Made by a program: the position numbers and the translations under genes | Source of the DNA: Rozella allomycis CSF55 | Taxonomy: Eukaryota | Length of the DNA stretch: 64,000 nucleotides | Reading direction: 5' to 3' | Assembly (NCBI GenBank): GCA_000442015.1 | Contig: KE560971.1 | Location: 1-64,000 of the forward strand | The notes under the pieces: generated by a model | What the model saw: the letters and a program-made list of their open reading frames with translations, nothing else | Database searches by the model: none | What the model was told of the DNA's origin: nothing | Shown here: positions 1 to 64,000 of the stretch, piece by piece | How positions within the stretch are numbered: the first letter of the stretch is position 1 | How the letters are laid out: each line of letters opens with the position of its first letter

Positions 1-3000
1 GACAATGGATGACCAATGATATTAGCAACCAGATCAATAGACTCATCAACAACCACTTTGTCTGCCAATTTCTTCAAGACTCTATTGTAATAATCAGCCA
101 ATTGTTTATAAACAAGATTATTTAAACTTTCAATTTCACTTAGCTGATTTGAATTGTTTAAACCAAGAGCGATTATTAAAGCCTTTTCAGCAGCCAGTTT
201 GATAGGCATAGAACGATCTTTGACCAAAGGAAAAACAATGTTGACTAGATTTGATAGATTATGTGAAACTAGAGAATGATTGTGAATAGCTAATTGTTGA
301 ATAAAGTGGAGTGATAATTTTTTGACTGAAATGTTGTCTTTTGAGCATTGATCTAGTAAAAGATTGAAATGGTTGTTGAATTTGTTTAATTTAAGTAAAT
401 TGAATAGGCAATGCAGAGATAATTCAACTGTTTCAATATTTTGATCTTGCAAACCACTTTGAATCAACTCAGAAGCTACAGAAGAAGATAGAGAAGCCAA
501 TAGATTATCAATTTTATCATTATCATTACAATTATTTCCCGTGGAACATAAAATGATTGATAGAGAAGCTTCTAAATTAACTTGATTTAAGTAACTAAAA
601 GAATCCACATTTAACAATGATAAACAATCAGCAGCCAACAACTTGAATCTAGAATTAAAAGATTTAACAATAAAATCCAAAATAGATTGTTTCGTTTTAT
701 CAGAAAGATTAACAGAATTAGAATTTACCAAAATTTGATGCAAAGCCAATAGAAAGTATTCCAGATTTGAATTATTAGAGATTAGCAATTGATTTGAATT
801 TTGAATTAAATCTAAAACAAGAAGATCTAATTTTGGTTGTAGGAGGGCTAATTTGCCTAGAAGAAAGGCTGATTGTTTCTTTATTAGAGAATTATTTTCA
901 GTGAGAGATTTTGAAAATGTTCGTAGCAGTTGAGGCAGAAATGGTTTTAAACTTGAAATTGATTTTTCAAATAGAATGTAGAAAGTTATTAAACAAGATA
1001 ATTTTAATGAATCTGGAATTCTTTCAGCCATTGTTCTAATCAACGGGCCCACCACAAGAGTTGGATTAAACTTTGAAGCGGGGGTTGAAATACTTCCACT
1101 ATTAACACCTTTAGCATCTCCATTAGCACTTGAAACATTTCCACTATTAACATCGTTACCACTTGAAACATTTCCACTTGCTAGTAGAATAAGTTTACCA
1201 AGTGATTTGATGGAATAATCTTTAATCTCAATACTAGACCCACTCAACAGCCCAAATGTACAAATAGAAATCAAAGGCCCAGGATTCAACAACTCTAACC
1301 CAAAAATAGCCTCTTTATTATTAATATTTGAATAAATAATTGGAATATAAACCTCTAATTCAGATTTAGGAAACTTCGAGATTAGATTAAGAATATTTAA
1401 AGATTTGTTCATTGTTTCAGTAAAAGAAAGAAAATCAATTAATTTTGAATACCAAAAGAGTTTATCTTGAATTAAATTAAACTTTTCACATTCAACAAAA
1501 CATTTTAAAAGTAAACAAGTTGATTCAGAATCTTCTTTTAGATTTTCATGCATAAAATTTGTAATAAATGTTAAATCTTGTGAATCTAAACAATTTGATA
1601 TTATTGCTTTTAATACAAATTCTACAGATTCATCTTTGAATGAACAAAGAAATCTTAAAATTAAATCTAATCTTTTATAAATCATGTTCATTTTCATTTC
1701 TTTTAATATCAATCCAAGAATTAAAACTTTGTTTCTATCTTTTATTAAATATTCTGGAATTATTTGTTGCAAAAGAAGAAATGGTTTTATTTTAGCTATT
1801 TGACACAACGCCAACAAATTATGTGACGAAAGTAATCTATCTACTTGAGAATTAAGAGAAGTAGCATCTTTGAGAGTACCATCATCACCTTTTCCTTCAA
1901 CCTCATCACCTTTCACTTCAATTCCTTCACCTTTACCTTCCCTCTCAACCTTTTCAACCCCCTCATCACCTTCAACTAATTCACTCATCATCTTTTTAAT
2001 CATCTTATTAACACTCTTCTCATCAAACTCTGCAATAAACTCCAACGCCATCGCCGCCTTCTCCCTCACAATCTCACACTCATCCAACAACGCCTTGCCC
2101 ACACACTCACTCAACACATCCACAAACACGCCAATCTGGTTAACATTGCAATTCTTCAACACTTCATTCAACGCACACACAGCCCCTATCCTCTTCATCT
2201 CCACACCATCCAGATTATCCATTATAATTGGGATAATCTTTTCAGTTACAAAGTCACCCAACTTTAACACTAGCTCGCCAACTGTTGATGCTGCTATTTG
2301 CTGCTTTTCGAATGAGTTTGAGGAGAGAAGGTCGATCACAAGGGAAAGCGTTTCGTTCAAGATTCTCTTGATCATGCGTGGGGAATTGGAAACTGAATTC
2401 TTCCAGATTATCAATGAGGCTTGTCTGACACTCAAGTTTACATCGAATCTTGAAATAAATAATTGTGATAGAATTAAATTTCTCTTTTCTAGTCCAAATA
2501 TCTTTTCCAGCCATCCATCATTCAATGTTTCTATTTGAAATTAAAGAATATGAATTACCATTTCTTTCTATATTGATATTTGAGCTCACTTCTCCCCCTT
2601 CAACTCTATCAACTTCTCCCCCTTCAACTTCTCCTCCCACTTCACCTTCTTTCTTAACTCCTTTAACTCTCCTCTTAATACCCTGCTCAATAACCTCTCC
2701 AATCAACTCCACACAACTCAGCCTAACCCTCCAATTCGCATCAAACCCATTCTCCAGCAGCTCAGGCACCAGCCTCTCCACCACAATGCCAAAATACCTC
2801 TCCACAATCATCCTACCGAGTCTAATAGCCATCTCCCTAATACTCTCCACCTCATCGCCAATCCCACCAACAACAACACCAACCATATCAACAACAAACG
2901 GCTCAAACGAACTCTTAAACGTCACCGGCAAATACAACAGCAAACTCATGAACCCTTCCCGCACACTGCTAGACACATGACACGTCATTTTAATAAACGC

Positions 3001-6000
3001 CGGCAACATTTCCCTCAGCTTGTCGATACCCAGTCCATAGATAATCTCGGATAACGCTTGAGCAGCACCTAAGCGGTCGACATTCAGCTGCGATTCGTTT
3101 AGTATTTTTAAAAGCTGTGGAATCAAATCTGCAAAATGCTCTTCGCCCAGTTTGTTTATTAGAGAGCCGAATGCTTTTGCTGAAATGGAACGGACATCTG
3201 GATTTGGATCTGATAGCATCTCTTTCAAGTTTGGAACTATTTGCGGCAGGTACAAGACAAAATCATTCTTTTCAGTTAAAGTGCACATGTTGGATACGAT
3301 ATGCGCTGCCTTTTTCTTGATTTCAGCGCTTCGTTCTTTTAAACCTCGTTGGATGATTGGAATTAAGAGGGCTAGTGAAGGTGGGTCAATGTAGTGAATA
3401 AATGTTGTTTCCATTAGAGCTTTTAGTGATGTTTCAGTTTGGTTGTTTGGATCGCTTAAACCTTTTAATAGAATTGGGCCAAGGGTTTGTATTTCTGGGT
3501 TTCTTATAACTGAAGTAAAATTTTCTAATGCTTTCTTTGCTGCTTCTTGGACATTAATGTGTGAATCATTTAAAACGTTTGCTATTTCTGGGATTATAAT
3601 TGGAAGATTTATAGACAATTGTTTTGGTGCCAAGAACGCCATTTGACCTTTAATAAAGTTTAAATATTGCTATTTACCTAGAATAAAGTTAAAACTTTAT
3701 CATTTACCTAGAATAAAGTTTAAACATCATTATTTACCTAATAGTTCAACACTTGCTTTCTTTGATCTCCATTGAGACTCTTTTAAACCATTCAATAGAA
3801 ACGGTAGAATAATTTTAACACAATGAGAACTGAGATTACTCATGATAATTCTGGATGTTAATTGAGCAGTGTTTCTAACTTGAATATTAGAATCACCAAA
3901 AGCTAATAATAAATTTGTTAATATTTGTGAGATGAATGGCTCAAATAATCTACCAAGGGTTTTAGATAACATTTCATATGCTATTAATGCACCTTGTCTG
4001 TGTTCAGAGTTTTTACTTTCAATAGCCAATTTTAATTCATTTAAAACATTCAATTCTTTCAAACACGAAATACCTATTATACTTGTAAATAGTATAAATT
4101 ACCTAGTTTTAACATTCAAATCATTTAATTACCTAAACCTTTGACTATTGATGATATTCCGTATGCACAACCTCTCTTGATAAAATATTCTTGTTCATCT
4201 TTTAATTTGTTTAAAAGAAGAGATAAAAGATTTATAGATTCATTTTTAATATTCTTGACTAGGGGGATTAAACATTGACTAGCAGCAAATTGAACAGATT
4301 CAGAACTAGTATTTAAACAATCAGCTATCAATAGTAAAATATTATTTAATCGTTCATCTCCTGGATTTAAATTCTTTGAAACTGATCCCAACAATATAAC
4401 GATCCCCCTAGTGGCAGGTGATGAAGTAGGTGGAGTAGTGGCATTCTTAACGCTTGAAGCATTATTACTTGAGCCATTACTTCTTAACCCATTACTTTTT
4501 GGTTCACTCTCACCATTACTAGCAATGGTTAAAAGATTGTTGAATAGATTTAACAAGTCTCGCAGTGCTCGTTAACTGGACGGGGAGGTATTCTAATAAA
4601 TATNGATCTAGATGATTCTTTCCATGATACTCAATAATAGTCAAACCAGCATTCAACATTTCTTCAACAACTTTATCATTCTCATCATTAAAAGCATTTG
4701 GAACAAAATTAAAGAAATTCAAAATATTTTCAGAATCTAAAAATTCACTCGACAGTTTAATCGCTTCAGCTAAACAAATTCTCGCATTGAAATTCAAATC
4801 AATATTTTCACTTTTAATTTCCATTCCAAATTCATCCAATCTCTTTTCTTTCCTTGTCAATTCAAAATAAAATGAAATCAATTCATTCAAAATAAATTTC
4901 ATTCTTTCTGGATTCTCTTTAATTCCAACAGCAATTGATTTTGAACAACTTTTTCTTATCACTTCAATTTCATTGTTCATCAATTCTTTATAAACAAAAT
5001 TCTCATCAATTTCAAATTCATTCTTTATCCAAATCTCTCTTGCTATTCTACAATTATCTTTATCACTCTCATTCATCAACACAAACATCACCTCTGTAAT
5101 TCTCTTGTTAAATCTCAAATTAAACTTTTCTAATCCCAACAAGCAAATCTGTCTAACATATGAATTATCATTAAACAATCCATCAACCAAATGAAGTTGA
5201 AGTTGACGAGAGTTATCAAGTTGAAGAGAGTGATCATTGGAAAGAGAGGCATCATTCGAAAGAGAGGCATCATTGGAAAGAGAATTATCATTATCACCTT
5301 CAACATTACCACCTTCAACTCTACATTCAACTCTACTATCACCTTCACCCTCTCCCTTTCCATATCCTCCCTTTCCATCTCCCCTCTCCACTTCAGTAAT
5401 AAGGTCACATGACTTTAATATAATCTCTTTACACTCTTTAACAAATCTTGGCTCCTTTTTCATAACATCAATAATCAATTTAATAAACAAAGATCTCGGC
5501 AAACTCTCCTCCTTCATCAAACTCAAATTATTCAAACAAATTTCAATCAAACTATTCAAATACTTGAATTCATCTTTAATCATTTCAAACAAATAAACAT
5601 AAAATATAAAACAAACAACATCCATCTTTATCTCCTTTATCTCCTCCACAACAACTCTTATCAAATCTTCAACCCTAGATGCTAAATTCATCTCAAAGCC
5701 TTTCAGTTTCATCAAAATAATCAAAATAAATCTACAAACTCTTTTTATTTCTTCTTCTTTACTCAACTCGCAAAATAACATCAAACATTCTTTAACACTA
5801 ATAACATCCTTGTCAAATTTCATCAATTCTTTATAAAAATAATTCACATCCCTTTCAACCTCTGCATTTAAAATTGATTGCTTAATTAAATTCAAACAAA
5901 TTTCTTTTTCTAAATAAACTTTCTCAACTTTATCTTTAATTTGCTTCTCTTTCATCAATTGCTCTTTAATCAGTCTTTCTTCTTCTTTGCTCTTCTTCAT

Positions 6001-7571
6001 TTGCTTCATTTTTATTCTCTTTTCCCAATCTTCTTCATTTCCATCATTTTGTTGATTTCCTTCTTTAATACTACTTTCAAATGGCTCTTCTCCTTTATGC
6101 TTCCAAATCTTCTTTTCTATTTCTGAAATTTCAGGAATATTCTTTAATCTTTTTTTAACAAAATTTAAAACAATCTCATAAACTTCTCTTCTCTTTAAAA
6201 ATAATCCCAATGATTCGAAATAACAATCTCTTATAAATTCATTCTTATTAAATATTCCCTTTTCATTAAAAAACACTGGTTCAATCTGTTCATATCCTTT
6301 ATCTATTGACTCTACAATCAATTTAATGTATCTTCTAGTCTTTTCAAACAATATCCCACTGCTTGACACTACCATCAATCTCTCCTCAATCCCCTCACTC
6401 TTGTCAGAATTTATAATTGAAAATATTATTCTTGTCAATCTATCACTGAAACTTGATGTTCCAATGGTATTTTCATCAATGTATTTAATTAATTCTTGTC
6501 CACATTCAATCATCCCACAATTCAAATACAATTCAACTCTTCTTGGTTCAATAAACTTTCCCTGCTCCAAATTCAAAAACACTCTAAAGAATATCCCAAC
6601 AGTTTCCTTGCTAATCATCTTCTTCACATTCTCATCTTTCAAAATCTCTTCCAAACACTTCAACACCCTAAAATTACTCTTCTTTATTAAACTCTTGTCT
6701 TGAAAATACTCTTTTTTAAAACAATTGACATAAACCTGCTCTCCTTGTCCCACCAGTATCATAATTCCAATCGCAAACAATCCCTCAACAGAGCATCCCT
6801 TCATCACCAATTCTTTCAATCCCTTCAAATCAATCTTTTCAATTCCGATCATCCCTCTCTTCACCATCATAAACATCAGCTGCAGCATCCATCCCCTATA
6901 CCTCTCCTGCTTCATCAACCCAAAACTATCCACAAACTTGCCAACATCAACATCCCCCTCCCTCTTCCCAACAATCTCACTCAGTATCATAAACACCAGC
7001 CCAACAACCACATCATTCGTCTCTCGCCCAACCATCCCAATCAACCGGCCAAAATACTCCCAATCAACACCTCCCCTCCCATCCCGCACAACAACCATCG
7101 CAGCTTCAAGCACACTAATCTTCACATCAACTACACTCACACTCTTGCTCAAATACATCCCCAAAACACCCGCAAACACATCCTCTAAATTACCAGCGCG
7201 GCGCACAATAATCCCCAAATTTTCAACAGCCAAACGTCTCACTTCTACATTACTCGCCTTCAACAAGGACACATAGCTCTTCAAAAAGGATCCACCAACT
7301 TTGGTGCCTACTCGCACATGTTGCCATATACTCTTCACGTCTACTAACAAACAGGTAATATTCTTACAGTATAGACCAGTATCCGCATTACGCAACAACT
7401 GCTTTTCTAAAGAAGCTTGCAAAGTCTCATACTCAGAGTCGCGCAACGTACGGAAAAACGTCTTGAACGGTTTCTGTGTTAGAAAATACATTTATTTACT
7501 AGACTGTTGTATGGCTTGGTTATCAGATTTTGGACTAGAGATAGTCGCTCCTCTCTTGTGCCCTTGGACAT
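1..7571 (-). CDS. GCN1: GCN1 HEAT-repeat translational activator; multi-exon, 3' end runs off the window
   Basis: Spliced translation gives GCN1 motifs WRSKKASVELLG|QMAFLAPKQLS, FIHYIDPPSLALLIPIIQRGLKERS, DRLGAAQALSE and WRVRLSCVELIG. Probable start MSKGTREE at 7571. Interrupted by an N at 4604. Confidence 0.92.
3648..3737 (-). other. Compound intron: three abutting 30-nt GT..AG units (tandem repeat)
   Basis: Minus strand gtaaataatgatgtttaaactttattctag / gtaaatgataaagttttaactttattctag / gtaaatagcaatatttaaactttattaaag. Removing all 90 nt restores VELLG-QMAFLAP. Confidence 0.9.
4074..4132 (-). other. Compound intron: two abutting GT..AG units (30 + 29 nt)
   Basis: gtaattaaatgatttgaatgttaaaactag / gtaatttatactatttacaagtataatag. 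Removal restores VKGLG-ISCLKEL. Confidence 0.85.
4553..4603. repeat. Dispersed ~50-bp repeat next to an assembly N, possibly a mobile-element end
   Basis: acaagtctcgcagtgctcgttaa..ggacggggag..ttctaataa recurs at 45265-45312; both copies end at an N. Confidence 0.75.
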
Positions 7572-7690
7572 GCAAACCAGGGTTCAAAGTAACGAATCGG
7601 GTTTACATTGAAATAATTTTAAATGATTAGTTTATTAATATTTGGTTTTAGAGAATAATAATTTCATTTTATTTCAGATTGGTTTAAAAG

Positions 7691-10511
7691 TTAAATACAG
7701 TCGTAGTAGACTTCTTTCGATTTCACATCATCCTCCGCTAGTTCATTGCAACTAGCATACATTTCAGAATCTATCATAAAACAAAATATAAACTTACTAT
7801 CCTCTGTCAATCCAAGCTCAGATAACAACCTCTCAACTTTTTCATCATCATTCAACGGAAACTCTTCAATCTTTGTATAAAACTTAGTTCCAACAACCTT
7901 TATAACTTGTTCCAAAGTCTCATAAACTATAGCATCAGGCAATTCAATACAATAACGCTCACTCTTGCTCCTTCCAACAAACAGAAACCGGCTATCATAA
8001 TACACTAAACTGTGCTCATCAAAATAGCTATTAAGCGGGATCCTGCAATTCTTATGCGCCATCAAACACACCCTCAATCGACCACATCCTCCCTGCACAT
8101 ATACGGACATCTGACACTTCATTGAAAATTTACCAAGCAACTTTGAACTGTAGCACTGGAAGACAAGCTTATCGTCGGTAATATCAGTGTCATCGGAAAT
8201 AAACTCGCTCGACTGCAGATAATTGTAGCACTCCTTTTCATCTTCAACCGCATCCACATCTTCTACAAATTTCAAAACATTCACAGGCTTGCTCTTTTCA
8301 TCACGGACTTGGGCAATTGCATTGAACACTTGGTCGCGGATCGATTGCTCCTTGAAGTGCACAAGATAATTTGTCGCGATGCCATTATTGTTTGGACAGC
8401 TGATGAAGAATCGCTTCGATTCGTGCATTATTATTTGGAATATTTGGTTGACCCAGATATTGATTATGTGGCGGCCGGATTGCTCTTGCGTGAATAGCAG
8501 TTGGTGGCGGCCGGTTGTCGAACGTAGTTTTATCGTGCAGATGCCAACTTCATCGTATTCTACAGAGAGGTCATTTTTCTTGGCTATATAGAGCCGACAG
8601 CGTGCAGAATTTATTAAGCAGTCTGGCGAATGGTCGTCGGTTTCCTGTAAGAGATTGTCGAGCCATGGCAAGGTGCCTTCAAACATGGAGATAACCTTGG
8701 GGACTTTGGCTTCTTTCTCAGTTGATGCCTCGATAACTGGCTCTTCTTTTTGCTTGTTTCTCAGAACGCTTTGCCTTTCTGTGATACGTCTGATCCAAAA
8801 ACTTTTCACGTCGGCATTTTTTGATAATAAAATACACATGAAATCATTTTCCATGTTAATTTGGAGTGCATTTTGTGATTCTATGTTATGATGGGTTATC
8901 CCTTACGAGGTGAATCAGGAATGTCAAGAAGAGTAATGTGATTCAGAGAGATTGGCTTCCATTTAATAAAATACTTTCCTTTATTCTTATGTAAAAAGAC
9001 TAGCTGTGAAGGCGTTAAGACCAAAAGAATCTTTTCAAGATGTTTTTCTTTTGTGTTGGTTTGAAACTCTAGAAACTTTTCTTTTGCGAGTATTCTATGT
9101 TCATCCATTATTTTTGAAAGCTCTTTGTTAGAAATGAACCTAGGTATTTCAGGAAATAGTTTGTTAAAGTAAGGATCCTATCATGTGCCTATCTTGCAAT
9201 TTACTGGCTCAATTTCTCTTTTAAGATTTTCCATGTCTGATCGCATTATTGTCAGCAATTTTCTTTCATCAATTTGGAGAAATAAGTCCTTGAGCAACTT
9301 TTCTATAGCTTTTAGGTTCTCGACATCGGGAAAATGATCTGGGACATCTCTGACAATGGACTATTATAAATTGATTCCTCTATTACTTGACATAATTCTT
9401 GATAATATTTCAATCGAGTATAAATATCGTGCAACATTTTGATTAAGCGTTTACATTTCCGAACGTCAGTACTTTCTCTTTCTAAGCCTTTCGAGATTTC
9501 ACTTTTTTCTCCAAGAACGATAGTGTAAATTTGGAATGTGCTTTTTATCTAACATTTATGATAAAAATAGTTACTAGTTTTGCAATGAGCGTGGACCCAT
9601 CGTTGATGAAATAGCTGTTTCGATAAAGACTTTCAAAGCTCTTGACTACAATCAATATTTTTACATACTTTATAAAACACTTCATGTTCCTTGAGTAAAT
9701 TAAACGCCATTAAACTTAATTCAACTAAGTTCATATCATCTTGTATCTACTTCAGGTAACATAAACTATTTACAGATTTCATATCTTTTAACATTTTAAT
9801 ATAGTTTTCTTCCGTTTGGAATAGCCTATAGTATGCTTCCTGCCTAATCGAGTCCTTTTCAATATCGGCCTCTTCCTCTCTTTGATCTTTCAAAACTTTC
9901 TCATAATCCGCGTCAATTTTCCAATCCTATATTATCTTATGTAAGTATATACTCGAAGAACAAATTCTTGTAATTCTTCTACTTCTTGCTCATCAAAACT
10001 GAATATTTTGCTAGACGGTCTAGAGATGCTAAGCTTGGATTCTTTTGAAAAACTAATTTTCCCTGAAAATATGTTTTTGGCTTTCTTTGACCAAAAAAGA
10101 GTTTTGATTACGAGATCGATCTGATACTTCTAATGGAGCCTGATGGTGAAATAGATCTAGGGTTGTCATCTATTTTCTTTATTATTAAAAACCTTTCGAC
10201 TTACTGTGTTGGCTGTGTTTAAAGAAGTCCTAGAACTTGAAAGAGAACTAATACCAAATATCCTTTTGGCGCGATTAGCCTCACTAAAATAAAGACATAA
10301 AGCTTACTTTCGGCTCGGCCTTCAGATGCTCCAATCCTTCATTTCCAATTAGTGAAGAGTTGGGAGATGTCTGCCGGCTACTATTTAAAGATGACAATAA
10401 TTTGGATTTCAAAGAAGATGACCATTTTTTCTCATCGATATTACTGTTAATTGATCTTTGGAATTTAGATTTGGTGCTGCTTTCTTTAAGATCAAATATT
10501 CTCTCTTCCAT
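7691..10511 (-). CDS. DH-PH RhoGEF-like protein, multi-exon
   Basis: DH-like segments RQEAYYRLFQTEENYIKML and RLKYYQELCQSIVRDVPDHFPD, followed by PH-like RILAKE..LVLTPSQLVFL..KWKPISL. Confidence 0.7.
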
Positions 10512-10590
10512 CGGAGAAAATCAGTTGTTTATTAATATTGACAAGTACAAAAGCCCGACCAATAAAAAATAGAAAAATAGGTAAATAAAT

Positions 10591-11467
10591 TTATAATTCA
10601 GGTTTTTCTTTTATATTATTATTATCATGTACGACTGAGGCTTTCTTAATGTACTCCTTTATGTATTTCTTCAATTCCTTGGCCTTCATTTCTCCAGAAT
10701 AAATTTCCGGGGATTTATCTTTACTATTCTTAAAGAACAAGATTGTTGGAAACGATTCAACCTTAAATTCATTCACTAAAACATCGTCTTTGTTGCTCAC
10801 AAACCCAAAGATTGCCTTTTTATAGAAATCAGCGGACAAGGCTTTAAAAAGGAAAGGAACAGAAGCTTTATCAGAAAAAAGGATGATTCTTGGCTTATCA
10901 GAGTTCTGTTAACAACAATGACATTTATCTTACTTTTCCATCATCAAAAAACTTTGACGCAGCTAATGAGCTTTTTTCTTCAGTGGGTTTCGATGTCAAA
11001 GTTTTTACAAAGCTTTGAATATTGCTCTTGATAAAGTTCTCAATATCTTTAGCCTTTCGTGGCCCTTGGTAATCTCATATCAGTTGACTAGAATCTTTAC
11101 CTATTGAATATTTGGATACTTTCGCTCTGGTAGTCTTTTTCGTGTTTGTTTTGAATAGCTTTATTGTTGGAAAGCCTTTTATATTATATTCTGAGCATAT
11201 TCCTTTATTTTTTTCCTCATCACAATTCACTGCAGTGATTTGAATTAAATTCTTAAGATTTTTGGCAGCCTTTTGGTATTCAGGAGCAAGTGCTTTGCAG
11301 TGACCACACCATGGGGCATAGAATTCCACTAAGGCCAATGACGCTGACTCTAAAACTCTCTTGGAAAAATTTTTGGGGCTTAAGGAGATGACTGTCGAAC
11401 TAGAATCATAAAGTCCGCAGTAAATCGATGTTATAAAAAAACAAAGTTGAAGAACAAGTTGAAACAT
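10591..11467 (-). CDS. Protein disulfide isomerase (PDIA6/MPD1-like), 2 introns
   Basis: Signal peptide, VEFYAPWCGHCKALAPEY active site, C-terminal KPEL ER-retention-like motif. Confidence 0.9.
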
Positions 11468-11512
11468 AAAACCAAAATCCGAAATTCTACAATTTACAAA
11501 TCACGTTTTATA

Positions 11513-12282
11513 TTAGGTCCACTTAGTGTCATATTTAGCAGTAGGACTTTTTGTAGTATAGGGCAAATACTGTGAAAGTTTAAAAGAGTCGGACTCGCGA
11601 CAATTATCTTCTAACAGTTTTTCTATACTTGGCGCGTATTCTAAAATATTAACATTAGGATCTATATTCTCAAATGAACAATCTCCATCGCTTCTTTCAG
11701 TTTCTATTCGTTCATGACTTAATTCAGACTGCATATCATCCCGGTCATCTTCTTCCGATACTGTCTCATGTATCACATCTAATGATGGAGGCTTTGATAA
11801 TCTTATTAAGAAAACAACAAAGTTCCACCTTTTAAATACTCTAGAATTATTTGTTTTATCAGTCCTCTGATATGTGGATTCATACATGTAAGAGTTTTTG
11901 ATACTGGAATCTATGAACATCTTTTTAATGACTATATTAATGCATTACACGATTCTCAATTTTTGCTTCTTTGAGTCTATGCTCTAAGCAATAAACGACC
12001 TCATCTACGTAGTTCAAGAAATTCTTTAGCTAAACAAATATTTAGAATGGATTTTACAACACTATTAGAACTATATTGATCGATTAACAATGAATTAATT
12101 TTTTCTAATTGCTCCAGATTTTGATTTTGCAATGCAACTTTTTCCTCTTGTAGTTTTCTGGAAAATGCCTTATACGCGGACGCTTCCTTTGCAAGTCGGT
12201 GGTTTATAAGCATTAATTTGGAATCTTTATTTGATTCTCCATTCTTTTTGTTTGGACGAGGAAGCATCATGACCGGGGTCAT
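11513..12282 (-). CDS. Hypothetical protein with N-terminal coiled coil (weak shugoshin-N resemblance)
   Basis: ORFs joined in frame by 25- and 28-nt GT-AG introns; N-terminal NHRLAKEASAYKAFSRKLQEEKVALQNQN. No SGO basic motif seen. Confidence 0.45.
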
Positions 12283-12410
12283 TCATGACAAAGCACCCGC
12301 CATTACATTTTCTTGAGTATATTCAATTCAAATAAGAAATCTTGCTTATAAGTTGATATTTAATAAGATTGTTTATTTTATCAAAAAATGTTTAATAAAG
12401 GTATTAAAAG

Positions 12411-12938
12411 CTAGAAGTAAATATCTTTGATGTGTAAGGTAGCCATGAAATCCTTTTTAAGAATTCTTTATAAACTTACAGTACAAAATTGAGAAATTTT
12501 GTCCGTATTGATTTCTGATAAACCAGACAAGAATTTCAAAAGTCTTTTGTTTAATTTTCTCATGCAATCATGCTGACTGTATGGGATCTATAAAAGTTTA
12601 ATCTTAGTTGATTACTTCATCTTTCTCTGCTTTGTCTAGAACCTTGACATCGTATTGCTCATGGTCCTTGCTGATTATCACTTTTCCGTACGTGAATTCA
12701 AGAATCTCAAAGCCTTCAATAAATCTGGATGCATTAAACTTGTTTATCTCATCTTTGATCTTTCCTGTATGTTCTGCTTGAACCTTTCCACAACGTTTGA
12801 AAAAAGTTTTTTTACTTTGTTAGCCTATACCTACAAGAATGCAAAAAAACATATTTACCCAGCTTCAGTCAAATTCTGAAAAGAATCCTGCAAATAATGA
12901 GCGTTGTCTACAGTGAGGAAACTGTAATCGATTTTCAT
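12411..12938 (-). CDS. Small hypothetical protein, multi-exon
   Basis: Two canonical ~27-nt introns join the 3' exons in frame; the 5' intron structure is ambiguous. Confidence 0.45.
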
Positions 12939-12966
12939 ATTGAAATTTCTAGAACAAAATTATTCC

Positions 12967-14112
12967 ATGTCAAAGTAACGAATATTTACATATTTAAGCG
13001 GCAGGGACACACAGAAAGATGTCGTGAAAAAAACTGTAGGTTCTGAATTTCTTTGTCGCCCCAGATATACCAATACACTTCCTGCTATTTCGATTCCTCC
13101 TAGACACTTGGTAATTCCAGTGGACTATTCATCGCTTATTGAATATCAACTGACAGACATTGAAAGAGAATACGTGCATCCGATATTCTTAAACGATCCC
13201 TTGGCAGCAATACCAATCGACTCTCTAGAGTTTGAATATTGGAAAAGTCAAAATGGTGCTCTTGAAAAAGAAGACGAAGAATTAATAGCAGATATTTCGC
13301 TAGATAGAAAACGTATTTCTAGGCCAGAAGTTTCTTGGCTGAGAAGGACAGAGTATATATCATCGGAAGTGAATAAATCACGAAGTAATAGAAAGTAGAG
13401 ATTGATTTTACTCTACATGAATTAGGTCTACCAGGAAAAGCTTGGTGGAAGAAACCATTAGCGAAGATCAAAAACGAACAATCATTGCCAGTTCGTTTGA
13501 TAAAAAGGAACTAAAACACCCAACAAAGCCTCATTTGAAAGTTGTTGAAGATTTACCTTTGTACCCTGATTTGATTTTTTTTGGCCAAACATTCTCTCGT
13601 TGCTTTTTTGACGATTGCCCTAATTTCAAAGTCCAAGTAAGGATTATTTATTTGGCACATTCAAGAAAGGGGATGATCCAGAAAATAGTGAATTTAGAGA
13701 TATTCAAGGTGAAAACGGTATCTTACGAGGAGTGACAAATCCTAATGACCCCTCTGATCAATTTTTGGCATTTTATCTACCATCGGAAACATTTTTGAAA
13801 GATCAAGTAGCTAAAGTAATACCACGAATTTTTAAATAGAAGGACGAAAAATATCTTCTTATCCGTGAGTACGATTTTCAAGCGGCAGAAAACGATCCAA
13901 AGTTTGCCTTTATTTTTCACGGGGACAAAGTTACTTACTTTACTGTTGACTCACGAATAAATTTGAAAAAGAGAAGAAAAGTTGTAATTTATCATGAAGT
14001 TATCTTATATTAGAGGAATGGTGATAATATGGAGGTCGACGAGGATTTGCCCAAAGTAATTCAAGTTTCGCGAGCCAAAGATGGCAAATTCATTGATGAA
14101 AATGAAATTTAA
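12967..14112 (+). CDS. PAF1: RNA polymerase II-associated factor Paf1
   Basis: EFLCRPRYTNTLP, VSWLRRTEYISSE, LKHPTKPHLKVVEDLPLYPD; five micro-introns. Confidence 0.88.
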
Positions 14113-14349
14113 ACAGATTATTTATAGAATGCTGGAAATAAATAATAATTTCAATTGTTTTAAAAAGTTGTTGGTAAAGTTATCTTAAATGAATTGATTA
14201 ACCTAACGCAAATGGATGATGCACGAAAAAATCTATTTTTTCCCTACTCTTCTTGAATCTTTTTAGTGTTAAAGCATCAAAGAATATAAGATAGTCAGAA
14301 GCTGATATTTTTCTGAATTCACTAGATTATCTTCTCGAATTTTCTTAAT

Positions 14350-15296
14350 ATGGTCGATTATTCCAAGTGGGACAAAATTGAATTACTTAGTGACTCCGAT
14401 GAGGAGCAGCATCCCAATATCGACAAAAATCTGATGAAAAGGTTAACGAAAGAGAAAAAACTTCGAAAAAGACATGAAGAAGAAATGCAGCTAAAGAAAG
14501 TCAATGAAGAACTTGAAAGGTTGAAGGCGCAAGTTTCCTCAGCTTCTGAAGAAGATAGACAGAAACTCTCCAGTGAAATTAAAATAATCGAAAAGAGAAT
14601 CCAGGGATTAGAAAAAAACAAAAAGATTGATGAATCTACCATGTGCAAAGAAGGATTCTCAAAGACAGTAACTCAAATGAATACACAGTAAAGTAGATAA
14701 TGTCTAAACCTAAAGTTACTGAAAAGCCAGAGCCAGAGATTGCACAGGTAGAGGGAGATGAAGAGAAACTGGAGCAAGACATGGACGAATATGTAAAGAA
14801 TATGGAGTTACTTGCGCACCAACTGGCATCAAAAATTCATGACTACGATCTTGCCTATGAGTTCATCAAGGAACATCCGGAGATTGTTTGTGAAGAAACG
14901 GTTTCATATATGCTTTTACACAGTTCTGATTCAATTAAAAAGCATAAATATTCAAACAGCAAAATGTACTTGAAAACCAGCCAAGTCGTCAAATATTGTT
15001 TAGAATTGGGAAAAGATGGTATTTTCATGTTTTTTCACAAGTAACACATTTTGATATGAATTAGTAGGATGAAAAATAGTGAAAAACCTAGGAAAGTTTT
15101 TGAAGAGGAGGTCACGGCTTATTGGGAAAGAATCAAAGAAAAAGTCACTGAAATGCAGGCAGATAAGAAAAAGAGGAAATTGGCAAAATGGAATTCCAGG
15201 AAAGAAAATGGTGTCGAAGTTCCAGAAAACTACGAAGATGTTTCTACTGATGAAGATTTTTTTGAAGATCACATGAAAACTGTGAAATCTCAATAA
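14350..15296 (+). CDS. CDC37: Hsp90 co-chaperone Cdc37
   Basis: N-terminus MVDYSKWDKIELLSDSDEEQHPNID; QVVKYCLELG..FF; two introns. Confidence 0.85.
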
Positions 15297-15329
15297 ATTA
15301 AGCTTTGACCAGGGTATTGTTATATTGTG

Positions 15330-16981
15330 ATGTCAGACGAAGATGATGCCCCATATTTTGTTTTAGTGACAACCTATTTGAGTTATCTTATTTTAATATT
15401 ATTCGGACACGTTAGAGACTTTTTTGGCAAACGTTTTCGAAAGCATGACTATTCACACTTAATGGATTCAAATGTAACCAATAAGATATAAAAGGAAAGG
15501 GATTCGCGCCCTTAACAAGCGATTTTGAAAGTTTTTATACCCGTAGATTATACACTCGAATTCGAGATTGCTGGAACCGTCCAATTACGAAGGTGCCTGG
15601 AAGAACCATTCACCTTTTAACAAGAGAATCAAAAGATTTTAATAAGACTTTTAATTTGACTGGAAAAGTTAATGAGGTTCTTAACCTAAGTTCATACAAC
15701 TACCTTGGCTTTGCGTTAAATTCCGGACCATGTGCGAATGCTGTTGAAAAGACACTACGAAAATACTCCATAAGTGTTTGTAGTCCCAGATCTGAAGCAG
15801 GTAGATTAAAGTTTGTAGAATAATCAGGAACAATGGACATTCATAGGCAGGCAGAGGACCTGGTTTCAAGTTTCATTGGAAAGGAGGATTCTATGATAAT
15901 ATCCATGGGGTTTGCAACTAATTCTACTGTTATTCCATGTCTTATGGAAAAGGTATAATGTTACAGTATCCCCGATTCAGAATTGCTTAATTATTTCTGA
16001 CGAACTGAATCACGCTTCTCTTGTTTTTGGATGTCGATTATCAGGAGCCGCAATTAAAGTTTTTCGACATAACGGTATATAACTTTGTTTTGGCACACAG
16101 ATATTCGAAATCTTGAGGAAGTTCTTAGTAGTTCGATTGCGCAAGGTCAACCGCGGACTCATCGGCCTTGGAAGAAAATACTGGTAGTCATTGAAGGGAT
16201 TTACTCCATGGAGGGTTCAATAGTGAAGCTAGCTGAGATCGTTGCATTGAAAGATAAATACAAGGTAACATGTTCGTGATGTTTAAATAGTTTTACTTGT
16301 TTCTAGACGAAGCCCATTCCATTGGTGCATTAGGGCCAAATGGTCGTGGTGTCTGTGATTTGCTTAATGTGCCAACAGATAAAATTGACATCATGATGGG
16401 AACATTTACAAAGAGCTTTGGTGCGGCAGGTGGATACATTGCGTCTTCTAAAGTAATTTCTGCAAATATTATTGTTTAGAAAATAATAGATCATTTGAAG
16501 ACAAGTTGCCATGCTCATTTGTACGCTGAACCAATTCCGACACCAGTTGTGCAACAGATAATTACATCCATGAAGATAATTATGGGGCTGGACGGTACAG
16601 ACACAGGTAAAAATATGACATTATTCAACAATTTAAGGAGCAAAATTGCTTTCTTCAATTTATCGAAATTCTAAGTACTTTATGGGAAAGCTGAAAGATA
16701 AAGGGTTTATTGTATATGGAGATGAGGGATCACCTGTTGTCCCCTTACTCTTATTCAATCCGGCTAAAATACCTGCGTTTAGTCGCGAATGCCTGAAAAG
16801 GGGTATTGCGGTTGTTGTTGTTGGCTACCCGGCAACACCAATAATTACATCCAGAGTTAGATTTTGTATATCTGCGGCGCACACCAAAGAAGATTTAGAT
16901 TTTGCTTTGAGTGTAATAGATGAGGTTGGAGATCTTTTACAGCTCAAGGTTGGTAAAAATAGAAAAATAAAGATTTTCTAA
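15330..16981 (+). CDS. LCB2: Serine palmitoyltransferase subunit 2
   Basis: [29 protein letters not shown] and PLP-lysine motif [12 protein letters not shown]; seven introns of 26-31 nt. Confidence 0.95.
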
Positions 16982-17068
16982 TCTGATTTAATTAAATAGT
17001 AAATGGATTTCTTAATTTGTTTTACTTGTCGCCAAAGCAATACAATAGTAATCGAGAGGCCAATTTAT

Positions 17069-20029
17069 TTAATTCACTAAAGAAATCAATCTAGGGTCGT
17101 TCTTTAGCTTCTTGTCTAAATTTACGTACCTTTCAGGGGCAGATTCTTTGTGCTATATCATGCGATATAGATAAACTTACTTTGGCAAGACGCTTTTCTA
17201 ATATCTGTATTCTGAACATAGATTCCTTGCAAAAAGACATGTAAGATTCTGTTTCTTCCAGAGACATATTGTCTTGGTTTTTTTGATATGATTGCTGGGC
17301 TTTTTGAAGGGCGTTAGTTTCTTCATCCAATCTCTTTTGAATAATATTCGCCTTTTCAATCAGCCTTTCTTTTAAGGACTTTAATGCCGAGTCTTTGACA
17401 GCCATCGCATCATCTTTAGTTAAAGAAGATGTATTCTATCTCTTAACAATGATAACTTAATACGTAGCTAACAAGAAATGGAGAGAGATAATCAAGCTTG
17501 TTAGGTCCTTGGATATGGAACGGATCTTCTTTATCCTTTTTCAAACTTAATCTATGATTTGAATCAAATAGAGTTTGCTAGTGTAACAATACAAAATATC
17601 ATACATCATTTTTCCCTCTAATTCTGTCGTAAACCGATATGGTTAATTGGACATCTTTTTCTTCACTATTTCGCGACTAATTTAAATTTATTCGGTTTTG
17701 GTACTTCAATTATTTCTTGAAGTTCTTTTTCAGCCAAATGAACAGCTAACAAGCACTGTTGCTCCGCTTTAATCAACTGAAGGATCAATGAATAGAGATA
17801 TTGTTTTTTGGGAGGAACAGCGTATGGATCAATGTCGTAAAATGTAACTAGGTCATTTATATTTAGTTTTTGGTTTTGCTCGGTTGGCGGTTTTCTGACG
17901 TCAATGTACGATCGAACAATTTTATCCTTTTGAAGATAAAATGAAACCCTAATTTTCTCCTCCTTTAGAAAAAATGATTTCTTGTAGATATTTTCAAGTG
18001 GAGACGCGTCGGGCTTTTGTGAAAATTTTTCTGTTATTTTAATCATTTCCCCACGAGAATTAGTCTCTGGATTTTCTTCAAATGTTACGCTCCTGTAAAT
18101 AAGCAAATCATCTCGATCTTGAAAATGTTCAATCGTCTAAAACAATTCTGAAAATAGAAACTACTTTTCTAGGCGTTTCTATTCGCTTTAATAATCCATC
18201 ATGTCTCGCTGAGGCATAAAAATGCATTTCTTTCATTTTAGAATTCATAATGACTTGTCTCCTTAGAGCATGTAACCTCCCCCGCTCGAAAAATTCAATT
18301 ATTTCCATTGTTTCCATATTTCGCTGTCTCTTAACCAATTTGTCCCTATATTCACATTAATTGACATTTACTTTCTCTTAGAAAAGAACTCTTCAATAAC
18401 GCTTTTCTTCTTTTTCTCTTCATCTGAAAATCTAATCACCCTAAAGATCATCCCATCTTTTCTAAAATAATCCCCATAAGTTTCCTTTTATATTTTTAAG
18501 AAATTCCTCCTACCGTTATCGCATTTTGATAATAAGCAACTTTTCTTCCAGTGGGACATCTAGCTTCATATCTTTCTTGTGGAATCTCCAGTGGATCTAC
18601 CCAAGACGGTGGAAGGTCTACTTCGTTGGAGACTAAGTTATTCTCATCTTCATCATCAGACATATTCGCCTCATTTTCTTTGGATCTGAGATTTGTATTA
18701 AATGTTATTCCTGGCTGAGAATTTTCTAAAAATAGAAACTCCCATTTCGTATTGTCGCCCAAATCAAAAGACACGCCCTTTAATCCATCAATACAAACCT
18801 GCATGTTCACCCAATAATTCAAATTGCTAAAAACACTCTCAACTCCTAAATATGCTGAGTGATCAAGTGGATATGTTTTCCCAGTCGTTGGCTCAATGAA
18901 TAATGATTCTGCGATTTCTCTTTTTCCAGCTAGCAGTAAAACCCAGCAATGAATTCTAAGACCTCTCAAGTCATCCTGTTCCCTAAGAGATTTTTGTCTG
19001 GCTAATTCTTCTTCCCTTTCTCTCAATTGTTTCTCTTCTTGCTCTTTTCTTATTTTTGATAGTTTTTCGTTTTGCTTTACTATAAAATCACTTTTTAGCT
19101 GCTTTGGAGGCTTTAATTTATATTTATTTGCGGACAAGTTTTCTTTATTATCGTTTTTATCTTCCAAAAATGTTTCCAGGTCTTTGGATTCATCCCAAAT
19201 ATTTGCATACAATCGGCTGGAAACTTCATCCCTGACATTTTCAAATATTTTGGAGTCATCAATTAGTGTTATATCTTTCGTAGCATAACCGCTCACTACA
19301 TAAGCGTCATAGCCTACACCACGCAATAAGGATGCAAGCAGCACTGAATAGTCAAAACAGTTTCCACTCTGGACTTTCAATGTAAACGTTGGAGAGGGTA
19401 GTTTTTCAGGCTATCTCATTTCATGATAACTTTTACTAAATCGTAAGGTGGATCGAGGGGTTCATATGACAAATAGTCAGCCACAAACTTTGCACATTCT
19501 CGGTAGTCATATAAATCTTTGTATGGTAAAGATGTGGGCCTTATAGTGGAGCAAACAAATTTCTATCTTCTCATGCACATATTCTTACATTAATATTGAA
19601 TTCATTCTTCATGATCAAAAACAGATCTTTTCGATGTGGATACAACTGTTTATATTGTCTTACAAAATTTTCAACGATATCCAATACTTCTCCTTCTTTT
19701 TGAGAATTGGAGCTGTAGCTGGGATTGCACTTTGAAGGGTCGGCGGTTAAGACTTCTTTAACCATTTGAAAATACTCATCTTGTGATTTACTTAATGGCA
19801 ATTCAGATTCTTCTTCCTTATTAATCACCTTTTCATTAGTGGATTCTAATGCCGTCGGATTTACAGCAAGTGACTCTTCTGTTGGATCAGATTCTGCAAT
19901 CTCTTTTTGTTCAGGATTAACCTCATTTTGCAGTTGTTGATCGGCCATCATATTAGGCGTAGTTGATTGTTCAAGAAGTTCGTGTTCACTCTGCCCTTGG
20001 TTCATTTCAGTTTGTTCCTCACGATCCAT
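17069..20029 (-). CDS. DRC7: Dynein regulatory complex subunit 7 (CCDC135)
   Basis: Transglutaminase-like GNCFDYSVLLASLLRGVGYDAYVVSGYA, GLRIHCWVLL..FIEPTTG, C-terminal LKERLIEKANIIQKR..FRIQILEKRL. Confidence 0.9.
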
Positions 20030-20110
20030 TTGCTTTGTTTACTATATTTTACATGACAACACTAATACTTGTCTTTGAATCCATTCATAAACGTCATTTA
20101 TTTAAATAGT

Positions 20111-20630
20111 TCATTTTCTTTTACTAATTTTATGGGGAACCTCAGTTAGACTTGCAGATCTTAGGTATGGTCCCAATTTAGTTACAATCGCGTAGATGGC
20201 ATATGTAGGAATCTAATTTGACAAACGGCGTATAATTACCAAAAGATAAAAGTACCAAAAGTTATCGTGAAGAATTGTTGTGACATGGACAAACCAAGTA
20301 ACGTAAATAACATCAAACATGTATCTTTTAGATAACTTAATTTAAAGCTTACTGCACTAATCCATCATCATTCAAGTTATAGCCACCGTGTAAGATATCG
20401 CCTTTCGAGTTATATTCTGGTTTAGCCATAGACTTCAGTTGATAAAAAAGTATTAAGCCAATCGAACCAGTGACAGAATACAAAACAACGTGAGAAAATT
20501 TCAAAGATGAGTAAAATACGATGAATCGAAAAAATATGTGAAGAGCGTTAGCTAGTATAAATCCTTTCTTTAGAAATACAACTGTCTTTTCATTTTCTTG
20601 CACAGTTTTCTTTGCTGAACCTTTCGCCAT
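20111..20630 (-). CDS. SND2: TMEM208/SND2 (DUF788) ER membrane protein
   Basis: MAKGSAKK..EN, MAKPEYNSKG..GGYNLN, YMFDVIYVTWFVH. Confidence 0.85.
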
Positions 20631-20683
20631 GAAATTTTGAAATTTGGTAACTAAACGTTAAAGAGAAAAATCAATTTATTAAT

Positions 20684-21455
20684 CTAAACGGTTTGCATTT
20701 CTAAATCCATCCTTTCTGAATTTACATCAACCTGTAAAGGTTCAACATTTTCGTCATTAACATCCTCTTCCATTTCTTGGTCGGACGCTGTCAAATCGAC
20801 TTCTTCAGAGCCATCTTCTTCGTCCTCTTCTTCTTCTTCTTCCTCAGCTTCATCTTCATCGCTTATAAGCCCATCATCTTCCATAAAATTACCCTCTTCT
20901 TCATTGACAGTGACATTTGGAATTTCATCATCACCATCCCAGGGAATAGCAAAGCGCGTTACTCGAGGTTGGTCAGCAAGAATTGTACGTTGTAAAAGGG
21001 ACATGTCGATATTTTCAGGTGGATTTTCCCTCAACTCTTCAGACGCATAATCAGTGTTTGTGTAATAACCTACACGTACAAATTCCCGATTCTTATAAGA
21101 GCAAGTAATTAAAACCACTGTAACACCAATCAATTCCGATTTAGGAATAAGAGATAAATTTGGGGGATCAGCCTAGAATCACACCAAGGAAAAAATGTTA
21201 CTTCAAAAACAAATTTGTTAACACCAACGGGAACAGGGCCAACCATTATAGAATCCAGGACTTGATCAAGTTTTTCATCTTCAGCAGAGCCTACATATAT
21301 TATCTTAAACTCTAAATCTACGAACAGGTCAGGGAGTAGGTTTTACCTGATTCAAGATTGGAGAGACATTCAAAAGTTATTTCAAACTGCAGGGAATCAG
21401 TAATAGAAGCAGGATTGCTTAATACGTTGATATTTGTTATATTCACAATGGACAT
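20684..21455 (-). CDS. ASF1: Histone chaperone Asf1 with acidic tail
   Basis: [56 protein letters not shown]. Confidence 0.95.
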
Positions 21456-21611
21456 AAAATCAATACGAAATTTACAAAAAGCAAGTAAATCTTTCCTTTA
21501 TAATCGTGTGTGTTTGATAATAAAAACAAAAAATGACGCATCATTTTTTCAGCATTAGCTACAAACGTTTGATCCTTTTATTTTAATAAATTTCGTAAAC
21601 AATTATTGAGA

Positions 21612-24409
21612 ATGTCCGAAACAATTGACGACATACCTGATGTCAATCAAGAGAATAATGAGGATACCAGTACATTAAAAAATACTGCCGAAGATTTGAT
21701 CAAAGAGGACGAAACAGTCATTGAAAAACCACAGCTTGTGCATGAACGACAGGTTGAGCCTGAAAAGCCAATTATAAAAATGCGCCGTAAAAGCTTTGCA
21801 GTGTTTCCAGAACAATGCGAAGTTTGGGAATTTACCTCCACAACACTAAATTTGTTTCAAATTGAATACCCTGTACCGCGCGATGGCGAAGTAGAAGCCA
21901 ATGATAAATTGATATATCATTTTATTCCATTACCAAATATTATTGCTGATGTAAGTGCAAGAGGTATACTGTCTGACTTTTCCAAGAAAATGAAAAAGAT
22001 ACTTGTATGATATTGTAATATTCTTTGTATAGGATAGCAAAATGGATGAAATACTGATATCATATCAATCATCAGGACAAGGAAAGTATTATTATGACGT
22101 GTATTTGCACCCGGAAGCGGTGGACGCATTCTGTAACGAATACGGTTTAATTCCGCATGTTTCAAAATCATTGAAAAATGATAAAAATAAAGGATGGTTG
22201 AGCCTTGGAACGGAAAAAGAAATCGACGAGGAAAAAGTATTACAAACTTTGCCTTTGGTAAGAGGGTTATAACAATATGAAATAGAATTCATTAATGTTA
22301 TCGAAAACAAGAAGGAAATTTAGTCAACCTTATCAATTTCATGATAAGGATGCTGAAGATTCGTATGTTGAAGGGAAAATGGCAAAGATTGAAGGAAATG
22401 AAACGTTTTGGATTCAAAGAAATATAGGAATTCAGTCAGCAGCGGGGTATAAAAATTCAGATTGCCAAACAACTTGGAATAGAAAAGTTAACTTTTCCTG
22501 CCAATATGATCCTGCAGCGAAGGAAAACGTTGCGGAAGACCTAGAAAACCCACAATTGATCACCTTTTTGGATTCGTCTTTAAATATGTAAAAAATATTT
22601 AAATATGGGAAAGATTTAATCAATCCTTAACTAAGAATTTGCTTTCCAATATTACGAGAAATGAATTTTTGAAGCTAGGGGAAGACGACACTGGAATTGA
22701 ACAGGGGTCTCAAATTTTGTTACAGGTAACAAAGTCAAAGACAATATATAGGAATATCATTCATTTACAGATCTGAAACATTCAAAGGATCGATCTATTT
22801 CTTGCGTCGATTGGCATCCCAATCAACGCGGGGTTGTTGGAGTCTCTTGTATTCAAAGATGCACTTTAGATGAAAAACTAGATTTGGGATATCACGCTAA
22901 ATCTAAACAATCCGTATTGCTTTTATGGAATTTCAGTGATCCGATCAACCCTCAATTGATCCTTGAAGGACCAGATGAAATTACAGCATTCAAATTCAAT
23001 CCATCTAACAGTAACATCATAGTTGGTGGCTGCAGTAATGGCCAAGTAAGATATTATTGTCGTTTCTAAAAGATTGTGGTTTGGGATATTTCTGAATTTA
23101 AAGACAAGCTATCTAAAAAGAAAAAAGGAGGTGAAACAATAAACCAACCTAGAAATGATAAAAATGAACTATCCGTTGTTCGCCATGTTGCGACATCTGC
23201 TATTGAATTCAGTCACAGAGGATCAGTCACAGATATTTCATGGGTTCCAAAGACTATTGAAGTAAAATTCATAAAAGATTCTAAAAGGTCTTAAATACGG
23301 GAGATTTAATAGATTCTACAGAAAATCAAGATTTCAATCAATTTGTTTCAGGGTCTCTTGATGGACAAGTTTTCTTTTGGGATTTACGGTTTAGAAAAGA
23401 GGTTAAGATGTTAGATTTATGTTGGAGGCCATTTATTAAAGTTCCATTAACAGCCATGGATAACACATTTGATTATGGTTGTACTAAAGTTTGCATTGCT
23501 TTCCGTTCACCGTCATTATTGAATTTGAAGGGTTCAGCTCCAGGAAACTTAGACTTTAATGTCTCCGATAAATCAATATTATCAAAATTTTATTGTGGCA
23601 CTGAAGAAGGCGACTTAATTTTAGTAGACTGGACGGAAAAGAAAGCAGAAGAAAAAGGTATGTTTAAACTTTCTTTTTATTGAAGCCTCAAGAGTTGAAT
23701 TTTCCTGGAATTCACATTATGGAACAATCTCAGACATTCAAAGGTCGCCCTTCTTTCAAGACATAATTCTAAGCGTTGGGAATCGATACTGGCATATTTG
23801 GAAAGAAGGTTTATTCGTAATCTATCAATTTTAAAAATATTTAAGACATCTCCTATTCTTTCTTCACATCTTTATAATTCAGATCTTGTTGCTACCCAAT
23901 GGAGTCCCACGCGCCCAAACGTTTTCTTTGTTGCTCGAGCAGACGGCTATCTTGAAGCATGGGATATCGTCGATCGATCCAATGAACCTTCTCTTCTCCA
24001 AAGCATTGCTACTTCTGGATTAACTACAATGACTCTTCATGTTTACTCTTCTACAACTGGAAGTCAATTACTGGCATGTGGGGATGACACAGGGACTCTA
24101 CACATACTGCAAATCCCTAAAATGTTATGTAGAACAGGAAGAAATGAAAAAGCTATGTTCAAATTATTTCTTGAAAGGGAAATCAAGCGAGTGTATTACG
24201 TAGAAGAAGAAAAGGTTCTTATGAACGCAGAAAAACAAAATCAACAAGCGCAGGCGGCGATTGGAGTTGAAAAGGTAAGAAATTATTAAAAATAAACATT
24301 TAAGAAAGAAAAAAATGACGATTCAATAGATTTAGATGACGAAAATATGGAAAAGACTTATTCGGCGCTAGAAAAAGAGTTTATGGAGCGAATCTCGGCA
24401 ACTGCCTAA
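21612..24409 (+). CDS. WDR63: Axonemal dynein intermediate chain WDR63/DNAI3 (IC140-like)
   Basis: LLWNFSDPINPQLILEGPDEITAFKFNPSNSNIIVGGCSNGQ, WD40 repeats, WSPTRPNVFF. Confidence 0.88.
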
Positions 24410-24453
24410 ATAAATTAGTGCCTATTTTTGAATATTTATTTAAATCAATATTC

Positions 24454-27135
24454 TTATGCCCTTTCTAAAACAGTCGCATAGAAAGATCCCTCTTCCATTT
24501 TATTGCGATTCTGCTCATTTATATTTATCGATTCAATTTCCTCAACAAGCTCTGCTGCTTCTCTATTGATCATAGCCTTGGCTTGGTCTAAACATTTAAG
24601 GTCAGGACTCACAGGTCTAACTCCGTCTAGCGCTAACTCCCTTTCACATTCAAGCCAAGCTTCCCCCAGTTTTAAATCAAAAAAATGTGAAATCTATTTT
24701 TAAAGGAACCAATACTTACATTGTACAACACCGCCTTTTGATGGGCGTCAGCAAGTTCCATCAACTTTAGAGGTCCGATCTTGCAAAATATACCATATAA
24801 TTTAAACTAGTCCAGAGAGAACAATTAAAATACTCTTAAATCATCCAGGAGTTCGTCAATAACTTTAGAATCCTTTTCGAAATCTTTAACATTTAGTGAT
24901 GCGTTTCTGGCCAGAACCATTTTTGCCACAGCAAGGTTGTTTACTAACAATAAAAAATAATCGTATTACATCGTGTTTTTGATTCTGATAGCACCCAAAG
25001 ATCAGTTAATAAATGTAACACATTTCTGTTTAGTGATGTCCTGCTTCTCCACTGCAATACATGATTTATTGCCTAATAATAAAAAAAATCAAGTAAATAT
25101 ACAGTTTGAGAATACAATAAATCTAATAGGCATCCACAAGCGTGTCTTTGAACAATAAATGTGCAATCTTCAATTGCGTCAAGTAATAAGCTCATTCCTA
25201 TAAAATAAGTCACATAATGTTACCATTGAATTCTAAAAATCGAATGCCATTCACTTCATTATCCATACATGCGCTCCACAAAGTATCGATTGCAGGTATA
25301 AGCACAGTTTCCGTCTCGTTTTCATTCAAGCCTCTGAAACTATCTTTACTACTTACAAGAATTTCTACCCTAAAAATTTAACTACATGCCGAAACATTTC
25401 ACAGCTTCCAAGTTGAGTGGACTTGGATGGGTCTTTTTCGAGCACCAATGATAAAAGCATTAATACTTTGGAGTTATTTTCAAGAGTAAAATATTGGGAT
25501 TTCGGAAGAATATCTATAAATTTTGAATCTAACACATACCCAGGCAAATTGTAAACATCCCTCGGAACACTTCCTGGTCCATAAAATTCATGCTGCATAA
25601 AATAAACAATGTGTCATTCATAAAGCCCTGAAAAATTACCTCATCTGGATCTTTTTTATCATAGAGGTCCAATGTTATATTGGAAAGTCCAATCGCGAAA
25701 TCACAAAGAATCAAAGCTTGGCTGGGATCCAACAACTCCAAGTGGCACCCCAAAATAATCAAAAGCTACTTTAATTTAAATAAGTTGGAGAACCTTTTTG
25801 ATTATGGAGAATAACCTTTGATGAAGAACAAAGCCATTGGTGGTTATAAAATCACAAACCAGTTCAATAACGCGTTCCTTAGGATATCCTGTACATGAAA
25901 TAGAATTCTGACTTGCTTCACAAAGCAATGTGAAAAGATTATATGTATACTGATAATGTATTGGTTTCCATTGATCATATATTTTGCAAAGAGCATCCAC
26001 CTGATTTATGACCATATTAATTGTGCCGTTATCAACCAAGTCAATAATGAGATTCTCATTTTTATAACATAAAAGATTAAGAATCATAATAAATTCTATA
26101 ATTTGATGTCTATGAATTTCATTTATGCGCGGCATTAGGAACACTGGGTCAAAGTTATTTTGAAGGTATTTTTGAATAACAGTGATGTTAATCTAATGGA
26201 AATAAAATATTCAAGGTTACGGGATTACAAAAGTCTTGGAAATCTTTTTCTAACAATGAGACACGATCGAGCAGTACCCATAAACTAGATATCGTTAATT
26301 GGATACTTGCGTCGCTGTGACATTGAGTAAGCACATTTAAATAGAAACTAACTAGATTTTCTTTAACAAACATTGATTTAACAAGTTACGAGTACAGGCG
26401 CTCGGTAAAGCTGTACCATCTTTGTACTTTATCATTGCATATAATGATTGAAGAACATGATAAAAATCCTTGTCTTTCAAGTCTGATATTTGCAATAATA
26501 CGGTCGCAATATATTGATCAATAAAATTTCTTTATGTTGCATAAATAATTGACTAACTTTTTGTCAAGACATTCAAAAAGAATCTTATACGCAGAATCCG
26601 TTATTGATTTTGCTTCAAACGCCTTTTTTTCTTCAAACTCGTTTAACTTGTCAATAAAACTTATGAGAAACTATATTTTTCGGTATAGTATAGTACCTTT
26701 GCTGAACACATCAATAACTCTAATTCCATTCCACATTTTATCCTTGAAAGATATTTGCTCATCATTGTAAAGCAATCTCTTAAAAAACTTAAGTTTTCAA
26801 GATCTTTCATCGACCTGATAGATAGGCAACTACGTGAACCCTAGTTGCCCTTCATACCTCCATGTATCCAATAACTTTATTGTCGCGCGCTTTAAATTAA
26901 TATCATTCATAAAATCATCATCGTTTAATAATTTTTGAATTTTGACTAAGTGCATTAGTTCTTCCCTATCCTCGTATACCAAAGATTATTTTGGTACCAA
27001 AACAGTGTTTTCTCGTTTAGCCTTCCATAGTTTATTTATCATGGAAGCAATCCTGTCTTTATGTAATTTATAGATGGAATCCGTCAAATGTTTCTCTATT
27101 TTTTCGTAATTGATTTGCCGTTCAGAATTCTGCAT
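24454..27135 (-). CDS. CFAP69: Cilia/flagella-associated protein 69-like (ARM-like)
   Basis: AIDTLWSAC..FLEFNGMSLLLDAIE and FFDLKLGEAWLECERELALDGVRPVSPD resemble CFAP69; about 12 micro-introns join in frame. Confidence 0.7.
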
Positions 27136-27274
27136 TTGATTTGTAAACATTCAATTCAGAGAATACTGTAAGAAAATAGACAAGAGTCGCTAATGCAATT
27201 AAAACATGATCATTATACAAAGCAGATGTTTGATATACATGGAACTTAAACAAGTATGTAATGACAAATTTATT

Positions 27275-27625
27275 TTAATCAAAGAGACCAAATCCCATTT
27301 CTTCTTCGGTTTCTTCCTTTTCTTCCTCTTTCTTTTCTTCGGCAGCTGGGGCAGCAGCAGCAGATCCTGAAGCAGCAGCAGGAGCAGCACCTCCAGATGG
27401 AACTGAAGCAAGTTTTCCGAGACCTTCTGAAATTAACTATAAGTTAAATAAATATATTCAATGTACTTCGTCAATGTTCTTTCCTTCAACTTCTGAAATA
27501 AGCTTGTTAAGTTGATCTTGTTCAGTTTCAATACCGACGGAAGAAAGAATTTTCTTGACATCAGCAGATGATGGTTTTTCAGCACCACCAAGAGTAGCGA
27601 GAAGATAAGCAGCCAAGTATTTCAT
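27275..27625 (-). CDS. RPP2: 60S acidic ribosomal protein P2
   Basis: [17 protein letters not shown], Ala-rich hinge, C-terminal EMGFGLFD; one 30-nt intron. Confidence 0.96.
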
Positions 27626-27720
27626 TGAAGAGTATGACCAGGGTGATGAGGAAAATTTTTGAAAAAGGTGAAAAATGAAATAAGAAAATTCGGAATTCGC
27701 AAACAAAACAGTTCTATTTA

Positions 27721-28975
27721 TTAAGAACATAATGCCAAACACCATTTAAGATCTGTTAATAAATACTTACAAGCTTTAGTCCAGTTTTGATCAAGAATAA
27801 ACTGCCAGCGAATAGTCAACATTTCAGGACCTATAGTATCTTTCTCTATCCTTTCTAAGTGATAACATGAATTTTACTTGTAAGGTACACAAAACCTCGG
27901 CTCTTCCATTTGTAAATATGTAATAAATTGATCAAGACAGTTTAAGAATCCAGACATCGCGCTGTTATAACGTCTAGCCCATAATAGCTTAGTGAATCCT
28001 GCATTTCCAGAGCCATACCTTTGATCAACAAAAACATCAGTAATACAGTTCTAAAGAAGCATGATCTGAAGAGGTATTTTTCTCTATTCTGGAATAGCTT
28101 CCTAGTGGAAGCAACTTATATTTTTCAAAATCAAAACTCTTTGATTTTGCGAGTGTATCCAAAAGTAAGACCACATGACCCCAGGCAGCATTTAATTCTT
28201 CCCAATTTATCTTATAATCCTAGAAATATTGGCTTTTACTGAATCGCCCGAAGCGTGACCCAATTTTAAACCATTTATAGTCCCGTACATACCGTCATAC
28301 GATATATGAAACAATTCATCGAGTATATTTACTCGTTCTAATATTTCTAGCCTTGATTTGTTGTAATATTCTTTGTTCTTGAAGCTATTATACTCTAGTT
28401 CAATCTCAAAGTTCTGTCTCTCAGTTTCATTAAGCTCCTTGAAATGTCTGATAATCAAAATGAAATACATGTTTTACAATTCCTCTTTTTCGATTATATC
28501 ATTTTCTTCTTCCAATAAGCATGTTTCTTCCCGTACTAATTTCTCCTTTTCGTTTTCCAACTTTTCGATTTCTAATTTGAGTTTGGTTAAGTGTGATTTC
28601 AAGCTATCAATTTCTTCAATTATATTTTCTTGATTAATATCATCCAATGTAGATAGTCGATGTTCAGTCATAAAATAGGAGGAATCCTTCTTTTCGTTGA
28701 ATAAGTTGTTTAAGCAAGAGTCAAGAACATCAATGATTTCCTTGGCACATTCTTCGCATAAGGGATGACTTATTGTTGTTTCTTTAGACAAAGATTTGAA
28801 GAAGGAATCTAGGAATTCTTCGCCATTTGACAAATCATCAAAACTTTCACGAAGATTGACGCTTCCTATATCAATACCAGAGAAATATATCACTTAATGC
28901 TTGCTTTCGATCCATATTGGTTAAAGACTCGTCATAATTGAGAGAAGAATGACATTTTTGACATTTCGGTTTCAT
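27721..28975 (-). CDS. ATG6: Beclin-1/Atg6/Vps30
   Basis: N-terminal CQKC, HPLCEEC, GTINGLKLG..WEELNAAWG, WTKACKYLLTDLKW. Confidence 0.92.
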
Positions 28976-28986
28976 GAATTTCCTAA

Positions 28987-30606
28987 ATGTTCAGATTGCT
29001 AGATAGTCTCACAATATTATCAACATCTTTATTGACTGCTGTCATTCCTGAGAGTTTGGTGCCTTCTTACGGTTTCATCTTTCCCAGAATTAATTACAGC
29101 ATAATTACTGTAATTACGATTTTGGTATCCTCTGGTTTGTCCAATTACATGTTGTTACCGCTAAATGGAACCTTAATTGTTACGCTAGCATTAGGAGCAC
29201 TATATTTTATGATAAGCCCATTTCTTATTGCAATTCTGTTTGAAAGACTAGGGCCTATTCTTGGGCCACAGATATTGTATGTTATATCGATATATGTTAT
29301 ATTATTCTTCAACGTAAATATATTAACAAGAAGCAGAAATTGGTTTAAGAAAGTCTGTAAAACAGCGTTTCTCGTAGCTGTCCTCCCTTTCTGCGGTGAA
29401 AAGATCGTCGAATTTCTTCGCAATAGTGGGTTTTGGAGATGTCATATTCATGAGATCTCATGCTTTTTGATATTAGCCAATTATGGTGCAAGATCCAGCA
29501 AAAACTTCTTTAAGTTAGTAATTGGTGCAATAATTTGCCTTATTTATGTATCCCAGACAGTCCCTTGTTGTTCATGGTCTGGTGTAATTCTATTATATTA
29601 TGTTTCAGTTAGCCTGTTAAATCCCAAAATGAAGGCTTGATTTTGGAACAAGTTGAATCAACCTCTGGATGGCTTTCTGTGGTACATTTTAAAAACAATG
29701 GTTACGTTGCGCGACTTCTACGCAGCGATATGTCAATAATTGGAGGCATATTTGAAGAAACCAATACAACAGTTTTTGGTGCTTTCCTGAACATGGAGAG
29801 GATTAGGTTATTTAACGAGTTACCGGAAAATCCGGTTGCGCTGGTTCTGTAAGATGCCTTTCCTTAATTACATCAGTGGATTGGGGGCAGGAAGTACCAC
29901 AAATGCCTTGATTGAAAATAAATTTAATGTAACTGCCATAGAGTACGATCCAGAAGTTGTTAGATTGGCCACTGAATATTTGCACTTCAAAAGGGACAAT
30001 GTACAAAAAATTTTAATTGAAGATGCCGCTAAAGCAATAACACGACTAGACAATGAAACATACGATTTAGTTATGCATGACTTGTTCACAGGAGGAACAA
30101 TACCCAAACAATGCTTTACACGGCATTTTTTTACTGAATTAAAAGGGAAAATGAAGATGAATGGAATTTTAGGAGTTGTAAGTTGAACAGTTTTTTGAAA
30201 TAAAGAATGTTGTAGGCAAGATGCAAGGGTACGTCTTGTATTCCGTAATCAAGTCCCTCAAAAATAGTTTTAAAAATATTCAAGTTTATGATGACGTTTT
30301 TGATCATGATGAACAAATTAATCGCAATTTCGTACTAAATGTAAGTTTGTCAAATAGATCATATTTTGTTCCGACGCCCCGATCGATTTTTCTAAAGAAG
30401 CTGGGCGAGTTGATGCGCAACGATTGTCTTCGTGGAATTCGATGAATTTAATCCAAATTGACGAAAAGAAGTTGGACGAAGCCGTTCCATTGGATGAATA
30501 CAATGAAAACACTGCTCTTGAACTACGTCAAATAGCGAAGGATCATTGGTACGCGATGATGCAGATATTTCCTGCTGAAATCTGGACTTCCAATTTTCAT
30601 TATTAA
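28987..30606 (+). CDS. Multi-TM protein fused to a spermidine-synthase-like SAM methyltransferase domain
   Basis: Hydrophobic N-terminal half, then ALVLGLGAG, IEYDPEVVRLATEY, YDLVMHDLFTGG. Confidence 0.8.
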
Positions 30607-30678
30607 AATATTTAACTTGTATTTTATACTTTTCGAAATTTGCGAATTGTTGCGAACTTTATTTTTAGAACATAGGAA

Positions 30679-31424
30679 ATGATCTCATTCTTATCTCGAT
30701 TTCTTTAGTAATATATTAAGATTTTATGTATATGTTTCTTTATTTCGTATCCATTAGCGGGATTTTATTCTTTCAGAGCTTTGCAATCTGATCGGAAGGA
30801 GGGATTGCGATTTTGGTTGATGTACTGGTGCTTCATCTCCTTGAGCGAAATGATATATGCTGTTACTGACGTGTTTTTATTCTGGTAAATAGATAATTTG
30901 CAGAATATGCTAGGATCCCATTTTATTACGAATTGAAGTTGGCTTTCGTAGTGTGGCTTCTATTTATAAATCCATCCAATGTATCATTTTATATTTTTTT
31001 AAAGAAGGGCATGGAAAATATCTTCTATTCGCACATTGCGCCCCTTTTTAGGACTTTTGGCGCTAAATTCGGAAAGTTGGTATCCCATCATGCCCATAAT
31101 TTCAGTAGATCCCGCGAGACTTTAATGATAAGGGTACAATTATGTTGCTTGTTTCAGTAGGGGATAGAATTTTTGGGCAAGTTGTTTCAAGAATTGATAA
31201 CACAGTTAAATGTTATAGCCGAATCAAAATTTAACTTTAAAATGACACGAGAGGAATTGATAAAGACTCCCGAAATAATTGAAATCGATTCGGATTCAGA
31301 TTATGAATATGAAGTGGATGATGAAATTAACGATGTTCGCATTTCAGTTACAACAACACAAAAATCAAAACCTAAAACACTAAAAGAAAAGATTATTTCT
31401 TTAAAAAAGAGAAAGTATTTTTAA
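30679..31424 (+). CDS. TB2/DP1/HVA22 (REEP/Yop1) family protein
   Basis: YSFRAL..FWLMYW..IPFYYELKLAFVVWL; the first intron appears non-canonical. Confidence 0.85.
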
Positions 31425-31620
31425 ATATTATTCCCTGATACTTTATAATTCAAAACTTGATCAATAAATTTTGCTCGCATTGTCTCTCTAATACCCCATA
31501 ATAATCTGATATTAAAAATACACATCACGCAATTGAACTATTATAATACTATTTTGTTTTCAATATCTTTCAAAGTGAAATTTACTACGACACCCTTGCA
31601 AGTGCAAACACGGACTGCAA

Positions 31621-34263
<2,643 letters not shown>

Positions 34264-34488
34264 ATAAATAGTATTTAAATACTCTTCAATATAATTGCAA
34301 TGTTTTATGGTTTAATGTCTGATTCATAGTCCCTTAAAGTGAGGGCTAAAGGAAATTACACCTGGGGGTTACCACAGCCCATGAGCCAGTGTAAAGAAGC
34401 CAAATAAGCTTCAAGTAAATAGAAGTCGTTTCTTGTGTTCCAAACACTCCTTACGTTAATACGAATCATAATCTCCTGAACTCTGAAT

Positions 34489-34663
34489 GTGTTAAAGAAG
34501 CCAAGTAACCTTTGAATAAAAGAAAATCATTTCTCGTGTTCCAAACTCCCCTATGTTAATACAAATTGTGTCAAATCGTTAAAGTTAAATGCTTTTATTA
34601 GTTTGTGCCACGCTTCTTAAATCCATTTATCAAAACCTCGTAGAATGATATAAGCGCCCCAAT
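34489..34663 (+). repeat. ~175-bp direct repeat (second copy ~37459-37632), preceded by a diverged ~80-bp tandem copy at ~34390-34470
   Basis: Near-identical tgttaaagaagccaagtaa...gatataagcgccccaat at both places. Confidence 0.85.
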
Positions 34664-34767
34664 AAGACATGAAGCTTGAAAAGTATCCAAACTGATAGAT
34701 CCGAAATAAGACGTTAAAGCATTATTTGATTTAGCGATACCAATAAAGTATTTGGTTACGTGGAATA

Positions 34768-36738
34768 TTACCATGCTAGCCTTTTCCTTNACATTGCGGC
34801 CTGATTGGAATGGCAGCTAAGACGATTACTACGCTTTGTCATGTGCTCGGATGCGGCCGAAAACGCTGATGTTGGCATTACACACAATGCGAATGTAAGC
34901 ACATTTCGAAGGCGTGGATAGTGTTCCCTATGCTCCGTCCACCAGGTCAAGGCATCCATTTTTTTGGCATAAATACTAGCACGGTCCAATCGCACATAAT
35001 ACTTAAGCGCCTCGTCGTATGTATCACAGTTAAAATTTTGTATACCTTCCTCCTTGGTTTGTTTTAAAAATTGATCAAACATGCGTTCCCTTTGACTTTT
35101 CTTAACTGATTGAGCAGCATTATCTGATGTTGTTTCAATAATTCATTCATTATTTGATGTTTCAACCAACTTCATCATGTCTAAAACAATGTTGCGAATA
35201 TGGTGGGAATGGCGACGAAGGATAAATTCAAGCCAGAATCGTCGCAATCCACACCACACGATGATCACGGACGTTGTTAAGAAATCAATTTAGAGCCACT
35301 GCTGTGTGTGAACCCGAAAACATTCGAAAATCCAATGCGATATCCCGGGAATTGCACATATCATCTATCCAATGGGCAGAAATTGCGACATACGAGGGAT
35401 TTGAAATATCGAAGTCCCTGAATCCAGGGTGAGAGCAATACCTTCAATTCTAGGCATCAATTCAATAAACACCATTTTTTCATTACGTTACCATGCAATT
35501 ATGTCTTTGCGTACCGTTTGACGACATGGAAATTTGAAGGAACTAACACCATAACACGCGAATCTTTCATAATTTGTTGCAGACAAAGTTTGAAATCGGT
35601 AAAGTCTACCCCGGAATATGACTGACTGTCAGTCACGATTCATTGAAGCATCACACGATTCGCTGCTGGGGTCAGTGCGGGTAGAAACTTTTTCGGCGCA
35701 AAACAACTTGGAATGGACGGGCGTATTGGTTCGCGATGCAGTTTCTCAAAATGCGCTTTTATATTTCAACTTCCCGTAGTTATGCAAAACGATTGTGGGC
35801 AATGATTACACTAACAAATAAATTGGCCGGTGGTATGGTCTTTTTTGCGCTACAGAAAGCATCTCTTCAGCCACGGTAAGTTTGCGCAACTCTGTTACCA
35901 TCTTAACGAACTCAAACGCCGCACGCACTGCACTTTTGACTTTGCTGTTGGAATCCACGTCAGTCCGGACTTGAAATTGCGATACCGAATCCGATGGCAA
36001 AATCGTTTGTGACAACTTGTCGTAATTGTCCTTTTTTTCAATTTCTATAAACACGTTGTAAAAAGTATTCGAATATCATTACATTGGCTAGTAGGCTCTA
36101 ACCAATTTCTATTTGTGCCGTTTGACGTATGAAAGACTCACGCTCTTTAGGCTCCTATTCATCATCGCTTCGCTCATCTAAATTCACGGCCACTGTTTTC
36201 GAGATTTGCGTGACAAGAGGCTTTTAGAGCCATCCAATGTCCCATTATGACAAGGCCAGCACCTAATTTGTTGCCTGAAACCCTCTTTACCAATGCCGTG
36301 GCCACAAAAGACATGCACATGACTTCCGCAGTCGGGACANTTTTGTCCTTGGGAATTGCGACAAAGGATAAATTCGGATCCAGAATCGTCGCAATCAACA
36401 CCAAACGATGCGAACTAACTGCAGAGTCATACTTTTGCCATTTGGCGATCATTCTATATTGCGTATTTCATGATGACGTTACGCTTTACTGACATCATTC
36501 TCCCAACTGGTCGTGGAGTCCGCCATCATGTCAATATGCTGGCGAATTATAGTCCACCACATTAAAACGCAAGAAATAGTTGCCGTTGATTTTCCACTAA
36601 GCTCCACTGTAGCATCATAAAACGGCTTAAACATCGTTGCAATCTTTTCGAGCTGAATCCATTCGTCTTGGGTCAGGGTGACTGCCTTCAATGAAGTGTC
36701 TTTTTTGTAAATATCCGATCCGCCAACCAAGGTTAAAA
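34768..36738 (-). mobile_element. Degenerate hAT-family transposase fragments, probably more than one copy
   Basis: hAT dimerization motif LTWWTEHREHYPRLRNV..PTSAFSA, LTQDEWIQLEKIATMFKPFYDATVELS, IATILDP and SYVAISAHWID; stops, frameshifts and Ns throughout. Confidence 0.85.
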
Positions 36739-36739
36739 N

Positions 36740-37179
36740 TGTGATGTCGTCAACATAAATCTAACAATCATTAGTTAAAACTCTCGCGCGGTGACGGCCG
36801 GTGTTGAATCTTGTCGCTCCCCTCATAAATTGGATAGTAAATCAAAAGATAAAAGAGTCAAACAGATGTCGATTGAGAATGGATTGTCCTCCGTTCTATT
36901 TATTGATATCTCCTTAGAGTTTTATATGTGGGTCCTTTCTATAAATAGTATCCTTTCTATAATTAGTATCAGAATAGAGATCCGTCAGGTAAGAGATCCG
37001 TTCAGAATTAGGACTCCCCTCTTTGATTATTTTTCTAAGATGTGTGGGATGAAAATCCCTCTATGAATTGTGGGATGAGAATCCCTGGTACGGCAAATCT
37101 CACCTTTGGGGTCCTTGAAGTTTCTTCTCATATTTGGGTCTCAAATAGGGCGTGGCTGTTTTATGTGATGGTTTCAACA
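36740..37179. mobile_element. Possible solo LTR (~440 bp)
   Basis: Starts TGT and ends ACA, has an internal TATAAATA, and is non-coding and compositionally distinct. The left edge abuts an N, so no TSD can be tested. Confidence 0.45.
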
Positions 37180-37632
37180 TAGATCTGGCAATCGTTTGTA
37201 AAAACTCCCGGGGTCCTGGAAGTTTTTTTGCAAATCATGAATCTAACCAGTCTATTAATGTTCCTCTAGTCATAAAACTAGTAAATTGAATATGCGTTAA
37301 TGTTGAAGCTCCATGGATTTCTTTGAATCTATATCAATAGAATAGATCGAGTAAAAAAGGCTCAGAGATACAATGAATCATCAGAGAATTTTATCAGTGT
37401 TATTGAACATGTCATTGATATGAACAAAAAATTAATAATCAAATTNGTGAGTATAGTATGTTAAAGAAGCCAAGTAAACTTTGAATAAAGGAAAATCATT
37501 TCTCGTGTTCCAAACTCCCCTATGTTAATACAAATTGTGTCAAATAATAAAAGTTAATTACTTTTATTAGTTTGTGCCACGCTTGTTAAATCCATTTATC
37601 AAAACCCCGTAGAATGATATAAGCGCCCCAAT

Positions 37633-38131
37633 TAGTGTTGTTAACGGCTCGGCTCGGCTCGGCTCGGCTCGGCTTGACCTCGGCTGGCACCATGACTCTC
37701 AGCCGAGCCGNCGTGGAATATTACCATGCTAGCCTTTTCCTTTTCCACGTTAAAAAGAATGGACAAGAAGAGTGGAAGAATGTTCAACCAAATCAGCAAA
37801 GGGAGAATATGATCAAACTCGAACAACATAGAAAGTTCATATACCTGTATCATTACCGTTATAGCAAAGGCATTCAAATAATTCGATTGAAGCTGCCTTT
37901 TCACTTTATCGATTCTTTTTTCTGTTTCTAACGTATCAATGTCAGAATCATCCTGATGATTATTTTTGTCTTCAATTAAAGACTCCATTTTATTATCCTC
38001 CTGCNGATACAATCATCAGAGAATTTTATCAGTTTTATTGAACATGTCATTGATATGAACAAAAAATTAATAATCAAATTTATTAACCTCAGCTCGGTCG
38101 GCTGAGTGTTTTGGCCAAGCCGTTAACTACA
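37633..38131. mobile_element. hAT-like terminal sequences: imperfect TIRs with (CGGCT)n subterminal repeats
   Basis: Left end tagtgttgttaacggctcggctcgg..; right end ..ggccaagccgttaactacaaa, an inverted match to gttaacggct. Internal Ns. Confidence 0.6.
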
Positions 38132-38453
38132 AAGGTTTAGTCACATGATAATTTTGTCCAAATATTTTAATTTAATACTTGAAATTATGTACAAAAATTT
38201 TATTTATTAGTTATTTAACGGCGAGACCTTAATAAGATTTGTTCGTGTGCACCTCTTCTGTTATATAACATGATACCCATTCCAAGACAAGCACTAACGG
38301 ATAAACTTGANTGATCGATTTGACAGAACGATTCCAAGTTCCATGTTTTGACGCTTATGTATCATAAATACTTTAAAATGATAATAAAATGTAAATAACT
38401 TTAAATGTTGCGTCAGATATTGGTGATCAATATTTCGAAAATTTACAAAAGTC

Positions 38454-38717
38454 ATGGACTTGAAAGACTTTCTATATTTCACCGCACCAGTTCTTTACAA
38501 GGAATGTCTTGTTGAAAAGTATGCTCATCTTAATGAGCAGTATAATATTATGATTGATAATATACACAGTGAGTTATATCGATATCTAACTGGATCTGAG
38601 CATTATAATGAATATTTACCTGAGCCCAAAGTAATATCTTGCGGCCGAGTTTTTAAAAAATCGGAGCCAGTGTATAGATGCAAGTAAAATTTCCAGTTGA
38701 TTTGGAATAGGGATTGT
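38454..38717 (+). CDS. UBR1: UBR1 N-end-rule E3 ligase, 5' part (start of UBR box)
   Basis: CGRVFKKSEPVYRCK, a 27-nt intron, then DC and an N at 38718. Confidence 0.85.
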
Positions 38718-38718
38718 N

Positions 38719-39157
38719 ACATTTTCAAAACCCATCTGTCCTCTGGTTTTACTCTATCAATAAACTTCTCAACCACCTTAATTTGACCAAGAGCACATGC
38801 ATAGAGAAAGAAAGAGTCAAAATAATAAGTTGTGGAAAAAATCCAGTTGTATGCCTTTGAAAGAATCTTGTCTGTCAAAAATACATCTCCCTGTTTAATA
38901 AATAGACCGAAAAGGTCTAGTTTAATATCCAAAGGACCTGTTCTATAAATAGAGACGTATTTTGAGGCATCTATTTGTTGTCCAGACTTTATAGTTCTTT
39001 TCAATTGTAACTTTACTCCAACCTCATCTTGTTTGTCCCCTTCGACAAGATATATGAGATCACTTGCGTAGACACTTTTTTTCAGCGCATCTCTGCCACA
39101 TAATACATGTGAGAAGAGCAAATAAATAACCAGCAAAATGTGCATATCACGTTTCAT
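38719..39157 (-). CDS. Signal peptide plus ankyrin-like repeat protein, truncated at an N
   Basis: MKRDMHILLVIYLLFSHVLC signal-like N-terminus; FFLYACALGQIKVVEKFI ankyrin-like segment. Confidence 0.55.
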
Positions 39158-39580
39158 GGACCCTTGTAAAACCCTGGCATTGTCTGATAGATGTAAAGTG
39201 ATGGATTGTGTCAAGTGACAAGTTAATTTTATGGTCCGATGAAACTGATGTTTATTTTAATTCTCTAATTTATAGTGTAATCAATGTCTAATCTACCATT
39301 GTTTTTCTGAATTTTCGGAAATCCCCTGCATTTATTTTTTTCACTGCCTCAGCCACGACAGCGTTCTCTTAAGATCCTTAACCTTGTTTTGTTCGCAAAA
39401 CACCTCGTAGGTTTAAGATTGAGTCATAATGACGCTAAATTCGGTTAAACCAGAGTGCCTTTTCGCTATATTTACTGTTCAGTTGTAGTACTGTGCAGAC
39501 CATTGTGAAAGGACAAATTCTAACAAATAAAAATAATTTAATTCCCAATCTTTCGAAAAATTAAATGCTTAATAATTTAT

Positions 39581-40108
39581 TTATGCTCTCTTGTACCACA
39601 AGGAAAAACTTGCGCTGTGCACGTAGTTAGCCCATCCTTCATATTGTACCCTAGGTTCAAATGTTATCTTCATTCCAGGTTGGACTGTTGGGAGGTCTGC
39701 ATCTGGCATTGTCCAAGTATATTTTTGAGGCACTCCTCTTAAATTTTCATCAGTGGACTTCGTATTACTATAAACGCCTTCAAATTTTTTCTTTTCATCG
39801 CCGTTATGAACAATTCTAACATCTGCTGTGGAGCTGCCGTCATGAGTGTACCATCCTTGATCATGAGACATCACGGTCAAGGTTACATTCAAAACCTTTC
39901 TAAATGAAACGTTTTCTGGGATAGAAATAGACAAGTATTCGCCTTTTGTATTGCCAGAATGATAGTGTGCTAACTTGTCAGAGGATGAAGTAATTTGGAT
40001 CTCTTTAGCAGGAGCTTCGTAAGAAACACTCATGCGTCCCGTTGGAATGAGGGTGGAAGACACAAAGAGAGTGTTGATAAATAGAAAAAAACTGACCAAC
40101 AACATCAA
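39581..40108 (-). CDS. Intronless small secreted protein of unknown function (SHDQGW motif)
   Basis: Uninterrupted 175-codon ORF, hydrophobic N-terminus, beta-rich body with SHDQGW and GWANYV motifs. Confidence 0.7.
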   Translation of the reverse strand: MMLLVSFFLFINTLFVSSTLIPTGRMSVSYEAPAKEIQITSSSDKLAHYHSGNTKGEYLSISIPENVSFRKVLNVTLTVMSHDQGWYTHDGSSTADVRIVHNGDEKKKFEGVYSNTKSTDENLRGVPQKYTWTMPDADLPTVQPGMKITFEPRVQYEGWANYVHSASFSLWYKRA

Positions 40109-40312
40109 GAATTTTCAGACAAGGGTTTGATCTACTGAATCCTTTTTTACAGATCTGGTTTCCAAAAAGGAAAAAAAGACATAATTTCAATAAAGAATAA
40201 GGACTTAGGTTTAAAAGGTGGAAAAGAATGACTTGCTGCATACTTACAGTCTACTTTTACTCATTACCAAAAACAATATCCGTTATAAAAATTCCTTCAT
40301 TTTATGTGGCAT

Positions 40313-40385
40313 GGCTCTTTGGCGCAATTGGTAGCGCAATCGACTCCAGATCGATAGGTTACAGGTTCAAATCCTGTAGGGGTCA
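40313..40385 (+). tRNA. tRNA-Trp (CCA)
   Basis: Cloverleaf with D arm GCGC/GCGC, anticodon stem ATCGA-CTCCAGA-TCGAT and T arm ACAGG-TTCAAAT-CCTGT, followed by an oligo-T Pol III terminator. Confidence 0.95.
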
Positions 40386-40467
40386 TTTTTTGCGTTTTGC
40401 AATCATAATTTAGCTTTTAAACTATTTTCGACCCTTTAGTTGAATTGTGCTCCTAGTAACCATTTCA

Positions 40468-42096
40468 ATGGTAAACAATATTATCACGTAAAATCAGTCG
40501 TCCAAAAAGTCTTCGGCTAAATCTAAAGCGTCCGCTGGATCAAAGAAAGGTTCAGCTGGATCGAAAAAAGGAGCGAGCGCAGGAAAAGAAGTGGCATCTA
40601 CTGGCCCCACGATTGAAGAAATGCAACAAAAATTGGAAGCTATGAAATTGGAAGTTGAAGCCGAAAAGGCAGAAAGAAACTATTTTCAATTGGAAAGGGT
40701 ATCATGATTGTTATTTCTTTACCAGGATAAAATTGCCTCGTTTTGGGAGATTGCAAAAAATGAGGCGGATTCTCTCAAGGCAGAAGTGAGAAACAAAGAC
40801 AAGGAGCTTGAAGAATTGGAAGATAAGCATCAAGTTGAGATAAAGGTAATTTTGTTCAGCGTTTACGACTTTAGGTGTATAAACAAAAAGTGAAACATTT
40901 ATTGTATGAATATCAAAACAATGTGACTCATTTACAACATGAGTCGGAACAAGCTCTGCAATTAGATCACGATGAAGCTGTGGAGAGAGAAAATGATCTT
41001 AAAAAAGACAAAAAAGCTTTAAAGTTAGAGCTGAAGGAGCTTGAGTTGGCAAATGAAGCAATAATCCGTGATTTGAAAGATAAGCATGATCAAGAAATAA
41101 CGAAACTACGACAGGACTTTGAACGAAGGCTAAAAGAAATGGGTTCAAAATATGAAAAGCGGATGAAAGTTTTAAGAGAAGACTTGGAATTGCGAAGGAA
41201 AAATGAAATTCATGAGATAGAGGAGCGAAAAAATACACAAATAAATACTTTGATGAAGAATCATGAGAAAGCATTTGCAGATATCAAGAATTACTACAAT
41301 GACATTACTCTGAACAATCTAGCATTAATCAATTCTTTGAAGGAGCAAGTTGAAGATATGAAGAAGAAGGAAGAAAAGAATGAAAAGCTGATGGCGGAAA
41401 TAACAACTGAAAATAAGAGACTCTCTGAACCATTGCAAAAGGCTCTTGAAGAGGGTGATACTTTGAAGAAGAAGCTTGAGCAGTATGACAAGGACAAGAA
41501 TTCTTTAGCCATGTCAAAAGCTCGCCTGAAATCTCTTGAAGAACAAATGAAGCAGATAAATTGGGAATATGAAGTGTTAAAACAAAAGAATGACTTGCTG
41601 ACCAACGAACGAGATAATATGAAAGCCAAGTTTGCGCAAGTCGCACATGAAGCCCAGCAAAAGGCGGGAATGAAGAGTGCCGTCTTGGAAAAGAAAATGG
41701 ATGCCTTGGTGGAACAATTAGAAAAGAAGGTACAATGATGATATGCAAAAAATAGGAAATTCAATTGAGCGAAATATTGAGGGCTTCTAATCTTGACCAA
41801 GGGGCTTTGGCAACTGTCAATAGAAAATTAGAAGAGGTATTAGAAGGAAAGAATAATACAATTCGTGATTTGCAAAACGAGCTTGCTAGACTGGCAAAAG
41901 TAAGGATTTAGATGATAATGAATAGGCATATAATGAGATGGTATTGATTGTAGAAGCGAAATTTACAGAGTATTCCATTCCTTCTGATGATCTTCATTTG
42001 AAAGCATATATATCAAAGAATAATCACACGAAGAATTTGGATAAAAACACCGCTAGCTTTATTACCAGTACAAGATCGTTTATCGCTACGCAATAA
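40468..42096 (+). CDS. GAS8: Dynein regulatory complex subunit 4 (GAS8); first coding exon is ATG only
   Basis: [59 protein letters not shown]. Confidence 0.95.
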
Positions 42097-42205
42097 TAAT
42101 GAAATAAAAAATAGTTTTCTATGTTTTTCTATCCAGTCATGGTGAGAGTAATTAGATGAACAACCATGAAAATTCCAAATATCAATTGACAAAATCGATC
42201 GCGAG

Positions 42206-45047
42206 ATGGAGTATGTTCCCTTGGATCCAGAAGATTTAAATGAATCAAGCGTGCGTATAAACATGCCCAGACCTCAAAGATTAAGATCTTGGTCTGTTTT
42301 CGCACATGTAAATTGTATATTGTTTGCTAATCGAAGAAGGTTAAAGGTCACAAGACTGCAGTAGTAGGAGGATTTGCAGCTCTACTTTTACTTGTTACTT
42401 TCTCAGTACTGTTAGCTGGAAAATCGGCACCAAGTGGTGTTCCCGTGCCGTCTGTGCCAGATAAAGACTTTAACAAAATTATTAATGTTTGGACACCTTC
42501 AAAACATCGTAGTTATAAATTATGTTTCTTATAGGAAATGATCCAGATAGATTATTGCTTGGAGACATATATTCAGGAAAGTATCGGATATTCAAATATG
42601 ATGCTACATGGCAGAAATATAGTATTTGATTCTAATCTAATTTAAAAAGGAAATGAAAGCAATTGGATTATTCTTGTCGATGATGGGAATTTAATTTTGA
42701 GCAATGTGGAATCCAAAGAAAATGTTAAATTGATTTCAGCAACAGATTTATCAAAAGTATGATGGAACATTTAAGATTTACAGTTTGGATTAGTTCTGAG
42801 TTCATCCAGTCAAGTTAAAATTTCTCCTTCTACCAATTATGTGCTGATAATGAAAAGCTACAATAAAGTATGTTTGAACTGTAATAGATAAAGGCATGGA
42901 GGCATTCATCAACATCAACACATGTATTGTTTGATTTAAAAACCAGAGAAATGAAAGAATTCAACGAGGGAAATCCAGTTCAGGTTGTTGAGTGGCACAG
43001 CTCCATCGATACAATAGTAAAGCATAAAATACATGAAGAGAGGCATTTGTATCATTAGATAATAATTTGTATTTCCATGATGTCTTGAAAGATAAAACGA
43101 TTCAAGTAACGAATGACGGAGTAAACGAAAAAATATTCAATGGGATTGCTGATTGGGTTTACGAAGGTAGAAAATGATTCAAGCATTTCTTTAAGAGGAA
43201 ATCTTTATGAAAAGCAAAGCCTTTGAATGGTCTCCGGATGGAAAGTATCTAGCATTCTATAAATTTGATGATTCTGACGTTCCGAATATAAACTATTTAG
43301 AATTTGATCATGATTCATATTCGAAAATAAAATCAATCAAGTATCCAAAAGTAAATTTGTTGTATTATCCAATATAGCCTGGTCATCCAAATCCCTACGT
43401 TTCTTTGCACGTTTATTCTTTGGAGAAACAAACGTTAAGCCAAATTGATTTAGATAAAATTTATAAAAAAGAAAATAGAATTGTCAATGAACTAGTTTGG
43501 ATTGATAGTGAAAGATTTGTCGTTAGAGTTTTGAATAGAATTCAAAATGAGTCAAAATTGATTCTAATTGATGTTAGAAAACTTGAAGATTTACTTTTAA
43601 TTTCTTCTAAAATTTATGAAATTGACGGATGGATAGATTCAGTAGATTTTTTCTTTCAAGTTTAATACCAGAATGGAAAACTTAAAACATTCAAAACTAA
43701 AGAAGGAAAAATATTTTTATTAGACTTGAATAACTATAAAAATTACAATCATGTATATTTAATCGATGTAACTCAAAGCTCGATAGATCATTCACCTATC
43801 CTCTTAAGTGCCAATGAAAACGATTTCAAGTTTGATGTTTCTGAAATTTACGGTTACAATGAGCAAACTAATAAAGTGTATCTCAATCATTTTCCATTAA
43901 AATAGATACTTTGCTGCTGCTAAACCATCGGCTACAAATCTTAACCTCTTTGCATCATCCTTGGATGGGAAGGAATTGACTCAGGTCACCAGTGGAGACT
44001 CTTACTACACTGCTTCATTTAATCCAACCTTAGATTACTACTTTTTACATTACGAAGGTCCAAAAATCCCTAAAACATATTTGAAGAAGATGAACGACCC
44101 TGGTAATAATGCCAGTTTGATGTCATAGGATTTGAAAAGCTTATTGAAGACAATAAAGACTTTGAAGAAAACATAAAGGGAGTCAAATTGCCCTCAGTGG
44201 ATTATATTCAAATTCCTAGTGGAAAGTTGATGTTGAACGTAAAGGTTCTTTATCCTCCAGGGTTTAACGCGACACTTAAAAATTATTACCCTGTTTTTAT
44301 TCAAGTTTATAATGGGCCTTCAAGTCAAATGGTTACAAAGGAATATTCCAGATTTGAATATGGAACTCATTTGGCTTCAGCAGAAGATATTATTGTCGCA
44401 TATGTGGATGGAAGAGGTACAGCTAACAGAGGGAAGGAATTTAAAATGAGTGTTTATAAAAAGCTTGGCAAGTATGAAAGTGAAGATCAAATCGCTGCAG
44501 CCAAATGGTTTTCTGAATCGCCTTTTGTTCGTAAAAGTTGCATTGCGATTCAAGGTTGGGTAAATAATTGAAATTCATCATATTCAAGAGCTATGGCGGA
44601 TTCGTTGCCGCAAAAGTAATCGAAGCGAATAGCCCATACGTAAGAATTGGTGTCTCTGTTGCGCCAGTCACTAATTGGAAATTTTATGGTAATGAAAAGA
44701 GTTAAACTATTTTAGACACAATGTACACTGAGAGGTACATGGGCTTGTACAAAGATGCAAATATAGCCAATTATGAATCTTCTGCTGTGCAGTCAACATC
44801 CGGGTTCTTGAATTCGCGGTTTATGCTCATGCATGGTACAGGCGACGATAATGTTCATTTTCTGAATTCTGCGAGCCTAAGTCGCACTCTTCTTGATGGC
44901 GGTGTATACAATTTTGTGCAAAGGTATTATCCTGATTCTGACCACTCCATGAATAAAGATAGCAGGACAGCTGTTTGGGGTCCAATTTCGGAATTCTTAT
45001 TCGAAAGTTTTAAACTTGCATCATCAAACGAAAATAAAACATCTTAA
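42206..45047 (+). CDS. Type II membrane dipeptidyl aminopeptidase (S9B, DPP4/Ste13-like)
   Basis: N-terminal TM segment, NGIADWVYEEE, nucleophile GW|SYGG, HGTGDDNVHF, DSDH; about 13 micro-introns. Confidence 0.93.
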
Positions 45048-45264
45048 ATGATAATTCTTAACAATTTGTAAACGTTAGCAACTTACGACAGTTAAAATTG
45101 GGACCTTTACTTGATTAAATACATTATTTTTGCTTTGTCAAAAAAGGTAAACAATAACATACATTTATTGGATCTTCTTCAAGAGCATTAGTCTCCAAAC
45201 ATTTACATTCGAAAATATTAATATAAATTATAAACTTTAAGGACTATGGTATAACGAATTATGT

Positions 45265-45312
45265 ACAAGTCTCGCAGTGCTCGTTAAATCGGACGGGGAG
45301 TTTCTAATAATA
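45265..45312. repeat. Second copy of the ~50-bp dispersed repeat
   Basis: Matches 4553-4603 and ends at N45313. Confidence 0.75.
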
Positions 45313-45313
45313 N

Positions 45314-48300
45314 TGCATGGAATGTTTTGATTGGGATGCACATAAAGATCATAATGTTACCTATCATTTGAGTTCGGGCGTTGGTGGTTGCTGTGATTGT
45401 GGTAAGAGATGCTGATAGGGATGAAAGGTGATCCGGAAGCTTGGAAACGGCCAATAAGATGTAAGAAGCATGGGATAGTTGTGCCATCCTCTCTTGATGA
45501 AATGGTATGAGAAAAAACATATTTTGATAAAAGGAAAACAATATGTTTAAGAAATTACCGTTTGAGGAGAATGCAAGATTGAGTGTTTCCACTGTGTTGA
45601 GTTACATAATTGAGAATATTAAAGACGTTAAAGCGAGAGAAGAAGAAGTTGATGAAGGGGAAATCGCTGTGATATTGTACAATGATGAAACCCACTCTTA
45701 CCAGCAAGTGATTGGAGTATTGCAAAGGGCCATAGGAGTGACCAAAGAACAAGGACAAAAAATGGCTGAAACTGTTGATAAAAGGGTAAAACGATATGAA
45801 TAACATGATAGGGAAGAGAGATTGTAATTGTGAATTCCAACGTTGATTTATGTCGCCAAGTGGCTGCGATAATTTCATCTATTGGACTTTATGTGGAGCT
45901 TAAGAATCCAATAAAGTTTTGCAGACAACAAATATGTTCGATTTTGTTGGATTGGTTGATTAAAGTTTGCAAGGGTCATCCAACGCTATGCCACATTGTT
46001 TCTCAAAAATTAGTTGAAAGCCAAGAAACATTGGACGTTTTACTGTTGAATGATATTCATCTTTGGAAGGAGATGAGAAATGGGATAAAAGAGATGTTGA
46101 TTAATTCATTGCTAGTTGATGCTGAATGTAGGAATGAGATGGCATTATCGTTTACAAGGTGTTATCGTGAATTAGCTAATCAATTTTTCCAGAATATTGA
46201 TAGAGGTAAATTCAGTAGAATAAAGTAAAAAGAGCCGGAAATGTCGATCATTTTCTTTTCAGTTCAAATATTTACAACGCCGAGATTAGCATTATTTGTT
46301 AGTGAAAAGGGATTTATATTTGAGATTCTTTCTATTCTAAAAGAACAATTTGAGAAATGTGTGAAGGATGGTGAATTTGATTGTGATCATGAATTTGTTC
46401 AATTGAAGAGATATATTCATGTTTTTCTTGATTTGAGATACTTTTTGTCTACAGATTCAGTCAAGGAATACGCCCGCTCAAACAGTGAATTAAGGAATGC
46501 TTTTTTGGAGTTCTTTAGTTTGTTCCAAGGGATTGACAAATTTAAGAGAGAAGAGCAAATCCATGTGGAATATGAATCAGACTCATGGGTGAATGCTTTT
46601 AATCTATCTTTGCAGCTTTCAAAAATCGTGACTCTAGTTTCTGAAATTTACAGAAATGAAATATCTTTTGAAATTGATTTTAAGAATGAAAATAAGAATG
46701 ATTTTGTAACATATACAATGATCATTTAGTTTAGATGGTTTCAAAGGATAGAATATCATTCCATTTGCCACTCCAATGGGTTTTTGGTGCTAGTCTATTC
46801 CATTGTAAGGCGATTGATAAAATTCCTGCGAATAGAATGAAGGAAATAATGGATGGGCCATTGAGTTTGTTTGTATTGGAATCGCAAGTGAGAAGTGGAA
46901 TGTGGGTGAGAAATGGATTTTCCTTGAGAAATCAATTATTGAATTTCTGTGGTATTCAAATGAGAGAAGCTTGTTTTGATCCATGTTTCTATTTAATTCA
47001 GCTTGGGGCCATAAATTTAGGATTGGATGAGTTTTATGAATTTGTGTTACAAAGATTTGAGATTAATTTTGAATTGAATGATTCTAATTTAGTTTTTGCT
47101 GTTGAAGATTTTCTCCAATTGATTATTATGATATTTAGTGAGAGAATGTGGCTTTGTGAGATGGATATTGAAAATGAAATAAAACGGGAGCTTGTGCATC
47201 AATTAATGCTTGGGCCAATTTCTTTTAGTGATTTGATTAAAAAAGTTCCTGAAAGACTTCAAAATCATTCTGATTTCTTGACAATCTTGAAATCACTGAC
47301 AACGTTTAAATTCCCAGATTCTATTAATGAGAATGGAGTTTATATTTTAAAGGATGAATTTTATTCATTGATTGATCCATTTTTTATTCATTATTCACGT
47401 AAAGATAAATCAAATCTTTATGAAAATTTGAAATCAATTGTGATTAAGCCACCGAAATTTAGGCCGCCAATTTTATTTGAAAATATTAATAATTTACTTT
47501 TTAATTCAATTTATTTAAATTTATTAATAAAGTGTTTTAATTTGTGTGTTGAGACTTCAAATGATTCACTGATTGATACGTTGGTGTATTCGTGGCAATT
47601 GTTGGGATGTTCATTGTTGGAGAATGAAGATTTGGAAACAAAAGAAGAAGTAATTTTAGTTTATGAAAATATTTTATCGTCAAGAAGAATGGAAATGTTT
47701 TCATCGCAAAGAAAAAGAATTGATTCAAGTCTTGAAGAGTTGAAGAAATTGAAAGATGAACATTTTTTGAAACCCTTGTTGAATAGAGTTGATTTTGATG
47801 AAGAAAATGTAGACAAGAGAAAATCCAAAGCGAATTTAAGAAGAAAGAAATTGATGGAAGAAATGGCCAAAGTTCAGCAATCAGCATTTTCTAAATTTGA
47901 AGAATATTTAACAGATGAAGAAGAAGAGCAAGAAGAAAATTATGAAATTTATCCGAGTTGGAATTTGCCAAGTGGAGTTTGCATTGTTTGCCAAGAAATG
48001 ACGAGTGAAAATTCAACAAATTTTGGATTTCTTTCGTTTGTTCAATCAAGTCGTCTCTTAGGATATCAAGGAACTTTTATTTCAACTTGTGGGCATTCAA
48101 TGCATTTGAATTGTTATTTCAATTACAAAAAGAATTCTCCGTCATCGTTGGAGTATCAATGTCCTCTGTGTAAAACTCTTTGTAATTGTATTTTACCAGC
48201 AACTCCTTTGCAAAGTTCTTTTTATGATGATTCTCCAATTTCAATCTTTGAATCTACTGATGTAAAATTATTAAAAGAGAATTTTGATATTCTGCTTGGT

Positions 48301-49351
48301 GGGCTTGAAAATTGTCTTTCTTTTACTGCATTATCTACCCTGGTTGAGAAATTTACAGTTGAATCAAATTTATCTTTAAATCGAATTGTTGTTTTGAAAA
48401 TGCTTTTAATTCTAGTTACCCTAAATTTTAAACTATCACAAAGAGGAAATTCAGAAGATACAAAGAGAAGTGATGAAGAAATCAACAGTCACAATCTGCT
48501 TGGAATTCATAATGAATTAATCAACAACGCTTCAAATGTTCAAAATTTTGTTGATCTTGTGGTTAAAATGCTCATTAAATCTCATCCAATCAATGGAAAA
48601 GAAAAATTCAAAAATGATTTCAAAATTCTTTTCAATATTTTCAATTCAAGAATTTACAATGAAGAAATTAAAGAAATTGAAGAAATTGAAGAAATAAAAA
48701 ATCAAAACTTAAATTTGTTTTTAAACGCAACTCTTTTGCTCTTCAATGTTCATTTCAATGATGAATGGGAAATTAAAGCTGAAGATTTATTAGATAATTC
48801 TCTTCATGTTCAATCTGAATTATCACCCTTGAAATTGATAAACTTTAAATCGTAAACTTGTTTGTTTCTTTAAATAGATTCAATTTAATCAATCTACCTG
48901 AAAGATTTGATTTACTTTTTAAATTCAGAGATGAAAACCCTTGTTTAACTTGTAAAAATATTCCTTATGATCCAGCCTTGTGTTTATTCTGTGGAAGAAT
49001 CCTTTGCTCTCGTTCTTATTGCTGCAACACTGGTGGGCTAGGCGAAGTTACAACTCACACAGAAGAGTAAACTTATTCCTTTCATTAAATAGACACGGCG
49101 TTGGTATTTATCTATTAATAAACTCTTGCATTATTTTAGTTCTTTACAGAGGAAAAGCTTGCTATTTACCTGCTCCATATCTCGATGAACATGGTGAATT
49201 AGACTTGGGTCTCAAAAAAGGAAGAATCCTCTTTCTCATTGAAAAAAGATATCTCGAAATTAAAAAAATGTGGATTCAACACAGATTACCAAACGTCATT
49301 GCAAGTAAACAAAAACATGAAGACAGATTCATCAATTGGGATTTTCTTTAA
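45314..49351 (+). CDS. UBR1: UBR1 N-end-rule E3 ligase, main part
   Basis: CMECF..H..GGCCDCGDPEAWK, ClpS-like LYNDETHSY, RING-H2 CIVCQE..STCGHSMH..YQCPLCK, YLDEHGELD. Confidence 0.93.
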
Positions 49352-49564
49352 TAAATTATTTTCATCTAAAGATTTTTCATATTTTTTCATATAAATTGCA
49401 GACAAATTTCTATTACTTTGGGAGTCAGGAATAACAAAACTTGATTTCCAATATCTATTATCTATACTACACAAAGAGTGCTCACTTAGCGCCAGATTAA
49501 GAAATGAAAAAGTTAATTGCAATATTTTCTAATGGAAAGTGTTCTAATTCTTTATTCATTTGTA

Positions 49565-52500
49565 TCAGTCTTCATCTTCAATTTTCTCATATTGTCCAGG
49601 ATCTTGGTACAGCGGATTTTCAAAACGTAATGTTCGGTCTTTATATAAAGGATTGTTAATAGCCACATCAGCCCACAAAGTAGCATCCAAGCTATTCTTA
49701 GTCTTGCGTCTATGACTAAATAGAATGCCAACTCCAACTGCAGCTCCAACAGCTCCAGCGATCGCAACTCCGGTTACAATGTTAGTCGTATTTGAAGTTA
49801 CTTCATTAGACGAATATTGAGAAACAGTTTGTTGTAATACTTCGTCTTGAGGACAGGTTGAATAGTTGGTCTGATTTTTACACAAAATGTTTCTGTTTTT
49901 GTTGTCATGGCATGACTTAGTTTCATTACACCAAAAGCAAGAATTTATATTCTCCAAGCATGTAGAACAAGTGGTACGGAAATTACAAATTGCTTCTTGT
50001 CTGCAAGTAGATCCATCTCCATCACAAACTCCACATTCATCCAAAATCGCACCAGAGTATGGTTTTCCATCGCATCCCGCACATGTTGAATTATCGCCCC
50101 CACATACTTGGCATGCGTCAAATGCTTTTCCAGACGCTGGAATACCGTCGCAACCAATACATGTAGAGCCATCGCCGTTGCATATTCCACATGGATCCAT
50201 TACACACACCACTGAGCAATCTAAACCAATATAACCTTCCTGGCATGTACAAGTGCCATTATTAGAGCAAACACCTTTGTTGTTGCATTCGTATCCGTTG
50301 TAGCGCGGACATTCCTTAAGTGAACAGTCAACACCTTTGTATCCATTTTCACATGCACATTGATCGCATATACAGGTACCATGACCACTGCATCCATTTT
50401 TCGTTGTNCATGACCACTACATCCATTTTTCGTTGTACAATTCGATTTAGAACATCCACAGTCCACTCCACCCCAACCTTCAACACAACGACATTGTCCA
50501 CATTCACATACTCCGTGGTTCAAACAATTTCCAGGACATTCAGCGGTAGAGCAATTACAGGTGCCATTGATTTTGGTATACCCTGATTGACAAGAACAGG
50601 TACCAGTGTCAGTGTCNTGTCGCAAGAGCCAAAACCGCATGTAGTATTACAGTATTTCTCTAAAATTATTTATGTGATAGTTGCATACTTTCACAAAGAT
50701 TGCCAAAATAACCCATAGGGCATGTACAAGTACCGTTACAATTGCATATTCCGCCGTTTAAGCAACCCAACGGGCATGACTTGCAGTCGCAGGAATTTCC
50801 GTAATATCCAGGTTTGCAAATACAGTTTCCTTGACAATCACAGCCAAGTGAACCGTCCGAATTACATAAACCAGTGCAATTTCGGCAATTGCAAGTGTCG
50901 CCATAGAAAGAAGCATTGCATACACACTGCCCTAATGTATAATCACAATAGCCGTTTTCACAACCCTTGGAACAATTTTTATCTATCATTACAAAAACAA
51001 TCCGTTACATTGACATGAATCACCAAAAACATTTTCAATACATTTACATGTTCCATTTTGACAATTATTGAAACCTGTGGAGTTCGTACAAGATTCAGAA
51101 CATAGTTTTATATCACAATTTCCTCCGGACCAACCATTGTCACACGTACAGGTCCCGTCACAATTGCATGTTCCATGACCAGAACAGTTTGATTCGCATG
51201 TCTTGCCTACCTCAAAAATTCAGGGTTTAAATTACACTCACAATTTGTTCCGATATATCCAGTTTTACAGATACAAGTTCCATTGCAAGAACATTGAGAA
51301 ACATTGGTACTATTTAAGCATTGTGAACTGCAGGATGTACATTCACACAATGACCCTGTTTTGCCCACTGGACACGTACAACTTCCGTCACAATTTGAGG
51401 ATCCACCATTTTGTATACAAGTGGTAGGTGCAGCTCTACAATCACAGGTATGATTAGGCCTAGAACGATCACAAACACATTCACCATTATTGTTACAGAC
51501 TTCGGTAGATAAGCACGTCGTATTACACGTTTTCCATTCGCAAGTTGGGCCTCTATATCCTGGAAGGCAGTCACAAAGACCAGTTGTACANGTATCCAGT
51601 TTTACAAATACAAGTTCCATTACAAGAACACTGAGAGACATTGGTACTATTCAAACATTGTGAACTGCAGGATGTACATTCGCACAATGACCCTGTTTTG
51701 CCCACTGGACACGTACAACTTCCGTCACAATTTGAGGATCCACCATTTTGTATACAAGTGGTAGGTGCAGCTCTACAATCACAGGTATGATTAGGCCTAG
51801 AACGATCACAAACACATTCACCATTATTGTTACAGACTTCGGTAGATAAGCACGTCGTATTACACGTTTTCCATTCGCAAGTTGGGCCTCTATATCCTGG
51901 AAGGCAGTCACAAAGACCAGTTGTACAATTTGACACACCATGAATACATGTTGGGGACACTTTACAAGAGCAATCAGCACCTGTCCAACCGTTTGCGCAA
52001 GTACACGATCCATCACAATTACAGGCACCTCTGTTGGTGCAATTGTTGTAACATTCTGTCTTACAATCGCAATTCACCCCTTTCCAGCCATTTTGACATA
52101 TACAATCACCAGTTGTGCAGTTATAGTTTTGAACATTTATGCATCCAATCTTTCTCACAGCACATTTACAATCAGGTTTCAGATATCCGTCATTGCAAGA
52201 ACAAGTACCATCACATAAACAAGTTCCCCTATTCGAGCAATTCTCTGGGCAGCTTTCTTTGCAATCACACAAGTCTCCTTTCCATCCCGGGAGACAAATC
52301 CACTTTCCAGTTGAACAATTGTAAGCACCATTACTATTAACGGCATTTCCCTGTGGAAGTTTGCAACTACAGTCTGGTCCACTTCTATCGGGAGGACAGC
52401 TACAAGATCCATCACAGTTACATGTACCAACACCGGAGCAATTGTTTGGACATCTTTTACAGTTACAATTAACACCTGTAAAACCTGAATTGCAAGTACA

Positions 52501-54349
52501 GTTTCCTGTGTCACAGTCAAATATTCCATTTCGACATAAAGACTTCCCAACTTTACACGAACAATTCAATCCTTCCCATCCTTCTTTACATATACATCTG
52601 CCCGTGTCACAATCACATACACCATTCTCTAAGCATTTATCGTCACATTTTCGACAAGAACATGGGGTTCTAACAACCGAGAGGGAAAATAGGCGTTGAC
52701 AAGTATCTGGAATATCTATTTTCAAAGCATTGTTCTGTGTAACGGTCCTTAATGAGATTGTTTTTAATGGTGAATTATCTTCATCATACGAGCAAACTAA
52801 TAGGACATCAAAATATCCAGATGCATTGAATCTTGCCAAAAACTTTCCATTGGGCACGATGTACTTTAGCCCATTTAAATTTCGAACATTGTTCCTATTG
52901 TCAATCTGCCAACCAAATTTTCTTCCTTGAAATATTTGATCACCTGAATCAATAAGGGTATAGGCAGGAGCCGATAAGCTGTTTGACGGCGCGAATAGCA
53001 AAAATATGAATTCGGCATTATACTTACCAATTATTGGACTAGTAAAGTTACTAGGACATTCACATTTCCCACATGACCAAATAGCGCCATTATCATAACA
53101 CATCCCCCTATCTGTGGGACATTCGCAGTTTGGACCCTCATATCCTATTGGACACTTACACTTTTTCTGGCTACAATCACACTTTCCGCCATTTAGACAC
53201 CCGCCGCACACCAATGTGGAATTACCTAAATTGAAGTTAAATTTTAGGTATACACGAGCAGTCTGGATTGTAAGTGACGTTGTATGATATATTGCAGACA
53301 CATTTTCCTGTGTTTGTATCGCAAAAGCCGTTATCCGGGTCGCAAGAAGGCGTGCACACTTTGGGAATATGGGGCTGTTCTACTGTAGAAGTTATTGCAA
53401 TCAATACTTATATATTAATGTTAATATATATATTACAGTCATTGTAATCTCTATCTCCACCGCCGTACATATCCTCCCAGCCAAGATAGAACATATTTTT
53501 GGACGAGTCCTGAATCATTGCAATATGCCTAAGGCCATCAGTATTAAGTTGAGTAATTGAATAGTATACATTCATTCCAGGGTAGTTTTCTACATTAGGA
53601 TCACCACTACAACTAAATCTTGAATAACAATAGAAGAAATCAGGTGTTGACCAGGAATCGAAGTTAGCGAGGCAGGACATCATGGCTCCATGATTTGGAG
53701 ATTCTTTACAATCTTGGAATTTTCTACCGGCTCCATTAGAATGCATATAAAATCCCACTCTGGATCCAGCTGGGAACGGACCAACAGTAACTGTTTCGCC
53801 GATTTCGGCACAATCCTTTATTTCTTTTTTTGTTTTCCACGGTGAATTGGTCATAGAAACGTCGGGGAAAACTTCGTACTTGTTAATTCAAGCCAATATT
53901 GTTACCATTGAGCCAGGAATGATTTTGTTGTTTGCATCAAACAAAAAGACACCAAACTGATTTCTGTAGCCCGCACCATCTGCGAGTAAGGTGATTTCAA
54001 TATAGCCAGTTCGGTTAAAGTAAAAATTGGGATCCATTTTAGGGTCAAGAAACGCATTTCTTGTATTTTTGCTTTCTTCTGTCGGAATGTACCCAGTCTC
54101 AGGGAAATATTTTGACATTATTTTCGTAATTTCACTCGTGTTAAACCTTTTAAGATATTGATATTGGGACCTAGGGCAGCACCAAGAGCCTTCATTGGGC
54201 CAGGACTTTGGGCAATTGTTTCTGTTAACATATGTAACAGTATTATTGAGCGGTCTAATAATAGAGTACGTAGTATTCTTCCAAACAGCACTGATTTGGC
54301 ATATAATGTAAGGGAAAAAACAGCAAAAGAGGATCAACGTCCGCACCAT
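49565..54349 (-). CDS. Large type I membrane protein: signal peptide, DUF4114-like domain, many EGF-like repeats, CGVCxGDG repeats, PSI-like domain, TM, double-NPLY tail
   Basis: Domains read from the spliced translation; contains Ns at 50408, 50617 and 51591. An upstream ATG at 54406 is possible. Confidence 0.85.
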
Positions 54350-54425
54350 TTGGAAAATGTAAACAAACAAAACAGCCTTTAATGCTATTTTATGAAAATA
54401 AAACATTATTTTATTTCGTCTGTTT

Positions 54426-56167
54426 TTACTTTCCTTTAAGCGATTTCATCAAATATTTTCCTTTGGCTACTTTTTCTTGACTCTTCATGGCATTTTTATA
54501 TTCAGCAATTGGGTTCCGACCTTTGATCTTAGCTTGGACAACATTCTGATTAAAGTAGTTTTCATCGAATTCGTTTAAAGATTTTGCTCGTTTTTCATAC
54601 TTTTTATTTTCCAAGTTTTCTGATTTTTTGGGAGGGTTCTGTTCCAACCATAATTTGTAGCTTTTTTCATTGAATAGTTTTCCATCAATTCCAGGTGGTG
54701 CATGGCAGTAAATAAGTTTTCCGTTGACATAGTCTTTTAAGATCACTCTAGCAGCACGTGATTCATCAGGGTTGCCTTGTACGGAGCGAACGTAACCTCT
54801 CAATATTGCATACGTTTGGAGGAGTTCATAAACAGTCGGGGGCCTATTTGGATCTTCATGATCTGCAGGAAGGGGAATTTTCATGCCATAGACTCGCTCC
54901 AAAACTGATCTGGGAATCCTTTCAGCCACTAACGTAGAAGGTCCTAATGAATCTCGAAGCTGATCAACAGGCAAAATGCCGTTGACAACCAGTTCAGCTT
55001 TTGTAGTAGCAAATGATGGTAGAACAAGACCAGGACAATCCAAAAGGCAGAGTTCAGAATCCAAAATGATGGTTTGAAAATGTTTCGTTTTCCCTGGAGT
55101 AGCAGCGACACCAACTTTCTTTTCACCTGCCATTGCGTTGATTGTGGATGATTTCCCGACATTAGGGTACCCGATCAAACCAACAGTTTTTTGCTCTGAA
55201 TCTTTTCTTAATGAAACCTAAATCTTACTATTCGAAATCTGCTGGGAAAAATTCTTAAAGAATTCAGTCAATTCAAATGCATCCAAAATTTTTGTCTTAT
55301 CGTTGGCAACTTCTTCTGAAACGCAATCAGCATTTTCTAATTTTTCCGCTGCCAAAGTAGCTGAAAAGAACACAAAATCTAATTTTTCTGCTTCAAAATA
55401 TTCAACCCAGGCCGCTCTTTGTTCTTTGCTAAGAAGATCGGATTTATTTAGCACTAATAAATTTTTCTTATCTTCACCGACTTCCTTTACGTATCTCTCT
55501 AAATCTGGTGATCTGAAAAGAAGGGGATTTCTAGCGTCCACAATTTGAACCAATACATCACTATCCTTGTTTCAGAATAAAATTACCTTCTTTCAATAAC
55601 TCTCCACAATTGTCTCCAAAAATCGAGATTCTTTTCAAATGGAGTCATGAGATAATCTTCTTCCAATCTATTATGTGGCCATGATATATAATACTTTGCA
55701 AGGTTTCTTCTCCACTCTAAAAAGGACTGACTCTCAAGTTGATGCAATTCTTTAGCAGACATACTTCTATTCCATTTTGGTCAATAATAAAACGAAAAAT
55801 AAACTCTTACCGTCTTGGCACAGTGGCCAAGAGCTTGTTATTTTCAATCTTTTCTAAAAGCTCTCGCTCTTTTTCTTGCGAAATAGAAGTAGAATTTGCA
55901 ACTTGTTGAATAATGACTTGGATGTTTTGTTTCTCAGCTACAAAATCTTTTTCGGCAGCTTCTGCTTCATACAGAAATTCTTCGAGATTAGTCTGCTCGG
56001 TTATAGATTTCAGAGCCGGTTTCTTTTCTTGTTGCGTTGAATGCTAAATGTCATAAAAATAACTGAAATACGATTAATGTATTGACATCCTGAACAGTTT
56101 TAACAGTCTTAAATCTTGATCTAAGCAAACTCTTTCCAAGCTGCTGTTTTGAATTTTTTCTAGACAT
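54426..56167 (-). CDS. LSG1: Large subunit GTPase 1
   Basis: FLEWRRNLA, TPFEKNLDFWRQLWRVIERSD, GYPNVGKSSTIN, TPGKTKHFQT, DCPGL. Confidence 0.95.
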
Positions 56168-56214
56168 TTGTAACTAAGCCACAAAAATCGACTTTAAGAG
56201 TAAATAGAAATTTA

Positions 56215-57932
56215 TTAACGTTTCTTTTTGTTATTCTTCTTTTTTGATTGCTTATTAACCGGGACCTTCAATGGTGTTACTTCCGGCTTCTTATTTCTAC
56301 TTGAAACGCTGTTAAAATTCTTACTCGTCAATGGCCCCTTGAGCCCCTCCATTCACCTTTTTAGACTTTCCTTTCTTTTTGTTTGAAGATCTTTGCCACT
56401 TTGGTAACCACCTTTCGGGGTCAGGTTTATTAAGAGGGTCAATATTTTTCGGCAACTTGTTTTTTCTCTTCTTTTTCAAAGCCTGAACTCGAGATGTTTC
56501 AGAAAAGACATTAAACTCCTCCAATCTTTTCAATTCGTCATTGGAAAATCCATGAGACACTCTACTCAAATTCGATTCAGACGACGGAGAAAACTGCAAG
56601 AGATTTAATTCGACTATTTTCTTCATGGAAGCATCCAAATTTGAATTTAACTTTAATTTTTCCAAAAGATTTTTAGCCTTTAAATGCTCCGAGCTCTTCA
56701 AATAATAATCTGCCAGGTAGTACTCTAAAGTAGCACAGATTGATGCATTAGATTTTTCATTATTCTGTCTCCAGTAATTCAAAGCATTGATCAAAGGAAT
56801 CTCACTTTTCAAATGGGATACTTGAAATGAAACAAACCCCGGTGAATGTAAAATTTCTTCAGGCAATTTTTTTAATTCATCTTCAATAGACTGCCCTTTA
56901 AGAAACTTCAATTGAATAGAATAGAAAATTGCTTCTAGATCGTTGCTTTCCTATTTAAGGAAAAAGAGACTATTTACTTTCAAGATGTCTAATGAATTCA
57001 AAGGGTCTGCTGCGGCTCTTAAAATCAATTGATCACTTTGAGAAAGATTAGACAATTTCTCATTGTCAAGTCCTTCCGTTAAAGCGTCAATTAGAGATTC
57101 GTTGTAAAGTAGAGCACTTCTTTGACAAAAATTTAAGTTCAACTTTTTTAAATTCTCGATCTTTGACTTGAAGCCCTTTAGATTTGCTTTAGATGATAAA
57201 AGAGATCTATTAAATGAAGCTATACAGCTGGTAGTGTTATCAGATGTTTCAATGCGTTGGAAACACTCGTTAGCTTTCTTAAATTGCTTTAATTTTAATA
57301 AAACAAAGCCTTTATGAGCTAAAAGAAGTCCTAAATCCTTGCTAATCTCTGCTTCATTGGCCGCCATGGACTTGAGTATAGATATTGATTGGTTAACTTG
57401 ATCCAACGCATCATGATATTGGCCGTTCAAGGCCAAATGCAAAGATTGGTTATACAATATTTCAAAAGAGTTAAAATTAATTGGCAAATCTCCATTAACG
57501 GCGCTGACGTTGGTCAAAAGTTCGGAATGATCCAATTTGGAAGCCATTAGCGCGATCAAATTTTGATAGCAATCAAGACATTTTCGCCACTGCCCTTCTT
57601 GGTAAAATATTTGCGCCTTAAGGAACACATTGGACTCCGCCTCACTCTTTAGGATAGCCATAGCTTCCTTAAGTCTCCCCTCGCGATAGAAACAATAAGC
57701 CTTTAAAAATTCTTGGTCAGTTAATTTTTCAGCTTCTTCAAACTTTTGAAGCAATATTAGAGCTACAGCTTTAGTTTCCTTTAACTCTAACCTATCAGGG
57801 TGCTCAGTCAAGACTAAATACTTTTAAATAATGTTAGTTACGATTATCTACATAGCTTAAAATATTTTCATGAGAAGAGATGTCATCCAGCGAAGATTGC
57901 GTTGCACTAATTAGTTGCTCCATCGTTGTCAT
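56215..57932 (-). CDS. SRP72: Signal recognition particle subunit SRP72
   Basis: TPR-like N-terminus (FLKAYCFYR) and RNA-binding KKKRKNKLPK..PDPERWLPK. Confidence 0.9.
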
Positions 57933-58093
57933 TTTGGAAAAATACAAGAAAGCGAAGTTGAAATTTTTCAAAGGCATGGAATAAATCAATTTTTACAATA
58001 AAATAGATAAAATGATTAATGAATCATGATTGCACAAATAAAAGCCTAATGGCAACCCTTAATTTTTTTAAGAAATTTCTCAACTAAAATACT

Positions 58094-59010
58094 ATGGTTT
58101 TTGTAAATCTACATCCGCTGCCTGTTATTAACATATCCGACCATCTTACCAGACACAAAATTAACCAAAACTTGAATGGGTAACAACCTTGATGTAATTA
58201 GAATAGTATCGTGGGAGGTGCTCTCCTTGGCGTAAAGGATAATTCTACCATCCATATTAAAAATTCTTTCGAATTAGTTTTCAACAATAACTCATTTGAT
58301 CAAAATTTCAAAGAAAGAAAATGCGTTCAGTGTAAGGATCATTTTTTACACTTTGTAGACAAAGAAGTTTTCCCCGATTTGGAACTAATCGGTTACTACT
58401 TTTCAAATAAAAATGATGCTATCACCAATGAAGACGACAAAGTAAAGAATCATTTATTCATTATTTGATCATCATGATTATTGATTACACCAATTCCAAA
58501 TTCCAATTTTACGACAATGAATCGCCAATTGAGTATCGAATTGAAGGATCACCAGAAGAAAACATAGTACTAGAACAATTGAAGATATCTGATCAAAGCG
58601 AGGAATCTACTAGTACATAATTTACTGCGACATTCAAAGGTGCCGAATTCTTCGAAAAGATGAAAAACTCTCTAGGTGAAATGAACAAACAATTAATAAG
58701 AATTAGAAATAAGGTTATAATGATGATTGAAGGTACAATTCACGTTGAACTTTGTTAGGCAAAATACCTTTCGATTCACAATTTTTGAGGGCTGCAGCAG
58801 CGATAGCAAAGAATCGATTAAATGTTGATATTAGCGAATACAGTGAAAAGTCGTCATATGTTCAAAAGATGTCCGTCTTGACAAAAAGATTGTGTGCACT
58901 TGAGAATGTAACACTAAGCGAATGTATTAAAAAAGGAAATTAAAATGCGCTCAATTATTGAAGGCAACAATTTAACCGCTTCCGAAGAATCAGTAATTGA
59001 AAATAAATAG
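58094..59010 (+). CDS. CSN6: COP9 signalosome subunit 6 (MPN-), divergent
   Basis: LHPLPVINISDHLTR, GALLG..IKNSFEL, YKEVFPDLELIGYY. Confidence 0.75.
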
Positions 59011-59045
59011 ATAGTTCTAAATTCTTTACCTTTGTGGCTGAGTGG

Positions 59046-59400
59046 ATGTTGTACTATGAACATTATCGCCGTTCAGTTTTAGGAGTGACTCTTACCGAAA
59101 CTTTAGATGAAATGGTGATAGGTGAGCAAATTACTCCACAATTAGCCAATCTTGTACTTGCCCAGTTTGATCAAAGTTTAAACGAAGTGATGAATGGAAA
59201 GGCGAGGATGCGAGTGACAGCAAAGGTAAATAGAATATATCGATAAATAGTTTCAGGGACAACTTGATACTTACCGGTTTTGTGATGATGTTTGGACCTT
59301 TGAGCTAGAACGTGGGAATTTTAGGTTAGACGATACGACCATTGAAGCCAGGAAAGTTAAAATTGTAGCATGCAATGCAAAAAAGCCTGGTGAACAATAA
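59046..59400 (+). CDS. TOA2: TFIIA gamma (small) subunit
   Basis: [43 protein letters not shown]. Confidence 0.93.
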
Positions 59401-59441
59401 AATTATATATGAAAGAGATATGAGGTAAATGATTAAGAGAA

Positions 59442-62400
59442 TTATTTTATTAACTGACCTTGACTTCCATTTTCCATTATACTTCGAGGTCCATTTTCAA
59501 TGCCTATTTCATCCAATGCAGTTCTAAATTTTACTTGATAATTTCTCTCGACTCGCTAACTTTTGTTTGCTACCATGTCTATTTTCATTAAAGTCTTGAA
59601 AATTGTATTCATCATTTGCTCTTGGAAGGAAGGCAGCCAGCAATTGAGTTGTGGGTTCTGCTTCGGGAATCCATTGATAATCTATTTTATAATTTGGTTT
59701 AACCTGTTTTAGTTGTCTTTCTATTGACGCTGCCATTTTTTCCGCTCTAGAAACCCTTATGGTCATAACCTTTAGAGATTTTTCGGCTTTATCAACCTCG
59801 ACTTCTTTCTTGGATAATTTTTGATTAACTTCGTTAAAATTTTTTTCGGTTAGTTTTAATTTATCTGTTAGCTCCTTAATGTGATGCCTAAAGACCTATT
59901 CGAGTGACTTATTAATGTTACTTGATTTTCATTGAGCAAATGATCTTTTTCTGCGATAAGTGTCTTATATTTATATTCCAATGATTGATAATCAAGTAAT
60001 CCCAGATTCAACGACTCGGATTCGATATTTGGAAATGTTTTTAATTACCTGGTAAATTTATCAAGGATGGATTAGAATGTTTTAGTGCCTTTCTATTGAT
60101 CAAGGATAAATTTATTTTCTCAAAGTCTGAATGGATTGTAGATTGTTTGTCTTGAAGAGCCGATATCCTTAGCTTTAGTTGATTATTTTCTATTTGAAGG
60201 TCATGTACTTGAGCTTTAGCTTTTAACATGATTTCTTTTGAGAGACGAAGCTTTTTTTCCATGCAATTCAAGTCTTTTTCCGATGTGTCGTTTTTATGAG
60301 TTTTAGATAGTCTTTTAATTTCAGCCTTAAGCATATTAACACTTGTCTATCAATAAATTAATAATTTAGCTACTATCATGTCAATTTGAAGTTTTTTCTT
60401 TTCTGCATCAGCCTCGATTAAGGATTTTTCCAATTCAATCTTTTAATAAATTAATTAACAAAAATACATTTTTATTTTGATATTCTTTCAATTTTGGTTC
60501 CATTCTTTAAAAATTCTTCATTTATTAAATTTTACCTTTTAATTTCTAATAAAAGTTGATTGATTTCATAATCTTTATTGTCGTTGGCCTTTTCAATTTC
60601 TTTTTGCTTAACTTTTGATTGCTCTTTAATTGTTGAATTTATGTTTAATTTTAGCTCTTAAACGGCAGCATGAAATTTACTTGAAGTTCAAAATTTTCAA
60701 CCTTCAATTTTTCAATTAATTTCTCGTTCTTGATTGAATTGTTTTGAGACTCGAGCCACATTTTTTTCAGTTTATCGTATTCTTCTTTTGCACGGTTAGA
60801 TTCCTTTTGCATTTTATCAAGTTCTACATTGAAAAGGTGCTTTATGTGATCCACATTAACACTGGATAGTTTGTCTTTTAATTTGTCAATTTCGTGATCC
60901 TTGAAATCTAATTGATGTGAAAGTTTTATTGTTTGTTCGTAAAGACTACTAAAATGATTATCCATGTCCTTGTATTGTCTACTCAATCTCTCATTTTCGC
61001 TCTCCAAATGAATCTATATCGAGATTAATCTATTTATACAATCTTATCTTTAAGTATCATCACTTCCTTGTTTGATAATATCATTTTCTCTGTAGCTTTA
61101 TTACAATTATCTCTTTCATTCAAAATCAACCTTTTATATACTTCCATTTGTATTACTTTTTCATTCTATTTACAATTTCTTTTTCAACTTCTTCTGCTGA
61201 TGAGTTAATAGCCTCATATCACTAAATATTTCTGATTACTTTTTGAATTTCATTGGCTCTGCTAAACTTGTATGTTGAATGGATTTGTTGAATAGAATCT
61301 TTTAATTCATCAATCGTGACTTGGCGTTGACCAATTTCACCTTCTTTTTTCCTGTCTCTTGTTTGATACTTTTCCAATTCCTTCATGATAACATTTTCAT
61401 TCTTAATTGATATTTCCTTTTCCTTTTCTAGAGTGTCATTTTGTTTCTTGATTTGAATTAATTCACTGTTTAATTCATTTATGTCTTTTTTCAATGTTTC
61501 ATTTTCCTCTTCAATTTGTTTATTTCTAAAATTTAAATCAACATTTTCCTGTTTATAATTTTGAATTTCAATTCTATTTTCGTTGATTTCAGATCTTTGA
61601 ATTTCCTTTTTAGATTTTACTTTTGTGTATTTAATGATTCCTTTAACTTGTTTACAGTGACGTCCCTGTTTCTCATTGCGAGTAATCCTTCCTCCCATTG
61701 CTTTACAACGCTATCATTCAATTTTTGCAATTGCTTTATTTCTATTTCAATATTGATTCAATTAGAAACCTTATCGTATTATAGTATACAATAAAAATAC
61801 CTTGAGTCAAATTGTCAACTACTACTTGCGCGGCTCTGGTTTCACCGATTTGAGCAGATTGCAAATTTAAAGCCTTTCTCTTTTGTTCCAAAATCTCATC
61901 ATTCGACAAAATCCACTTTACTCTTTCAAGTTTAATCTGAAGACTTTTCATTTCATTTTGCATCAACTTCTTCTGTTCTTCTATTTTATCTAAATCAAAT
62001 TTCATTTTCTCTTCAACACGTCTTTGCAATTTAATATCATATGAATATGCAATACTAAGATCCATCAAATCTTTATTTTTTCGCTGAAGAGTTTGCCATT
62101 CAGCCCGTTTCACAATTAATTCAGCAGCTAATTCCTAGAAATCTTGAATCACAGCATTACTTGATTGGTTTGATCAGCTACTTGTAATTCTTTCTCCAAA
62201 TCTTTAGAGTACTGCTTTGATGTTAACGAGTCTTGTGCTTCATGTTGCCACTTTTCTTTTCTGTCATAAAATACAAAGTCGATTTACAATTCGAAAAACG
62301 CATTTTGCATTGATTCTAGTTGCGACTTTGTCTTGTATAATGCAATTCCTAGTTCCTTTTTGTCATTCGCAACCAAATTCAAATCATGATCCTTATCGTC

Positions 62401-62508
62401 AATTAATTTCTTTAAAGAAAAATATTGTCTATCAAATGAATCTACAAGGGCCTTCTGAACCTTAATTAAGTGATCTTGCAAGGGATCTCTTTCGGTTGTA
62501 TCTGTCAT
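59442..62508 (-). CDS. CCDC40: Axonemal ruler coiled-coil protein CCDC40-like
   Basis: HLIKVQKAL..ELGIALY, AQIGETRAAQ..KQWEEGLLAMRNRD; long coiled coil with about 13 introns. Confidence 0.72.
61742..61800 (-). other. Compound intron: two abutting GT..AG units (31 + 28 nt)
   Basis: gtatttttattgtatactataatacgataag / gtttctaattgaatcaatattgaaatag. Only removal of all 59 nt gives the open frame NLTQ-EIKQLQK. Confidence 0.75.
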
Positions 62509-62610
62509 TCAATATTTGGTATCCAGGAAACAAATAAAAAACTTCTATTTCATGACAAAAAGTGAATTAATTTGAATTTCCATAAAAGGTAAATAATAAA
62601 GAATTTCGAA

Positions 62611-64000
62611 ATGCTTCTAACGGGATTAAACAAGAGGTGCATTCACACAACCATTCCAAATTTCAAAGGTTTATTTTCAAGAATAAGAAAAGCTGCTACG
62701 ATATCAGAATCAGAGGTGGAAGACGTTCCTGCAGAACCATCCACTGGACTTTCTCGTCTCACTATTCCTCAATTACTTCCAGAATTAATATCGATTCCAG
62801 TGACGAAAAGGCCTTTATTTCCTAGCTTTTATAAATCATTTTCCGTCAAGGATCAAAATGTTGCCGACGCAATTCAAAAAACTATTCAAAAGGGACAGCC
62901 ATATATTGGTTTATTTTTAAGAAAAACAGGTAAATGAATAATTTAAACAGTGTTTAAAGATGAAAATGCCAAAATGGAAGAAGTCCTTAGGACAAGAGAG
63001 AATGTAGAAGAAAACAGCGCCTTAAAAAGTATGTTAACAATGTTTTTTTAAAACAAGGTGAAACTATAAAAACAATAAATGAAGTTTACAGATTTGGTGT
63101 GCTGGCGCAAGTTGTAAATGTTGCCAAGACAGAGGATGCAACAGGTTTACATACTATTATATATCCACGAAGAAGAATAAGATTGTGTGATTTAACAACT
63201 CCAGTAGATGCATTGGTATCAAAAGCGCGCGTAGAAACATTGAAAGATGAAAAATTCGACAAGGAAAATGGAGTTGTAAAAGCCTTGACAAATGAGATAT
63301 ATTCTGGCCTTTCTGAAATTGCTCGAATGAATGGTTTTTTTCGAGAGCATATTGCGAATTTACAATTGACTGCCAATGTCTTTGACAATCCTGCCCAACT
63401 TGCTGATTTCGTAGCTGTCCTTGTTTCTGCGGAGCCAGAAGAATTACAAGAAGTTCTCGAGTCTTTAGTTATTGAAGAACGATTAAGAAAAGCATTGGTT
63501 CTGTTAAAGAAAGAGCTTGTTAATGCCAGACTTCAAAACAGTATCTCCAAGGATATTGAGCAACGAATTAACCAAAGACAGAGGGAATATTATCTGATGG
63601 AGCAAATGAAAAGTATTAAAAAGGAATTGGGATTAGAAAGTGACGGAAAAGAGAAAGTGATTGAAAATTTCAAGGAAAAGGCGAAAGAACTTAAGATGCC
63701 TGAACAAGCTGCCAAAGTGTTCAATGAAGTAAAAAACTATTACAAGATTTAAAAAAGGAAATTTCAAAATTGAATGTTTTGGAGCCTTCAGGGGCAGAAT
63801 TTAACATTACCAGGAGTTACATAGAATGGCTCGTTTCACTTCCATGGGGAAAGCAAAAAGAAGAAATATTGAATGTTGCTAAAGCTGGAGTTATCTTGGA
63901 TGAAGATCATTATGGTTTGAAGGATGTGAAGAAGAGGATTTTGGAGTTTGTTGCGGTAGGCAGGTTGAACCAGGGTGTTCAAGGGAAAATCATCTGCCTT
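62611..64000 (+). CDS. PIM1: Mitochondrial Lon protease, 5' part (runs off the window)
   Basis: [55 protein letters not shown]. Confidence 0.93.

Follow-up and report, generated by a model that had tools for sequence, protein, structure and literature searches.

The window analysed here, a stretch of 64 kb from Rozella allomycis, carries on its minus strand a series of ORFs with the Pfam domains HEAT_GCN1, HEAT_EF3_GNC1 and HEAT_GCN1_C, whose protein matches include ones named GCN1 and GCN4-activator. Within this gene, between the flanks ...SVELLG and QMAFLAP..., the minus strand from 3737 to 3648 consists of three abutting 30-nt units, with a zero-length exon between copies. The first of them, U1 (3708..3737), adjoins the 5' exon ending in ...CTATTAG and runs from GTAAAT to TTTATTCTAG; U2 (3678..3707) has the same start and the same end; U3 (3648..3677) also begins with GTAAAT, ends in TTTATTAAAG and adjoins the 3' exon, which opens with GTCAAATGG. 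The joints between U1 and U2 (3708/3707) and between U2 and U3 (3678/3677) both read TAG|GTAAAT, and 3' and 5' splice sites are therefore juxtaposed as AG|GT inside this interruption, as they are inside a double intron lying further upstream in the gene. A sequence-only reading had proposed precisely this anatomy, three times 30 nt with GTAAAT starts and AG|GT joints between VELLG and QMAFLAP, and it was confirmed at these coordinates. As far as the sequence goes, joining the exon ending in ...TTAG to the GTAAAT of the next unit produces the same context as the original junction. Tandem Repeats Finder described the array as a repeat of period 30 with 3.0 copies, 83% matches and a score of 129. 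Upon retention, every unit would bring in-frame stops into the reading frame, namely TAA and TGA in U1, TGA and TAA in U2, and TAG in U3.

The exons on both sides indicate what becomes of the array in the mature message. The exon placed between the two composite introns (3738..4073, minus strand; GISCLKE...SVELLG, 111 full codons) is 100% identical to the NCBI protein P0391 of R. allomycis CSF55 and aligns end to end with residues 1441-1552 of the ortholog P0244, with 55% identity. In the exon downstream of the triple intron (2559..3647, minus strand; QMAFLAP..., with the Pfam domains HEAT_EF3_GNC1, HEAT_GCN1 and HEAT), residue 2 corresponds to P0244 residue 1555, with no gap and no residue missing or added at the junction. 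P0391, a partial model of 349 residues, contains ...VKGLGISCLKE..., which crosses the upstream 30+29 site without interruption, as well as ...VELLGQMAFLAP..., which crosses the triple site; its stretch over the junction of the triple array reads ...KKASVELLGQMAFLAPKQL..., and when laid on the window it displays a 30-column gap exactly at the triple array. Since P0391 and the ortholog P0244 are colinear across the site, all 90 nt must leave the mRNA; taken together, the protein alignments show all 90 nt and all 59 nt of the upstream interruption to be absent from the mature coding sequence. The gene also harbours a single ordinary intron of 28 nt at 2531..2558 (minus strand; GTAATTC...AAATAG), whose removal restores the frame ...ERNETLNDGW.... 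P0391 was the sole public protein found over this part of GCN1, and no full-length Rozella GCN1 model appeared among proteins of 658-2000 residues or among 50% representatives. Likewise, a metagenome contig scan with the downstream exon matched 197 patterns and found no relative of the locus. GC skew is strong over 4001-8000 (-0.43 to -0.52 on the plus strand), and the 5' half of GCN1 is G-rich on the minus strand, with many Gly, Glu, Val, Arg and Lys residues.

The double intron is a second abutting pair, of 30+29 nt, located 336 nt upstream of the triple array (4132..4074, minus strand), where it forms a 59-nt interruption between ...VKGLG and ISCLKE... at the junction KGLG|ISCLKE. Its first unit, Va (4103..4132, 30 nt), follows an exon ending in ...AAAGGTTTAG and runs from GTAATT to AAACTAG, whereas Vb (4074..4102, 29 nt) runs from GTAATT to ATAATAG, with intron scores of 11.4 and 13.9, respectively; the joint at 4103/4102 reads TAG|GTAATT.

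In order to place these units among the introns of the region, the window was scanned for GT..AG stretches with an in-frame stop that connect a pair of open frames, each of at least 40 codons, and one candidate of 22-34 nt was taken per junction. This heuristic procedure yielded 86 candidates, including some false positives on antisense frames, with the following lengths: 22 nt (1 candidate), 23 (1), 24 (1), 25 (3), 26 (22), 27 (22), 28 (12), 29 (13), 30 (5), 31 (2), 32 (1) and 34 (3). The claim that introns elsewhere in the stretch are confined to a narrow range of lengths was thus borne out, 69 of the 86 ORF-joining candidates measuring 26-29 nt. The five units of the two arrays, at 29-30 nt, fall at the upper edge of the distribution, where 18 of the 86 candidates lie. 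A cross-check with MCM3 pointed to the same scale: the NCBI protein laid on the window revealed six interruptions of ~27-30 nt, the MCM3 exon in the window being 100% identical to the R. allomycis CSF55 protein and the next named relative, Paramicrosporidium, standing at 62%. Among 25 longer ORF-joining candidates inspected by eye, only the 59-nt and 90-nt ones were intron-like in our judgement, and the window yielded no plain intron above 34 nt; the remaining 23 were rejected as apparent coding sequence, antisense frames or pairs of short introns flanking a short exon. The possibility of a ciliate code, in which TAA and TAG encode Q, was also discarded, given that TAA and TAG are found in frame nowhere but at the ends of ORFs and within introns, a distribution that indicates the standard genetic code, and that the organism is a fungus-like opisthokont; for instance, no in-frame TAA or TAG exists between 7494 and 4521, a frame of ~990 codons.

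Splice signals in the window are weak, consisting of GTA(A) on the 5' side and (A)(T)AG on the 3' side. A position-weight score trained on 50 introns outside GCN1 (median 12.5, 10th percentile 9.8) assigned 11.7 to U1, between the 25th and 50th percentiles of the training set, 11.2 to U2 and 11.3 to U3, and all five units lay within 11.2-13.9. The combinations of outermost sites scored on par with single units, at 12.3 for the whole 90 nt and 12.9 for the whole 59 nt. Although this score is weakly specific by itself, with 203 single unit-like matches versus 103 in shuffles, the abutting arrangement was rare: on both strands, only three pairs of abutting units of 24-32 nt exceeded the threshold, all of them at the two GCN1 loci, whereas 100 dinucleotide shuffles gave 0.02-0.04 on average and never more than 1. 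No excess was observed in the window for pairs at gaps of 1-30 nt, which would correspond to micro-exons. By these sequence measures, each unit is shown to possess what makes an ordinary intron here: the length, a 5' GTAA, an A/T-rich body and a 3' AG.

The triple array is a head-to-tail repeat whose copies are clearly homologous. Pairwise identities among U1-U3 amount to 26/30, 24/30 and 22/30 (0.73-0.87). Among 1225 background intron pairs (mean 0.47, sd 0.08), none, or only 0.08%, reach such values. Va and Vb, on the other hand, are no more alike than random pairs, their identity of 0.48 being equalled or surpassed by 42% of the same background, which indicates that the second pair is no recent duplicate; when tandem duplication is judged by the homology of the copies, the 30+29 pair falls short. 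Elsewhere in the window, the UBR1-like gene contains two 26-nt introns (48852-48877 and 49067-49092, plus strand) that lie 215 nt apart and are identical at 22 of 26 positions, the highest identity among the 1225 background pairs, while their flanking exons are unlike each other; this pair hints that introns may also be copied to nearby sites.

Variation among the three units of the triple array is unevenly distributed. Nine of the 30 positions vary, comprising six of the seven at unit positions 7-13 and only three of the 23 elsewhere (Fisher p 8.8e-4), in line with the earlier suggestion of conserved ends and length with diverged middles. Two of the three variable positions outside the middle are boundary positions, CT versus AA, and when they are set aside a single variable position remains among 21 (p 1.2e-4). 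The retention of the ends of every unit while the middles drift is what one would expect if splicing relied on the signals of the individual units. However, the conserved 3' part of U1-U3 extends over 17 nt, far beyond the weak 3' consensus of ordinary introns, so the pattern may not derive purely from selection on splice signals.

Short tandem repeats are sometimes mis-assembled, and one of the 13 single N in the window lies 870 nt from the array, which raises the question of whether the true locus holds one 30-nt intron expanded by the assembler. Four DNA runs, X1, X5, X6 and X7, were compared using contigs built with 31-letter words. In X5, which comes from another study, a 1724-nt contig spans 2882..4580 without gap or difference and carries three units, not one, demonstrating that the array does not stem from an error of a single assembly. 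Furthermore, neighbouring units share no stretch longer than 23 nt, which is below the word length of 31 letters, and the assembly path through the array is consequently unambiguous. As another haplotype also displays an array, expansion by the assembler appears extremely improbable. Of the single N in the window, eight cluster at 34490-38080. Direct repeats ~3 kb apart (177 nt at 94%, 31 nt at 100%) occur in this region, together with a 70-nt repeat whose copies are separated by 635 nt and, near 37650, a GGCTC microsatellite; it is probably a repeat-rich, gap-ridden element.

The second haplotype, ~3% diverged, was detected in X1, X6 and X7. Over 1-9500, both haplotypes occur in X1 (~100-120 versus 200 depth) and in X6, while X5 contains the window's haplotype only and X7 the other only, a distribution pointing to a source that was heterozygous or mixed, in which alleles segregated or dropped out. 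Both haplotypes carry arrays, the unit number of the second one being read from loose contig ends. One X7 contig extends through the 3' exon as far as 3665, after which come 16 unit-like letters ending in ...CCTAGA; another X7 contig has 21 unit-like letters ahead of an ungapped match to 3652..4235. Provisionally, these contigs would imply an extra unit of 29 nt beside the 3' exon and a third unit ending in CTAG, hence at least four units, a reading based on loose ends of k=31 contigs in which the array is visible only in part. The window's U3 resembles a fusion between the 5' part of the other haplotype's putative third unit and the 3' end of the fourth, and a deletion of one unit within the conserved stretch would yield the window's U3 exactly. 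The other haplotype also differs in U2 at 3695, unit position 13, within the variable middle, and GT and AG are intact in all units of both haplotypes, the other haplotype's array having been pieced together from contig ends.

The haplotypes differ in other parts of the gene as well. At 4554..4604, the GCN1 coding sequence of the window's haplotype contains an insertion, the left part of a dispersed high-copy element, after which an N marks an assembly gap. Depth over the element reached 152-6834 in the four runs, versus 12-320 beside it, and many different loose ends were recovered; no GT..AG ends that would make the element an intron were seen. In the other haplotype the site consists of 5 letters, with an in-frame joint 4553>4605 in X1, X6 and X7, and the window's copy of GCN1, whose frame is broken at 4554-4604, may be a damaged allele. 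P0391 begins just downstream of this repeated element, as if assemblies and gene models break there, and a similar copy, also followed by N, is found at 45266-45313, just upstream of the exon encoding the UBR box of the UBR1-like gene. Further differences between haplotypes fall in 5206-5367 (minus strand), where 80 nt are replaced by 29 letters and 57 nt by 3 letters; this part of GCN1 is of low complexity, with abundant Gly, Glu, Ser, Asn and Asp residues, and contains an 18-nt periodic repeat at 5208-5297.

Unit similarity, along with the apparent difference in unit number between haplotypes, indicates that the triple array originated by tandem duplication of an intron, as had been proposed from the sequence; such an origin seems well supported. 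According to the model that we favour, a tiny spliceosomal intron of GCN1 would have multiplied by local tandem duplication, through slippage or unequal crossing-over with a period of 30, giving rise to complete abutting introns, numbering three in the window's haplotype and, apparently, four or more in the other, whereas the 30+29 pair would represent an older or independent event. The spliceosome would then recognise each unit as an ordinary tiny intron and excise the units one by one, and every excision would recreate ...AG|GTAA..., turning the next unit again into a normal intron. Because the 3' signal of one unit overlaps the 5' signal of the next, these steps would have to be successive. 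Overall, the process would amount to recursive splicing across zero-length exons at the 30-nt scale, and partly spliced RNA would carry an in-frame stop in each remaining unit. The combination of intron duplication and stepwise excision is in our opinion the best explanation of the data, a judgement that we hold with moderate confidence.

With respect to the mode of removal, for which the sequence-only reading had proposed three steps by a spliceosome restricted to ~30-nt substrates, the successive excision of single units is probably the route followed, with removal in one step as its main rival. Successive excision is favoured by the fact that the units are ordinary by every measure available, with the nearest 3' site at the preferred distance. 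The first AG downstream of the branch point is normally the one used, and the sites of short introns are paired across the intron, properties that favour the pairing of nearest sites. An RNA fold that would bring the outer sites together received no support in the analysis of the array (z 0.16). In one-step removal, the outermost 5' site would be joined to the last 3' site, internal sites would be unused or used occasionally, and the array would be an intron-derived 30-nt minisatellite. The mature product would be identical, the outer sites score as well as single units, and the apparent difference in copy number between haplotypes is what a neutral minisatellite would display. Moreover, introns of ~30 nt are described in an R. 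allomycis S23 gene and introns of 120-152 nt in two relatives (PMC6349667), and the latter argue against an inherent hard length limit in the wider lineage and show that longer introns are spliced there. Nevertheless, unused internal GT and AG dinucleotides should decay like the middles of the units, yet they persist throughout both haplotypes, and the unrelated 30+29 pair has an internal TAG|GTAA at unit spacing, a coincidence whose chance we estimate at <1% per 59-nt intron. The absence from the window of plain introns above 34 nt and the location of the nearest 3' site at the optimal distance weigh in the same direction, and we consider one-step removal a real but rather unlikely alternative to successive excision.

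The stops present in the units could also suggest a regulatory device, in which incomplete removal of units would generate nonsense transcripts and thereby tune GCN1 output. Every unit would place a stop in frame if retained, and both arrays reside in one gene, a sensor of translation stress. However, in-frame stops are common in A/T-rich introns and our intron calls were selected for stops, while the apparent difference in unit number between haplotypes fits neutrality better, hence a regulatory role seems improbable. Only tentatively might the model of successive excision be extended to a general rule, under which splicing would pair sites exclusively across ~25-32 nt and longer introns would be chains of tiny introns, minisatellite-like in nature, providing a route for introns to multiply in place, and perhaps to seed nearby copies, with the protein untouched.

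The triple array constitutes a natural test of whether a longer intron is removed piecewise by a cell that normally removes introns of ~27 bases. If its units are removed singly, it would represent the smallest-scale recursive splicing seen, arising from the duplication of an intron and not from the subdivision of a giant one, and it would show that intron structure in a genome of tiny introns is shaped by an upper length limit. Irrespective of the mechanism, the locus offers a clean and apparently polymorphic case of an intron multiplying by tandem duplication while the protein stays unchanged, which bears on intron gain. From a practical point of view, gene finders trained on introns of 26-29 nt will mis-model such sites.

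Several known systems invite comparison. The stwintrons of filamentous fungi comprise two spliceosomal introns at one site that are removed by consecutive reactions; they are nested: the outer intron has a splice signal interrupted by the inner one, and the order of the reactions is thereby fixed. In GCN1 the units abut, each with its own GT, A/T-rich body and AG, and any order would be workable; as no unit interrupts the splice signal of another, identity with stwintrons was rejected. A closer resemblance exists with recursive splicing at ratchet points or zero-length exons, described for long introns of Drosophila and vertebrates (PMC2773006, PMC5126111, PMC6110456). In both situations an AG|GT lies inside the intron, removal of the upstream part regenerates a 5' site, and no exon nucleotides remain in between. 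In contrast, the introns described there span tens of kilobases, whereas those of GCN1 measure 90 nt and 59 nt (59-119 nt overall), and the GCN1 pieces are complete minimal introns, tandem duplicates in the triple array, whose stepwise removal is here a prediction.

As regards origin, intron gain by tandem genomic duplication at AGGT (PMC3265369, PMC4974935) resembles the present case in that a local duplication supplies the second GT and AG, the product being spliceable and the protein unchanged. There, exon sequence is duplicated and one new intron results, while in GCN1 the repeat unit is an intron that already existed, and the copies adjoin without intervening exon. In Cryptococcus, intron number polymorphism has been attributed to expansion of DNA repeats by slippage, unequal crossing-over or conversion (PMC2395259). 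Near-identical introns within one gene are common to both systems, and the number of units, which differs among strains there, may differ between haplotypes here; the Cryptococcus repeat nevertheless consists of exon plus intron and the protein gains repeats, whereas the zero-length exon of GCN1 leaves the protein unchanged. Finally, the genome shares with that of Paramecium, whose introns average 25 nt (PMC8997360), very narrow intron lengths, 26-29 nt here, and weak signals. No report of abutting or tandemly duplicated tiny introns was found in the literature searched, PMC12862383 included. We regard the GCN1 array as what would be a variant of two known phenomena, recursive splicing and intron gain by tandem duplication.

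Follow-up and report, generated by a model that had tools for sequence, protein, structure and literature searches.

The GCN1 gene of Rozella allomycis CSF55, encoded on the minus strand of the 64,000-nt stretch of DNA analyzed here (the window), carries a 59-nt intron (4074..4132, minus strand) within which a splice acceptor directly abuts a splice donor. Does this intron consist of one unit or of two, in how many steps would it be removed, and what has kept its internal splice pair intact? The host gene was assigned from its best homologues (47-48% identity), fungal proteins named "translational activator of GCN4", and its exons match 7nrc_A GCN1 and GCN1/EF3 HEAT models.

Structure of the 59-nt GCN1 intron

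Ordinary introns of this genome were characterized in a 264-kb background set comprising the window and C500:1-200000. Confident intron calls from the first parse peaked at 26-30 nt (119/247), and from this peak 158 confident calls were chosen at 25-32 nt to serve as the single-intron set. These introns measure 26-32 nt, start with GTA in 96% of cases, rarely have G at -3 (1%; T/A in 90%), and on inspection by eye were without a branch-point or pyrimidine motif. Within the focal intron, TAG|GTAATT at 4105-4097 (minus strand) separates unit 1 (30 nt, GTAATT...CTAG, 4103..4132) from unit 2 (29 nt, GTAATT...ATAG, 4074..4102), both on the minus strand; each starts with GTAATT, ends with TAG and fits the single-intron template. 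The internal AG|GT junction (4101..4104, minus strand) is a candidate zero-length exon. The intron lies in phase 1 and interrupts a Gly codon, with AG closing the exon upstream (3' part at 4133..4349) and GT opening the exon downstream (3738..4073). The latter exon, supported by homologue alignment, itself ends in AG and separates the focal intron from a neighboring 90-nt phase-1 intron (3648..3737), which is composed of three 30-nt units with interiors 68-82% identical and is a visible tandem duplication; 3' of this three-unit intron lies an exon encoding HEAT repeats (2953..3647), also supported by homologue alignment. All of these features are on the minus strand.

The intron boundaries were assessed by alignment of the flanking exons to PDB chain 8i9x_LR (2898 aa, despite the file title "Ribosomal protein L19"), to which the upstream exon matches up to residue 1389 and the downstream exon from residue 1392; the downstream exon also matches 7nrc_A GCN1. 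Of 120 homologues tested, 117 cover the junction, and in all of these the spliced GCN1 model is gap-free to a distance of 8 aa from it; retention of unit 1, unit 2 or both introduces in-frame stops. Two DNA contigs, from runs X3 (3803-4513) and X5 (2882-4580), span the intron with 0 differences, although the assembly may itself derive from run X3. The RNA run X11 (80% likeness) yielded short partial matches only, all outside the focal intron, and is uninformative for this intron since it leaves it uncovered. Sequence, alignments, stops and contigs thus agree with the original prediction that the 59 nt divide into 30 + 29 at the internal TAG|GTAATT, and the upstream exon does end in AG in phase 1, as had been read from the sequence. 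The two units had further been called dissimilar, and this description held: the identity of their interiors is 0.52, a level reached by 27.5% of random single-intron pairs and by 39% of between-stack pairs, and homology between units 1 and 2 is undetectable by this measure. The focal intron is confirmed as two complete GT-AG mini-introns placed end to end.

The assembly around the intron has two further features. At 4553-4604, adjoining scaffold N and about 420 nt upstream of the focal intron, lies the end of a high-copy repeat within the GCN1 coding region; one contig of run X3 skips the repeat, at about half depth, and the repeat has 15 matches in the genome, several of them at contig ends, and it probably represents a heterozygous mobile-element insertion collapsed during assembly. 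Variant letters and indels in X3, at roughly one-third to half depth, cluster at 3670-3802, 5206-5367, 6141-6228 and 6660-6847; none falls within the focal intron and two fall within the three-unit intron, a pattern consistent with two divergent GCN1 alleles.

Stacked introns across the genome and constraint on their internal junctions

The genome (11,859,274 bases, 1059 contigs) was searched for further pairs of abutting units, with reversed patterns, which are not composition-matched nulls, as controls. With a strict two-unit pattern there were 34 matches (10 in the control), and a looser pattern with intact internal junctions gave 236 vs 6, the 236 being overlapping junctions and not independent events. 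By hand count, the best 100 of the 236 matches correspond to 54 stacks on 25 contigs, with up to 7 units each and clustered in few genes. Donors lie 27-31 nt from the following AG|GTAAWT in 43 of 85 matches, the 85 being 97 minus 12 copies of a 13-nt repeat. These 12 sites (e.g., C14:5564 and C850:17745) share a repeated 19-nt word with a 13-nt spacing from donor to AG|GT and are probably part of a dispersed repeat.

For quantitative comparisons, 38 motif-found chains lying between open frames were curated by eye; 5 were dropped as exon repeats or weak and 1 was trimmed, leaving 33 stacks with 110 units. Phase 1 accounts for 22/33 stacks vs 54/158 single introns. The focal intron is one diverged member of this genome-wide class. 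An assembly artefact, or an AG|GT that arose by chance within an ordinary 59-nt intron, could be suspected from the scaffold N and collapsed repeat lying upstream of it; two runs bridge the intron unchanged, such an internal junction occurs in 0.43% of random 59-mers with intron composition, and the genome-wide excess is 236 vs 6, so that this explanation is largely refuted and its probability negligible.

Several other observations were made during these searches. A two-unit stack (30 + 29) is present in the unselected background sample at C500:62960-63018 (+), and another 59-nt intron candidate in the window (61742-61800, minus strand) divides as 31 + 28 at AG|GTT, a rare donor here, with the frame kept only if both parts are removed. 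Units in the 33 stacks exceed single introns in length (mostly 29-30 nt, against a mode of 27; p 1e-11), and A at +4 is found in 94% of internal donors in stacks vs 66% of single introns; these differences may in part reflect ascertainment. Viral contigs hold at least 115 matches to the stack pattern, with lengths suggesting that many are coding repeats.

Constraint on the internal junctions was measured by counting matches in which one base of AG|GT was broken. Junctions broken at A, G, G and T numbered 1, 3, 3 and 8 vs 7, 14, 13 and 13 in the controls, for totals of 15 vs 47, against 236 intact; one of the 8 T-broken matches, C706:20468-20525, is a possible stack with a GC donor at its internal junction. 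In the 33 motif-selected stacks, positions -3 to -10 and +5 to +10 of adjacent units differ in 38-56% of comparisons, so that singly broken stacks should be common if AG|GT were neutral. A neutral decay of 10% per base would predict about 105 broken junctions, and 15 were counted. A positive control at the tolerant position +4 behaved differently, with 27 non-A matches vs 8, several of them on contigs with other stacks. G at -3 of the internal acceptor, the base that single introns also avoid, gave 0 matches. Since few junctions are broken, a change at +4 is tolerated and G at -3 is absent, internal junctions appear to obey the rules of working splice sites, and selection on the internal splice pairs, as read from their sequences, is well supported at the level of the class within this one genome. 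The original prediction had inferred selection on the splice pair from the focal intron; that part stands for the class (236 vs 6; 15 broken vs 47), and the focal intron alone does not carry it.

The favored explanation, which on these sequence patterns we consider likely, is that stacks are duplicated mini-introns with a zero-length exon between them that would be removed stepwise, in the focal case by two ordinary splicing reactions. The spliceosome would recognize an intron mainly by its ends, GTA and (T/A)AG, together with its length, and recognition of this kind would take one unit per step. If unit 1 were removed first, the donor of unit 2 would come to lie behind the AG of the exon; if unit 2 were removed first, unit 1 would still be intact, and the same mRNA would result from either order, both of which the focal sequence permits. 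A unit stranded by the loss of AG or GT could no longer be removed and would break the frame, and the junction would be kept for this reason.

Alternatively, removal in one step through the outer splice sites might be the main route, with splicing of single units as a side reaction and a half-broken junction trapping that side reaction in a fitness valley. The broken-junction counts would fit equally well if the side reaction were frequent enough: a singly broken junction may be harmful even under one-step removal, and the counts therefore show that units are recognized and leave removal of the whole compatible with them. Unstacked long introns would speak for such a route, and the ab initio parse of the 264 kb returned 57 long intron calls, of which 3 tile into units and 38 open or close with a normal unit and so look like merged calls. 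This parse, run with a flat length prior, is too noisy for judging unstacked long introns, and with 38/57 calls apparently merged their absence is not established. In loci chosen around stacks, by contrast, 11 of 18 long calls tile exactly; of the remaining 7, examined by eye, 6 have shifted boundaries at a stack or a single unit and 1 spans N. Stacks of 6-7 units, moreover, keep every junction intact. One-step removal as the main route is accordingly judged unlikely.

Proposed duplication and drift, and base composition, of the stacks

Relationships among units were estimated from the identity of their interiors in the 33 stacks. Median identity is 0.62 for adjacent units, 0.55 at distance 2 and 0.48 at distance 3, with a background of 0.46-0.50. 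Among 77 adjacent pairs, 36 exceed the 95th percentile of between-stack identity and 19 are at or below the between-stack median. With 36 of the 77 being near-copies, many stacks would seem to arise by duplication and then stay intact. The original prediction had set selection on the junction against duplication as alternatives, and these 36 pairs make that a false choice. Both flanks carry AG...GT in 16/33 stacks vs 3/158 single introns (p 1e-11), as they do at the focal intron. Such flanks fit a model in which short AG|GT direct repeats bound a duplicated segment one intron long; selection for a strong exonic context would yield the same flanks. Under the duplication model, one intron length would be tandemly duplicated at a site flanked by AG|GT, the short AG|GT direct repeat would turn the duplicate into a complete intron, and the interiors would drift afterwards with the junction retained.

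Exon sequence was also considered as a source of the units. Unit 1 and the start of the downstream exon agree in 18 of 23 aligned columns. Of 1002 GCN1 windows, 1% match or exceed this score; coming from one of 4 tests, the likeness is a weak hint. No overall likeness between units and flanking exons was found in the 33 stacks (p 0.14-0.28). A search of the whole genome for copies of unit 2 within 3 mismatches returned only unit 2 itself, and a mobile copy of it was rejected on this result; copies of unit 1 were covered by a weaker 701-nt DNA search. An introner-like element was likewise rejected, near-identical copies at unrelated sites being absent for unit 2 (up to 3 mismatches).

Unrelated introns might instead have come together recently, whether a foreign intron inserted at AG|GT (as an introner or by reverse splicing) or two introns met when the exon separating them was lost; in that case the junctions would be intact because they are young and not through selection, and removal would still be stepwise. 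The random-level identity of the focal units would be expected under this scenario, as would the 19/77 adjacent pairs at or below the between-stack median, and unit 2 contains a small hairpin (7 bp), which is not significant (z -1.3). The lack of a second genomic copy of unit 2 within 3 mismatches speaks against insertion of a foreign intron, and the smooth fall of identity with distance within stacks speaks against joining of unrelated units. No sequence is missing relative to homologues, which argues that no coding exon has been lost. Taken with these points, recent joining of unrelated introns is distinctly improbable as an account of the stacks.

No close relative was found among 77 candidates from a single-protein metagenome scan or among 80 loci from an alignment scan (36-54% identity). 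In the distant GCN1 loci, which are redundant, the focal site is intron-free in 58/58 scorable of the 80 examined, and the site of the three-unit intron is intron-free in 71/71 scorable. An intron-free focal site in distant GCN1 is expected if the intron was gained in this lineage.

Base composition adds a polarity to the longer stacks. Third codon positions are skewed towards G over C in genes with stacks (18 loci compared with 158 background frames, p 2e-6). This skew is greater upstream than downstream of stacks in 18/29 (p 0.002), and it extends to the single introns of stack loci (G 0.21, C 0.035). In stacks of at least 3 units, the first unit has G 0.20 and C 0.06 and the last unit shows the reverse, G 0.06 and C 0.18; two-unit stacks show little G-to-C polarity. 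Antisense and low-complexity frames contaminated the positional skew profile of background ORFs, which was therefore discarded. In GCN1 itself, the coding strand has a strong G-over-C skew at 2100-3000 and 4800-7400 (minus strand), up to 0.77, in regions that include low-complexity Gly/Glu-rich inserts, and the skew falls to about zero over both stacked introns. One candidate cause of a skew switch of this kind is damage to DNA in single-stranded form on either side of a break or pause site.

A G-rich 5' end and a C-rich 3' end in stacks of at least 3 units might also indicate a hairpin that pairs the outer splice sites for one-step removal. One stack does fold strongly (z -3.5 to -4.4), and 7/33 stacks have z at or below -1.6. 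The mean z over the 33 stacks is nonetheless -0.23 to -0.26 (p about 0.43), so that folding does not explain the polarity in this set; the focal intron, with z +0.6 to +0.9, folds no better than its shuffles, and a hairpin would leave the conserved junctions unexplained. This possibility is very improbable. The strongly folding stack (locus L004, C255 about 6254-6337) is unlike most stacks: its two leading units pair almost perfectly as a hairpin, whose loop contains the internal junction.

Returning to stepwise removal of duplicated mini-introns, a broader form of this explanation can be proposed, which we hold to be evenly balanced between right and wrong. In this form, a spliceosome limit of about 32 nt per step would quantize intron length, every longer intron would be a chain of whole mini-introns, and recursive splicing would be obligatory. 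Chains would grow by unit duplication at AG|GT in long, strongly G-over-C-skewed genes, and the same local mutational process would leave the polarity from G-rich to C-rich.

Comparison with known splicing systems and implications

Zero-length exons, or ratchet points, are described for recursive splicing in long Drosophila and vertebrate introns (PMC5126111; PMC8605326, in their passages on such sites). According to these passages, the acceptor abuts the donor (AG|GT) inside the intron and stepwise removal is proposed, as for the focal intron, and the junction is more conserved than its surroundings, as it is in Rozella stacks at class level in one genome. The animal introns described there are tens to hundreds of kb long and their sites are isolated, whereas Rozella stacks tile the whole intron with 26-32-nt units, show visible unit duplication and are without a polypyrimidine tract; at 59 nt, the focal intron is not long in the Drosophila or vertebrate sense and is long only relative to the 26-32-nt norm. 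Sharing the structural features, and the constraint seen for its class, the focal intron would appear to work like zero-length-exon recursive splicing.

Among fungi, zero-length-exon cases are described in parts of two preprints for Cryptococcus neoformans BOT1 (375 nt = 210 + 165; bioRxiv 10.1101/224170) and S. pombe SPNCRNA.445 (336 nt; bioRxiv 10.1101/226894). These are one or two cases per genome with units of hundreds of nt, and the parts concerned describe no tandem-copy origin; Rozella has 236 junction matches and stacks of 2-7 units, known here from DNA alone. Fungal stwintrons and Lipomyces complex introns consist of short U2 units removed in consecutive reactions (PMC7138796; PMC8469720, in the passages on their organization). 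A stwintron, as described there, has an outer intron with one of its splice signals split by an inner intron, and the order of removal is therefore fixed, whereas the focal units abut and each is complete, with intact ends before any splicing; a stwintron was ruled out on this basis. In further contrast to the stwintrons and Lipomyces introns of those passages, the focal stack is without terminal inverted repeats and unit 2 is without dispersed copies.

When tandem genomic duplication at an AGGT protosplice site gives rise to an intron, as set out in the relevant part of PMC3443670, the new intron has AG|GT at both ends. The focal intron likewise has AG|GT at both ends, as do 16/33 stacks, and the focal and three-unit sites are intron-free in distant GCN1. 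In the model of that part of the paper, one intron is made from exon sequence, whereas in Rozella the intron itself appears to have been duplicated again to form stacks, with no exon-derived signal detectable overall. No description of stacked minimal introns was found in the literature searched (main texts, with few subscription papers among them), nor, in the same literature, any paper combining "Rozella" with "recursive splicing"; stacked introns are unmentioned in the passages on Rozella allomycis in PMC8476143 and PMC6349667.

Most recursive splicing known so far concerns very long animal introns; yeasts have contributed one or two cases. If the explanation favored here is true, introns of 60-200 nt are chains of minimal introns and recursive splicing would be routine in one genome. 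Two questions would then become directly testable: by what means a spliceosome fixes the length of introns that have no branch-point or pyrimidine signal, and whether introns are created and lengthened by tandem duplication at AG|GT sites. Genes bearing stacks may be mis-annotated, and in diverged pairs such as the focal intron the junction would have outlasted the likeness of the units that it joins.

What the first reader, a model, noticed from the sequence alone, without database searches (positions are those of the whole stretch)
55782..55810. GT-TG intron inside an invariant motif of the essential gene LSG1
Seen: minus strand CCA AGA CG|gtaagagtttatttttcgttttattattg|A CCA AAA TGG. The 29-nt insert has a strong donor but no usable AG, and ending at TG restores VPRRPKW. 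Known: PRRPxW is conserved in Lsg1 proteins, and TG acceptors are very rare. Inference: the 3' site is chosen by distance plus a terminal G rather than by AG.
Basis: partly seen in the sequence, partly recalled or inferred. Interest (0 to 1): 0.85.

Follow-up and report, generated by a model that had tools for sequence, protein, structure and literature searches.

The report
Probable TG-ended intron in Rozella LSG1
In the ribosome-export GTPase gene LSG1 of the fungal parasite Rozella allomycis, a 29-base intron ends in TG instead of AG at the spot where relatives have an AG, so the cell must either splice at TG or lose a near-universal five-residue motif, and no RNA data were available to decide.

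Summary
On the minus strand, 55810..55782 is 29 nt, starts GTAAGA and ends ATTG. Its only AGs lie inside the donor.

Removing exactly these 29 nt joins two ORFs that align to human LSG1 residues 50-116 and 117-173 with nothing lost. It gives RRPKW plus 16 residues plus FLEWRR. That spacing occurs in 107 of the 108 homologues that carry the anchor; the exception is the public Rozella model.

The organism is Rozella allomycis CSF55. Both public gene models use an in-frame AG 15 nt further on, a 44-nt intron that deletes PKWNR. A family HMM prefers the TG junction by 26 bits.

Other eukaryotes have an intron at the same position and phase, each ending in AG. Window introns are 24-31 nt and end ATAG, so this one is that consensus with T at -2.

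No RNA run was found. DNA contigs from three studies cover the site with no listed difference, but that list was truncated.

Best reading (about 0.5): a real intron spliced at TG, probably as a TG-AG tandem as known in humans. The main rival (0.3) is use of the downstream AG only.

The parts
56072..56167 (-). LSG1 exon 1 (ATG at 56167-56165)
   Evidence: The public model P0243 begins with the same residues and joins NTLI to HSTQQ.
56044..56071 (-). Intron 1, 28 nt, GTATTT..TTTAG, canonical
   Evidence: same junction in P0243.
55811..56043 (-). LSG1 exon 2, ending ..VPR + CG of the second Arg codon
   Evidence: Aligns to human LSG1 residues 50-116.
55782..55810 (-). Intron 2, the finding: 29 nt, donor GTAAGA, 3' end ATTG (T at 55783), phase 2
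   Evidence: No RNA evidence.
55767..55781 (-). 15 nt coding P-K-W-N-R under the TG junction. Intronic under the public 44-nt GT..AG model, which ends AATAG at 55767. A further AG ends at 55764 (47-nt option).
55695..55766 (-). Rest of exon 3 (SMSAKELHQLESQSFLEWRRNLA..)
55668..55694 (-). Intron 3, 27 nt, GTATTA..AATAG, in frame and without a stop. Kept as coding (YYISWPHNR) in both public models.
   Evidence: Human and yeast alignments show a 7- and a 6-residue gap here. The HMM gains 10 bits on removal. L045 has an intron at the same position.
55587..55667 (-). LSG1 exon 4
55561..55586 (-). Intron 4, 26 nt, GTAATT..GATAG, canonical
   Evidence: junction IERSD in P0121.
55229..55560 (-). LSG1 exon 5
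55202..55228 (-). Intron 5, 27 nt, GTAAGA..AAAAG. Skips AGs at 11 and 22 nt.
   Evidence: junction ISNNSEQ in P0121.
54426..55201 (-). LSG1 exon 6 with the GTPase domain and the stop codon
   Evidence: Pfam MMR_HSR1, E 2e-15. 2124 homologues. The relative P0001 ends at the same point.

Best explanation
55810..55782 is a genuine U2-type ultra-short intron of Rozella allomycis LSG1, at an old, conserved intron position. Its acceptor reads ATTG where the local consensus is ATAG.

A functionally sufficient share of transcripts is ligated at the TG, giving the conserved ..VPRR-PKWN.. protein. The in-frame AATAG 15 nt downstream most likely acts as the partner AG of a TG-AG tandem. It would help define the 3' end and may also be used, giving a minor or major isoform that lacks PKWNR.

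Shown:
- the sequence;
- the exact protein abutment;
- family-wide conservation of the motif and its spacing;
- the conserved intron position;
- the normal length and flanking bases of the intron.

Inferred:
- that TG is actually used;
- the tandem mechanism.
For: 1. Only the 29-nt excision joins the two ORFs without loss against human LSG1, residues 116 and 117.
2. PxW lies 16 residues before FLEWRR in 107 of 108 anchored homologues. The sole exception is the public Rozella model.
3. An HMM built from 94 homologues of 480 aa or more scores the TG model at 650.5 bits, the AG44 model at 624.5 and the AG47 model at 622.1.
4. The intron position and phase are shared. L045 reads CGA AG, then GT..CAG, then A CCC GAC TGG. 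The script flagged 7 of 35 metagenome loci. One of these (L029) looks continuous. By eye L004 (in-frame stop upstream) and probably L007 add to the rest. Every one has an AG 1 nt before the Pro codon.
5. The length of 29 nt is typical. The 46 core introns span 24-31 nt with a mode of 26-27. The 3' consensus is A at -4 (30 of 46) and T at -3 (29 of 46) before AG, so ATTG differs from it at -2 only.
6. No convincing intron longer than 34 nt was seen. 54 ORF junctions have a 22-31 nt GT..AG solution. The 21 with only other lengths look spurious by eye. A 44-nt intron would therefore be an outlier.
7. The T is probably real. Contigs X2 55463-56034, X3 55577-56034 and X5 55637-56095 span it, and no difference at 55783 is listed. 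Two public assemblies gave models that avoid this site.
8. A TG with a downstream AG 28 nt away at most, T at -3 and a purine at +1 matches the described human TG-AG tandems (PMC2374985, abstract and section 12).
Against: - There is no RNA evidence at all.
- TG acceptors are about 0.02% of human introns and were never the sole site. Human AG-to-TG mutants used a neighbouring AG, not the TG (PMC2374985, sections 12 and 13).
- The window's own rule, first AG at 25 nt or more, predicts the AG at 44 nt.
- That AG sits in AATAG, the commonest acceptor context here.
- Both public annotations use it. They are clearly ab initio at this locus, though, because they also keep intron 3 as coding.
- Intact PKWNR codons would also be expected for some time after a recent acceptor mutation.
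- The list of base differences shows 40 of 194 rows, so identity at 55783 in the reads is likely but not proven.
Confidence: 0.5

Rival explanations
1. The acceptor was hit by an A-to-T change. The spliceosome now uses only the next AG (AATAG, 44 nt, or AAG, 47 nt). Rozella LSG1 then lacks PKWNR (or PKWNRS), which is tolerated or mildly harmful. This is what both public gene models assume.
For: - Both AGs are in frame.
- 'First AG at 25 nt or more' fits 44 of 46 core introns and points to 44 nt.
- AATAG is a frequent acceptor context.
- Human AG-to-TG mutants behave this way (PMC2374985, section 12).
- Public models P0121 and P0243 read VPRR-SMSAKEL.
Against: - It deletes a motif present in 107 of 108 anchored homologues of a gene that is essential in yeast (essentiality is recalled, not from a call).
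- It costs 26 bits against the family HMM.
- A 44-nt intron would be outside every length seen with confidence in the window.
- The 15 skipped bases still encode the consensus RRPxWN variant perfectly, in the right frame.
- The public models are unreliable here. They keep the in-frame intron 3, and P0243 has an odd C-terminal extension.
Confidence: 0.3
2. The T at 55783 is an assembly error or one allele of a polymorphism. The functional allele has ATAG and the intron is ordinary.
For: - A single base separates ATTG from the consensus ATAG.
- The sample is heterozygous or mixed at other sites, for example partial depths at 54837 and 54846.
- Table 3 is truncated.
- The X1 contig listed nearest the site ends at 55763.
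Against: - Contigs from X2, X3 and X5 (two further studies) run through the site, and no difference at 55783 is among the best-supported rows. Differences seen in one run only at similar depth were listed.
- Models from two separate public assemblies both avoid a 29-nt AG solution.
Confidence: 0.07
3. This LSG1 copy is decaying, a young pseudogene or dispensable paralogue, and a second intact copy elsewhere does the work.
For: - Two other junction anomalies lie within 4.3 kb: the CSN6-like frame break at 58442-58467 and a CG-ended junction at 60048..60023.
- These could mean relaxed selection in this obligate parasite.
Against: - All other exons are open and highly conserved. The model scores 650 bits, and the GTPase exon is 45-66% identical to homologues.
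- The other four introns are canonical.
- Only one Rozella LSG1 cluster appeared in two protein searches.
- The whole genome could not be searched.
Confidence: 0.05

Closest known systems
TG-AG tandem 3' splice sites of U2-type introns (Szafranski et al. 2007, Genome Biol 8:R154, PMC2374985; abstract and sections 9, 12 and 13 read)
   Same: GT donor. TG at the 3' end with a pyrimidine at -3 and a purine at +1. A canonical AG close by, here 15 and 18 nt away, within the 28-nt limit reported. Both products are in frame.
   Different: Those cases are in human (36 genes), with single examples in Drosophila, and were verified by RT-PCR. The introns are of normal length, and TG was never the sole site. 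Here the host is an early-diverging fungus with 24-31 nt introns. The TG product is the one that keeps an essential conserved motif. Nothing is verified at RNA level.
Ultra-short spliceosomal introns (ciliates, microsporidia, dicyemids, myxobolid myxozoans; Hadjez et al. 2026, PMC13644364, main text read; Zverkov 2019 PMC6543705 and Lu 2019 PMC6736024, passages read)
   Same: A narrow length class near 26-27 nt. The donor is reduced to GTA. There is little or no polypyrimidine tract. A residues sit just upstream of the AG.
   Different: Those papers report AG acceptors and, in the text I read, do not list Rozella among lineages with introns under 30 nt. No non-AG class is described there. Their supplements were not seen.
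Ordinary GT-AG intron at the same LSG1 position in other eukaryotes (L045, L004, and the L010/L011/L013/L015/L016 group)
   Same: Same position and phase: after the second base of the second Arg codon of PRR, one base before the Pro codon of PxW.
   Different: All of these end in AG. The intron in L045 is about 90 nt long.

Membership tests
Rozella-type ultra-short U2 intron | GTA donor directly after an open exon, with a stop on retention | tested here: met
   GTAAGA at 55810. Read-through gives CGG TAA.
Rozella-type ultra-short U2 intron | Length within the local class (24-31 nt) | tested here: met
   29 nt. The core set of 46 has 6 introns of 29 nt.
Rozella-type ultra-short U2 intron | 3' end A(-4) T(-3) A(-2) G(-1) | tested here: not met
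   The end is ATTG. A at -4, T at -3 and G at -1 are kept, with T in place of A at -2.
Rozella-type ultra-short U2 intron | Removal restores the conserved protein | tested here: met
Rozella-type ultra-short U2 intron | Removed from mRNA | not testable with these tools
   No RNA holder was listed. All runs laid were DNA contigs without intron joints.
TG-AG tandem acceptor | A canonical AG acceptor within 28 nt of the TG | tested here: met
   AG at +15 (AATAG) and +18 nt, both in frame.
TG-AG tandem acceptor | Pyrimidine at -3 and purine at +1 of the TG site | tested here: met
   T at -3, A at +1. Criterion from PMC2374985, section 12.
TG-AG tandem acceptor | TG-derived and AG-derived transcripts both observed | not testable with these tools
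   No RNA data.
LSG1 (large-subunit GTPase 1) | MMR_HSR1-type GTPase domain and full-length similarity to solved LSG1 | tested here: met
   Pfam PF01926, E 2e-15. PDB 6lsr_1 and 6n8n_W. 650 bits against the family HMM.
LSG1 (large-subunit GTPase 1) | RRPxW motif 16 residues before FLEWRR | tested here: met
   Met only with the TG junction. Absent with the AG44 or AG47 junctions.

The most novel reading that the evidence does not exclude
Rozella's spliceosome sets the 3' splice site mainly by distance (about 25-31 nt from the 5' site) together with an A-T-N-G context. The -2 base is then not strictly required, and TG and CG acceptors work constitutively. The LSG1 intron (ATTG, 29 nt) and the coiled-coil gene intron at 60048..60023 (ATCG, 26 nt, no in-frame AG at all) would be two examples in one 64-kb window. 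They would be the first constitutive non-AG acceptors of U2-type introns.
Probability: 0.15. Interest if true: 0.8.

Novelty: new member of a known kind. Interest (0 to 1): 0.5.

Why it matters
If TG is used, an essential ribosome-biogenesis gene depends on a non-AG acceptor in an organism whose introns are near the physical minimum. That would make Rozella a natural system for asking how the second catalytic step picks its 3' site when there is almost no room between branch point and acceptor. It would also show that TG-AG tandems are not confined to animals.

The practical result holds either way. Both public Rozella LSG1 models delete a near-universal motif and keep a 27-nt intron as coding. 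Annotation restricted to GT-AG in this ultra-short-intron genome is therefore unreliable, and Rozella proteins used in phylogenomics may carry such errors.

Tried and rejected
- **RNA evidence.** The look-up of sequencing runs listed no RNA holder. The four runs laid were DNA contigs with no intron joints. This says nothing about expression.
- **Whole genome.** None is held. U2AF1, Prp8, paralogues and genome-wide intron statistics could not be checked.
- **First guess of the organism.** Teneurin-type EGF, GAS8 and CEP76 hits plus 27-nt introns led me to think of a dicyemid or myxozoan, and I read that literature. A 100% identical named protein from Rozella allomycis overturned this.
- **Literature on Rozella introns and non-AG sites.** Searches, and passages, found nothing on ultra-short or non-canonical Rozella introns. 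James et al. 2013 is not held, so I cannot say it is unreported.
- **Close relatives with the same intron.** The metagenome scan gave 80 loci, the best 58% identical (77% for one segment of L045). None is a near relative of Rozella.
- **Second TG intron in the CSN6-like gene (58442..58467).** The PDB alignment to Drosophila CSN6 and two remote homologues suggest that the 'intron' codons (KVKNH..) are coding. A frame break is then more likely than an intron. The Pfam coordinates did not decide. The representative search gave only 2 hits and the last protein search none.
- **Coiled-coil gene.** No family was found, so that junction cannot be checked by homology.
- **Other excisions for LSG1.** A GG..TT cut shifted by one base gives the same mRNA. 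A TA..GA cut also gives Arg but has no donor. 26- and 32-nt cuts give a stop or lose the Pro.
- **ORF-pair screens.** These are noisy because of antisense and out-of-frame ORFs. Only three junctions stood out.

Full report
**The sequence**

Exon 2 of the gene ends CCA AGA CG at 55811. A 29-nt insert follows (55810..55782), beginning GTAAGA and ending ATTG, with the T at 55783. Then comes A CCA AAA TGG.

After the donor G, AG occurs only at intron positions 5 and 7, which are inside the donor. The next AGs are at 44, 47 and 61 nt. If the insert is retained, the frame stops at once (CGG TAA).

**The gene and the organism**

- The large downstream ORF carries an MMR_HSR1 GTPase domain and has more than 2000 LSG1 homologues.
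- A search with the exon that follows the insert returned a 100% identical named protein of Rozella allomycis CSF55, P0121. Its cluster mate is the full-length public model P0243.
- My earlier guess of a dicyemid or myxozoan was wrong. It rested on animal-looking Pfam hits and on 27-nt introns.
- The gene has six exons and five introns of 28, 29, 27, 26 and 27 nt. The upstream neighbour is SRP72.

**Is the junction at TG required?**

- Against human LSG1 (6lsr_1), the ORF before the insert aligns to residues 50-116, ending IPRR. The ORF after it aligns from residue 117, PNWN. The two pieces abut with nothing lost or gained.
- Of the 120 homologues listed, 108 carry the anchor F[LIVM]xWRR. Of those, 99 have [RK][RK]PxW with the W exactly 16 residues before the anchor. 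Eight more have RPxW- or PxW-type variants at the same spacing. The single exception is the public Rozella model. The 12 without the anchor were not examined.
- With the TG junction the window gives RRPKW, then 16 residues, then FLEWRR.
- A profile HMM built from the 94 homologues of 480 aa or more gives these scores:

| Model | Bits |
|---|---|
| TG junction | 650.5 |
| AG at 44 nt | 624.5 |
| AG at 47 nt | 622.1 |

- Keeping the in-frame 27-nt intron 3 costs another 10 bits.

**The same intron elsewhere**

The metagenome scan gave no close relative of Rozella. It did show that the intron position is old.

- In L045 the exon ends CGA AG, a GT..CAG intron follows, and the next exon starts A CCC GAC TGG. 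L045 also shares the positions of Rozella introns 3 and 4.
- Among the 35 loci whose match starts at the Pro codon, the script flagged 7 with an AG one base before that codon. One of them, L029, looks like continuous IPWR. By eye L004 (in-frame stop upstream) and probably L007 are further cases.
- These represent at least three unrelated sequences: L045, L004, and the L010/L011/L013/L015/L016 group.
- The place where Rozella has TG is therefore exactly where homologous introns have their AG.

**How normal is the insert as a Rozella intron?**

- I took GTA..AG introns flanked by 40 or more open codons on each side and not covered by a long antisense ORF. This core set has 46 members, with these lengths:

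| Length (nt) | 24 | 25 | 26 | 27 | 28 | 29 | 30 | 31 |
|---|---|---|---|---|---|---|---|---|
| Introns | 1 | 1 | 17 | 12 | 6 | 6 | 2 | 1 |

- The 24-31 window was part of the definition. As a check, 54 ORF junctions have a 22-31 nt solution. The 21 that have only other lengths look spurious by eye, with non-GTA donors or out-of-frame ORFs inside long genes.
- The 3' consensus is A at -4 (30 of 46) and T at -3 (29 of 46), followed by AG. The odd intron ends ATTG, so it is the consensus with one change at -2.
- 'First AG at 25 nt or more from the 5' site' picks the in-frame acceptor in 44 of 46 introns, and 36 nearer AGs are skipped. Distance clearly matters in this genome.
- That rule, however, points to the AG at 44 nt, not to the TG.

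**Is the T real?**

- No RNA run was listed.
- DNA contigs of four runs from three studies were laid. X2 (55463-56034), X3 (55577-56034) and X5 (55637-56095) run through the site.
- No difference at 55783 appears among the listed rows. A nearby difference at 55724 is listed, and so are differences seen in a single run.
- The table shows only 40 of 194 rows. I rate the T as very probably real, not as proven.
- Models from two separate public assemblies both avoid a 29-nt AG solution. This fits the T being present there too.

**What the public models do**

- P0121 and P0243 read VPRR-SMSAKEL. They use the AATAG 15 nt downstream, a 44-nt intron, and lose PKWNR.
- They also translate intron 3 as YYISWPHNR.
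- P0243 adds a C-terminal tail through a 45-nt GT..AG. The relative P0001 ends where the window ORF ends.
- These models are not evidence of what the cell splices.

**What is known**

- Szafranski et al. 2007 (PMC2374985; abstract and sections 9, 12 and 13 read) verified TG acceptors in 36 human genes.
- They were always alternative to an AG no more than 28 nt away, with a pyrimidine at -3 and a purine at +1. Some were the preferred site.
- Human AG-to-TG mutants activated neighbouring AGs and did not splice at TG.
- The Rozella site fits the tandem description: AG at +15 and +18, T at -3, A at +1.
- Papers on ultra-short introns (PMC13644364, main text; PMC6543705, PMC6736024 and PMC2222250, passages) describe AG acceptors only. 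In what I read they do not mention Rozella.
- My searches found nothing on non-AG or ultra-short introns in Rozella. James et al. 2013 is not held, and supplements were not seen.

**Verdict**

- Protein and intron-position evidence say that the functional mRNA should be joined at TG.
- Splicing precedent and the local distance rule say that the downstream AG is the easy choice.
- My odds are:

| Reading | Probability |
|---|---|
| TG used, probably with the AG as tandem partner | 0.5 |
| Downstream AG only | 0.3 |
| Base error or second allele | 0.07 |
| Decaying copy | 0.05 |
| Other | rest |

**Two further junction anomalies**

- A coiled-coil gene on the minus strand needs a 26-nt GTAATT..ATATCG excision at 60048..60023. 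It ends CG, again in the context A-T-N-G. The only nearby AG, at 34 nt, is out of frame. No family is available to check it.
- A CSN6-like gene has a frame break at 58442-58467. It could be a 26-nt GT..TG intron, but the skipped codons look coding. No indel is seen there in three runs (table 4).
- These cases keep alive the bolder reading that the -2 base is not strictly needed in this organism.

Noticed in passing
window 60023-60048, minus strand: A multi-exon coiled-coil gene (about 61013-59528) needs a 26-nt excision, GTAATT..ATATCG, that ends in CG. The next exon is bounded downstream by a canonical 26-nt intron. The only AG nearby (34 nt) is out of frame and would stop after 7 codons. This is a possible second non-AG acceptor in an A-T-N-G context. 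There is no homology to check it.
   Followed up: partly
window 58442-58467, plus strand: The CSN6-like MPN gene (about 58095-58943) has a frame break. Only a 26-nt GTAAAG..ATTTG excision or a -1 frame change joins the ORFs, and there is no AG for about 90 nt. The skipped codons (KVKNHLFII) resemble the helix that follows GWY in CSN6 relatives, so a real frameshift or pseudogene is more likely than an intron. No indel is seen there in the contigs of X1-X3.
   Followed up: partly
window 55668-55694, minus strand: LSG1 intron 3 is 27 nt, in frame and free of stops. Both public Rozella models translate it (YYISWPHNR). Alignments to human and yeast LSG1 and the family HMM (+10 bits) favour its removal, and L045 has an intron at the same position.
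   Followed up: yes
window 54385-54429, minus strand: Public model P0243 extends LSG1 past its stop through a 45-nt GT..AG into the next ORF. The 66%-identical relative P0001 ends where the window ORF ends, so the extension is probably an annotation artefact.
   Followed up: partly
whole window: Rozella allomycis introns in this window are ultra-short: 24-31 nt with a mode of 26-27, a GTA donor and an ATAG acceptor. 'First AG at 25 nt or more' fits 44 of 46. The 2026 review of introns under 30 nt that I read lists ciliates, microsporidia, dicyemids and myxozoans but not Rozella.
   Followed up: partly
window 51256-51927: A 337-bp unit repeated twice (97% match) lies inside a minus-strand gene with teneurin-type EGF domains. 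The window also has 13 isolated N bases (for example near 51590, 50408 and 37712), perhaps ambiguous calls at variable sites.
   Followed up: no
window 55724 and 54819-54849; 58-63.5 kb: Many single-base differences separate the window from the contigs of X1-X3, some at partial depth within one run. More than one haplotype or strain is therefore present in the sequenced material.
   Followed up: no
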